This document shows positions 1 through 64,000 of a stretch of 64,000 bases of DNA, piece by piece. Position 1 is the stretch's first letter; every line of letters begins with the position of its first letter. Source of the DNA: Utricularia gibba (lineage: Eukaryota > Plantae > Magnoliophyta). The DNA lies in contig CM007989.1 in assembly GCA_002189035.1 (NCBI GenBank), forward strand, positions 6,138,001 to 6,202,000, given 5' to 3'. Made by a program: the position numbers and the translations under genes. A model generated the notes under the pieces. The model made no database searches. It was not told where the DNA came from and worked only from the letters and a program-made list of their open reading frames with translations.

Positions 1-303
1 AATTTTTAAGATCACATCTTCTTAACTCCATAAAAAATATACTGTTTGTGTAAATAAGCCAAATGTGATTTTCCGATCACAATAATTGTGTTACATACTA
101 AGAGAATAGGATGATGGTGAGGAGTTTTGTAGATTGAATGAAGGATCGGAGATGGGAAAAAAAATGGGTTGGGGTTAGAGAGAAAGGAAAGCGAAATTGT
201 GGTGACATAAATTAGGTAGGTGCCAAGGCAGAGGCAATTCAAGCAGCAACAAGCTTGATATTTATTCCAAACCGGACGCCCAAGTATTAAATATCATACA
301 TGC

Positions 304-330
304 ATATATATATATATATATGTGTGTGTG
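304..330. repeat. (AT)n(GT)n compound microsatellite
   Basis: catatatatatatatatatgtgtgtgtg read directly. Confidence 0.95.
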
Positions 331-1280
331 CATCTATGTTAGGAGATGTGACAAGGAAACCAAAATAGGAGAACACCTTTTATGGGTGGGTAATAGAATG
401 TTCGGTAGGAAATAACTGCAGAAATTTGAACAAAAAGATCCTAAACAAGGAAGCGCATACGGTTTCCTGATCTCATTCCCTGATATGAATATCATAAAAA
501 TAATCTGATTTTTTTTAAAAAATATTCAAATCCTTCCATCAGAATGAATGAATGGATACACACGTTCTTCGTACCAATCAGCAATGCCAAATTATTTTAC
601 AAAAAAAAAAAAACATTTTTATATTGAAGTTGTTTTATAACATATGAATTATTTTAATATGTTGTTCAAAAAAGTGAATTAACTCACATTGGATGCCCTT
701 CAAATTCCATACGTCAGTCAAAATCCAGATTCTAAAATGATTCTATTAATATGGTATGCCCAAACATATCTCATCGGAACTTAAAAAAAGTAAATGACTG
801 GGACGTGCGTTTCAAAAAGGTCGTCGGCTGTCACATTGACCATTAGACATTAACCAGCATTTTTTACGAGTTTGTCGATTTGTTTGGCAGTTTGATTTAT
901 TTGTTTATGGGTAATCATTTTTTGTTTTTCATTCATTTAAATTGGACTTATTATCAAACAATTATTTAAAATAAAATACCTTATCAAAGCATCTATTCAT
1001 ATGTTAGCTTGATCATTCATGTATTCAGTATATACTTATCACAAATTCATTTTGGGTTATGAACATGTTGAGACTTAAGCATTTACCATCCTTTTCAAAC
1101 CATGTCAATGGCATGGCGTATTTGATTAGTGATCCATATCGGTTCTCGTGTTCACAGTAATTGTAATTGGGTGGCGTGGCTGCCTGTTGGCGAAGTGCTC
1201 GATCACTCGGCGTTAAGGGAAGAGTTGGTGCTCCATTCCGTACATGGCCAAATGGTGGGGGACAGACGGAGGCCGAGTGA

Positions 1281-1319
<39 letters not shown>
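1281..1319. repeat. (GCCA)n tetranucleotide microsatellite, about 9-10 units
   Basis: agccagccagcc... run; explains the LAGW/SQPA repeats in the ORF track. Confidence 0.95.
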
Positions 1320-1785
1320 AACCTCGACTATGGTTGAGCCTGGAAAATGAAAACACGCGGAGGACGTTCTCAAAATGTGATATTTTGGTCAAAAACATCA
1401 CTAGTGTTAGATAATGAAATTGTCAAATCAGTTTGGATGGATTTGAATGTATATAGATCATATTTTATGTTTTGGGTACAGTTTTATTAAACTCATAGAA
1501 AAACAAGAACATGAAATTTTATTTACACAAAAGAAAAAATAGATCATAAGGGGAAGATGGATAAAAATATTTCACTATACATAATCTTTAATAAACTAAA
1601 TATCTTCATTCTCCAATCACCACAATGACCTAATATATAAATATCCGAATAATACAATAAACATTAATATCTTCTTATTTTTTACTCAAGAAATGATCAC
1701 CCGAAACATTTGACTATTTGTGAATAATTGAACATTGCGATTCTCCAATCACCACAATGACTAAAATAAAAAAAAGGTGGACGAC

Positions 1786-1865
1786 TTCAGCAAGACTCGT
1801 CTCATTTGGAACCCAACTCTGCATTCCAAATTCATCAGTGGATTGAATTTTTCACGCAACCAAAT
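1786..1865 (+). pseudogene. Orphan fragment resembling the first helix of a GARP/G2-like MYB DNA-binding domain
   Basis: KTRLIWNPTLHSKFISGLN resembles the GARP consensus KPRLxWTPELHxRFVxAV; no ATG start and no recognisable downstream GARP exons. Confidence 0.4.
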
Positions 1866-3085
1866 CTCGATTTATTATTATGATTTCAGGCACAGGGGCG
1901 ATCACATGAATGTGGGAAGGGAGACACAGACAGTGCATAAAGAAACGCTAATGCGCGGAGTCCCAAATAATTGGTTCCACAACATGTCACCCAAATGTTC
2001 ATCGCCATGTGTTTCTTGAATATTCAACAGTACATTTCCTTTTATTATTCAAAAATAATGTAGGGGCCCGGGCCCCCGCGCCGAACCCTTTCCTTCCTCA
2101 ATTTTTTTTAAAAAATATCCAACTGCCCACGTGGCTGGTTCGGTGCGATATTTAATTTGGTTTCCTATGTGCGAAAGAAATTTTATTTCTTTCATTTTGA
2201 AGCATGAAATGCATTTTTTATTAAATTTAATTATATCAAGTTGACCCAACGACCCCAGTTGTCCATCCAACAATCCACATTCCTCAACATACACATTTTT
2301 TAATTTTTTTACTAATTATTTTGTAATTATTTCTATTTTAGTATTGCGGTGTGAATTATATGTGGTCTTCCATTATTACCTTGTGCAAACCACCTGAGGT
2401 TTTAAACTTGGGTCGAAATTTTAATTTTAATTTTTTTTATTTACTAATCAACAGCTATTAATGTCATAAATTTTATCTTCAATTAATCTTCCTGAAATGG
2501 ACGACAAAGACGATAACAATTGGGGTAAATTTCCAATTCACTAATAGCCATGTTTGGTAAATTTTTAAAAAATAGCTCCGAATAATTGTTTTTTATTATT
2601 CATAAATAAAAAGTGCGTCAAAACTTTTGTAGAGAGAAGGATGCTTTCAAAAAATAAAAAAAATTAGAGTACTTAATTTTTTGTGAATACAAAATTGTTT
2701 CTTTAGTGATTTTATTCATATAATTTAAAATTAATTCTATTATACATAAATTTGAAACATAGATTTAAAATATAATTTTTTCTGATTTCATTCATATAAT
2801 GTTAAAACTGACTATATTTTAAAAAATTGAAAGCATATATTTAAAATGCAGACCTTAATTTTGGTTGATTGGCTTATTATTTAGGTTGTCTAACCAACCA
2901 TTTTTCAGGGATGGGCTTGTTCCGGATTGGGCTCTTGACCGGCCCAAAATAATCGTCACGGTTGGTTCATCCATCCACACAATTAATTTGGGAAGGTTTG
3001 AAATGCCATTTTTATTTCCAGATTTCATTCTATGCCACCTGCTTTTTTTGTTTATATAATATTCAATATTACCATAACGTCATCA

Positions 3086-3533
3086 ATTTGAGCTCAATAT
3101 AACTCACGCGCATCAACATCAAAATATATAAAATCTTTGAAAATCCATGCTACCATTTTGTTAATGTTTCTCAAATAAATCATTATATATTCCATAAATA
3201 GTATCATTTTTCGATTGCGTGGAAAATTAGAGAATAACAATATTTAAAAATGAAAAGGTTCCTGATTCATCCTGTCTTTGTGGTTAATGTTAATTTTGTT
3301 TATTGGTTAGCAATCTGGTTTGAAGCTTTATTCAAGGTATTGTGGTGAGTAGTACAAAATTGCAATTGCACATACATTGATTGGGTGGCGAGAACCATGA
3401 TTTGTATGTTACAAGTGTATGGAAATCATCCAAACTTTTAGATTCTTTTATGAAAATAAAAAAAGAAAAGAAATGACTATTATTCAATGACCATAAAAAA
3501 CTTGCGAGTTAATATGTAATTTTGGTGAATTAA
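3086..3533 (+). repeat. Direct repeat copy 1 (pairs with 4401-4778)
   Basis: tttgagctcaa...aatatgtaattttggtgaat occurs twice, about 90% identical by eye; copy 2 lacks about 65 bp. Confidence 0.9.
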
Positions 3534-3865
3534 TATATATGTAAATTTATTTTATATTGTTTTACTATATTATATAAGTGTTAAATTGGCTTAAATCCTA
3601 ACGTTAGTTGAGACTTGACAATTATATCTCATGCCTCTTGGGCCCTAGACATGGGTCATGACATGTACAAATGTGGTCATACTCCCATTATCTCTAACAC
3701 ATTAAGCTAAAATTTTTTAATTGATGATGACCACTTTTGTCACACAGTAAAATAAGGATAACCACATTTCTAATAGACCATACTCTTTCAACAACTATTC
3801 CCAATTTTAAGATATCATGTGATTGAAAGAAGTTTTTAGAATGTTAATATGAAAATTTTAAGATA

Positions 3866-4400
3866 TATTGAGCACTTTACCCATTTGGCCCATTTTACCC
3901 ATATTGATACAACTCACGTAATTTACAAATGAATTGAGAATAGTATTTTTGAAAATTTAATTGGCTCTCCTACCTTACTCTTTGGTGTTGTTCACATGAT
4001 TTGCAATGTTTCTACTTTTTCATTTGATCTTAATGGTACTAAATTGATTCTATTCTTACATTAATTCTTACATTAATTATTAGTGAGACATCTTTTTTAT
4101 AAGTATAAAATTTATTGATGAGACATTTCTAATAATTTAGATTGCAATTTAAATTTAATCCAATGTTTATTAGAAAACATATAACAATTGCAATAAAATA
4201 GTTCAAAGAAACAAAAGCATGTCCTATCTCTATATTCCAATTCATGAAATACAAATTTGAGTTAATATGTGATGGATGAAATGACATGTATGGGGTTCTT
4301 TAGAAATCTACCCACCACTTACAAATCTACTCACTTCTACATTTCACATACAAATCTACCCACTCTCTCTCCTCTCACATTTTACCTCTAACCTCTCTAT
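3866..4400 (+). repeat. Dispersed repeat (pairs with 27884-28345)
   Basis: Shared blocks such as gatcttaatggtactaaattgattctattcttacattaatt and tagaaatctaccca..cacttacaaatctac. Confidence 0.85.
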
Positions 4401-4778
4401 TTTGAGCTCAACATAACTCACGCACATGAACATCAAAATACATAAAATCTTTGAAAATCCGTGCTACATTTTGTTATTGTTTCTCAAATACATCATTATA
4501 TATTCCATAAATTGTATCATTTTTTGATTGCCTGGAAAATTAGAGAATAACAATAGTTAAAACTGAAAAGGTTCCTGATTCATCCTGTCTTTGAGGTAAA
4601 TGTTAATTCCAATTGCACATACATTGATTAGGTGGCAAGAACCACGATTCGTATGTTACAAGTGTATGGAAATCATCCAAGCTTTTAGATTCTTTTGTGA
4701 AAATAAAAAAGAAAAGAAAAGACAATTATTCAATGACCATAAAAGCCTGCAAGTTAATATGTAATTTTGGTGAATCAA
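4401..4778 (+). repeat. Direct repeat copy 2 (pairs with 3086-3533)
   Basis: Same sequence as 3086-3533 with an internal deletion. Confidence 0.9.
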
Positions 4779-5191
4779 TTCCGCTCTTTAGGATCATTCA
4801 TTGCTACGGCTGGCTATCCTTGAAGCCATTTGCTCACTTGAGGGATTAAGGATATATTATCTACAGTTAAGCAAATTCTTGTTTTAAATGATCACGGTCT
4901 CAATAAAGTATCACTAAGAACAAGAACAAGTATCATAGAGTTTATTAAAAGCAATGAATAGTAGTGTTGCAAGTATTATATGGAGGCAAAGCCACATGGT
5001 ATCCTTACGGTAAGGGGATGTTGACTCATGTAGTTTCATAAATACCAATGATGAGATTATTTTATGAAACTTAAGAGACATAGTTCAGGGAAGGGGAAAA
5101 AGAGGATTCAGATGAAGAATAAGGGATTTTGTGGGATTTAGGTGTAAGAAATGGGTATTTATGTAGGGAATAAGGTAAATGGGATGATTGG

Positions 5192-6010
5192 TGATAAATT
5201 AAAATTTCTTAAGTCATTGCAAATATATAATTTTTATCTCAAATAAATTTATAATTCTTAATCCTCATAAGATACAAATTAAACCCAAAATATAAAGTGG
5301 AATTTCAGGTCGATCACAAAGAGTTGATGGTTGCAATGTATTTTTTGTGATACAAAATTTGAAATAAACGTTTCTCTTAGTCCAAGTTTTGACTAAGAAC
5401 GGTATGCATGTTCAATAACTAAGATCAAATCCAAACGCAAATAGTAACAAATACAAGTTTTGTGTAAAGTGGTATACTATGATGCCTCAAGGTGGTCTCG
5501 GTGATGTGGTACTAAGGTCTCCAATTTAATTTATAATGTTTTTATACTCACAACTCTAAAAAACCTGAGTCAACTCATGTCATTTCTCATGTTTTTGATT
5601 AAAATAACCCCTAAAGTCATTACCCATTTCACACTTTGGTCTAACCATGTGCGAAATATGTAGAACTAGGTCTTCTCGACTCTACTAGTTATACCTAGGA
5701 CTAACATATGCTATCTTTACCTTGATTTGTTGATTTACCTCTAAATCAAGTATTGAAGATGCAAAGCTGTTCGTTTCCCCTCTTAAGTCTACCCAAGAAA
5801 TGATAAAAAAGGAAGCTAAAACATATCGATTAATTCTCTTATAAACCCTAGCCAATTATATTTGGCAATCAAAGCAAGATTGCATAATCATAAACTAATG
5901 TAAACATCATAAACATTGCAAGAAAAATTGTTGCAGAAAATAAATATCCAGCAAACAAAAAATAAGGCAAAATAGTTATGTTCTCCTTCTTCTACTATTC
6001 ATTGGCAACA
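5192..6010 (-). repeat. Truncated 3' LTR of element A
   Basis: Matches 15429-16270 only; the first ~500 bp of the LTR are missing. Confidence 0.75.
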
Positions 6011-8193
6011 TTGGTGCTTCAAGTGTGACATCCTCTTTTTTAGAGGAAGGTTCCACTGATGGTGTTCTCTGCCTTTTCTTCCTACCTTTTTCTTTCTTCT
6101 TCTTAGTTAGGACTTGTGGCTTTGTGGGCAGTTCTTCCATTGATGTTTTTCTTTTCTTGTAACTTTGCTACATGTCATTCGATCTTTGCTGAAGGTTGAT
6201 ATGCTCTAAATTGGACAAAATTTCGCACCGTCTTTTTGACCTGGAGGATTCTCCCATCTCTGCCACCTGAAGAATCACATCTACGCCTCGGAAATCCTTT
6301 GTAGTTGCAACAGCAGGTAGATCCCCTTCTTCTAGAGTTGGAGCAATGGCATCTCCATCACCTTCCTTTCGTAGCTCTGTTTGGTTCATTTTCTTCTAGT
6401 TGGATTTCTCCTTTGTGGCCTTTCTTGCACTTCTCGTCGTAGGCATTCTATTTCTACCACTGTAATTTTTCTGCAAAGAGAAAATGGATAAAATGAGGGA
6501 CAATGAAATTGTTCATCCAAGTCATTTCGAATGCTAGGTGTTTTTGCATAATTTCCTTTGGTTCAACTCCTCACTCCCTCAATGGTCTGATTTTTGTAAT
6601 TGCTTACTATTAACTCCCCTTGAATTAAGTAATCATCATTGCCCAGCAACACAAAATACGTCAAAAATCCTAAAAAATGCTATACTATATCAGGGATTAA
6701 AAGACTTAACTTTGGGTTGCGTTTCACAAGCACCCTTGTTTTTAGTCTTGGACCCAACTTCTTGTATGACGACGTTTCTAGTGCATCCACCAGCATGATT
6801 GTCTCCAGATTTTCTGTGAACATGTTGTCAAGATTTTCATAAAAAATTTTCAATCAATGCCTATTAACTAAAAATCCTTTATTGACATCTCCATCATATT
6901 TCTCTATGGCACCGTTTGGAAGAATGTCTTTCACAAAAAAGGCCCTATCCATCTTGATTTCAGCTTCCTAGGATGCAATTTCAACCTTGATTGGAATAAT
7001 AAAATTTGCTCAATTTCAAAAGCCCTTTTTGAAATATGTGCATCGTGATACCTTTTACTCCGAGCTTTGACTAGTTTTGAGCTCTCATACACATCATTTC
7101 TCAACTCCTCCAGTTCTGAAAGTTGAAGCTTCCTGTGACTTGCATTAAGGTTCCTATCTAAGTTCAACTTCTTCATAGCCCATTAAGCTTTGTGCTCAAG
7201 CGCAGCTGGTAGCCTACGAGGCTTCCCATAAACCAAATGAAATGTTAGGTTCCAATAGGAGTCTTATATGCTATCTGTATGGCCTAAAGTGCGTCCTTCA
7301 ACCTCATGCTCCAATCTTTCTTGTATGGGTTCACAACTTTCTCTGGTATTTTTTTGATTTCCCTATTAGAGACTTCAGTTTGTCCGTTAGTTTGAGATGA
7401 TATGTAGTAGAAAGCTTATACCAAAAATTGTATTAATTCAAAACACTCCTCAAGGCCTAGTTGTAAAAGTGGGTTCCCCTATCATTGATCAGGGCATTGG
7501 GAGTTCCATATCACATGAAGATATGGTTGCGCAAGAATTTAATCACAATCTTCGCATCATGAGTTCGTGTAGGGATTGCCTTAATCCATTTGGGCATGCA
7601 ATCAACCTCAACCAAAATGTAATTGTAATATGCTAAAGTAAGAAATGATTCAATAAAATTTATACCTTATATATCAAATAACTTACAATCCAGGATTCCT
7701 TGTTGAGACATTTTTTTTCTATTTGATAAATTTCTCACCCTTTGGCATGGTTCACGACCTTTGTAATAAGCATAACAATCTTTGAAAATGTGAGGCCAAT
7801 AGAATCTGCAATCTAAGATTTTTCTGGCTGTTCTATTTGGCTCATGATGACCATCAAAAGGTCCTATGACAAGAGCCAATGATTTTTGGAATTTCAATTT
7901 TGTGAACGCACCTTTGAATGATACCATCATTGCATTTCTTCCATAAATATAGATAATCCCATATGTAATATTTTGAATCACTTTTCAGCTTGTTCCTTGT
8001 ATGATAATCTATTTGAAGTGGCATCACTCTCGTTGAAACAAAATTTGCAAGATTAGCAAACCACAATTCACGTATAGTGTCCAAATTGGGAATGGTTGTT
8101 CATTCGGAAAAGTTTATGTGATGACTCCATCATATTTATTCCCTTCAATTATGTTGAGGTGATCAGCAACAAGGTTCTCCCTTCTAGATACAT

Positions 8194-10670
8194 TGTTGCA
8201 TGTCGTTTCCTCAACAAATTTTAAATATTTGAAATGTAAAACACCAAATAGCGTAGTACGAGTATCGATCACAGGGAGTTGTTTTTCGTGAAAAGGGTTT
8301 CATAAAAAACTTCTACAAAATGTCACGGTTTTGTAAAAGGGGGTTTGTGGAATGCAGAAATAAAAGTTACAACCTAAGTAATGTGCCTTGACTACGGGAC
8401 ATAGTTCCTGGGAATAAGATTTCATCTCCTTATTTTATCCGTTCTTGCCTCAGTTTTCACTGATTTCTTCCGAATAGCTGATTATAGGAGCAAGGAATAA
8501 CCTACTCTCCCTTACACTCTGATTGACAAGGAGGCACGGGAATAGCCTCATGTGATTCCCCTTGGACGATTAGGAAGACAAGAGGATTGCCTTCGATTGC
8601 CTTCAAAACCGAATTGCGCGCATGTGCCTAGCTGTTGCCAATGGCCAGTGGCAGGTCCGAGGTCACAACTTTTCCACTGTCGCGGTACCTGGGCCACAAA
8701 CAATCCACTACTTCCCTCGAACCAGCAGGGTTGGAGTTGGTGCTCTTCACCTTGATCTTCACCAAAATCCGCGAGGAGTGGCCTGCTACTCATTGACCTT
8801 GACTAAGAGTCGTTACAGAAAGACTGCAACAAAGCGCATGGAAGTATGCAGAATCCGAATTGAATTCAGCGAAGAACCAAGTGTATTGCTCAGGACTTGG
8901 AAGGAAACTTCATCTACTTTCCAGAAACTAAAGTTTTTTAGCCACAAAGGGCCATGGAAACAGAAACGAAAAGGAAGCGAAGTGTTCTGATGGTAATTCT
9001 GCAAGTGCACAGAAACCATCGAAGTAATAAAATAAGATCATATCTACAGGGAATTGTTTTTGGAATATTCTTTTCAAACAAAGATTCAAAAAGACCGAAA
9101 ACAAGAGAAATATTTGGTTTTGAAGAGAATAAGAAAAGTGGCTTTGGATCTAAGATCTACCTTACTTGAAACTCGCCCTTGTGTGTGTGCAAACCTTGAG
9201 AGCTGACATGCTTGCGCAAGCTTTGGGGTTGTTATGCTAAAATAGTGCTATTCAGTGACCGTTATAGCACCGTCCCTTGTTTTGTGGGATTATGGAATCA
9301 ACCACGCCACCAGAGCCACTTCACCTCTTGTGATTACCCATGTTTTCCCCACACTCAAATCTAACCCCTACACTTCACACCTCGCAGACAGATTAAACAG
9401 AATGTGCCTTACCAACGATGTCCGATTGAGCCCTTCTCCTTAGTTGCTTGAGGCCAACCTTTGATTCTCCCACACTCCCTTAGGGCTATATGGTACTAAA
9501 GATCACGTTGGTAAAGAAAACGTTGCAAAAAACAGAATCAGACCTCAAATTAAATGCTGAAAAACATGGTAAGACAGTCACACGCGCAGAACTTGCGCAA
9601 GCAAGGCTTCACAGCAGATCCTCAGCTGCAAGCGCTTACACGTGCATGCTTGACTCTAAACAACAAAAGTTGATGAAAAACGAAATGAAAGGAATCTAAA
9701 ACATGCTAGATTCGACTCTAAACCCTACATTGACACTCTGGTCGTCCACCCTTGACTTCCCTAGGTCTTCGCGTTTGGATCTTTATATAATGGTGGGGAT
9801 TTGTCGGGTTTTCTTGATGGGCTCGCATCAAATCTTCTATCCGAATCTTTGAAGATTTGATACAAATCTTCTAGGATGAGATCCAATTTCTCCAAGATAA
9901 GATGCGAATCTTATCTTATCCGAGAATCTTTGATCGAGTCTTCATCCGGATAGACCAAATCTTAGCCTCCATCAAAGTAGCTCGAAAATCCTCCAAATTA
10001 TTCCAAATTATCCTGAAAAATCATAAAACACACTTTTCCTCCAAAAAGATCAAAGTGGTATGAAAGATATAAAATTCTTCTAGAAACATAAGGAAAGTGG
10101 GATAAAAGAATGTAAAACTCATCTAAGTGAGTCTCAAAAAGCACAAATATAAGTGATACAAAATCACGTATAATGTTCTTCCTCCTTGAGAGGACGAAGA
10201 ACTTAAAAGTTCTAAGTACAAGAGAAATTGTTCAAAAGTTTGAAACTAAGTGCTCCAAGTGGCATTTATATCACTCCTCCACGTGCATTAACTCTTTTGG
10301 GTCCCCTTCTCATCATTCCTTCTGTCTTGCGTGCGCCAGTGGATTTCCTTTGCATGCAAGTTAGCGCCCAATCAATGCTGCAAACTCTAACATGCCGTAA
10401 GTCAGGGGCCTTGACTAGTGTCAGTCCTCCGCCCACAATTGTTCCAAATCACGTACAAGGCACGAAAAGTCAGACTCTGACCACTTGCAATACTCCTGTA
10501 ACACTCCATGACAATCTCCTGCCATGTCTTGGTTAATGTGTGAGAAAAAAGACATAAAATATATACAAAATTGGAAAATATGAATTTTCTAATAAAAATC
10601 AAATACTTAATAATAGGACTCCTAAATACATAATAATACCTAAATAATTACTAGAAAATGACACTTAACA
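8194..10670 (-). mobile_element. Solo LTR, family C (2477 bp), inserted in the RNase H of element A
   Basis: Termini TGTTAAGTGTCATTTTC...GAAACGACATGCAACA; perfect 5-bp TSD TACAT (8189-8193 / 10671-10675); excision restores EINDVSRRENLVADHL. Confidence 0.92.
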
Positions 10671-12539
10671 TACATCGTTGATCTCAACGTCAAATTCTTG
10701 AACTAGAAGTACCTATTTAATAAGTCTTGGTTTGGAGTTCTTCTTCTCCATTAAGTGCTTTACCGCTGAATGGTTCATGTTGACCACCACTTTGCTACCT
10801 AAAAGATAAGAACGAAATTTTTCCAAGGAAAAAATAACAGCTAAAAATTTCGTTTCAATGATGGTGTAATTTTTATGGGCCTCGCCTAAGAAATAATAGA
10901 GTTCTTTCCTTCAATTTTTGTCATAAAACTACTCTCATAGCATGGTTAATAGCATCACACATGATCTCAAAATCATACCTCAAAAGTATGAGAAATAATA
11001 TGGAGCTTCCCTTCAAAGAATTAAAATCATGTTTACATGAATTATCAAAATTAAAAGCAACATCATTATTCAACAACCTACTAAGATGCAAAACAATTTT
11101 GGAAAAATTCTTAATGAACTTCCTATAAAAACCAACATGTCAAAGAAATGATCTAATACCTTTCACATCAATAGGATAATTAAGTTCAGAACATAATCTC
11201 GATTTTCACCTTATCTACTTCAATTCCCTTTTTAGAAATCACATGCCCTAAAATAATTACATGACCTATCATAAAATGGCATTTTTTCAAAATTTAAAAC
11301 CAAATTCTTTTCCATAGATTTCTTTAAAACCTTATCCAAATTATCTAAGCATGACTCAAACTTTTCTCCATACACCGTAAATTATCCATAAATTGGAGAA
11401 AATACTAGTAATGCATCTCTGAAATGTGGTTGAAGCATTCCACAATCTGAAAGACATCCTCCCATAAACACAAGTTTCTAAAGTAGGAAACTGACTATAT
11501 CCAAAATAGCCATAAAAAAAACAATAAAATGATATTCCTACCAATTTCTCCAACATCTTGTGAATAAAAGACAAAGGATAATGGTAATTCTTTGTCACTT
11601 TATTTATTTTTTGATAATCTATGCAAACGTGTCATCCATTTTGTATCCTTTTTGGCACAAGTTCGCCTCTCTCATTTTCCACCATGGTTATCCTAGTCTT
11701 CTTTGGAACAACGTGAATCATACCCACTCAATGTCTGTGATGGACTATAGGATTCATGTATCATGAATTTTATCAATTTTTTTTCTTACCACCTTCATCA
11801 TATTTGGGTCAAAGCGTCTTTGAGGTTGGTGAACTGGTTTTGCATGCATATGGATGAGCAAATCCCTTCAATGTCATCAAGCGTCCAACTTATTTCCTTC
11901 TTATTTCTGTTCAACACTTTAAGTAATCGTGACTCTTGGTCGGAGCGCAGACGAGTGGAAATGATAACAGGCTTCATGAACTCTACATCAAGAAAAACCA
12001 ATTCAGCTAACCCTTCTTCCCAGGTCTTGGTTTGCACCACATTCAATGGCTTAAATTTTTCCTCAGCTTTCAATTTTGCAAGTAGAGATTCTTCATGAGC
12101 CTCTTCCTTTTCTTGAATTTCTTTCTTCAAATGCTCCTCAATGTGTCCATCCTATTCACCGTACAAATGCTCTCAAAATCATTGGGATAATTCTTCACAT
12201 CCTTCCTATCAAATGTGATTTTATCTTCATCAAAAGAGAGCTCAATGACCCCTATATTCACATTAATGCTAGTATTGGAAGTACTCAAAATTGCCTTTCC
12301 AAGACAATGGTCGTGTCTTTTGATCCTTCAATGGGCATATTCACCACATAAAAATTAGTCGAGAACACCAAATGCTCAATTTTCACCAAAACATCCTCGA
12401 CCAATCCCTTGGGAGAAATCACTCTTCTATCCAATAGCTCAATTTACACTCCCAATGCTTGGAAGGGTCCTAACCTATGAGCCTCATAAATAGAATTCGA
12501 CATGATATTCATAGAAGCTCCAAATCTGCTATAGTTCTC

Positions 12540-13665
12540 CTGATGCATAAATCCTATGAGGATTCAAGTTTTAAGGACTTTTCTATTTGGTTTTTAACTT
12601 ATTCCACTTCATACCAACTGAGCCAATTAGATGTATACAAGTAACACCATTGCATGTGTGCCACATGTCCATCTTGCATGTGCGCCACATGTATGTCTTG
12701 CATGTGTGCCACATATTGCATGTAAATATAAGGATGACCTGTAAAAGAGAATATATATGATGAAATTTAGAGTTCTTTCACTCATTTTTGAGTTTTCCAA
12801 AGGCAAGAAGGAGAGTTTGGAATAAAAGGTTACAGTAACAAAGTTGAATGAAAGTTTGGAATTGGTTTAGAGTTTAACGCGCCAAGGTATGTAGCATGAT
12901 TGCTTTTGAAGCTTTACTTATCTTTGAAATTGATTTTTGAAAACTTATCTATGTGATGTTGGTGTTTAATTTTCATTACTTTGGATGTGATTTTGTTTAT
13001 GGTTAGAAATCTTTCACATTGCATGAAAATTGTAACAAAGGAGTAAATTATTTCATGTTATTTCAGAAATTTTTTTTAATCCTAAAAATATGATTCTTTT
13101 CACTGATAGCTACCTTTGTTTTTTTAAGATGGTATGTACAGTTGTATCTTTATGTATTATGTGATAAAGATATAATATGATATGTTATGTATAGATTAAG
13201 TTTGTGATTCTGTGATTAGAGGTGGCTCTCTTGACTATAGAACCATAGACAAGGTACCTTATGTCTCAAGTATCATGATAAAATAGTAATGTCAAGGTTG
13301 AATGACTATGAAAAGTGAGAAAAAAATAGTGATGAAGACTCACAACGTGATTCAAGTTTCTTTTATAAACGCTTTATATTCTTTCATGGTTTTGACTTGT
13401 TTTAAAACTCAAAAGCATAACCACTCTTTATTTATTTTAGGGGAGCAAAAAGAAACTAGTAGAGATCCAATGATCAACCAATTTTTTTCCAAGTTACATT
13501 AGACAAATGCATTTGGACAGAGTCTTATATCTAGTTAATTATGTATTTACCCGTTTTGATGTTGATGGAATGTGTTATGAAAGACACCCTGAGTTCTAGT
13601 TTCTTTTTCTTAGATTGGATGGTCATGACTAATATTTCCCGAGCCCTAAAAGAGGGTTGTGAAAA
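12540..13665 (+). mobile_element. Candidate solo LTR (Tekay/del-like) interrupting the protease region of element A
   Basis: Non-coding 1.1-kb block between LPEK...D and ADLGAS; starts TGATG, ends ...gagggttgtgaaa; internal 24-bp tandem repeat ttgcatgtgtgccacatgt at 12650-12725; TSD only 3/5. Confidence 0.45.
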
Positions 13666-15428
13666 ATCCATTATTTTTTAAGGAATAAAAAACGTAATTG
13701 AATCCTTGTCTTTTCGGGTAGTTTTTGTGTGAGAAGTGCATAGTAGCTTTCACTCAATTTCACCTTTCCCTTTTCTTTCAACTTGTGTTTGGACATACAT
13801 AACTATTTCAAATATTTGACACTCTTCGGTACCAAGTAAATGTACTACAATAGAGTTAATTTCAATTGAATATTTCCCATTGCTTTCCATATTTTCTCAA
13901 CTTTAGTCTTCTTGGAAAAGGAGGGTGGGTCACCTTCGGTATGATAGGTTCTGGAAGTACTTCAATTTCATCTTCATTCTGCACAACTTCATACTCCTTT
14001 CTTTCATTCTCCTTAGTTTCAGTTTGGACCAGTTCTCGTCAATGTTTTTCTATTCCATTCATAAGGGTCATGGCACTGACGTTCGGTCCTCTAGTGGCTT
14101 GGGTTGAGATGGTAAGCTTCCTTTATGTTTTAGTTCCCCAAGCTCTGTTGCCAACTAACTTACTTGAACCTCCAAATTCCGGATGGCTTGTTGATTTTTA
14201 ATTGATTGCACTATGAATGTCTTCAACGTTTCTTCCAAAGAATTTTTAGAATTCCCTCCAACATTGCCTTGATTTGGGGCTTGAAACTGCTGCTAGTTCT
14301 ATTGATTCTTTCTTCGAAATAGAGTTGTTGATATGATCTTTGCTCCTGAAAATTTTTCTGTCCCATGGTTGAGCTCTCCTCTTTGTAGGAATTTTCATTG
14401 TTGTTCCAACAAAAATTTGGATGATCCCTCCAACCTTGTTTCTATATATTTGAATATGGGTCGTATTTCTTCCTTTGTAAGGGCTCTAAATATCCCATAG
14501 ACTTCTAATGCTCTAAATCAAATAAATTTGGGCACTTATTTGCAACATACTCTGTTTTGTGATAGTTTCCACACAACATATTCTTAGCCTACAATAAGAA
14601 TAGCTCCTACATCATTTCTAAGATAGTAACAACATTTTTCGTGAGTTTAGCTTCTGAAACCCTGGGCTTGCTCTCAACTTCATACATTCTCTTATTTGAG
14701 GCCTACTTCCTAATAATATGTCTCGAATGCTCAGCCAATTCCTCAAGCAAGGAAAGAGCTTCGGTTGGTATCTTTTTCCTTCAAAATCCTCCTGCAGCTG
14801 AATCTACCATGGCCCTATTTGTGCATAATAATCCATGATAGAAATATTTGATTAAGGCATTGGCTTAGAAACCATGGTGCAGGCCTGAACCCAAAGGATA
14901 ATTAAATCTTTCCTAATATTCATGTAATGATTCACCACTCATTCGTTCAACATCACCTTCTTCATTCCAACCGAATTGGTTATGCTTCCAAGCCGCAGAG
15001 ACCTTAGAGATTGAACCATATTTTAGCTCCTTCTTCCAAAGTAAATTAGAAGGCTGTCAAACAATTTGAGTCCTCAGTCATTTTTGCTCCCTTGAATGAT
15101 GTACATATTGTTGTCACATTGCCAAGATGCTCATGGGGTTTTCTCCAATTCTCCCATAAATATTGATGATCATAGCTGGCTTGAGCTTGTTTGCTCCATC
15201 ATGTGAAAATCGGATGCATATACCCTTGTAAGTGTGATGAGCAGCATCTAATCTGTTCAAGATCTTCTGAGGTTCAGCCATTCTAAAATCAATGTTGGTC
15301 GCGGTTAAGTGCTACCTCAACTTACTCGCTTTCCTCACTTTCTTCTTGTTCTTGCTAATAGCTCTCTCGATTTCTAGACACAAAACAAGACTACTTGCAC
15401 CAGAAGAATGCAATTGTATCAACCAATT

Positions 15429-16783
15429 TGATAAATAAAAATTTCTAAGTCATTGCAAAAATAAAATTTTTCTCTCAAATAAATTTATAATCCCTAATCC
15501 TCTCTAATAAAAATTAAACTCAAAATGTAAATTGGAATTCAGGATCGATCAGAAGGAGCTAATGCTTGCAATGTATTTTTCTTGATGCAAAATTTGAAAT
15601 AAAAATTTCTCTTAGTTCAATTTCTGACTAACAGCATCACGCAAGTTTAGTAACTAGGATCAAATCCAAATGCAGACAATAACAAATACAAGTTTTGTGC
15701 ACAATGTAATATTATAATACTTCAAGGTGATCTCGATGATGTGGTATTAAGGTACCTAATTCAATCTACAATGTTTTTATATTCATAACTCCAAACAAGC
15801 TAAGTCCACCAATGTCATTTATCATATAGAAGGTTGAAATAGCCCCTAATGTCATTACCCATTCCACACTTAGGTTTACTCATGTGTGAAATATGTAGAA
15901 CTAGATCTACCTGACTCTACTGGTTTTACCTAGGACTAACACCTACTATCCTTGTGTTGATTTGTTTGTCTAACTCTAAATCTAACATGTTAGTTGTGAA
16001 GTTTTTCATTCCCCCCTCATAGGTCTAACTGAAAAATGATAAAAAAGAAAGTTAAGACACATTGATGAATTCTGTTATAAATTCTAGCTCCACACCATCA
16101 TTCTATACCTTAAGATATCATGAAGATTTAGCCAATTATATTTGGTAAGCAAAGCAAGATTGCATAACCATACAATAACGGAAACATCATAAACGTTGTA
16201 AGAAAAACTTTTGTAGAAAATAAATGTCCAACAAATGAGAAATAACGTGAAATAGTTCTATTCTCCTTCTGCTACTATTCACATCCTGGAACAATAGCAT
16301 TAAATTGGGTTCTTGAGCTTGTTCTTCACGTTGAGGCTTTTTCTTCTAGAAAAATCTTCTTCTTCACTTCTTTTCATTCATTCTGAAGCTTCCTATTGTG
16401 TGCTCTTCATTGTTGAAGCTCTTCTTTTTTTTCTCTTTCCTCCCTCGAAAATTCCCAATGTAGGTACTGTTACTGCCTAAACCTGCAAACTGTAGACAGC
16501 AAAACAATGCATTTTGTCCTCTCTATTATGCTATCCAAGTCTGCTACATGATTGCTTGCACGAAATGTCTATCTTCTCCCTCATTTCAGAACCTTGCTAC
16601 TAAACTAGACAAAAGGTTAATGATATGGAATGAACTAAATCCAAAGATTTAGCCACTTAACACTCAAAATCACATCATGCCCTAGACTCTAGTAAAATAC
16701 TAAAAACCATAAGATTAATACTTAAAATATGATTAAAAACCATAATTTTCTTATCCTAAAATCGGAAAACTTGTGTGTTATTA
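15429..16783 (-). repeat. 5' LTR of element A (about 1355 bp)
   Basis: About 80% identical by eye to 5192-6010; followed by a degenerate PBS-like AATTGG; same family as 46145-48766. Confidence 0.8.
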
Positions 16784-17258
16784 AGTGGTATTGTTTGTTT
16801 TATGGTCTGATTTTAGTGTTATTAAAAACCATGAAAATTATGTTTCTCTGGAACATATGTGGTTATTTGCTTATGTATTTTTCTTTTATTTTGGAAGGGG
16901 TTCTTCTTTGTTGTATAAACATATCTTTCTTATTTGTTTTTCATTGTTATGAAAGGTCCAACATGGCATGTTCTTATAGTTATTGATATTTAAAAATCTG
17001 TTTACAATCTTTAAAATCCTTTTGAAGTAGCCTCAATAGTTTTGCTCAAGGGATAAGTGTCTCTATTTATTGTTTTCCAAACAAGTTTTACTCTTTTAAA
17101 GTTTCTTGTTTATGTGCTATATGAACATACTTTAAAAAATGATGAGAGTTGTGGACCCACATTCATAGCAATATGATTTAATCATGAGATTGAAGACTAA
17201 TTATGTTAGACATGTCTAAGGCATGCTTGCGGAGTAAGCCAAACAAAAAAGACTAAAA

Positions 17259-17900
17259 TCAATCAAAATTTGCCGATATATGCGTGACCAAATCATTTTT
17301 TAGCCGTCGGTGGATGCTGGTATCACGTGAATGCTCTATTCGACATAAATAACTTTGCATATTGATCCCAACATTTCTATAAACTTCTAGTGGTTCGACA
17401 ATCATAGTTCTTTCTTTTCCAGTAAATGTATTATCTCCAAGAATGATATGACTTTCATCTTCTACAATCATATTATGCAATATGATACATGCATACATAA
17501 TATTCACACTTCCAAGTATTTTAGGAAATCCCCTAGTCTTTCCTCAAACCAGCAAACACTCCAAGTCTTCTATTGTGGCTGATTGTAAATACTGTTCTAA
17601 AAAATGAGAGGGAATGGCAATAAAAAAATGACAAATACACTCTATGGATTTTGCCTTTCTAATTCAAATATATTCGTCAACACTATCAACACTAGAATCA
17701 TAAGCCATCAAACGCATAACAGCCATGCACTTTTGTAATAGGCTTAAGTTTAGACGACTTGTGCAATCATTTTGAATATATGCAAAATTTCAATCATTTT
17801 GAATCAGACCAATGGAACGGTGGCAAATCAAGCTGAGTCACAATTTTTTGCTGATCAAGTCCCAGATGGATATATGAATGCTGTTCGTGATGCAATTTGT
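17259..17900 (-). pseudogene. PIF/Harbinger DDE transposase remnant with internal deletion
   Basis: LSLLQKCMAVMRLMAY..SVDSVDEY...RGFPKILGS fused directly to IMYACIILHNMIVEDE...IHRRLKNDLVTHI; several stops. Confidence 0.8.
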
Positions 17901-18333
17901 GCATCCATAGTATCAAATTACTAGTACTTTTATTTATAATGATGTGTGTTAAATATATTGATATTTAAATATGTTATTTTAATTTTTTTTTACATTTAGT
18001 ATATATATATATATATATTAAATTAATAAAAATTTATAATTTCAATAATCAAAATATTTAGATTTATGTAAATGTATTTTATAACCACAAAATGTTCATA
18101 TATGCTTATTAAACAAAAACATTCATATTTACACTTAGTTAATAATAACAATTTAAGGGATAAAATAGTCTTTAACAAAAGAATAACTTAACATATTTAA
18201 ATTCTAACAATTTAATTTTTAAGTTTTTAATACATATATCAAATCAAACACTACATACTTATAAGTGACTTATTTCATTAACTTAAAAGTTAATAATAAT
18301 AAAAGTCATGTAAAACAGGCCCATTGATAATAA

Positions 18334-19343
18334 TTGTATTTTCTTAGAAAATTCCTATTTTCCTATTTTGCATATATTTTCTTTTTTTTTTCGTGCTCTT
18401 TGACCGAGACATGTCAGGAGACTGTTGTGGAGTGTTGCAAGAGTATTGCAAGTGGTCAGAGTCTGACTTTTCATGACTTGTACACGACTTGGAACAATTG
18501 TGGGCGGAAGATTGACACTGGTCAAGACCCTTGACTTACGACATGTCAGAGTTTGCAGTAATGATTGAGCGCTAACTTTCATGGCCCTTTTGGACTAAAA
18601 ACATTTAGTTTCTGGGAAGTAGATGAAGTTTCCTTCCAAGTCCTGAGCAATACACTCGGTTCTTCGTTGAATTCAATTCGGATTCTTCATACTTCCACGC
18701 GTTTTGTTACAGTCTTTCTATAATGACTCCTAATCAAGGTCCATGAGTAGCAGGCCACTCTTCGCGGATTTTGGTGAAGATCAAGTTGAAGAGCAACAAC
18801 TCCAACCCTGCTGGTTTGAGGGAAGTAGCGGATTGTTTGTGGCCTAGGTACTGTGACAGTGGACAGGTTGTGACCTCGGACCTACCACTGGCCATTGGCA
18901 ACAGCTGGGCACACGCGCGCAATTCGGTTTTGAAGGCAATTGAAGGCAATCCTCTTGTCTTCTTAATCGTCCAAGGGGGGATCACATAAGGCTATTCTCG
19001 TGCCTCCTTGTCAATCAGAGTGTAAGGGAGAGTAGGCTATTCCTTGCTCCTATAACCAGCTATTCGAAAGAAATCAGTGAAAACCGAGGCAAGGACGGAC
19101 AAAAGAAGTAGATGGAATCTTATTCCTAGAAATTGCGTCCCGTAGTCAAGGCCCATCACTTAGGTTGTAATTTTAATTTTTGTATCTTAAAAACCCCATT
19201 TTTCAAAATTGTGACATTTTGTGAAAGTTTCTTACAAACACTTTTTACGAAAAACAACTCCCTGTGATCGATACTCGTACTACGTTTTTTGTGTTTTAGG
19301 TTTTATAAATATTTAAAATTTGTTGAGGAAATGACATGCAACA
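18334..19343 (+). mobile_element. Family C LTR, 5'-truncated and internally deleted
   Basis: Matches 10600-10360 and 8950-8194 in reverse; ends GAGGAAATGACATGCAACA; no TSD found. Confidence 0.88.
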
Positions 19344-19479
19344 TTGGTTTTAAATATTTTACCGTTGGCTTAAATCTAATGATTTCCCTTTCTTAATTGT
19401 TGATTTTATGATTGAATTTATTTATTTGCATTTTAGATGAAAAAATTTATATATGAGTATCATATCTCTTTTGATTGTC

Positions 19480-20810
19480 AATTATTTTTCATCTTAAAAG
19501 ATTATGACAGTGAACCAACTCATATTGAACATGAAGATCATCTTGGACCTTCAAGAGCATGTTACTTACAACTATAGGCTTGATCATGATGCTGATCAAG
19601 TTGACTGTTTTTGTATTTGTTACTTTGATGTACTTAGTCAAACTCCATGATATTATCATATAAAACATCACTTTACATCTAGTCAAACCTTTTGGACTTG
19701 ATTTTATGACAATCAAGCTTTCCAATTCACTATAGAGTAGCACAATTTACACAAAACGAACACAATTCCATTGATTCATACATTTGAAAAAGTCATGTAC
19801 TTGAACTATGATCTAATCTTGATTCCTTGTACCTCATAGATTCATTCACTTGCTTTTGTGCTATCTAAACTGAACCACACCTTGATGATCCATGCTCCAT
19901 CATCAAGAATGCCTACTTGAAAATTGCTACACATCATAGAACTCAACTACCAAAATCAGGTAACTCTAGAGCCTCTGCATCAATTTACTTCTAATTTGCC
20001 GATGAGCATAGGCCCACTTCATATTGTAGTTTAGAAAACTTCTGGTTTGTCAATTTTGTGTATATGATATCTAGATGCACTAGTCTTATCAACTAAAAAT
20101 TTTGTAAACCCTACACTATTAATATGGGAAAACAATTAGTTTTCAAAGTTGTAGGGGTAGAGGATTTGATGATCTGCAATAACATGGGACCTTGTTGCAA
20201 CTAAGAGATGTGTAGCACATACATTTATTGAAGGTGAATTTTTGTATAATTGATATAGTCTTGACTATAAGATTTGGAAGCCAATTAAGGGATCCATGAT
20301 AGTGGCAAAAGATATACAGTTTAAAAGTTACATAAAAATAAGTTGAAGCATGGGACTACAAAAATCAATGTTGATTTACATGTATCTTATGATCTTTGGC
20401 ACAAAAGAATGCAGCATTTGTTAGAGTTAGGAATATAGAGATTATTCGATAGGGCTTAATTGAGTCTATCAGTGCCTCATGTGTAATAGTTGTCTTTATG
20501 GAAAGTAATAGAAAGTGGCATTTCGATCAAGTTTCTAGAAGCACATAAAGAAATTTGGATATTGATGGTTTAACATAAAGTGCATATACATCTACATAAA
20601 ACCACATACTTACCGAATCATTATCAAAGAAAGTAAATATATTAATCTTATCCTCACTCTTATCAAACTTCCTCATTAGCATGACAACCCATTTTGCTTG
20701 AAATTGGTTCGTCCCAAGACTCAACATGTAATCACTTAATAAATTTGCATAGCCTTGGATTATTATAATTACCTTCTTAGTGTTATATGTGAAATGAGGC
20801 TGCATCTATT
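19480..20810. mobile_element. Rearranged Ty1/copia pol remnant
   Basis: RT-like LDVK segment on minus (19480-19950), protease/GAG-pre-integrase LWHKRMQH..C..C..GK on plus (20040-20560), RT FYVDVYAL (YVDD-like) on minus (20560-20800). Confidence 0.6.
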
Positions 20811-20956
20811 AAATTTGTTCCCATTAAATAAAATGAGGTATTTTCTTTAGAATGGACAATTTGAATTTTAAGGATCAGAAATTTTAATCGAAAATACTTT
20901 TATAATTTCATACTTTATTGTTTCTATTCCTAAAACAATATAATGGTATCTCCTAT

Positions 20957-21130
20957 TGTTAAGTGTCATTTTGTTATTATCTTTTAGGTCATTTTATATA
21001 TCCAAATGTAATTAGAATTATTAAATTGTGGGTTTATAATATAAGTTTTAAATTTTCTCTAGATTAGGTTAGTTATCTTAATTTCTGTAATTTATTTAAT
21101 GTTTTGGTTTAGTTTTATTGAAGTTTTGTC
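20957..21130 (+). repeat. 5' end fragment of a family C-like LTR
   Basis: Begins TGTTAAGTGTCATTTT like the other family C LTRs. Confidence 0.5.
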
Positions 21131-22533
21131 AAAAGTGAACATGTGATAGAAAGAGGAGATATTGAGCAAAAGGAGACAAAATACATCTTCTCAAAGTGAT
21201 ATCTCCTTGATTTTTGGAGAATTGTCGATTCCTAATGATCAACTTTGATGCACAGTACACGCGAGCCTCTCACAGAAGAAATTATTAATATATCAATGTA
21301 AAATGAGGAGACCCCTTGCAAGTCGTTTGATAACAACGTTTTTATTGTGTTTTTATATATGTTTTTAAGTGTGTTTTGTAGGGTTAAATGTTGCTTAGGG
21401 TGCTAAAATGTCTTTTTTTATGCATTCAGTCTGTTAAAATGTGTTTATTGTGAAAATATGCTCAATTGGCAACAATTGAGCCGAAAATTCTAATATTTCG
21501 TCTAGTCTGTGTTTTAAGTCTTACCAAGGTAAGAGCTAGTACTGCAGCAACGTACTTTCCGCGTTGAAAAAGGGACAGAAAAGCTGTGCAAAAGCCACTT
21601 TCCACCGAAAGTAACCACCCTTCTAAAGAGATAAGATATGGAATAGAGATCTCCCTTCTAGAAGAATGAGGAAAAGACCAAGCTACCCTTAATTTTGAGC
21701 TGCAAAAGGGAAAATGAAGGGAGAGAAGAAAAGAGAGTACACTGCACGCAGAGTGCACAGACAGCGACCAGGAGCAAGCGGGAACGAGGAGAACATCGTT
21801 TCTCCGGCGAAAGTCTCTGACGACCTCCAGATCTGCATGTCTAGACCACCGTTCCGGCCAGAACTTCGATTTCCAGCCCACAGAAGCATCCTGCAACTTT
21901 TATTTATAGATTTCTGCACTCCCTTTCCTGCGTGAACTTGCTACTGTTATTGTCGTCGTTTTTATGCTTTCTGTTGTGTTTCGGTATCCTGTTGTGAACG
22001 AGAAACTAGTTGTAGACCTTGTTTTAGCTTATGAACATGCTGTTGTTTACCCATTTCATGCTTTCCCTTAAGTTTAACGCGATTTACTGTTCTTGTGAAC
22101 CATGCTCTGTTTCTGCAAACCAATACTCTGTTTTTAAGCATTCAGAAGCTAGGTTTAAGTCTATAGGCTCTCTTGAGTGACACAAGAACTAGACCCTGAT
22201 GTAAAACCCAGACAAATTACTTTTATTTTATGTTTTCTGCACCTTCACGTCAATTTCAATCCCTTTTCACCCCTGCAACTTGTTTATTCCAGTTACTATT
22301 ATTTTAGATCTTACCTGCGTTAGAACTAAACTCCATAAAACCCCCATGTTTCCAGTAAATGTGTTAAACTTCAGGAAATTACTACCATTCCCTGTGGATT
22401 CGACCCTTGCTTGCCACACTACATTAATTCCCATGATTTTTGTAGTAGAATAGCTAGGTTTATAAATTTCTTTTGATGCATTGAATGTGCTAAACCACGA
22501 CATTTAGCAACCCCATCCCAACGTTCATCAAAA

Positions 22534-22550
22534 TGGCGCCATTGCCAGGG
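22534..22550 (+). promoter_or_regulatory. Primer-binding site (tRNA-Asp type) of element B
   Basis: TGGCGCCATTGCCAGGG 3 nt after the LTR end; Athila consensus TGGCGCCGTTGCCGGGG. Confidence 0.85.
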
Positions 22551-22573
22551 AATGATGTCTGTTAATTTTTCTG

Positions 22574-25405
22574 TTGTTAATGCATTTACGTTCCCTTTCA
22601 AATCCACTTGAACCCCTTGATTTGGAGATCGAGAGGACCGAAAAATTACTGAAAAAGAAGCACAAACAAAGTCAGCAAGAGGCTAAGTTGAGAGCCGAAG
22701 AGATTGCTGAAAACCCATCAAATAACCAACAGCTTGTGAATATTTTGGAGAAGACTATTGGAGAGTATGAGTCACCAGATCATACATACCGAGGGCACTG
22801 CATTACCTTTCCTACAGCAGCAATTAATTTGGAGTTGAGGCCAGGAACCCTTGCTATGTTTCCTAAGTATTATGGGAACAAGAATAAGGATCCTCATATG
22901 CATATTGAAGATTGTATTGCTGTTGGAACTGTGCTGCGACCCAAGGACGTGACTGAGGATGATTTACTACTTAGAGTCTTCCAATTTACTCTTAAAGGAC
23001 ATGCCAAGACTTGGTTCAACACACTTGAACCTGGAAGTATTAGAAGTTGGATGGAAATGAAGAAAGCATTTTTAAATCAGTTTTTTCCTACCTCTAGAGC
23101 AGACGAAATTCGAAGAAAAATTGAAAATATTTTTCAGGATTATAATGAGTCTCTACATGAGTATTGGGACAGGTTCACAACTCTCCTTTCGAGCTGCCCA
23201 CATCATGGATTTGATAAATTAAAACAAGTGAAATGTTTTTTGAAGGGTTTGGCTACTGCTCAAAGAGATAAGTTGGATTCTGTTGCACATGGTAATATGA
23301 GAACTCTTACCCCATCTGAAGGCTGGGAGAAAATTAAAGAAATGATTGGTCATTCCAGGCATTCTCAGTTTCGATCTCGAGCCCAACAACAAGTGAATGA
23401 AATGGGAATTCTAAGAGAAGATGAAGCAGCAAGGCAGGACAAGGATATTGTTGAATTGAAGGATATGGTAAAAGGATTATTTCTTGTTCATGCCAAATCC
23501 ATGCCTTGTGAAGTTTGTGGTATTTTGGGGCATACTCCTGACCATTGCTCCATGAAAGGAAATCTGGAAGAACCACTTTCAATGGGGTACATGAATAATA
23601 GAGCTGATTATTTCAAGCCCAAAAATGACCAACGATTTGAGCCTATGAGGAGTCATCCCAATTTCAGTTGGAGAAGCACCAATGTTGAAAATCCACAACA
23701 TCTGGGATTCACTCAACCGTAGCAGCAACCAGCTCCACCAATTTCGTTTCAGCAAGGGAATAGGCATCAAAGTAGGCCTTATCAACCCCCACATCAGAGA
23801 GTTGACCAGCCAAGCACTTCAGGTTTTAAACCACCTCCTCCAACTGAAGAAATGATGAAGATGATGCTGGAAAACATGGCCAGACGCGATGCTGAACAAG
23901 CAAAAAGGGATGCTGAATCTGAGAAGATGATGAAGAGTCTTGAGAGACAAATTGGCCAACTTGCTATAGAGCTCGCTGAACTGAAAGGAAATTCAGGGAA
24001 ATTACTATCTCAGCCCAATGCTAATCCGAAGGCCAACATTTCTACTATAGAACTTCGTGGGGGAAAGCAGCTCCCTGGCCGGAAAGCCCCTACAAGCCAC
24101 AGCAAAGCAGCAGAAGGGATTCAAATTAATTCTGAAGATAAGGTGCAGCATGAAAAGGCAGCAAGGGAACTTGTTGTTGAGATCAAGAAGACGCCTCCTT
24201 TTCATGGAAGATTGCAAGCTCGAGCAAGGCAAGAAGAAAAGGACTCTATCATTTCAGCCTTGGACTCTGCAATGATCACCATGAAGGCTGTAGATTATTT
24301 AAAGCAAGTGCCGAAAGGGATGAAAGTATTGAAGGACTTGTGTAGTTCGAAGAGGAAAAGCAAGGATGAGGACGTGATCAAAGTCAATGCTCAAGTCTCC
24401 GCATACCTGACCCAACCGATGCCAGAAAAATGTTCAGACCCTGGAACATTTTTTGTTCCTATCCAGGTAGGAACTAAATTCATCAGTAGGGCAATGGCAG
24501 ATCAAGGCGCTTCAATCAACATGATGCCTTATGAAGTTTATTTGGCACTGGATTTGGAACCCCTCAGGCCAACCAACTTGAAATTACAACTTGCAACCAG
24601 ATCCATGGCCATTCCGGAGGGTATTGCTGAAGATGTTCTTGTTAGAGTTTCTAACACCTGTTATCCTTGCGATTTTGTTGTTGTTAAAATGCCTCCATCT
24701 AGGGTGAATGATAATACTTTAATTCTAGGACGCCCTTTCTTAGCTACTGCAAATGCTCAAATTGATTGTAGGAAAGGAGCCATTACTATTGGTTATGCTG
24801 ATGATATTTCTATCTTTAAGACCAATGAAACTGAAAAGTTCCCTGATGCTTTTGCACTTGTGACTGGAGTTGATGTCATTGATGAATTAGTAGAGGAAGT
24901 TTTTGATGAAGAGCAGCATGATATTCTTGAATTGTTTAGACAAGATGTTGAACTTGAAGAGGAGGAAGCTGAGCATGTAATTCTGGAATGTTTCATTGAA
25001 GATAAAGACTTGGTGAAGCTTGGAGAGGTGACTAGTGTTGCATCACTAGAATTGAAACCCTTGTCTTCACATCTCAAGTATGCATTTATTGGTGACAATT
25101 CAAAGCGAGTGATTATTAGTGCTGATCTTTCTTGTGAAGAAGAGATGAAGTTGATGGACGTTCTTAAGGCTAACAGCAAGGCTATTGGCTGGACGCTGGA
25201 TGATATAACTGGAATTAGCTCTTCTGTCACAATGCATAAGATTTATCTTGAAGACAGAACAAAACCAGTTAGATAACCTCAGAGAAGGCTTAATCCGACC
25301 CTCATGGAGGTTGTGAAGAAGGAAATCCAGAAGCTATTGAAAGCTGGAGTGATTTACTCGATTTCTGATAGTACGTGGGTAAGTCCTATCCACGTAGTCC
25401 CTAAA
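22574..25405 (+). pseudogene. gag-pol polyprotein of element B, two premature stops, 3' truncated
   Basis: PLDLEIERT start, retrotransposon gag domain, CX2CX4HX4C knuckle (CEVCGILGHTPDHC), protease DQGASIN, RT start PQRRLNP..EVVKKEI.KLL.AG; stops at 23720-23722 (TAG) and 25274-25276 (TAA) in the same frame, no frameshift. Confidence 0.92.
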
Positions 25406-25661
25406 CTCGTTCCAACTCGCGTACAAGGCACGAAAACTCAGAGTCTGACCACCTGCAATACTCCTGCAACACTCCATTACAGTCTTCTGATATGTCTTGG
25501 TCAAAGTGTGAGAAAAAAACATAAAATATACACAAAATAAGAAAATATTAATTTTCTAATAAAAAGAAAATACTTAATAATAAGACTCTTAATTTATACG
25601 ACTTCATACATAATCAACACATAATGATACCTAATAATTAACTAGAAAATGGCACTTAACA
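25406..25661 (-). mobile_element. 5' end fragment of a family C LTR fused to the RT of element B
   Basis: Matches 10440-10670; ends gaaaatggcacttaaca. Confidence 0.85.
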
Positions 25662-27370
25662 AGTTTTGAAGAGAAGAAGGGTGGAAAGTACCAACTCACA
25701 TGTTTTTGGGTTGAGGTAAACAACGTTTTGTCTATAGCTGTACTTCTGAATCAACGAACAGATAATGACCTCGTATTTGGACTCATTAGGTCATTGGCAA
25801 CAGTCAAGAACATGCATGCAATTCGACGTGAGGATAATGATGACACATATTTTTGAGTGATTGAGTAAATGCAAAATATTTATATTGTGCTACGAAAATC
25901 AAGTTTTATTGCCTAGTTTCATATTTTTGCGCATAGTATCGTAGTAGTGATATTTTAGTCTTAGTTCGGACTAAATCGCATTTAGTCCCAACCTTCTAAT
26001 AGTTTCCTTCGAGCAATGCAGCACAGGTCGCAACACGAATCCCAAGGAGCCAAATATGAACAGTGTAGTGGTAGAGAAGGTGGCAGAAGTCTAAAAATGA
26101 ATACACACAAAATCCAAGGAGATGAAAAGTGAGATTTTGGACAAAAAGGGGGAAAGAGGGGGAGAGAAGGTAGATCTCCCCATTGGAGACTCACAAACAA
26201 CTTTCTGAAGAAGGTTTCTAGAGGAAGAAGAAGGGGAACGACGAACCAGAAGAACACACCTTCTCTTTGAAGATTTATTTTAGTTCTTAATGCATATTAT
26301 TCCTAGCTAAAACTAGTTTTAGATTCACTACGTGAACAATTTGTCCTTTCTATTTCTGTTATGGATTGCTTGTTGTTCTTTAATTTTGAAACCAGAATGT
26401 TGTTTAGAATATGCTATGAAAATGTTTTCCTTTCCCTTATCATGAGTGGGTAAGTACCTAGTGGGATGTCTTGGGGTGAAAGGAGGAGAAATGTGCTAAT
26501 CAATCTTTAGACCTAATCAGCCATAAGGTACGCCACTTTCTTAACAACCCTAATTAGAGGTAGACCAAAGATTAGGGAAAAAACAAGAATATGGGTAGAC
26601 CTAGATCTTGTGTATTAGTTATTTAGTGATAAGCATACATCCCCTAGGAGTCTTAAGGCATCATCCATTTCATTTTAGAAACAACCGTATTCCAAAACTT
26701 GTTACTTTTCTTTACTGCTTTCCATCTTTAGTCCTAGTTAAGACCAATTTTACCAACGTGACACTGACTCCTTGTATCGACCATCACATAGCAAGCACCT
26801 AGCTCCTTGTGTTCGACCATAGTCCACTATGCTCATATTTTTCGTATGACTTGATGTGAATTAGGTTTATAAATTTATTTGATAGGAAAAATTTGCAATT
26901 TAACGACTTGCACAAATTTTTCGTTTATCAAGTAACAACGGTTTGACCTCTTATCTTCTCGTTCGTCCAAGAGGGAGCAACATTGTACTATTCCCATGCC
27001 TCCTTGCTAGAGAGTGTAATGGAGATTAGACAATTCCTTACTTCTATGATCGGGTATTTGAGAAGATTATAGAAAGTAGATATGCAACGAATATAGGTGG
27101 ATAGGATTCTAATCACATAAACATTCCTTTATTTAATGTTTATTATTTAAGTTTATTTCTGTTGTTTTTTGATAATTTCCTTAAGCAACATCATTTACGT
27201 TTTTACTACCGTTTACTATACAAACTCATTTACAAATTGCGATAGTTATATTCGGTGTGAATTTCACCATTTCCTTGAAAAACAACTCCCTGTGTTTGAT
27301 AGTTTCGCTACGCACTTTGTGTTTTATGAGTTTAAAATCTTTAAAATTTATTGTAGAACGACACTCATCA
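25662..27370 (+). mobile_element. Family C (subtype E) LTR, 5'-truncated, split by solo LTR D1
   Basis: 25662-25837 plus 26931-27370 are colinear with the reverse complement of 47340-46723; ends GACACTCATCA. Confidence 0.8.
25838..26930 (+). mobile_element. Solo LTR D1 (Athila-like, 1093 bp)
   Basis: TGATGACACATATTTT...TCGTTTATCA; homologous along its length to 42334-43480; flanks GATAA/AGTAA. Confidence 0.88.
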
Positions 27371-27883
27371 CCTATGGCATTTGATATCAATCTTGTTACT
27401 AGCATCCCTATTTTTGGCTTTACACCCATGACTAGTATTTCATAGCCATCATCATTCACTATATGGATGTGCCTTTCTTAGAATACAACCATCTGTATCA
27501 CATCACGATACCTTTGCCTATAGCCTCTCTTTTCACATATCAACTGCTTGCAATCATTATTGATTTTCATGTTTCTCATCATTCAACCAAATGATTTTCA
27601 CTATCTACTGAACAACATTGCTGCACATAATATATAACTTATGTTGCTTTTATTTTTTACCTACTACTAATAGAGAAACAAGAAAAATGTTGGATAACCT
27701 AAGGTCAAAAGAAAATAATCAAAAGAAATACAAGTTGAAACTCAATCCTAAGACATATGATCATCTTAGGGTCACTTGCAAACCCCTTAAGAATAAAAGG
27801 AATAATGTTTTGTTTACAGAAAATTAGATCATCATGCAAAGTAGTGCACGTACAACATAAATGTCATCACGCCCATAAGATAA

Positions 27884-28345
27884 ATTGAGCATTTCACCCA
27901 TGATATTGCACTGAGCCATTATACCCATGTTAATACAAGTCACATCATATACAAATGAATTGAGGATAGTATTTTTGAAAATTTCATTGGCTCTGCTATA
28001 TTACTTTTTGATGTTGTTGATCTTAATGGTACTAAATTGATTCTATTCTTACATTAATTATTAGTGGGACATCTTTTTTAAAAGTGGAAAATTTATTGAT
28101 GAGAGATTTTTAATAATTTAAATTGCAGTTTAAATTTAATCGAATATCTATTAAAAAACATGTTAGAATTATAATAAAATAATTCAAAAAAACAAAAGCA
28201 TGTCTTATCTCTATTTTTTTAATTCATAAAATACAAATTTGAGTTAATATGTGATGGATGACATGACATAAATGGGGTTGTTTAGAAATCTACCCATCAC
28301 TTACAAATCTACCCACTCTTTCTCCTCTCTCATTTCACTTCTAAT
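27884..28345 (+). repeat. Dispersed repeat (pairs with 3866-4400)
   Basis: Direct visual alignment, about 85% identical. Confidence 0.85.
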
Positions 28346-29881
28346 CTCTCATTTTATTTTCTCTTATATTTATCTCTGTCCATTTCATTTTCATATTTAT
28401 AAATTTTATTTATTTAATTAAAAATCATATTTATATTATAATATATACATTAGTTCACTTTATAAAATACCATCTTAAAATTTTTGATTAATTAATACCA
28501 TATTTCACTTTTTGTTTATAAAATACTGTTTTTAATTTAACAATATTTTTTAAAATATCTATATATACATGTACCATATAATATATAAAATATTTTATTT
28601 TAAATATCATTTCATCATATGTAAAATGGATATATTTTAATTTTATAATTAACCATTTATTTTTATCATTATATAATTAAAAATAATAATTGAAATATAA
28701 TTTCAAATATCGTTTATAACATTGATGGATAGTGCTAGTAATTTTAATTACTTTTTAAAAGCATTTATAAATTCAAGTCAGCTATTGTTTCTACTTCAAT
28801 TTTTAATAAAAAAAAAATTTATTTTTATATAAAAATAATTTTAAATTTTAAATAAATTATCATAATTAAAATAAAATGAATTCTGATATTACACATGTTT
28901 AAAAAATAAAATATGTATATCATCTAATACAAATATAAATATTCAAAAGTTTAGAATTGATAAATTTGTCAAAAATAACATCAGATACATTTAATGATTA
29001 GGCTTTCAGATTTGCCAATGTGTAAATATATTTAGATAATTTTCTACATCATCCACATCGACAATGCCCCCAAAGGAACAAATGCAAAAAATTGTACGAA
29101 ACAAGAAAATTGTGTGTAATTTGAATGTAATTTTATGACATAGGAAAAATTGCATTCTTAACTTAAAAAAAATTCCATTAGATAAGTTTATTGCAAAAAC
29201 TTAAAAGAAAGAAAATAAATATATAATTCAAGTCATGAATTGGATTTAATATCAATTTATACAATCAATCATGCATTAGCAATGTGTTGGTAGAGTCATA
29301 TTTGATTTCAAATGCTTAATTATTCCAAATATATCATAAAGTATTTAAAAGCAAAATATGAATATTAAACACAACAAAATCTCTTTAAAAATTTAAAGAA
29401 TTGCAAAAAATACTGTTCTATTTATTTGTTGGTGTATTATCATTACCTGGATTCTAGGCACTACTTTATGTATAAAAAATGTCTGGATTCGAGACACTAA
29501 TTCGTGTTTAATTTTCGAATTTCATACGATTAATGTTATTTCAGACATTGTTAACACAAGAAATAGTTCCTAAAGTAGCATTTGTTTTCAGTTTGTTTAT
29601 GTGTTTAGTATTACTAATAACCTCTTATATGATATGATATGGTTTATACATATAAACCATGTGATATGATATCATATTGAATTATATACTTACATACTTA
29701 TATACTTAGAGAATGGGCCCACAACAGAAAGAGTTAAAACCCTTTAGAGAGAACAATAACAAAGTAGCTTTTTGCAACAATAAATAACTATTCCTCTATA
29801 TATAAACCATATGATATCATAAATATTTCAAATATACTGAATTATATATTTATATATTTATATATTTATATATATTTGATC

Positions 29882-29908
29882 TATATATATATATATATAT
29901 ATATATTA
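29882..29908. repeat. (AT)n microsatellite within a very AT-rich block
   Basis: tatatatatatatatatatatatata. Confidence 0.9.
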
Positions 29909-30489
29909 TATTTAATTAATATAATCTATTATCTTTAAAATTATTGAAGTATTTTTAAATATTGATATATCTATTTGATAACAATATATCATTGAAAGGC
30001 CTACTCATGTTATAAAAAATATTACAAACCGTATTAATTCCATCTATTTTCAACATCTCAAACCATACAACAAAGGTATCAAATAGAATAAATTATATTT
30101 TTAATGAATGCTACAAAATAAAAATGATCATATAATTTGACTTTCTAACCAGCAAGTTTAGTGGGAAACTTTGGGTATTCCCAAGGGTACTTCCACAAAA
30201 AGTTGGTCTATGAGTCATAATATCCATTTTGCAGGGGTGTTTTTGAAAATTAACCATTGTACATTTATCTCACACACTAAACAAAAAAAATATATATATA
30301 GAATGAGTAGATTTCTAACACAGTCAAAACACAGGGAGTATTTTTCAAAAAAACCCCATTTTGCGGATCTTTTACTAAGGTTATACTTTGTTTTTTTTTC
30401 AATAAGAAGTTATGGGTTTTTCAATTCTTCAAGCATATATCAATTGTAAAAAAATTGGAAAGGCAGGTACAATATGTTATGGATTTTAC

Positions 30490-30870
30490 ATTTTATATGC
30501 TCATGAATTCTAGTATACAATAGATCTAGGTGTCATGTGGGACAACATTATCTTCAAGCAATTCAACAATTCAACCAAAATAGATAGCAATAGTAATCTA
30601 AGTTCACATTGAAAATGTTCCATGTTAATTGGGAAACCCATCGATCTAACTTGAAGTGATAATGCACCGTCGATGGTCTCATCAGTCTTTATGTCCAATA
30701 GAAAAAAGCTCTGGAGAATTATAAATCAGAATCTAAAGCTTGTTATACGTCCGTATCATCTCTACTGAGTTTGAACAACAATGAAGATTGCCTGATCGGC
30801 AAAATTCAACTCATAGCTTACAATCATTTTCATACACTTTAGGCTTCTGATTAGTTCAAAACGTTTGAAA
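30490..30870 (-). pseudogene. Possible hAT transposase C-terminal remnant
   Basis: Weak similarity: YELNFADQAIFIVVQTQ vs hAT consensus NYFLxIVDQAIxSLxxRF; later DIKTDETIDG...CELRLL; many stops. Confidence 0.3.
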
Positions 30871-31585
30871 AAAGTATAATTTAGTGGTACTCACCACTGA
30901 AATCATCCATTTTTTGTTTTTTTTTTTGTTTTGTTTTTGTATAGAAACCAAATGCTATTTATTTATTTTATTTTTATAATTTCGATTTACTTTGACTTGA
31001 TGACATATAATTATATACATTATCTTTAATTTATTAATTTAATAACTGAGAATATTCTTAGGATCAATATATCCCTGAATTAAGAAAACGGAAAATTAGC
31101 GATATTTAAAAGAAAATGCTGTTGCTGAGCCATCCCAGCATGCATAATTATATTTATCAGGGGTATTTCGGGAAACTTATAAAAGACAGATGTTTTGATG
31201 GATAAATGAGTATAACTATGACGCCCATTTTGTGTGAATCAATTGCAACAGTAATTCTCAACACACATTAAAATTGATCCTTTTCATATTAATTTTGTAG
31301 GGGAAAGTGAAACGTGCACATGTATTATATTATATAATACGCATTTCATACATTCGTATTCTCACTCACACAGCCTTACAAAATTATTGTATTGCATGTT
31401 CATCCAAAATTTTTACCATCCGTGAATGAAAAGGAATGGCCACCTTTGTCGCATTACACATCCTTCAAACATCATCATTTCGCCCATTTGTCCTACTGGA
31501 ATTGGGAATGTGCTCCTCCTCCTCCTGCTATATAATACCATGAATTCTTTTATCTTCTTCCTTCCTTCCCACCGTTTTAACGGCG

Positions 31586-34572
31586 ATGATTCTTCGTTAC
31601 CATGTCGCCGTTACCTTCGCCGTTATCCTCGCACTCGCTGGCGCCGCGACACCGCCCTTCTCCTGCGGCCCAGGCACACCCTCGTTTCCATTCTGCAACA
31701 CCTCACTCCCTCTCCCGCAACGAGCGGCGGATCTGGTGTCACGATTAACTCTAGAAGAGAAGATTTCGCAGCTCGTGAGCTCCGCTTCCGCGATCCCCCG
31801 CCTCGGGGTCCCGGCGTACGAGTGGTGGTCGGAGGCCTTGCACGGCGTCTCCGGGTACGGCCGCGGAGTGTCCTTCGCCGGCGGGGTCCCCGCCGCCACC
31901 AGTTTCCCCCAAGTCATCGTCTCCGCGGCTACATTCGACTCCCATCTCTGGTACCGCATCGGTCAGGTACTATAACTACACTACCAGTTCATTCCTTCGA
32001 TTTATTTTAATTGAGTTGGGAAAATTGTAACCCATTCATTGCAGGCTGTGGGGGTAGAAGCGCGGGCAATGTACAACGAAGGGCAGACGAAGGGTTTGAC
32101 CTTCTGGGCGCCGAACATAAACATTTACAGGGACCCGAGGTGGGGGAGAGGTCAGGAAACACCTGGCGAGGACCCGTTGGTCGTGGCCAAGTACGCCGCC
32201 GCTTTTGTGAGGGGCTTCCAGGGAGAGCAATCCCCGGACCCGCAGCGGCCGGATCCCAGACGCGGCCGCCTCCTGGCCTCCGCTTGCTGTAAGCACTTCA
32301 CCGCCTACGATCTCGACCACTGGAATGGCGTCAACCGTTTCGGCTTCGACGCCAAGGTCATCGTCAATTCGTCATGCCTCTTTTTAATACTCTACTTAAT
32401 TCGTCTTACCCATCCAAATCATGCTATAATGAAATAAAATATTGCCTTTTTTAAAATATCGGTGGAAAAGGTGCATCATTAAATTACATGGGGCCCACAT
32501 ATTACCGACATTAATTACATGGTATCTGGTTATTTTAACAATTTTTAATATGAGTTGTTGCAGGTGAGCCCGCAAGACATGGCGGACACGTATCAGCCTC
32601 CTTTCAGGAGCTGCGTGGTGGAGGGGGAGCGAGTGGCATCATGTGCGCTTACAATCGCGTGAATGGAGTCCCCAACTGCGCCGACTACGACCTCTTGACC
32701 CGCACCGCCCGCGGCCAGTGGGGCTTCCACGGGTAACTACTAACTACTGCTCCCACTCGCATTACATCACTCACTGCACCGGCCGCCGCCCCACCTTCTT
32801 CAATGCGGGCCATTTAGGATAATGCCACTGTAGTTGTCCTCTTTTGAGAGAGAGGACTATTTTAGTAGGTGGAGGAAACCACCCTGAAAGTGAAATCATG
32901 TGAATTTGGCATACCCCAATCGAGTAATCCATTGCTTGTTGGGTAGGTACATAACCTCAGACTGTGGTGCCGTTTCAATAATACATGATGTCCATAAGTA
33001 CGCCAATTCACCTGAGGATGCGGTTGCGGATGTGCTCAACGCGGGTATCTCTTCTTTGCTTCTGATTTGTGAAGTTTTTCACCATGCCTTCGTGTAGGAA
33101 CTGCCATGCTTTCAGTGTCTGATGGTAGCCTGGTGTAGGGATGGACGTGGACTGTGGCTCCTACATGAAAGCATACACCAAGTCAGCTGTTGATCGGAAT
33201 AAGTTGCTAGAATCGCAGATTGACAGGGCTCTTCGCAACCTCTTTGAAGTCAGAATGAGATTAGGCCTTTTCGATGGCGATCCAAGAGTGCAACCATATG
33301 GTAAACTCAGAGCACAACATGTTTGCACCGCAGATCATCAGCTTCTAGCATTGGAGGCTGCGAGGAACGGCATTGTTCTGTTGAAGAACGAGCGTAAATT
33401 GCTTCCGCTCTCCAAGTCCAGAGCCTCCTCTATTGCTGTGATCGGCCCTAATGGTGACTCTGCTTATGTCCTCCTTGGAGACTATGAAGGCCCTCCTTGC
33501 AAATCCGTGGAGATTTTCAAAGCTCTCAAGGGGTATGTCACCAATACATGGTTCCACAAGGGGTGCAACTTTGTCAACTGTACTGCAGCCACTGTAGACG
33601 ATGCAGTTGCCTCTGCGAAGCAGGCAGAGTATGTGGTTCTGGTAATGGGGTTGGATCAGACACAAGAGACAGAGGATCATGATCGTGTGGATTTGAGGCT
33701 TCCCGGTCTGCAGGAGACTCTGATCAAGGCCGTGGCTTCAGCTTCGAAGAACCCTGTTGTGCTTGTGCTAGTCTGTGGAGGTCCAGTGGATGTTTCATTT
33801 GCAAAAGACGACAACAGAATCGGGAGCATCTTGTGGGCTGGTTATCCTGGAGAAGCTGGAGGCATTGCTCTTGCTGAGATCATATTTGGTGATCACAATC
33901 CAGGTCATTATCCTTGTATTACAAAGCTTCTTTGATCCTACTCGGCTGCTGATGCAACCTGCAATTTGTGTGTTTGCAGGTGGGAAGTTGCCTGTGACTT
34001 GGTACCCAAATGGCTTCACCCAAATCCCAATGACGGATATGCGGATGCGCCCCGATCCTTCATCAGGATATCCAGGGCGAAGCTATCGCTTCTACACCGG
34101 ACTGAAAGTTTTCGAGTTCGGCCATGGTCTAAGCTACACAACCTACTCCTATGAATTCGCCTCAGCAACACCAAACGTCATCAACCTGAGCCAATTCGCA
34201 ACACAAAGGAGTTACACGGAAGCCTCACAGTCCTGGAACTACCTCTCGGTCACAGAGATCGGAAAAGATAGCTGTGAGATGCTGAAGTTCTCATGCCATG
34301 TTGGTGTTGAAAACGCAGGCGAAATGGCAGGGAGGCACCCGGTTTTGCTGTTTCTGAGAAGTGAAAGAAGCGGCAGTGGGCAACCTGTGAAGCAGTTGGT
34401 GGGATTTCAGAGCGTTGGTCTGTATCCAAGAGAAAGGGCTGAAGTTGAATTCGTTGTGAGCCCATGCGAGCATCTTGCAACAGCTAATGAAGATGGTGTT
34501 ATGGTGATTGAAGAAGGATACAGCTTCTTGATGGTTGGGGACAGAGAGTACCCCATCAGCATTCACCTTTAG
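31586..34572 (+). CDS. BXL7: GH3 beta-D-xylosidase (BXL7-like), 6 exons; apparent 1-nt deletion in exon 3
   Basis: Exons 31586-31966, 32045-32356, 32564-32732, 32947-33044, 33139-33903, 33980-34572, all GT-AG. Signal peptide; motifs [45 protein letters not shown] (nucleophile Asp), GLDQTQETE. Exon sum 2318 nt, one short of a multiple of 3. Confidence 0.93.
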
Positions 34573-34856
34573 CTACAACTTCCTGGATATGTTCAAAACC
34601 AGCTTCTTTGTCGCACCAAACTTACTTTTGCAAAAGAGTGAGTGTTTTTCTTTTCACAACAGCCAACCATAGAACTCGAACTTACAGAACACGCTCAATC
34701 CAGACCTATAAACCTGATCACTGTAAGTAGCACGATGATACGTACCACCGGAGAAGACTGGGGCTCGCCCATTCTGTCGTCCATTCAGGCTTAAGGTTGA
34801 GGTACGTATACATACATAGCACACCGTACCATAAAAGCTGATCTTGTTCATGGCTT

Positions 34857-36667
34857 TCATTCTGTTTCCCGAGGACAACGAGCGGTCCAGAGGGCGCTGA
34901 GTGCTCGCAGACGTTGAAAATAATCGCCAAATGCAATCAACCCCCTGGCAGCTTCATGAGTAGTTAATATTCGAGCCATCTGAATCAGAGTTTGCTCTCG
35001 AAGATGATCAGCCTGCGTGTTGGAGAGTCGTTTGTCAGTATTTCAGGGATGTACACATTCCTCACGAGTTGGGCAATCTCTTATTCCTAGGAATCTGTGA
35101 AAGCAAAGTGCATCAGGAAGGAGAAGAATGGAGAGGGGCAGACAGACCTGGTGAATGAAGCCTTCTAAGGATTCCAATTTGTCCAACGCTGCAGCGGTCT
35201 GGGAGCAGTAGCTTCCAGCTCCAGAAGCTAAAAAGGCAAGACTCTGTGCCAGAGTCTGCTGCAGCTTATCCATCCCCTGCGACAAGGCTTCCTCTGCTTG
35301 TGCACATGAGTGCCGTAAACTGTCCACGCTGTTAACTTGGTCTTCCCTCAGCGGCCCAAGGTGAGGCTTCACAACCTATTCAACAAAACCATTATCATTC
35401 GTCCATACTTGACACTCTAACAGGAGAAGCTTCACTTTTGGTTGCTTTTCTGGCACAGGGTCTTGCCAGAAAAGCAGCAACAAAAATGGGGCCGACTAAG
35501 CTTTCTTGGATCATCATCAACTGAAAATGAACAAGAGTAGCTTCTTACAGTTATGAGTTCTGATGGCCGGAAACCTCCAATCCATAGGAAGAATCGCTCT
35601 ACGGAAGTCCTCCACATGCCGGAAACCACATAAAAGGCATCGAATCTTGCAGCATCTCGTTTCATGCGGAACAGATCGCAATAGTGGCTCAAAATGCTTT
35701 CCACCATGATCCGTAGCTCTGCTTCACATATACCAGACTGTACACCATTTTTAAGCTCGTATATCTTTGCCTCTTGGACATCTACCCAGTGTGCGTATTC
35801 CATATCAAACGCAGCAACACCTGCCATGAATGAAAACCAAGGGGAATTAAAGAAGCCAAACCCAAACATTCAGGCCTTAAAATCTGAATATTTGTTGACG
35901 GATTTGACACCAAACTGCAAAATATGCATACCTGAGTTCACAGTTCCGTATGCACCGATATGAGCAGCTGCAGTGGCATTGAACAAGCCCTGCAAGGGAG
36001 TTTTTAGATCAGTGGAATGTTTTCAAATGACCAATAAACAAAAAATGTAACCAAATAGAATACTTGTGTTCCATACATGATGCCTAGCTCTCTCCAGTTC
36101 TACCTCAAGTTGGGCCAGCTTCAACCTCTCTGTTTCCAGTTGCTGAACATAAGCCTGTTGTTTTCGCAGAGAAACAACATTTTTAGGATATGGGACTAGA
36201 ATAGGATGACCTGCTACAAGCATGAAAAGTGCTAAAACCTTCTTTCTCATCCGGCTTTTCCGTGCAGCTTCACGGTTTTGCGCCAGCCGTTTCTGTATCT
36301 GCCAAAACCACATAAGTGACTCAAATCAATACAAACACACTTGTAAAACTAGATCTTCTGAACGATTCTTGGCTGACTATGTTTCAGTTTCCTGAACTGA
36401 TTTATCAAGCATGAATATATAACGCCTTGTTCTCATCCAAGTTTTTTTCTACCATGAGCACTCTCTTACCAGAAGAACAGGAATTTCACTTCTAGAATGG
36501 TGTTTTACCTTGTCTTCCAGCTTTGTTTCCGTGCCTGCTATTATACTGACACTTGATCCAGGGCTGGTATTGCTATCAAAAGCTGCTTCCCACAAACCGA
36601 TATGATGAATTGATTCATATAAGCCCATTCGGCTAGAAGGGGCATATTCTGCCGTTGGAGTTGTCAT
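34857..36667 (-). CDS. TGA: TGA-class bZIP transcription factor with DOG1 domain (TGA1/4 or TGA3/7 type)
   Basis: Exons 36667-36509 (or -36470), 36298-36239 (IQKRLAQNREAARKSRMRKK), 36154-36077 (AYVQQLE), 35989-35932, 35820-35549 (FDMEYAHW...SGMWRTSVERFFLWIGGFRPSEL), 35375-35148 (QAEEALSQGMDKLQQTL), 35012-34857 (ADHLREQTL...RLRALSALW); all GT-AG with consistent phase. Confidence 0.93.
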
Positions 36668-39188
36668 CTCTGTGATTGGAAATCAAAATAAGGCAACTAG
36701 TTCATAAGAGATATTACCAGCAAGATACAAGAAGAATCACCCAACAAGAGGCATGGGTACCTTAAATTAAAAATGGAAATTCTCATAAGAAAATAGACAG
36801 AAGGAACTCAGGTGCAGAAATTCTCATAAGAGGTTACAGTCCTTGCCAGCACCCAGAATTTGCTTTAGTACTTGAAACAACTACTGTAGTTCAACTAAAA
36901 AGTTTGTCAATGGAAACACACAGATCCATGAAGGACCTGTACTCATTCCTCCCAATATAAAATTTTAGGAAAGCAATCAGATTTTTTTATCAGGTACATC
37001 ACAATGCACGTCACTGAATATACCACAGTGAGATAGAAAAGGAAAAAAGAAGACTGATTGTGGAAATAGCAAAGGACTCTACCCATTCTCCAAAGCATAC
37101 TACTTGCATTTAAAAATAAAAGAAAAGCTTACTGCATTTTATATGAAGATACTCTTTTGAATTTCATTAACTCTGTTCACTGCCAAGACAAAATACATCG
37201 CACCATAGACATTTTATCAAAAGGTAAAAGATTATTGATCGTGGGTTCTGCAAAAAGTTCCCATGTCATCTTATCAACGGCTACAAATTTTCTATCTTTG
37301 AACAAGATGAGATGGCGTGGATTAAGAACACGACAAAGATGCATAATACATCCAAGTACTACTTCGAATCTCAGCAAAAGGCCTTCCTAACTTTATCTAA
37401 CAGAGATCATTCGAAGGACTTCGAAGCTGAGTTCTAAAAATAACGTTTACATGTTCTGCTCTCTCGTTAGACAATTTCAATACTAAAATGTCTGAAAATA
37501 CTCTTTATGTTTTTTTTTTTTAGTTTTCAAATAAATTACCAAGATGGTTTCTAAAGATGGCATTATGAAGATTTAAAATGACTGAAGATGATCCCTTTTG
37601 GCTAAAAATACTCTTTTGTGTTTTTCAAGCAAGTATAAAACCTGATTATCAAATACCATGAACAAATGCTGGTTGCTGTGGATAGATGGAGGGTCAAGTG
37701 TAGTCAATTGAGGATGCAAGAAAATAAAAGGAGATAAGGTTATAAAGTCCTGCAGAAGCTCTCTTTTGGCTAAAAAGAAGAACAAGAAGGTAAAAAAGTA
37801 GAAGTAAAATATAAGAGCATGCTTATGTTTCAACCAAGAGATGAATCCAACGCGGTGCAAGAAACACAAAGGTAGTGGCTGTCAATCTCATATCAAAGCA
37901 GAAATAGACCTCATCTTTTGCTTGCTTAATCTGATCATCCAAGCTTTTGGAAAAGCAAGTTTAAAGCAAAAGCCAAAATGCATAATCCGTGACTGTTGCT
38001 TCAGACTGCGACTACACAAAAGAAATACAGGGAATACATGTAGATAAAGAAAGGAAAAATAAATAAATAAACACAGAGGGACTGATAAGAATCTTCAGAA
38101 AGGCTAGGAATATACTTGGGGAGCGAGTATAGGGACTGACTTCTACTTTTGCTTGCAACTGCACCACCATTATGGAGAGATTCAGATGCTCACTCAAGCC
38201 AACCAAAGAGAGCACTCAAATTTTCTTTACAAAATTATCAAGTTTTCCCATTCCATCCACTTTCTTAAGAAAATCAAACCAAACAAAAACTACGTTTTCA
38301 ACATTAAACACATTCGGTGAATCAAAGGTCCGGGGAAGCTCCTTTCATCCTAACTATAACTACCCAGAATCTATACGATGCTGTTCATTTCATCAATGGA
38401 ATCTTCGCCTTTGTTCTTCATCCTCTTCGACACGGATTGTGAGAATGTTCCATAAAAACAAAATCTTCTGCTAAAAAACGACCATTACAATGGTGGGGGC
38501 AGTGGTGGGGAATATTGTAAATGGGTGAGCCACACACTAGAGATTTTTAATGGCGTAAAGAGAGATGCAATGCAATGCATCATCAGATTAGCACAAACCT
38601 GATGAAAAAGTGAAAGATGACAACACATGGAAACCTTTTTTTAGGTTATCCCCAGCCGTGTTACGCGTTGCCGTTCGTTCTTTCCGATGCTTCCTGTCAA
38701 ACGCTTCACGCCAAAAACACGAACCTTGTAACATCCAATCATAAAGATCCCAGTTTGTATTCGGCAACAAAAACACAGGTTTACGGTTTCTTATTTCCGC
38801 CAAATCCATCCCCATATGCTTCCCTAATAGGAGTTGGACATTTATTTCCAAATAAAAATATGCATGGCTCCGACTTGTTTCTTCTTCCTCCATCTCCTCA
38901 ACATGTTCTTTTGGTTCAGAGATGTCCCCACTTCAACACAGATACTACTTGCAGCATACTCACCTGGGGAATGTGACCAACCTGAGAAATCAATGATCAG
39001 AGATTATACCCTTTTTTTCTATTAACTTCGGTTTCCACTAATCGATTAAGGCCCCATTTAGAAAAATTAATTTTAGATTAGCATAACTTTAGGATAAACA
39101 CAAATGAGCAAAGTGACAAACTCTTCCTGGATCAAGTATAGAAACGCCGACTTAATCTTAACAAAATGAATAATTCTAATATGAAAAG

Positions 39189-42100
39189 TGAAGGAGACAA
39201 TCGTGGAACCGGTGAAGAAGATAGAAGAGTCCATTAATGTTAGATGGTTAGGCCGGATACTTGTATAAAGGGAAAAGTCATAACTAAGGTTAAAAAAAAA
39301 TTATGCGACAGCATCTATGAAGATAGAAAAAATACATTATGCTCTTAAATGCAATCATCTTCTCTACTTTCAATCTTCATCATGGTATTATAATAGAACA
39401 TTCAAAGTGTTATGTGAAGAAAATAGAACAAAATGACGATGCAAATGCAACATGGGTCCATCCCAAGTCCTCCTATCTTTGATGGATAGGATTGCTTTGG
39501 GTGAGAAATCAAGATGAGAATATACTTGAAGTCAATCAACCTAGTAAACTTCATCTAAATAGAGGTACCTGAATCTTTTCTTTGAGAAGAACCTGCTGAT
39601 GATATGCTCAAAATATTTGAAAGATACCAGCAGGAAAAATATGCAACAATGACAACATTGCATCAAGATTTATCTGAAAATATGTTCAGAAAAATTGATA
39701 CATGTGAGTCACCTTTTCAGATTTCGAACAAACTCTATGAAATGTATGACAGAGGAGACAAGTTGAGAAAGATCATGTGTAGAAGCAAACTTGAAGACTT
39801 TGGAAGGAACTTTATGTTGGAATCAGAAACAGTGCAAGAATACTATGAGTGTACGTCAAAACTTATGAATGAAATTCGAACCTTAAGGGATGATTAATCT
39901 AACAACAAGGTAATAGAGAAAGCGACTATTAGACTGCCGATGAAGTTTGAAGCCAAATTATGTGGAATGGAGATATTGGAAGATGTACAAAAGATACTAC
40001 CTAGTTATGAAGAGAAAATTGAGGGAATGTCGTTCTTAGACTTCATTATTGAACTACTTAGTTGTCCATGAGAGAAGGAACAACAACAAATAAAGTGGAG
40101 TTTGTGCTCATCGGCAAAAATCAGAATCAACAATATGATGAAAAAGCCAAAAACCTACTACTGAAGCATGGAAACACTGTGTTAAAACAAACCACAAATC
40201 AGAAGCCCGTTGGATTGCAACAAGGGATGCATGCAAGTATTTTGGGAAAAAAAATCACAATGCTGAGTTTTGTTGATAGAAAGCCAAATAATGTGTGTGA
40301 TTAGTGTAAAGGAAATGGCACTCTGAATGAGTATGTCCAACTAAAGATGGAAAGAGTGGACTCAACAATGCTTCTCAACAAGGAAATGAAAAACAAACTA
40401 TTTCTTTCATATTTTAACGTGAAAGAGAAATACCTTTCTTTCAGATTGACGAGTATAACTTTGCCCTATCAAGAAACAAGAATATAGAAAGAGGTTGGTT
40501 TCTTGATTGTGGAGCCACAAACCAATGTGTAATGATGAGAGTCAATTATACATATTATGCAAAGGAATGACAAGTGGTGTGTTTGGATGCATAGGACATG
40601 GAGTGAAGACTATAGGAAAGGGAATCATACTCATACCTATTAAAGAAGGATTATTCCTAGTGCATAACATGACATTTGCTCCAAAAATTGTTCAAAATCT
40701 TCTTAGTCTGGGACAACTCTACAAATAATAGTATAAAAGCATATATGAAGAAGAATTTTATGATATTACAGATTCATAAGATAAAGTTACTTTGAGAGCT
40801 TGATTGATGACCAACAATCTCTATAGAATTGAGGAATCAAAATCAGATAACTATATTCTTTAACATCTTCAATCAAGTTGACCTATGGTACAAAAGATTT
40901 GGACATTATGGAACTCAAAATCTACTAACATTGAGAAAGAACACAAAGGAACCAGAAGATGTAAAATTTCAATAGAAATATTGTGTAAAATGTCAGAGAG
41001 GGAAACAAGCAAGACATAAGTTCATCTTGAGTATCAACAGATCAATGCAAAAGCTGGAACTCATACATAGATTTTTGCGGCTCATTTCATGAGACTTCAC
41101 TTGGAGGTAGCAAATAGTTCTTACTCTTTGTGAATGATTGCTACTGGATTTACTTCCAGAAATCAAAATACCAAACATATGAGTATGTATGTTAAACAAT
41201 TTAAGAGCACGGTGGAAAAACAAAGTGAATTTAAGTTGAAGTCTTGGAGGTCTCATAATGGGGAGGAATATACCTCCAACATCTTGAGAACACTCTACAA
41301 TGAAGAGGGAATTGTGCATCACTTTACATTTCCGCGTACTCTGAGTAGAATGGTGTCAAATGAAATAAAAAATAGAACCACAATGTATCTTCTAAATATG
41401 CTTTCATCTAGAGTCATAAGTGGTAAGAATGCATATGAGTTGTGGTTTGGAAAGCAAAGAAATTGTGCTCAGTTGAAAGTTTTTGGTAGTATTTTTTTTT
41501 TATGTGCTTGAGGAAAAATGGCATAAACTAGACGAAAAGGCAAAAATGGGAATATTTATGGGGATATAATATTGTCACCATAGGGTATACGGTATTCTTT
41601 CCAAATACAAAAAAATTCACTATAAGCATAGATGTGGTGTTTGATGAAGGTAAATGATGATTTATTTCACCAATATGATGTCTAGGAAAAACGGGATTTG
41701 GAGATGACTCTCTTTCCAGCCAACTACAGGAACAAAAAATGAGATGTTCATCAATGGAATTGAGAAGCATTCACAAACTCATGCAATAGATTTTCTTGGA
41801 AATTATACATAAAGAGAAGTAAAGCATCCAATTTGAGAAGCAAGGCTAAATTAAGTGAGAGAAACAAGAGGACATCATTAAGATTGAATGATTGTATTAC
41901 TAATATCAATGAATTTGAAAATGAAAACATATTTTATGGAGTGCAAAACTCAAATGGTGAAAAAAATTACTCCTATAAGTATAAGAACCTATCATCAAAT
42001 GATTTTGAAGTCCTATCATGCATAGCCACTAGAGATCCCATCACATATGCTCAGATTTAGAAGAAGACAAATGGAAAAAAGCCATGCTTGAGGAACTAGA

Positions 42101-44975
42101 GTCTTTTGAGAAGAATGCTATTAGGGAATTGGAAGAGAAACCACAAGAATTGCATAGTGCTCCTATTACGCTGAAATGGATCCACAAGACAAAGTGAAAT
42201 CCAAATAAGATAGTAAAAAATTTTAAAGCAAGACTTCTAGCCAAAGGTTACTAATAGATCAAAGGATTAAACTATAAAGACATATTCATATCTATCACTA
42301 GACTTGACACTATGAAGCTCTTTCTTGCGCTAGTGATAACACATATTTTTTAGTGGCTCAATGCATGGAATTTACTCATTTTGTGCTACAAAAATTAAGC
42401 TTAATTGCTTGTTTCTATATTTTTGCACATAAGTATCGTAGGAGTGCACTTTTAGTCTTAGTTGGGACTAAATCTGCGATTTAGTTCCAACCTTCTAACA
42501 GTTCCCTTCGAGCAATGCAGCATAGGTCGCAACACAAATCCCAAGGAGCCGAGTATGAACAGTGTGGTGGCAGAGAAGGTGACAAAAGTCTGAAAAAGGG
42601 TACATACAAAGTCCAAGGAGGTGAAAAAGGGAGATTTTGGACCAAAAGGGAGGAAAGGTGGGGAGAGAAGGTAGATCTCCCCTTGGAGACTCACGAACAC
42701 ATTTTTCAGGGGGAGAAGGTTTTCTGAGGAGGAAGAAGAAGGAAGACAAACAGGAACAAAGCTGAAGTTCAAGATTATTTTCTGTCTTCGAAGAATATTA
42801 CTCCTAGCTAAGAGTAGCTAGTGACGTTTTTCAGTTTTTGTTGACACTTCACATTACTTGCTTGTTTTGCTTTCTAGTGTTTGACTGTGAAATAAGCACA
42901 CTGTGAATGATGTTTTCTTTTCCACTTTCGTTTACCTTAAGCATGAGTGGCTAAGTACTTAGGGGGTGCCTTGGGGTAAAAAGGGGAGAAACATGTTAAT
43001 CAACCTTTAGATCTAAACAGCCATGATCACGCCACTTTCTTAACAAACCAGGATAGATTCAGGAGGGGGAAGTAGTGAAACCCAACTTAACAACCCTAAT
43101 TAGAGGTAGACCAAAGATTCGGGGGAAAAATAAGAATCCGAGTAGATTCGTGGTTTGTGTGAGTTTGTTTAGTAATTAGCATACATTCTCTAGGAGTCCC
43201 AAGGCATCACCCATTCCATTTCAGAAACAACCGAACTCTAGAACTTATTACTTTTCTTTACTGTATTTCGTTTTAGTTCTGCTTTAGTCCTAGCTAAGAC
43301 CAATTTTACCAACATGACATTGATTCCTTACATTGACCTTCACATAGCAAGTACCTAGCTCCTTGCGTTCGACCCTAGTCCACTATGCTCATAATTATTT
43401 TATGTTTGAATGTATATTAGGTTATAAATTTATTTGATAGGAAAGTTTACATTTACGACATGTGAATTTTTCGTTTATCAGCTAGCAATGTGTAATGATT
43501 GGTCAGTGTACCACAAGAAGATAGCTTTCTTGAATGATACACTTGATGAGGATATCTATACTAAATAGTCTCAGAATTTGTCAAAAAGAGAGAAGAGGAC
43601 AAAGTATATAAACTAAAAAAAGTAATGTATGATCTAAAACATGCACCCAGGGTATGAAACATATGCAATGATGAGTTTTTACTGAAAGTTGGTTTTGCTA
43701 AATCACATGGAGATTATACCTTGTATTGTAAAGAAGAAAAAGAGGAATCAATGTTTGAAAGCATCTATGTAAATGACATTCTCATAATTAGAGAAAATGA
43801 GATGTTGGTGGATCACTTGAAAAATGTTTGAAACATGAATTTGATATGACCGATCTAGGTTTGATTATCCATTTTTTGAGAATGGAAGTTCAATAGATAA
43901 AAGAGAAAGAAATATACATATCTCAAAGAAGATATAGTTTGAAACTTCTAGAAAAATATTCAATATGGTAAAAACCAATACAGCCAGAACATCTATGAAC
44001 TATAAAGAAACTTTCGAATCATGCAAAAACGAAAAAAACAATGATCATAAACTTTATAAAAGCCTAGTGGGAAGTTTGATCTATTTATCTCATACAAGAC
44101 TAGATCTTTTTCACATGGTGAATATCCTATCTAAATAAATGGCAAAACCAAATGTAGCACATCTTACAGCAACAAAAAGGGTCCTCAGTTATGTCAAGAA
44201 AACTATAGATATGGGAATTCTCTATGAATATTCAAAAAAGAAGATCAAAATATGACCTTGGAAACATATTTAGATAGTAATTACAGTTGAAATGAATATT
44301 CAAAGAGTACAATGGACTATGTGTTTTACCTCAATAATTGTCTTATTGCTTGGTACACGAAGAAGCAATTAGTGGTAGCACAATCTATAGTATAGGCAAA
44401 ATATATTTCTACATGCCATGTTGCTAACCATACTATCTAGATAAGACAAAGTCTTTTGAATCTAGATTTTGAGCAAAAGGAACCAACACCTCTATATGTG
44501 GATAACCCTAGTAATGATTGTCATTGCAAATATCCTACACATTTTGAAGAGCAAAACACATTTGGATTAAATTTCATATGATATGAGAGTATGTGAAGTG
44601 AGGGATGTGAAACTCATCTTTGTGGGGTGTGGAAAACAAAGAGAAGATGCTCTCAGTAAACCATTGGGAAAATCAGAACTTGAGAAATTCAAAATAGAGG
44701 CCAAGCTTATAGATCTAAAAGAATTCAACCAAAGCTCATAGTCTGACGATAAGAGGAGTAAAGGAGACAATCGTTCAACTTGTGAAGAAAATGAGAAGAG
44801 CGACATGTTGGCATGAGTAGCCATATCTTAGTAATTATAGTGAGCTTTAGTAGAGAGACAGCTCATTAATCTTGAATGCTTAGCCCTCGCCCTTGTGTAA
44901 AAGAAAAAGGCATAACTAGGATAAAAAAAAAGAAGCTATACAATAGTATCTATGAAGGTGGGAAAATTACATTAA
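39189..44975 (+). mobile_element. Degenerate Ty1/copia LTR retrotransposon with nested solo LTR D2
   Basis: Short diverged LTRs beginning T(G/A)AAGGAGACAATCG at 39189 and 44759; degenerate PBS TGGTATT at 39383; gag (UBN2-like), protease WFLDCGAT, integrase LELIHIDFCG / RSHNGEEY, RT AFLND..DEDIY, RNase H KHIWIKFH; PPT-like AAGAGGAG before the 3' LTR. Confidence 0.82.
42334..43480 (+). mobile_element. Solo LTR D2 (Athila-like, 1147 bp) in the copia RT
   Basis: TGATAACACATA...TCGTTTATCA with perfect TSD GCTAG (42329-42333 / 43481-43485); excision restores LFLALAMCNDWSVY. Confidence 0.93.
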
Positions 44976-46144
44976 AAGACAATTAAATAATTCAAGGTCA
45001 TTGACAATTAACTAAAATGGTAAATCAACACACAATATCAACTTCTTAGATGAATTCCAAACAACACAGGATGTGATCAAAGTGCCAATAACTCTCGAAA
45101 ACTTATTTCCACGTTTATTCATCAATAGTGGAGTTACAATAGTGAATAAGAAAAAAAAGGTGACTCAAAATCAGTTTGTGACGAACTTCATGTAATAGAA
45201 GATTTGTATAATGTGAGTTGCGAAAAATATATAAATGTTGTAAAAAATAGGTTGAGGGAATATGGTTTTTGTGGGTTCTTACCTATACAAATTTATAGTA
45301 GAGTAAACCTATTTACACTTTCTTTATTCATAACCATTGATATTTATTCTTGCTCCTTCATGTAATAATTTTCACATCAAGTATTTGTTGGATTTATTTG
45401 AGTCAAAGCTTTAGGATTGGTTGTGAAGTAGAAGTGTTGGATTAGGGCCGATTTGTGATGATGGCCCAAGTCCTAAACTATCTCTTACTTTCATGACCAA
45501 TGTTTTCTCCTCTCATTTCCTCCTTCCGATTACCGAGATGCCCTAATATTAATTTTCATTAGATTCAACAATCCACCTGTGATGAGCAAAGGAAGATGAT
45601 CGGAAGCAAAAATAGACTTTAGTTTCATAGACTTCTTTCTTCAATTCTCTTCTTTATTTATTTCTAGTAGGGAAGAATTTAGAAAACTTACAAATCAATC
45701 CTTTGCCTTTACTAGGTTTGGCATCTGTCAAGAAATTTATGTGATTTTAAGTTTTAATAGAAGGATGTCATTGATAATCCTTGATCAAATGCCCCACTTT
45801 TTCTTGAAATAGATAGAATTGCTTATGGTATAAGACCTTGGTCATGAATTATGCTAATTGTCTCTTGTTAGAAACATACTTAAGCTTGATTTTCTTTTCT
45901 TTGATATAATTTCTGATCATGTGGAATTTTATTTGAATATGCATGGTTTTTCCAAAGAAAGTAGGGTTATTTCCTATCATGATAACAGAATTTTTGTCTA
46001 AGAAGATAGTCATAGATTGTGTCGATTTTAAGATCCAGATTTTTGAATATCTTACAAATCCATATTGTGTGATTTGATATAGTTGAAGCCGCAAATGGAT
46101 TCAGCTTAAGAAGAGAATTAGGTAATAAAACTTTGTTTCTTATT

Positions 46145-48766
46145 TGATAAATGAAAATTTTTGAATATCGTTGTAATAAAATCAAAATTTCATATTAAAT
46201 AAATTTATAATCCCTAATCCTCACAAAATACATATTAAACACAAAATGTAAAGTGGAATTCGGGGTTGATCACAAGAAACTGGTGCTTGCAAAGTATTTT
46301 AGCAGATGTAAAATTTAGAATAAACACTATTCTTAGTCTAAGTTCAAATTAATAATGGTAGGTAAGTTCAATTTGAAAAATCAAATCTCAACATGAAAGG
46401 TAACAAATACTGATTCTAATACAAAGTAATACTAAGATGCCTCAAGGGTATGCAGGTGATGTGGTGCTAAGATGCCTAATTTAATTTACCATATTTCTAT
46501 ACTTACAACTTCAAACAACCTAAGTCTACATAGGTCATTCATCATGTTTTCGACTAACATAGTCTCCAATATCATCACCAACTTTATAATTAAGTTTATC
46601 CACATGCAAAGTATATACAACTAGGTCTACCCACATGCAAAGTATATACAACTAGGTTTACCCAGTTCTACTGGTTCTATCTTGAACTAATACCTATTGT
46701 CGCGCCTTGATTTGTTGGTCAATGATGCGTGTCGTTTCCACAACAAATTTTAATATTTTTAGAACTCGTAAAACACAAAAGCGTAGTATGGGTGTCGAAT
46801 GCAGGGAGTTGTTTTTTTGAGTGAAAGGTGAGGTACACTGAATACAACTATCACGATTTATAAACGATTTTCGCAGTAAAGGTGTGAGAAATGTAAATGA
46901 TAAAGCTTGAGTAAGGGAATAAGAGGGGTTTTGAATAGACAACTGAAATAAACGTAAATGATGAACCTTAAATAAAGTGAATATTCCTGGGTATGAAATC
47001 CTGTCCAGCTATATTCGTTGTGTCTTCACTCTTCTCTAGTCTTCTCGAGTACTCGGTTATAGGAGTAAGGAATTGTCTACCCTCCCTTACACTCTCTTGC
47101 AAGAAGGCACGGGAATAGCCCGATGTTGCTCCTCCTTGAACGAACGTGAGAATAAGAGGTCCTGCCAGCGTACCCTCACAGCCGAATTGTGCGCGTATGC
47201 CCGAGTGTTGCCAATGACCCAATGAGTCTAGATACGAGGTCACTACCTGTCCATTGATCCTGAGGTATGGCCACAGACAAAACGCAGTCTTCCTCCTGCC
47301 AAAGGGGAGTGAGTTGGTGCTTTCCACCTTGCTCCTCTCCAAAACTCGCGGGTAGTGATCAGCTAACCATGAATCTTAAATAAGGGCACTGTTACAGAAA
47401 GACTACAATATAGTCGCGCGAAGACATACGAAACCCGTTTGGATTCAAAGAAGAGATGAATATAAGCTAGCGAAACATAGATTTAGGGGTGTTCCAACCT
47501 AGAAACGGAAGGTTCTAGCCGCAAACAACCATACAAACTAAAGGAAACGAAAACAAAGTTCTATAGAGAAACTAGAGGAAAATCCTCTAGAGAGAAAAAC
47601 AAAAGACTATAACTAAACTGAAGTAAAAACTTGACATCCGAACAGAACTGAGGTGAACTATTTTGTCTGAGATTTCGTGTCCTTGTGGTTCTGCTAAACT
47701 TGAGATGACTTGCAAGCAAACGTCTGCTTTGGTACTAGTACGCTAATGATGTCGCCTATCAAAGACTCTCGTGTTCCGCATGTCAAGGCTCATGATTAGG
47801 CGTCTGTAGTCTTCCGGAAATCAAGGTAATGTCAGCCTAGAAAGATCCAATTTGCCGCCATCTGATGCTCTCTTTCTCTCACTTCTTGCCACGTGTGCGC
47901 CTCTAGAAAAACTCAAATAAAATTAATAAAATTATTAGATAAAATACAAGATTTAGGATAATTACCCTAAAATAGATAAAAACCTAAATCTTCTATTATA
48001 GACTCCTAATTAGACATTCCTAATCACAATTAAGCATAAAAACAACCTAAGAAATAGTAAGAAAATGACACTTAACAGTCTATCTCTAAATCAAGCATCT
48101 AAGTTATAAAAAGCTATTTATTTCCCCTCTTAGGCATACTCAAGGAATGATAGAAACAAATGCTCACAAACAATAACCAATTATATTATAAACCTTAACC
48201 CCAAATCAACATTCTATACCTGAAGGCATTTCTAAGGTTTAACTACTCATGTTTGGAAAATAAAAAAAGATTTCATAGTCATTAACTGAAGGAAATATCC
48301 CTAACATTATTAAACAAACAGTTAACGAAAGTCAAACGCTTAGTAAACTAAGCAAATAAAGTGTTTTGTTTCCATCTACTACTGTTCACGGCATGGAACA
48401 GTAGCACTGACTAGGTTCTTGGGCTTGTTCTTTAGGATGAGAGTTTTCTTTGTGATAATCTCCTCCTTCTTTCTAATTCGGCATAATAGTGCATTTCGTC
48501 TTCTCTTTTACGCTATCTGAGTCTTCTAGTTGGCTGCTTGCACAAATTTTCTATTTTCTCCTTGATTTCATAACTTAGCTGTTGGACTAAACAAAAACTT
48601 AATAACATGGAATGGGCTAAATCCAGGGATTTAGCACCTTAACGCACAAAATCGCACCATACTCTAAATTCTAATAAAATACTAAAAACCATAAGATAAA
48701 TACTTAAAACATGATTAAAAACCGTAATTTTCTTATCATAAAAATAAGAAAACTTGTGTGTTATCA
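46145..48766 (-). mobile_element. Solo LTR, family A, inserted in copia RNase H
   Basis: TGATAACACACAAG...TTTATCA, homologous to 15429-16783; TSD TTATT/TTACT; excision restores NSKKQS. Confidence 0.85.
46723..48077 (-). mobile_element. Solo LTR, family C subtype E (1355 bp), nested in the family A solo LTR
   Basis: TGTTAAGTGTCATTTTC...GAAACGACACGCATCA; TSD GTCAA/GTCTA (the family A LTR at 15968 has GTCTA). Confidence 0.85.
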
Positions 48767-49062
48767 TTACTATTCTAGCAAATGCACATCCACTTAACAC
48801 TAAAAGTTATCCACTAGTAGATTTCATATCAAATTTATCACTTGCATAATCACTGTCACAATATACTTAAAAACATGGAAACATACCTTTGAATAAATGA
48901 GACCCAAGTTACTTTTTTTATTCAGATATTTTTGAATTCGGGACTCATCATAAACTATCATAGCAATTTAATAGTGAAGGCAATATCCGATCTAGTAGCA
49001 ATCAAATACATGATGGAAACAATAAGCTTGCAATAGATATTTGCATCTATTTTCTATCATTC

Positions 49063-50150
49063 TGTTAGTGTATGTAATTTAGAGACAATCAACTCATTGG
49101 TAAATCTTATTTTTTGATATTTACTTTGAATTATGATCAAATTTATATCATTGATAGAATCCTTTACTTGATCTATGTGCTATAGAAATTATGATGAGAT
49201 CATAATATGAGAGTCTTTAAGCATTTATGTTCAAGTTAAAAATTTCCTGATTAGAGTATTTGTGAAATGAGGATATCACAAATACGGATAAGCTGGCACA
49301 CATTGAGTTCCCTAAACTGTTTAGGCAAGGGTTCTCACAATAGATGTAATGAGATTACTAAAACCAATGTGTGGGTGTCGATTAGAGAATCGATTCACTA
49401 GATGACTCGTCTTCGAGATGATATTATGGGAAGCTAACCAAGTGTCAGTAGCAAGATCTCGAATATGACAGCCGTGTAAATAAGCTTAGACTTGAGGTCA
49501 ACAAAGTTATATTGATCTTATGCTCGCATTTTTGCTCATTACTAATGGGAGTCTAATCATTGCTTGCCTAATATGGATGAGAAGAAATGTGACTCTTTAA
49601 GATTGAAGATAGTTGATTGATCAAAAATCATTCATCACTCATGTTAGCTATGAGATCTTATCTCAAATAATTGTATCAAAGCCCTAACAGTAAGTCCTGG
49701 GTCCAAGGTAATGACACTCGAAATATTTGAGTAGGTCATTGAGTGTTAGTTCTTAAATGCAATTATAAGTTCAATACATCAAAAAGACACACACCCATGT
49801 TCTGCTATTGAATGAGATATAAGTATAATAAAAGTTGTTCATTGCATGATGGCTAATCATGGAAAGGCTCAATCAGTTCACTTGATTATTCTTACATCTT
49901 GGGGATCATGATATGTTGCTAGATATCACTCATGATCGACAATGATGGATTTGATTAATTAAGAGTTAATTCATAAATCCATTATTACGACCTAGATTGA
50001 AGAAAACTATAGGGTCATACACAATAGTGGAGTCACTCATCGATATAAAATAAAATGACACAATTACATGAGATTTAATAGGTAAAGTGGAGAAATTAAA
50101 TAGAAAGTTATTTTGAGATTAATTTTGATTAAACTCAAAATAAAAGATAT
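49063..50150 (+). mobile_element. LTR fragment, Angela-like Ty1/copia
   Basis: Starts TGTTAGTGTATG..TAGAGACAATCA, typical of large Angela-type LTRs; non-coding; 3' end not found. Confidence 0.5.
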
Positions 50151-50153
50151 GAT

Positions 50154-50231
50154 TAGAGATAAAAGTTGGGCTGGGCCGGGCTGGCCCGATCCTATTTCAG
50201 AGGGCCTCACCGAGTTTTGGGCTAGGGCTGG
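50154..50231 (+). mobile_element. Left end of a hAT-type MITE, truncated by a family C LTR
   Basis: About 75-80% identical to 52972-53050 including the TIR TAGAGATAAAAGTT. Confidence 0.75.
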
Positions 50232-53200
50232 TGTTGTGTGTCGTTTCCTCAACAAATTTTAAATGTATAAAACGTAAAACACAAAAAAGCGTAGTATGAA
50301 TATCGATCTCAAAGAGTTGTTTTTCGTGAAAAATATTTTGTAAGAAACTTCCACAAAATGTCACGGTTTTGTAAAAGGGGGTTTGTGAAATGAAGAAATA
50401 AAAGTTACAACCTAAGTGATGGGTCTTGACTACGGGACACAGTTCCTGGGAATAGCATTCCATCTCCTTCCTTTGTCGATCCTCGCCTCGATTTTCACTG
50501 ATTTCTTCTGAATAGCTAGTTATAGGAGTAAGGAATAGTCTACTCTTCCTTACACTTTGATTGACAAGGAGGCACGGGAATTAACTCATGTGATTCCCCC
50601 TTGGACGATCAAGAAGATAAGAGGATTGTCGTCGATTGCCTTCAAAATCGAATTGTGCGCATGTGCCCAGCTGTTGCCAATTGCCAATGGCAGGCTTGAG
50701 GTCACAACCTGTCGACTATCGCGGTACCTAGGCCACAAACAATCCGCTACTTCCCTCGAACCGGTAGGGTTGGAGTTAGTGCTCTTCATCTTGATTTTCA
50801 CCAAAATCCATGAGGAGTGGCATGCTACTCATGACCCTAACTAGGAGTCGTTACAGAAAGACTGCAACAAAATGCGTAGAAGTATGCAAAATCCAAAATG
50901 AATTTAGCAAAGAACCGAGTATATTGCTCAAGACTTGAAAGGAAACTTTATCTACTCTCAGAAACTAAAGAGTTTTAACCCAAAAGAGCCATGAAAAAAA
51001 AACAAAAAATGGAAGCTAAGTGTTCTTCCTCCTTGGAGGGAGGAAGAACTCAAAAGTTTTAAGTACAAAGAGGAAAAATGTCAAAAGCCTAAAGTTGAAA
51101 AGTCCAAAAATGAGTCCTTCCCATCATTTATTTTGTCTTGCGTACGCCACTAGCTTTTCTTTGCGTGCAAGTTAGCGTTGAATCATTAGTGCAGATTCTG
51201 ACATGCCGTAATATAGAGGCCTTGACCAATATCAATCTTCCACCCACAATTGTTCCAAGTCGCATACAACGCACGAAAAGTCAGGGACTAACCTCCTGCA
51301 ATACTCCTTTTAACACTCTACAATTACTTCAATTATTTTCCTATTCTTCAATCAAATTAAGGCAAGCAACTCAAATTCGCATGCATTAGATAAAGACTTG
51401 ACCAATGACTACTTATACACTAGCATCATCAAGGTAAAAACAGCAAAGAACATATACTATAATGACTCAATACCTTTTTCTCTCTTTTTTTTTTTCAGAT
51501 AGAGGTCCCCGCTTTGGGAAAGAATATTTGGATTACGAAACCTCATGTGTGGTGTTAACCACGATTTCGCCAAACATCCTTACCTTTGGCACCCCTTGTA
51601 TTTTTTTTTTCTTTTTTTTCATATATTATTATTATTATTTTCAATCTAAGTCTTATCACTATTGGAGCAGCAAAAATTTATTCACAACATAATATATACA
51701 AGGATTGAAAATGTAATCATAGTCACGGTATAATCTTTCCTAAAACATGCAACAAGGAAATAATCATGGTCAATCCTAAAATTCTAGCTTGATACCTAGA
51801 AAGAAAAATAATTGAAGTATTTTCTTACAGCAAGGAATTTATGAACCTAAACATGATCAATCCTAAAATTCTAGTCTTATTCATGGAATCAAATGTACTT
51901 GAGGAGCATAATGGGGATTTTTCACAAACAAAAACAAAAAAAAAATTCAAAACATAAGCATGAAAACAGAAAAAAATTCAACATAAAATAACAAAAAATA
52001 AAATGAGACGTAAACTCCTCCCCCACACTTAATTTTGAGGATGTCATTATCATCAAGTGCAGCGCAGGATACCTTAGTCATGGGGCATTTCAGACTGTGA
52101 AGCAGTAGCCATGAGAGTGTCTAGTTTCGTGGAAATCGCAGAAACTTGTTCCAGGAGACTTTGAATAGCTAGTAGTAGGATATGTTTGGTGGGGCTTGAT
52201 GGTGCAGTGCTCAAAAGAATGTCTGTTGGTGCATCATAGGGATTTACAATTTAGGGGGGCATGGAAGTGATGGTACTCTTGATACCCGCTTGCACAAAAA
52301 CGGCCTTCCCCTCAACCTCCTTTAGGTAGCTACAAGAAAACAAGTCATCTAAATCCAAATAACGAAAATGATTGTCTACCTAAGTGGTCTGTTTTTCCAG
52401 GTTCACTTTCAAGTGTTGGGCAAGCTTGGTGATGAGAGAAGTGAAGGGGAGCATCCTCTCATTTTTTGCGGTGATGGAATGCATTTGAGTTGTAATCCAC
52501 CATCCTAAATTGATGAGAAGCTTCTTCATCATCGCCCATAGAAAGAACATGATCATCTTGGTAATGATGCTGGTGTCTTGTCGGGTTGCGCTTTAACAGC
52601 CTCCCAAATACCTGTTCAACACTAAAAGAGCAAGGGCCCTCAAGTAATGAGCCTTGAGTTTGCATACAGAATACGGGGGTTCATAGACCGAGATGGAAGC
52701 ATAGACATTCAGTACATTAAAATGCTCAGGATAATCACAAAATGCTTGGGAGGTAACGAGTAGTGGCTAAATCATATTCAGAAACAAAGCCTAAAGCCAC
52801 ATTAAAATCATTGATAGACATACGAAATTTTTTACCACCAAGGCGAAAAGGAATCAAGTCCTCAACAAGGGGATTACCAGCCACATCCTCAAACAAAAAA
52901 GTTGTATAAAATTCAAAAACAAGTTTGGGATATACCAACAAGCTAATTTTAGAAAATTTATGCCACTCAAGTAGAGATGAAAGTTGGGCCGAACCGAGAC
53001 GACCTGACCCTATTTTAGAGGGCCTCGTCATGTTTCGGCTAGGGCTGGGCTAAAGCCCGATTACATAAAAATATGATTAGCATGGCCCTAGCACGATTAT
53101 TCATTGGGCATATCATGTAATAAATAAAAAATTTTAAAAAATTATTAAACATTAATATACATTTTAATATTATTAAAATAATTTATAGAAAAAAATTTTA

Positions 53201-53710
53201 AATTATTAATTCATATTATCTATTCTAAAAATAAAATAATGCATATAAAATGAATTTTAATTATTAAAAATTAAAAATAATTATAATTATCATATACAAA
53301 AATCATATTTTTAAATTGGCCCTAGACCCATCGGGCTTTAAGGCCCAAAGCCCAATCGGACCTAAGGGCTTAAGGCTTCGGGCCAAAAAGCCCGACAATC
53401 TTTCGGGTCATCAATGTATAAGCCCAAGACTGATGTTTTTTAGGGCTGGGCCGGGCCGACCCATGGGCTTGGACTTTAACTTTCATCCCTACACTCAAGG
53501 GGAAGCATCAAATAAACGGTTAATATCAGTAAATAGATTCAGATGATCCAAAAAGAGTCGATTTTCTTTACTAACACCTGAGGAGATCGACCAGCATTTT
53601 ACGGCCTTGAGAAGGTTATCGACAAAGTGCTTCATATGTGGATACCATAGAGGTCTTCTCTTGTTGGCGGTTAGTGAACAACGGAATCCATTGAAAGGTA
53701 TTGTCAATAT
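50232..53710 (-). mobile_element. 3' part of an Athila-type element: env-like/ORF1-type accessory ORF, PPT-like tract and family C 3' LTR (50232-51310)
   Basis: LTR matches 8194-8950; YPKLVFEFYTT..FRLGGKKFRMSINDFNVALGF and LPFTSLITKLA are typical of the Athila ORF1/env-like protein; AAGTGTGGGGGGAG at about 52017-52031. Confidence 0.75.
52972..53491. mobile_element. Complete hAT-type MITE (520 bp)
   Basis: TIRs TAGAGATGAAAGTT / AACTTTCATCCCTA, perfect 8-bp TSD CACTCAAG (52964-52971 / 53492-53499), GGGCC/GGCCC-rich subtermini, AT-rich core. Confidence 0.93.
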
Positions 53711-53793
53711 CTCTTTATCTTACGTATATCGTATTCTAAAATCTATGTTTGGGGTTTGTCGAAAATTTTTAAAATTTCGTTGCTTTTGTGACA

Positions 53794-54069
53794 TGTGATG
53801 TCTAGGAGAAACCTTACACATTCCTCATAAAAGTATTGTTTTACTTCAGGTATAATAGATATAAAGGATCTTGTGTATATTATGTTAAGACACTTGTTTG
53901 TTTAAATGTCTTTTTCATGCCCTCAAGAATTATGTCATTAAGCTCAAATTTGTGAGTTTAAATATCTTTTTCAGTCTTTCTTTTTCTATGGTCCATGTCC
54001 TTTTAATTCTCATTTCCTTCTTCCAATTAGCGAGATGTGCCCTATCATTAATTTTCATTAGATTCAACA
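53794..54069 (-). repeat. Short copia-type LTR-like fragment
   Basis: Begins TGTTGAATCTAATGAAAATTAAT like 45570; ends ...CATCACA. Confidence 0.5.
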
Positions 54070-54849
54070 ATGCCCAATAGCTTTCATACAAGATTATCAA
54101 TTGTGGACCACGTGAGTGATCAATAGATGTTTTACATTTCTCAGCGACATGAGTTAGAAGACTTATTCCAAGAAGTGGAGAGTGACATCTACTTTGATTC
54201 ATCACAGACCTGGTTCATGATAATTGAACATCCCACAAAATCAATTAGGTTCCATCAAGTATTTTTAAGAGATTTCGATTCAATTCTACTTTGATTCATT
54301 TTCTATCTGGTTTAGATAATATGCACTACTAAATAATAATGCAACACCCACAAACAATTAGAAATAAGCATAAAAATATATTATTTAAATTTATGTATTT
54401 TAATTAGAAACATAAATAAACTATTGAAAACTAATCCTCAATATTTCAAAACTGGATATCCACTATTTTCAAATATGGTGAAATTGATTCCTAATCTAAA
54501 ATCCTATTTTTTTCTAATTCCATTTATTACCAATACCAATCACTGACTACTACTCAACAATGTTGATGACACTCACTACATGATTGTTCGTCATCCAATC
54601 ATTCCACACCCTGAAAATGGAGAATGCTAATGACACTCAATGCATGATTTCCTATCTAGAAAGTTGACAAGTTGTTGGTAGCTTATGTAAATCAAATATC
54701 TTCGTTCATTATCCAATGCCATTTGCAATTCAACAAATGTTGGAGTTAAATTGAGTTTCTCTCTTTTTCTTCCTTTTCCAATAAAGCTTTCATTAGAGGT
54801 TTCAAATGAGCTACATCAGCATTAGTGAGGTTTGAAAACAAATCAACAA

Positions 54850-57460
54850 GTAAAAATCTCAATTCTCTAAATGTTTAATGAATTGTTTGAGATATAGAAG
54901 ATTGATTTGAATATCCATCAATTGCCTCTCTACAAGAACATAGTTGAGTGTGATTAGCTTTTCCTTGATCTAGTTTCTCTTTGCATAAAATTTTATTTGA
55001 GTATGTTTCGTTCTTCCAAAGAAATATTGTCACATGCTTGTCTATTTGAATATTCAAGTCCTTTTATAGTTTGTGTACCCACAATGTAACTTGATGCACC
55101 TGCTGGGTCTCAAATGAAAATTGTAGAACCATCGTTTTTTCTTATTGTTCAAAGTAGATGTATAAACACTCATCATGAAGAGATATCCACTTATAGACTC
55201 GTATCCATGCTATCACTTGCATGGTTGTTATCATAATATACTTGTACACATGATGGCACACCTTTTTTGTAGACAAATCATATTTCCCTTGTGGTATTTA
55301 AATACTCTTCCAAGTGTTTAGCCAGATGATTAACCATGAATTGGAATAATAGCTTGACATCAAATATAATATCTTATCTTATGGCTATTAAATACAAGAG
55401 TGATCCAATTAATTTAGGGCATAAATGTGTTTCTACATTATATCCATACTTGTAGAATTGCTTTCTAACCTCATGTGTAATGAATACGGAAGAACTTCAA
55501 GAGGTAACCATGCCAAGTATTTTTATTGAAAGATAATAATCTTTGAAGCTATTTACGTGACCTTCAATCCCAATAAATAGTACATAAGATCTAAATTAAT
55601 AATCTCAAATTTTCGTTTCATTTTTTTTCTTATTCACCAACTCCTCATTGCTCTTTTTATTAGTATGCTGTCTACATACAAAGATATAATAATTTTACTT
55701 GTACTATGTTATTCTTTAATATGTGCCAAGTAGCAGCATTCTCATTTTTGTGATATCCATATCTCAAGAAGCATTCATCTACCTTGTTGTACCATACATA
55801 AGGAGGTTGTTTCAAACAATATAGTGTTTTATATAACTTATACCTTTTGTCTTCTTGTCCTTTGAAGATAACCAACGTCGTGTGGTTGTTCAACAAATAT
55901 TTTTTCTATAAGAATTTCATTCAAAAAGGCTAACTTTATGTTTAGATGAAAAATATACCATCTATTGTATGTGATTAGAGCTATTAGCAGTTTAATTGTG
56001 TTGAGTTTGATATTAGGGTAAAAGTATTTTGATAATCTATTCCTTCTCATTTTTTCAAACCTTTTGCAACCAAAGGAGCTTTGACCTTGTTTATACTTTC
56101 ATCCGAAATTATTTTCATTTGTAGCATCCGTTTTGCTCCTATTTGTTTCTTGTTCTTGACTCTATCTACAAGAGTCCACGTCTTATATTTCTCATTGATC
56201 ATAAGCCCTCATTGATCATAAGCATGCATTTTTCTTGTTGAAAGGAAATAATTGATTTAAATCCTTTGATTTATGTGAACACGAGAAAATGAAGATTTGA
56301 CTTTCTTCGAGTCACCATTCTTTATTGGTATGTTTCAATATAGTCTGGTATTTACAAACAGATTTCAATCTTATCTACAGTTTCAGGGATAGAGAGCTTA
56401 TCTCAATATCCTTTCCCATTTTGTCTCTGAGTTCTTCATTGAAGAGATAAGTTTTATGGTCTAAATTCTTACTTCTAGTTCCATTTGTATTATTTGATTG
56501 GTTTTAATCAAATCCTACTCATAATTTCTTTTTTCATTTTTTCCTAGCTGGTCATTGAAAAGATTTTAAACACTTAGTTAACAAAGTGATTTGGCATGCT
56601 TTGTCAATGACTTCTATTGGATTCATAGACAAAAAAGCACTTGAGTTTTCTTTACTTTAAGGAGTTGGAGACCTGATTTCATTCTTAGTTAAGGGATCTC
56701 ATATCTGAATAATTTTTTCCTTTTCTAAATTTTGACTTGAATCGTCATAATCAATGTTAACAATGCTGCTACAAGTATAAGTATGCATAAGATCACACTT
56801 CCTGCATTATCTGAAAATGTGAATGAGACATAGTGAGCATAATAGTGAATTCCTTGCTTATTAGTTCTCCTATGCTTATTAAGTTGTGGGATGTCATAGG
56901 TACGTAGAACATATCTCTAATGCAAATGATTTTTGAGGGTGTCTCTAACATCTAAACCCTATGACCTAGAGAAGGTTTGATTATTCCATCGGTAATTTCA
57001 ATATTTCTAGAGATCAAAGAAGTGTAATTTGTAAAGATAGAGAAGTCATTGTTATATAGTTAATACAATTACTGTCCAAGATTTACTGATAAAAAAATCA
57101 TCAATATCCAACAACCAAGTCCAGTTTCTTTGGTTATTAGTTAAGCATGTAAGTAATGCATATTTTCTTAGCGTTAGTATGTTAACAAAAGGGTAAATTG
57201 CATCACTTTCCTTTTTCTCTATTGTTCATTTTCTAGTATTTTTAAGAGTGCATCTGTGAAAAGAGTGACATTGGAATTTCTGTTTTATCCCATTAATTGG
57301 TTATGAACATGAGCTGATACCTCCTTTTGAGGCTGCAAACGTTTTCTATATGTTCCTTTTGGTTGCAGAATGCACATATAACAGCTGGATTCTACCAACA
57401 AATTATATGGGGTATGCGAATTGATGATTTTGCAACAGCACCATAGAAGTATATCCTTTT
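54850..57460 (-). mobile_element. Heavily degenerate Ty1/copia internal region
   Basis: RT motifs LNTIKLLIAL..W.IFHLNIKLAFLN...IFVEQP and YKLYKTLYCLKQPPYVWYNKVDECF; RNase H- and integrase-like remnants. Confidence 0.7.
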
Positions 57461-57869
57461 GGGCATGAGAGGTAGTTGGAGAGATTCAACGAGCAAGTAG
57501 GCTTGCAAGTGATTTTCCTTTTTTCAGCCGGTAATATCCCATATAATTGTTTTTTTCACGAAATTCTTCCTCCTTCACAACCTACCAACCACCGGAAAAT
57601 TCACCAAATTCATCGTGAACCACATGCAGCGGACGTAAGCAGTAACCCAGAAAAGAAATGCGTGTGGGTGGCGTGAGGAATGCCACAGAATTTTGGGAAG
57701 GTTGGAGGAGGGGCTTTTGATTCACATGCAGCGCGTCAGCAGTGAGGAATGCTTGCCATCATCACGGCAAGTCAGAGCACGGCACTCAATATCCTCCTAA
57801 CCGTCTTTCCTTTTGTGCTTGCTTAACACGCAGACTCTTCAACCACCTACCACTTTTTCCTCAAGCATC

Positions 57870-57876
57870 TATAAAT
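57870..57876 (+). promoter_or_regulatory. TATA box of the small-protein gene
   Basis: CTATAAATA 60 bp upstream of the ATG at 57930. Confidence 0.6.
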
Positions 57877-57929
57877 ACACTGGCGCATCGCATTTGACGC
57901 TGCACCCAAATCTGATTTTTTCCGGTCCA

Positions 57930-58136
57930 ATGTCGACCTCCACCGCCGGCCTTGCGGAAGCATACGTGATGCGGAAGCTGTACAAGGAGAAGCTCGCCGA
58001 GAAGCCCTCGAAGCCTCCGCCAGAGGAGAGCCATTGCAGCCGCGGCGGCGATTTTCAGAAGAGTGCCGGAGGTTGCTTCTCCGGTTTACTGACGTTCAAG
58101 AAAATTCATCCCGCGAATTCCAGTTCCGGCTCTTGA
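57930..58136 (+). CDS. Intronless 68-aa uncharacterised small plant protein
   Basis: MSTSTAGLAEAYVMRKLYKEKLAEK...GGCFSGLLTFKKIHPANSSSGS*; GC-rich coding-like island, TATA box, good ATG context; N- and C-terminal blocks resemble a family of uncharacterised small plant proteins I cannot name. Confidence 0.75.
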   Translation: MSTSTAGLAEAYVMRKLYKEKLAEKPSKPPPEESHCSRGGDFQKSAGGCFSGLLTFKKIHPANSSSGS

Positions 58137-60351
58137 AGGGTGGAACTCCACTTTGGAATGACACGTATGTTAATTTAATTATTTAAAAATACTATAAAAT
58201 AAATATTTATATATTATAATAATCTCATTTTTCTTCCAAGTCAGGAAACCACCCTAAAAGCTCTTAGAAAGAAAAATTATCTCACATAGTTTACATATTA
58301 ACATGGTAGTCACCTTGTGATGTAAATTTTGTGCAATATGATATCAAGTTTGATTACCACTCCCGAGGCTTGCCCTCGATTCAGTTTAAATCCAAATTAT
58401 GTCACCTATGACTCATTTGATAATAAGCTTCAAGAGCTTATTTGTTATTATATTTTAATTTACACAAAACTGAATAATTTGAAAAAAATATATACATATG
58501 TTTTATGAAAAATGTTATTTAACTAAGAATTATTTATAAAAACGATTATAACTGGAGTTGTGTAAGATATTACCAAATCATTTTGTTAAATTACTTTTTA
58601 TAAATAATACTTAAAGATATGTACTATCTAAATATTACAAAAAAATACGTATAATTCAATTTTTAAAAAATATTATAAATTTTAAAGGGAATTTTAAAAA
58701 AATATATTGAAAATAAACAAACAAGAAATATAAGTGATGGTTGGAAGAGGAATTCCTTACAAGAAATACTTTGGCATTATGTGCTTCACTATAAATAAGA
58801 AAAAATGATTATCGACAAAAATAGTGTTGGATGTTGAGCTTGAATTGGTTTGCACCTGAAGCATTGTCATGGAATTTCCATGCCAAATGCATCCAAAAGC
58901 ACCCCTTCATCTTGACCATCGTGAGCTCATCCCACACACTGAGAAACGACACGTGGTCTGCATGGCTCATTCGTGTACTAGTGATTCTTATATACACTTT
59001 TGTGTGCATCAAATCATCAAGTTATTACATGGAGGGGATGTCTTATGATAACAGCTCTTCATCTTCACCATTGTCTTAATGTACATTTGGGCATTATTTC
59101 TTAATTTGGGAAAATCTAAACAGATTCATTATAATCGTTTTAAATCAAGTCATCCAATTTACATTTTTCAAGCTCTATTCCTTACTTAACTAAGCATCAT
59201 CTTATTATGTTCTTTAATATTTGATTTGATATTTAATTTCTTTTTCATAATTTTTTCTTTGCTAACGTGCTTTTAATTAACATAAAATCCTTAGGAAATG
59301 TGAAAAAAAATTCAGTAAATAATAAAAAAGATCAATCAAATATCGTTGTCAAAATACATTCGACTTAATCTGTCAATGAATATATGAGCTATAGTGATTA
59401 AGTTTGAATGTGGAAAAGACAAGAAATAACACAGTAGGCCAAACGGTTGTTGTAGTAAAATTAATTCTATAATCACGTAAACGAATAGATAGTATTATAA
59501 TGATTATCAAAGATAATTATTTTAAAATAACACTTTCAAAATTTGTATTAGATTCATACACACACAAATGGATAATTTTATGCATCGTGGAACTTTGATC
59601 CAAAGTTTGTATATTATATTATTTTAATACATATTTTTTCGTTTTAGTGTCATTTTCTTTTTTTTAAATTTGTTTCGAGAAAATATAAAATTATCAAATA
59701 TATGTGTAAATGATTTTTATTTATTATTTAAATAATTTTTTTATATTTACAGAATTACTATCACCTTAAACTAGTATTATCTGAATACTTAATTTTTATT
59801 TTGTTGCTGCTTTTTGCAATGACTCATAATAATGTTATAATTGAATAAATATATAAAAGGATTACAAATTTAAATTTTGTAATAATTTTAAATTGTATTC
59901 TAATTCTAGCATAAGATATTAATCGACTATAAACACCATTTATATACACATCAAAATAGAAATGCTTACGCACATTATAAACTTTTTTTTAAAAAAAAAA
60001 AGTAATATTCAAACATCGCCATCTACATTATTACTTGGTTCTAACAATGCTCTGTGCATTTTGAGGTCACTCTAAGGCACAAAATGGAGTAATCCAATTA
60101 TGGTGCTCATTCATTGCCTTTTGTTTTCATTTAAAACATGCTGTTTTCCCCCTTTTTTCAGTATTTAAAATTGCTCCTGCCCAACCCAATCCCGCAAAAT
60201 TTATTGAAGGCCTCGAATTACTTTCTCGTCTCTAGGATTCAAGCTTCTAGATGAACCTTCCATTCCGCTGTTTCACCAAGAGTTTTTATCTTCTCATGGG
60301 CACTTTGTATTGGGGTTATCATAGTAATTTCTCATGGTTCCTGATTACTAA

Positions 60352-60359
60352 TTACGTCA
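60352..60359 (-). promoter_or_regulatory. TGACGTAA (as-1/ocs half-site, TGA-type bZIP motif)
   Basis: TTACGTCA on plus, 460 bp upstream of the PROPEP-like ATG. Confidence 0.4.
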
Positions 60360-60617
60360 AGACCGAATTTTGTAATTAACGAAAATTATTGAAACTTAAT
60401 ATAACTCATTTTATATATTATAACTCATATTTGAAAACAAGATAACACTATAACCCTTGTTTTGAAATTATGCCCTTTGTAAACGTTTATAATAAAACAT
60501 AAGTTTTAATCGAAAGTGTTTGAAATTATTTTTATAGAAACATTCCAAATATATCGTAAACCATTAATGACACAACGAGCCTTTTTAATTTCAATGAAGG
60601 AAAGGCTTTCCTTAGAT

Positions 60618-60625
60618 CGACGTCA
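60618..60625 (-). promoter_or_regulatory. TGACGTCG (TGA-type bZIP motif)
   Basis: CGACGTCA on plus, 200 bp upstream of the PROPEP-like ATG. Confidence 0.4.
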
Positions 60626-60821
60626 GTTTTCCCACGTTGTCAAGTAAACTGGACTTACCATGTTTACCCTTGAGGATTAGAATTGTTACCCAACTCCCCA
60701 CTTTTTACTGCGCTATAATAACACTGTGAAAAGAGGAACGGTGGTGAGGTTCCAGGCAATTTAATCCCCTGCCACCCCCCAGCATTCAATTTCTCCACCA
60801 ACCGACACCAGAGCACGGCAA

Positions 60822-61100
60822 ATGGAATATGCAACTCCGGTGCAAGGCGCCGCGGCGGAGGCGGAGGCGGCAACAAACCCTCAACTCTTCATCTCTTCCT
60901 GCAGCCCATGCTGTAAATTCATCCGAGCAGTCCTCAAATGCCTCGGCTTCGACTCCGAACGGCACCCTGATTCTCCTCCGGAGATTATCTGTCAGCAGCC
61001 GGAGGATCCACCGACGGCAACTCTGGCGCGCCGGAGGCCCCCACGTCCGCCGATACAAAGTGGGGGCGGACCCCAGACGAACGCCAACCCCGCTGCCTGA
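60822..61100 (+). CDS. PROPEP: PROPEP-like plant elicitor peptide (Pep) precursor, 92 aa, intronless
   Basis: No signal peptide; PCCKFIRAVLKCLG block typical of PROPEP N-terminal regions; acidic/Pro linker; C-terminal ATLARRRPPRPPIQSGGGPQTN aligns with tomato Pep ATDRRGRPPSRPKVGSGPPPQNN. Confidence 0.8.
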   Translation: MEYATPVQGAAAEAEAATNPQLFISSCSPCCKFIRAVLKCLGFDSERHPDSPPEIICQQPEDPPTATLARRRPPRPPIQSGGGPQTNANPAA

Positions 61101-62585
61101 ACTTGGAATATTATGTAACCTAAATCTCTCCGTTGTCTTTCAAAATCTGCGATGTTAGGTTTTTGAACTACACCAGCTTATGTTGAACAAAGGAGCCGCT
61201 GTTGTTCTTTTCTACTAGGGATTCATACAAATTCCTGAGATAAAATCAACAATACAATACAAATGCGCATAATATTTAAAAATATTGGAATTTTTTATTC
61301 TGAGAAAATAGAAAAGAAAATACGACGTTTGATATTATAATTGTAAAAGACGCTCAGGTAGGGCCTGACTACTACGAATTGTTCTTTTAAAATATTTATG
61401 GTTAATAAATTAAGAATGCTATTATTCCATCGATTTTGGGACTGGTCTGGTCTGTATGAGATGCCGTGTCAATCTCATTCTTCTCGTTTTTTTTTTTCCT
61501 TTTATTTTTTGAAAAAAAAATATTCAGCGTACGTTGACCAATGGGTTTCTCACTTTCACGAGATATTGTGAATCACATGTCACTCAAATCAGGGAGCCAA
61601 TGTTTGTTCTTGTTCAATAAGGCAAGCCAAATAAAAGGATCTATACCAAACCCTTCAATTTTTTTTTCCATAATCCAAATTATCCCATACTTTAAACATT
61701 CTTAATTATAACTTCCATCACATCATGAAAAAGCATAAGATCTTTAGAAAATCTAAAGACATGTGTTTGATAGTTGAATATGCTGCAAATAACCACGGGC
61801 GGAATGTAGTGGGGGCGGGGGGGAAATTAACACGAACAAGGCTAATAGTAATACACACTATTAAAATTAAAAGAATATGGCAGAATGAGAAATTAAAATT
61901 ATAATTAATCAAAATTACACTAGAATGCAAGAAAATGAAATATTTTTTTATTTTGATTTTTCATTCTTTCCTAATAAGATTATTTTCAATAATATCCCTT
62001 TTTTATTTTGCATTTCAATTCCTTTTTTTTCAAAAAATTTTTCTCATTTTTCTCTTCGAGGGTAATCAACATTTTTATAAAAAAAAATACTCTGGAACAA
62101 GATTTGGAAATTATTCATTATTGGAAACCATTTCTTTTAAACAGGTCAAAACCAAGGTTAATTTTAGTATGGTTGGAAAGTCTCGGACTCAACATGTTAG
62201 GAACACAAGGAACACGACAAAAAGACAAAGCAGCCAAATAGTTGCATGTTTTTTCTATGTTTGACTGGTACTTACAAAATACTGCTCAGTTTTATATATA
62301 CTTTTCTAAAACTCCAAATTTAATGACACATGATCATTTTTTAATTCGCTTTTGTTCTCACGGGTCAAACATTGTGGATTTAGCACCATATTTTTTAAGA
62401 AAACCTTAATTATGATTTTTTTTTCCGGAGGGGTGGCGTCGTGGGGTGGACTAGTCGCCAACGTCACGTAAAGGACTAGAAAAACCAAAATCTGACAATC
62501 AAGAAGGAAGAATTGTCTGAGCTCCTTCCGTTCCCACTTTTTTCAAGTCCTCGTTCTCATTTCATACCTCCCTTGAAAGTTGAAT

Positions 62586-62608
62586 CTGTCTGTCTGTCTG
62601 TCTGTCTG
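62586..62608. repeat. (CTGT)n microsatellite in the laccase 5' region
   Basis: tctgtctgtctgtctgtctgtctg. Confidence 0.9.
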
Positions 62609-62664
62609 TATATATAGGCTTCTTCCTGCAACTGGGAAACCAACAAGACTTGCCTTTTTCCCAA

Positions 62665-64000
62665 ATGTCTCCGATGAACGCCATGCTCGCCCTCTTTCTG
62701 GCCCTCCTTTTGGGGCATCTCAATCTCGGTCTCGCCATCCTTCATCACCATACCTTCGTGGTAAGCAACTGCAACTGCAACTGCAACTGGATATGCATAT
62801 GCAAAACCCCAACTCCAGCTTCCTTTAACTTCGTGTTTGGTTGCAGATCACGGAGTCCCAGTACACCAGGCTGTGCAGCACCAAGAACATACTAACCGTA
62901 AACGGACGATTTCCAGGGCCCCCGGTGTTCGTTGCGCAAGGCGACACCATTGTCATTGACGTTGTCAACCAAGCCAGCGAGAACATCACCATCCATTGGT
63001 AGGTCAAGTGATATACTCGGCGTAGGGTAGTCAGAGACGTGTTCAACAAAGGAACACACAGGAAGGGGCCCGACGAAATCGAAACTAATGAGCTTATTGT
63101 TTTTTTTTTTTTTGTTTGTTTTCAAGGCATGGGGTCAAACAGGATCGATATCCCTGGTCTGATGGACCCGAGTACATCACCCAGTGCCCCATTCGCCCCG
63201 GCGGAAGGTTCCGACAGAGGCTGGTGATGACCGACGAGATCGGAACCCTGTGGTGGCACGCGCACAGCGACTGGTCCAGGGCCACTGTTCACGGTCCGCT
63301 TATTGTCTACCCAACCAACGGATCTCGATACCCCTTCCCTCAGCCTCACAGGGAGATTCCCTCATACTAGGTACATTTCAAATCTGCACACCTTTCACAT
63401 TTTAAACGTGACAAAATATTCTCCCTCACACACATGTTAGAAAATACTAGGAAAACAGCGTTATGAAAAATTTTTGAAATCTAAAAAGCTTTTTTTTTTT
63501 TTTGTTTTAACACATCTTGTGCTTTTATATCTAAAAATTAAAAATAAAATTAGTTTTCTTTTTTACTTTTATTTTTATAAAAAATATTTTATTTCTTAAT
63601 CAATCGTGAAGGCGAGTGGTGGAAGAGCGATATTCAAGCCGTCCTCAGCGAATTCCAGCGGACCGGAGGGGATCCCAACGTTTCCGATGCATTTCTCATC
63701 AACGGCCAGCCCGGTGTTCTGTACAATTGTTCCGTTCAAGGTCAGCGTTGTTTTAAATTTCCTCGAAATTTCATGTTTTCGATTTTTTTAAAATTTGATC
63801 ATTTAATGGAGATTTCAATTTTTGTTGTGCTGCTAATTGGACACGTGCGTAATATTTTGATCAACAGATGTATTCAGAATGAGAGTGTCGTACGGGAGAA
63901 CGTATTTGATACGAATGGTGAATGCCGTGATGAACAACATAATGTTCTTCAAGATCGCCAATCACAGCGTCGTCGTCGTGGGATCCGACGGCGCCTACCT
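62665..64000 (+). CDS. LAC: Laccase (LAC14/LAC15-like), 5' part, runs off the window; apparent 1-nt deletion at the end of exon 3
   Basis: Exons 62665-62760, 62847-62998, 63127-63370, 63612-63740, 63868-end; signal peptide; copper motifs HWHG and WWHAH; [36 protein letters not shown]. Confidence 0.92.
62766..62790. repeat. (CAACTG)n repeat in laccase intron 1
   Basis: caactgcaactgcaactgcaactg. Confidence 0.9.

Follow-up and report, generated by a model that had tools for sequence, protein, structure and literature searches.

A probable intronless PROPEP6-type gene of Utricularia gibba with an old, constrained tail behind the predicted Pep asparagine

Peps and their PEPR receptors form a central damage-signalling module of flowering plants, and peptides of the REF1 type are now in use for better regeneration and transformation. 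The described precursors that are closest to the locus analysed here are AtPROPEP6 (with AtPep6), Citrus PROPEP5 and the Solanaceae PROPEP6 proteins (SlPep/REF1 type), all of them small, signal-peptide-free precursors that share an N-terminal ...CxKF(V/I)xA(V/I)LKCLG block and a basic, Pro-rich core of the form RRRP(R)PP...SG..(P/G)Q.N, and that end exactly at the Asn of this core. The ...A(V/I)LKCLG block is also present in AtPROPEP1, AtPROPEP2 and AtPROPEP6 (Lori et al., 2015). PROPEPs are reported to be largely unstructured, and AtPROPEP1 and AtPROPEP6 are located on the tonoplast. For AtPep1 the last 15 residues, AtPep1(9-23), have an activity comparable to that of the full-length peptide, deletion of Asn23 leaves the peptide nearly inactive, and Ser15 is critical, whereas functional Solanaceae Peps have Gly at that position instead.

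The end of the frame differs between known precursors. AtPROPEP1, 3, 6, 7, and 8 and those of Solanaceae, Citrus and others carry no tail behind the Asn, whereas post-Asn tails are given in Table S2 of the same survey for AtPROPEP2 (SVPNAAIQVYKED, 13 aa), AtPROPEP4 (KKPF), AtPROPEP5 (DYDM), A. lyrata PROPEP7 (KAPS), Eutrema PROPEP3 (QASY), Aquilegia (GNSV), MtPROPEP2 (ISSS), and GmPROPEP3 (a long tail) (Lori et al., 2015). A further parallel is found in the CLE and IDA precursors, the ligands of the same LRR receptor kinase subfamily (XI). Their mature ligands end in Asn or His with the carboxylate clamped by receptor Arg residues, and many of the precursors carry, like a tailed PROPEP, residues after the final Asn that need to be removed, for which trimming by carboxypeptidases has been proposed. 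CLE and IDA precursors have no sequence homology with PROPEPs, and they are secreted with a signal peptide, with subtilases as their processing enzymes in the secretory pathway or in the apoplast, unlike PROPEPs, which are cytosolic or tonoplast-associated and released upon damage. Structural work on the sister receptor PXY and its ligand TDIF showed that binding drops strongly once a single residue is added at the C-terminus; the pattern around the final residue has been called "highly conserved" with AtPep1-PEPR1, and the carboxylate clamp sterically bars extra residues. A PEPR exists in Lamiales, as Erythranthe PEPR1 (EgPEPR1) was included by Lori et al. (2015), which holds this receptor and no Lamiales precursor. 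Searches of the PROPEP literature with Lamiales names returned nothing relevant, and Lamiales PROPEPs therefore appear to be undescribed in the literature searched.

The window, i.e., the whole stretch of 64,000 nucleotides that was analysed, contains an ORF that starts with ATG (context caaATGG), is preceded by a first upstream in-frame stop at 60762, and ends with TGA at 61098-61100 (Table 1). A sequence-only reading of the window had described a 92-aa intronless ORF encoding a PROPEP-type precursor, and its account of the ORF was confirmed: the ATG-to-TGA product is exactly the one described, its residues 66-87 read ATLARRRPPRPPIQSGGGPQTN and are followed by ANPAA and the stop, and the N-terminal block PCCKFIRAVLKCLG is also found in it. 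A single ORF contains both conserved blocks, in agreement with an intronless gene, and the PROPEP genes of Striga, Erythranthe, Handroanthus, Paulownia, and Salvia (the five genes of Lamiales for which the DNA was inspected) are likewise single-exon, with a gene span that equals the CDS length exactly. With 92 aa the product falls within the size range of small precursors (about 75-155 aa), and an N-terminal signal peptide is absent as judged solely by hydropathy (maximum 9-residue Kyte-Doolittle mean of 1.34 within the first 30 residues).

The ORF is situated in an island of 62% GC with flanks of 30-33% GC, and this island also holds a 109-codon ORF (frame +2) and a 90-codon ORF (minus strand) that both overlap the PROPEP ORF. 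Since 24 ATG-initiated ORFs of at least 92 codons are present in the window, length proves nothing and the PROPEP case rests on homology. By exact-product look-up neither a transcript nor a public contig of the 92-aa product was found, and the products of both overlapping ORFs (109 aa and 90 aa) had no public record.

A palindromic GACGTC core is present at 60620-60626, approximately 200 nt 5' of the PROPEP ATG; read on the minus strand it yields a TGACG-type (as-1/bZIP-like) element, which appears as CGTCA on the plus strand, at the level of consensus only. An ACGT core (consensus-level) follows the palindrome at 60634. PROPEP promoters are stress-responsive.

Table 1. Features of the predicted PROPEP6-type gene and its flanks (positions in the window).
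Feature	Position	Strand	Basis
Single-exon CDS, 92-aa PROPEP6-type precursor	60822..61100	+	ORF, PF17232 match, homologues, single-exon relatives
Conserved N-terminal PROPEP block, residues 25-43 (SSCSPCCKFIRAVLKCLGF)	60894..60950	+	Alignments
Variable acidic, Pro-rich linker, residues 44-69	60951..61028	+	Gapped, poorly conserved columns
Arg cluster R70-R72, candidate N-terminal processing site	61029..61037	+	R71 conservation; cleavage predicted by homology
Pep core P73-N87 (PPRPPIQSGGGPQTN), predicted receptor-binding part	61038..61082	+	Alignment, Pep comparison
Post-Asn tail A88-A92 (ANPAA), predicted C-terminal pro-segment	61083..61097	+	Tail in 18 of 23 Lamiales-type rows
TATA-like element TATAATAA, putative core promoter	60714..60721	+	About 108 nt 5' of ATG; weak, consensus-level
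AATAAA, possible polyadenylation signal	61404..61409	+	About 305 nt past stop; weak, consensus-level

The Pfam model PF17232 (Pep1_7, "Elicitor peptide 1-7") matched residues 24-81 of the product, where the local alignment ends, with an E-value of 3.8e-05 and 24.5 bits, just below the gathering score of 26.2 bits. No relatives were found when the protein alone was used in a word-indexed search. Using phmmer against 1.84 billion proteins, ten matches with an E-value of 1e-3 or lower were obtained, nine of which were proteins of 74-115 aa that aligned over both ends of the query (E-values 1.5e-09 to 1.4e-04). These relatives came from Handroanthus, Striga, Erythranthe, Salvia (annotated as "elicitor peptide 6"), Paulownia, Euphorbia, Alnus, and assemblies of public reads. 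Searching with a profile of these relatives brought up 37 proteins, of which the majority had a precomputed PF17232 domain and several were called "elicitor peptide 6"; it added Buddleja, Sesamum, Phlomoides, and Forsythia among the Lamiales and Fagales, Ilex, Actinidia, Nepenthes, and Rhododendron outside of them. The relatives named to species are mainly Lamiales. When scanned singly, 30 of the 31 aligned family members hit PF17232 (best E-value 3.5e-18), and all six invariant alignment columns (C40, G42, P73, P76, G81, and N87) are kept in the window protein. Homologues were found solely for the PROPEP frame and for neither of the overlapping ORFs. The assignment to the PROPEPs in the sequence-only reading is thus borne out by the Pfam match, the nine homologues, and the behavior of the family in single scans: the window gene is an ordinary PROPEP family member, and from its sequence 60822..61100 is very probably a genuine PROPEP gene. 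A sequence search of the PDB returned a chance match alone, to a copper ATPase (E-value 0.43).

Several of the database models in the family (among P0036-P0039 and P0022) appear to be mis-predicted. The Fagales-like models run from ...HAERETKAT into VNLSLSLSL..., which resembles intron read-through, and the Buddleja entry ends in ...GGRGEEDEAR, which is not a Pep C-terminus.

Within the N-terminal block, little or no variation is seen at C27, L38, C40, L41, and G42 in both alignments (A1 and A2); in A2, C40 and G42 do not vary at all, and L38 and L41 reach a conservation of at least 90%. Residues 36-43 read AVLKCLGF and thereby match ...A(V/I)LKCLG(F/L). The block of the window protein differs from the Lamiales consensus at four positions and resembles SPCSVCNKFVQAILKCLGL of AtPROPEP6. 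Published Pep sequences for the comparison of the 23-mer T65-N87 were taken from the table of Lori et al. (2015), and identities were 13/23 with Citrus Pep5, 11/23 with Nicotiana Pep6, 10/23 with AtPep6, and 4/23 with AtPep1. Because of these identities and the AtPROPEP6-like N-terminal block the protein is, on sequence grounds, assigned to the PROPEP6-type lineage, which is broadly also the type of tomato SlPep/REF1, with PROPEP6 as the closest Arabidopsis type. It shares the signal-peptide-free architecture, the N-terminal block, and the basic, Pro-rich core with the known members of this type and differs from them in four respects: it continues with ANPAA where they end at Asn, it has Gln at position 15 of the Pep where they have Ser (Gly in Solanaceae), its linker is much shorter and without an EKE-like motif, and it has no Arg 24 residues before the Asn. 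The linker is also shorter than in most of the relatives.

The core itself aligns with the known Peps, as had been claimed, and identities over its 15 residues were 11/15 with Citrus Pep5 and 7/15 with AtPep6. Alignment A2 shows no variation at P73, P76, G81, and N87 of the core, and a conservation of 90% or more at I78, G83, and Q85. With respect to the motif S15-x-G17-x5-N23, the residues G17 (G81), Q21 (Q85), and N23 (N87) are present, and position 15 is Gln with a Ser at 16. The register of the Asn is conserved in the family. From the locus and its relatives a Lamiales Pep motif R-x-P-P-R-P-P-I-S-G-G-x-G-P-Q-T-N was derived, which could be synthesised and tested.

The Arg and Lys residues of the protein are, in full, K32, R35, K39, R47, R70-72, and R75. 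No Arg is consequently found directly before T65, as the sequence-only reading had pointed out for the -24 position, and its arithmetic for cleavage at R70-R72, namely a 20- to 22-mer ending in ...QTNANPAA, is correct. Counted to N87, cutting at R70-R72 would leave a 15- to 17-mer; by analogy with the active AtPep1(9-23), 15-17 residues would be enough. R71 is kept in 86% of the Lamiales-type rows. Upon cell damage the precursor would accordingly be cut at or near this conserved Arg to yield a peptide some 15-17 residues long. The default candidate for this step would be a type-II metacaspase, the enzyme class that releases the Pep of AtPROPEP1 by a cut after R69. AtMC4 reportedly shows no appreciable cleavage of AtPROPEP6, whether in vitro or in protoplasts (Hander, 2019; Shen, 2019), and release by metacaspase 4 is for this reason not secure for a type-6 precursor and less secure than the sequence-only reading had it.

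A tail of the form [A/T/S]-N-P-x was found in 18 of the 23 Lamiales-type rows, many of which are assemblies of public reads whose taxonomy could not be checked. Among the 18 tailed rows the third tail residue is Pro in 100% and the second is Asn in 83%, and conservation of the tail equals that of the Pep core and is far above that of the linker. The Pro is retained in at least five named families (Orobanchaceae, Phrymaceae, Paulowniaceae, Lamiaceae, and Pedaliaceae), and the tail of Striga has the same length of five residues, the same Pro-Ala-Ala ending, and the same TGA stop as that of the window gene. Across the six tailed loci with DNA, the Pro codon varies between CCC, CCT, and CCA, and the sequence past the stop (3' UTR) cannot be aligned between relatives; the constraint on the tail therefore acts on the amino acid. 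The tail is, by these alignments, an ancestral character of the Lamiales clade under constraint at the amino-acid level. Fagales have the tails QSSS, KSSS, and KASS, and other tails of 3-5 residues are present in Ilex, Nepenthes, and Euphorbia.

The tail-less relatives (both Handroanthus copies, Forsythia, Phlomoides b, P0010, Actinidia, and Rhododendron) all stop exactly at the aligned Asn. In both of the Handroanthus tandem copies a 4-nt insertion right after the Asn codon creates a TAA, and the old tail codons together with the old TAA stop still align downstream of the new stop. As read from this relic, the tail-less state of Handroanthus is derived and represents a natural truncation at the Asn. 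The longer copy, P0020, keeps the conserved Arg and the Pep core.

The two Handroanthus genes are 1.1 kb apart (10001-10225 and 11347-11646 of locus L006). The shorter copy, P0001, is without the linker and without any Arg upstream of the core, and is possibly decaying. In Phlomoides, too, two PROPEP copies lie side by side.

The extension of five residues behind N87 had been described as non-canonical in the sequence-only reading. The tail is real but neither private nor unprecedented, given the homologous tails of the relatives and those in Lori et al. (2015). In AtPROPEP2, 4, and 5, the Aquilegia PROPEP, MtPROPEP2, and GmPROPEP3 the frame extends from 4 to at least 13 residues past the Asn, as it does in the window protein, although these tails show no sequence relationship with the Lamiales [A/T/S]-N-P-x, and the Pep cores belong to the Lys-rich Brassicaceae type or to other types specific to a family. 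The accompanying statement that the Asn normally ends the protein is correct for AtPROPEP1, 3, 6, 7, and 8 and does not apply to AtPROPEP2, 4, and 5, Aquilegia, Medicago, and soybean, so that an Asn as the last residue is not truly defining for the family. To the question whether ANPAA is conserved, which had been raised together with the prospect of relatives that end at N87, the answer is that most relatives carry a homologous tail.

We consider it moderately probable that the locus is an intact intronless PROPEP6-type gene whose tail serves as a C-terminal pro-segment and is cut off precisely behind N87, so that the Asn is exposed for a PEPR. The freed carboxylate of this Asn would fit the pocket lined by Arg residues in an LRR receptor kinase of the PEPR type; the kinase would then recruit a SERK/BAK1 co-receptor and trigger defence or wound signalling; both cleavages, the receptor, and expression of the gene are proposed here by homology. 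Removal between N87 and A88 is favored by the tail-less relatives that end at the Asn, by the clamp seen in PXY, and by the effect of the Asn23 deletion in AtPep1. The tail could be removed by an endopeptidase with Asn specificity (such as a vacuolar processing enzyme), by a different endopeptidase, or through trimming by exopeptidases. Of these, the vacuolar processing enzyme (legumain) family is an attractive candidate: its members have P1-Asn specificity and accept Pro at P1' poorly, so that such an enzyme would cut between N87 and A88 and spare N89-P90. In the literature searched no protease that removes the post-Asn tail from any PROPEP was found, which is a weak negative as unrelated "propeptide" papers dominated the results. 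The second C-terminal trimming step that the sequence-only reading had called for is reasonable in itself, but it applies to many PROPEPs and not specially to the window gene. The old, constrained tail sharpens the largely ignored question of how tailed PROPEPs, AtPROPEP2, 4, and 5 included, gain a free C-terminal Asn, and the Lamiales tail together with the Handroanthus truncation makes C-terminal Pep maturation concretely testable.

As a tentative and rather doubtful extension of the pro-segment reading, the Lamiales tail may act as a safety catch that blocks the carboxylate pocket until an Asn-specific protease cuts the N87-A88 bond. The protease would be, e.g., a vacuolar processing enzyme that is freed when the vacuole ruptures, and the Asn-Pro bond that follows would resist it. 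If true, activation of the Pep would require a pair of independent proteases, both damage-dependent, and such a two-key logic has not been described for Peps.

Two other explanations for the tail have to be weighed, both of which we regard as improbable. The tail may stay on the mature ligand, with Lamiales PEPRs that have co-evolved to accept or need ...QTN-x-N-P-x and that perhaps read the second Asn. The conservation of the tail at the level of the Pep core, with synonymous variation at the Pro, is in line with this proposal, as is the co-evolution of Peps and PEPRs family by family (Lori et al., 2015). Strong conservation of the tail may speak just as well for its retention in the active ligand as for a pro-segment. 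It is opposed by the repeated origin of tail-less precursors within Lamiales (Handroanthus, Forsythia, Phlomoides b, and P0010), all with the same Asn end, and by the high conservation of a carboxylate clamp between PXY-TDIF and AtPep1-PEPR1 that sterically excludes extra residues. Tailed and tail-less PROPEPs moreover occur side by side in Arabidopsis, where they share the receptors PEPR1 and PEPR2.

Alternatively, the gene may be a silent or decaying copy, or its tail may be neutral and tolerated since an unspecific protease trims it, which we likewise hold to be improbable. The outcome of the transcript look-up, the PF17232 score under the gathering cut-off, the replacement of Ser15 by Gln, the four positions at which the N-terminal block differs from the consensus, and the unusually short linker would all suit a silent copy, and the short and variable tails elsewhere (QSSS, KKPF, DYDM) would suit a neutral one. 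Against this, the ORF is intact with all invariant family columns kept, and the Pro has been preserved in at least five families with synonymous changes at the six DNA loci, next to a 3' UTR that cannot be aligned.

A private stop-loss or a sequencing error is very unlikely as the source of the tail: it is conceivable solely because the closest single match, Handroanthus P0001, ends at the Asn, a state that is derived in that genus, and it is contradicted by the 18 of 23 rows with homologous tails and by the identical ending and TGA of Striga. A chance ORF in a GC-rich patch, or a real gene in an overlapping frame, has a negligible probability despite the three long overlapping ORFs in the island and the 24 ORFs of this size in the window, as homologues exist for the PROPEP frame only, tblastx with the Striga locus matches the two conserved blocks of this frame, and the overlapping products are nowhere on record.

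With tblastn and a motif scan no PROPEP paralogue was found elsewhere in the window; tandem PROPEP pairs occur in Handroanthus and Phlomoides. Synteny with the Striga, Erythranthe, and Handroanthus loci was not detectable. When the Striga locus was compared with the window by tblastx, the two had in common the two conserved blocks of the PROPEP ORF and one unrelated element. This element (window 17493-17768, minus strand, versus 14277-14552 of Striga locus L004; 92 codons, 41% identity, E-value 7e-16) has no relation to the PROPEP and probably represents either a transposon common to both loci or a piece of a gene that has been conserved. In Striga and Erythranthe an LRR receptor kinase of approximately 625-631 aa lies about 6-7 kb upstream of the PROPEP on the opposite strand (Striga locus L004 1-3867, minus; Erythranthe locus L005 1-2595, minus), a neighbourhood that is not common to the window.

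Elsewhere in the window, a 382-aa ORF with a retrotransposon gag domain (E-value 3.7e-25) is followed by a 474-aa ORF without a Pfam match (22574-25276, plus strand); the pair probably belongs to a degraded or unusual LTR retroelement. The lowest GC content of the window, 20%, was found in the 2-kb stretch at 28001-30000. Two long overlapping ORFs of 47-50% GC at 33141-34572 (plus strand) match Glyco_hydro_3_C (E-value 2e-42) and an Fn3-like domain (E-value 4.8e-12), and look like exons of a family-3 glycosyl hydrolase gene of the beta-xylosidase or beta-glucosidase type.
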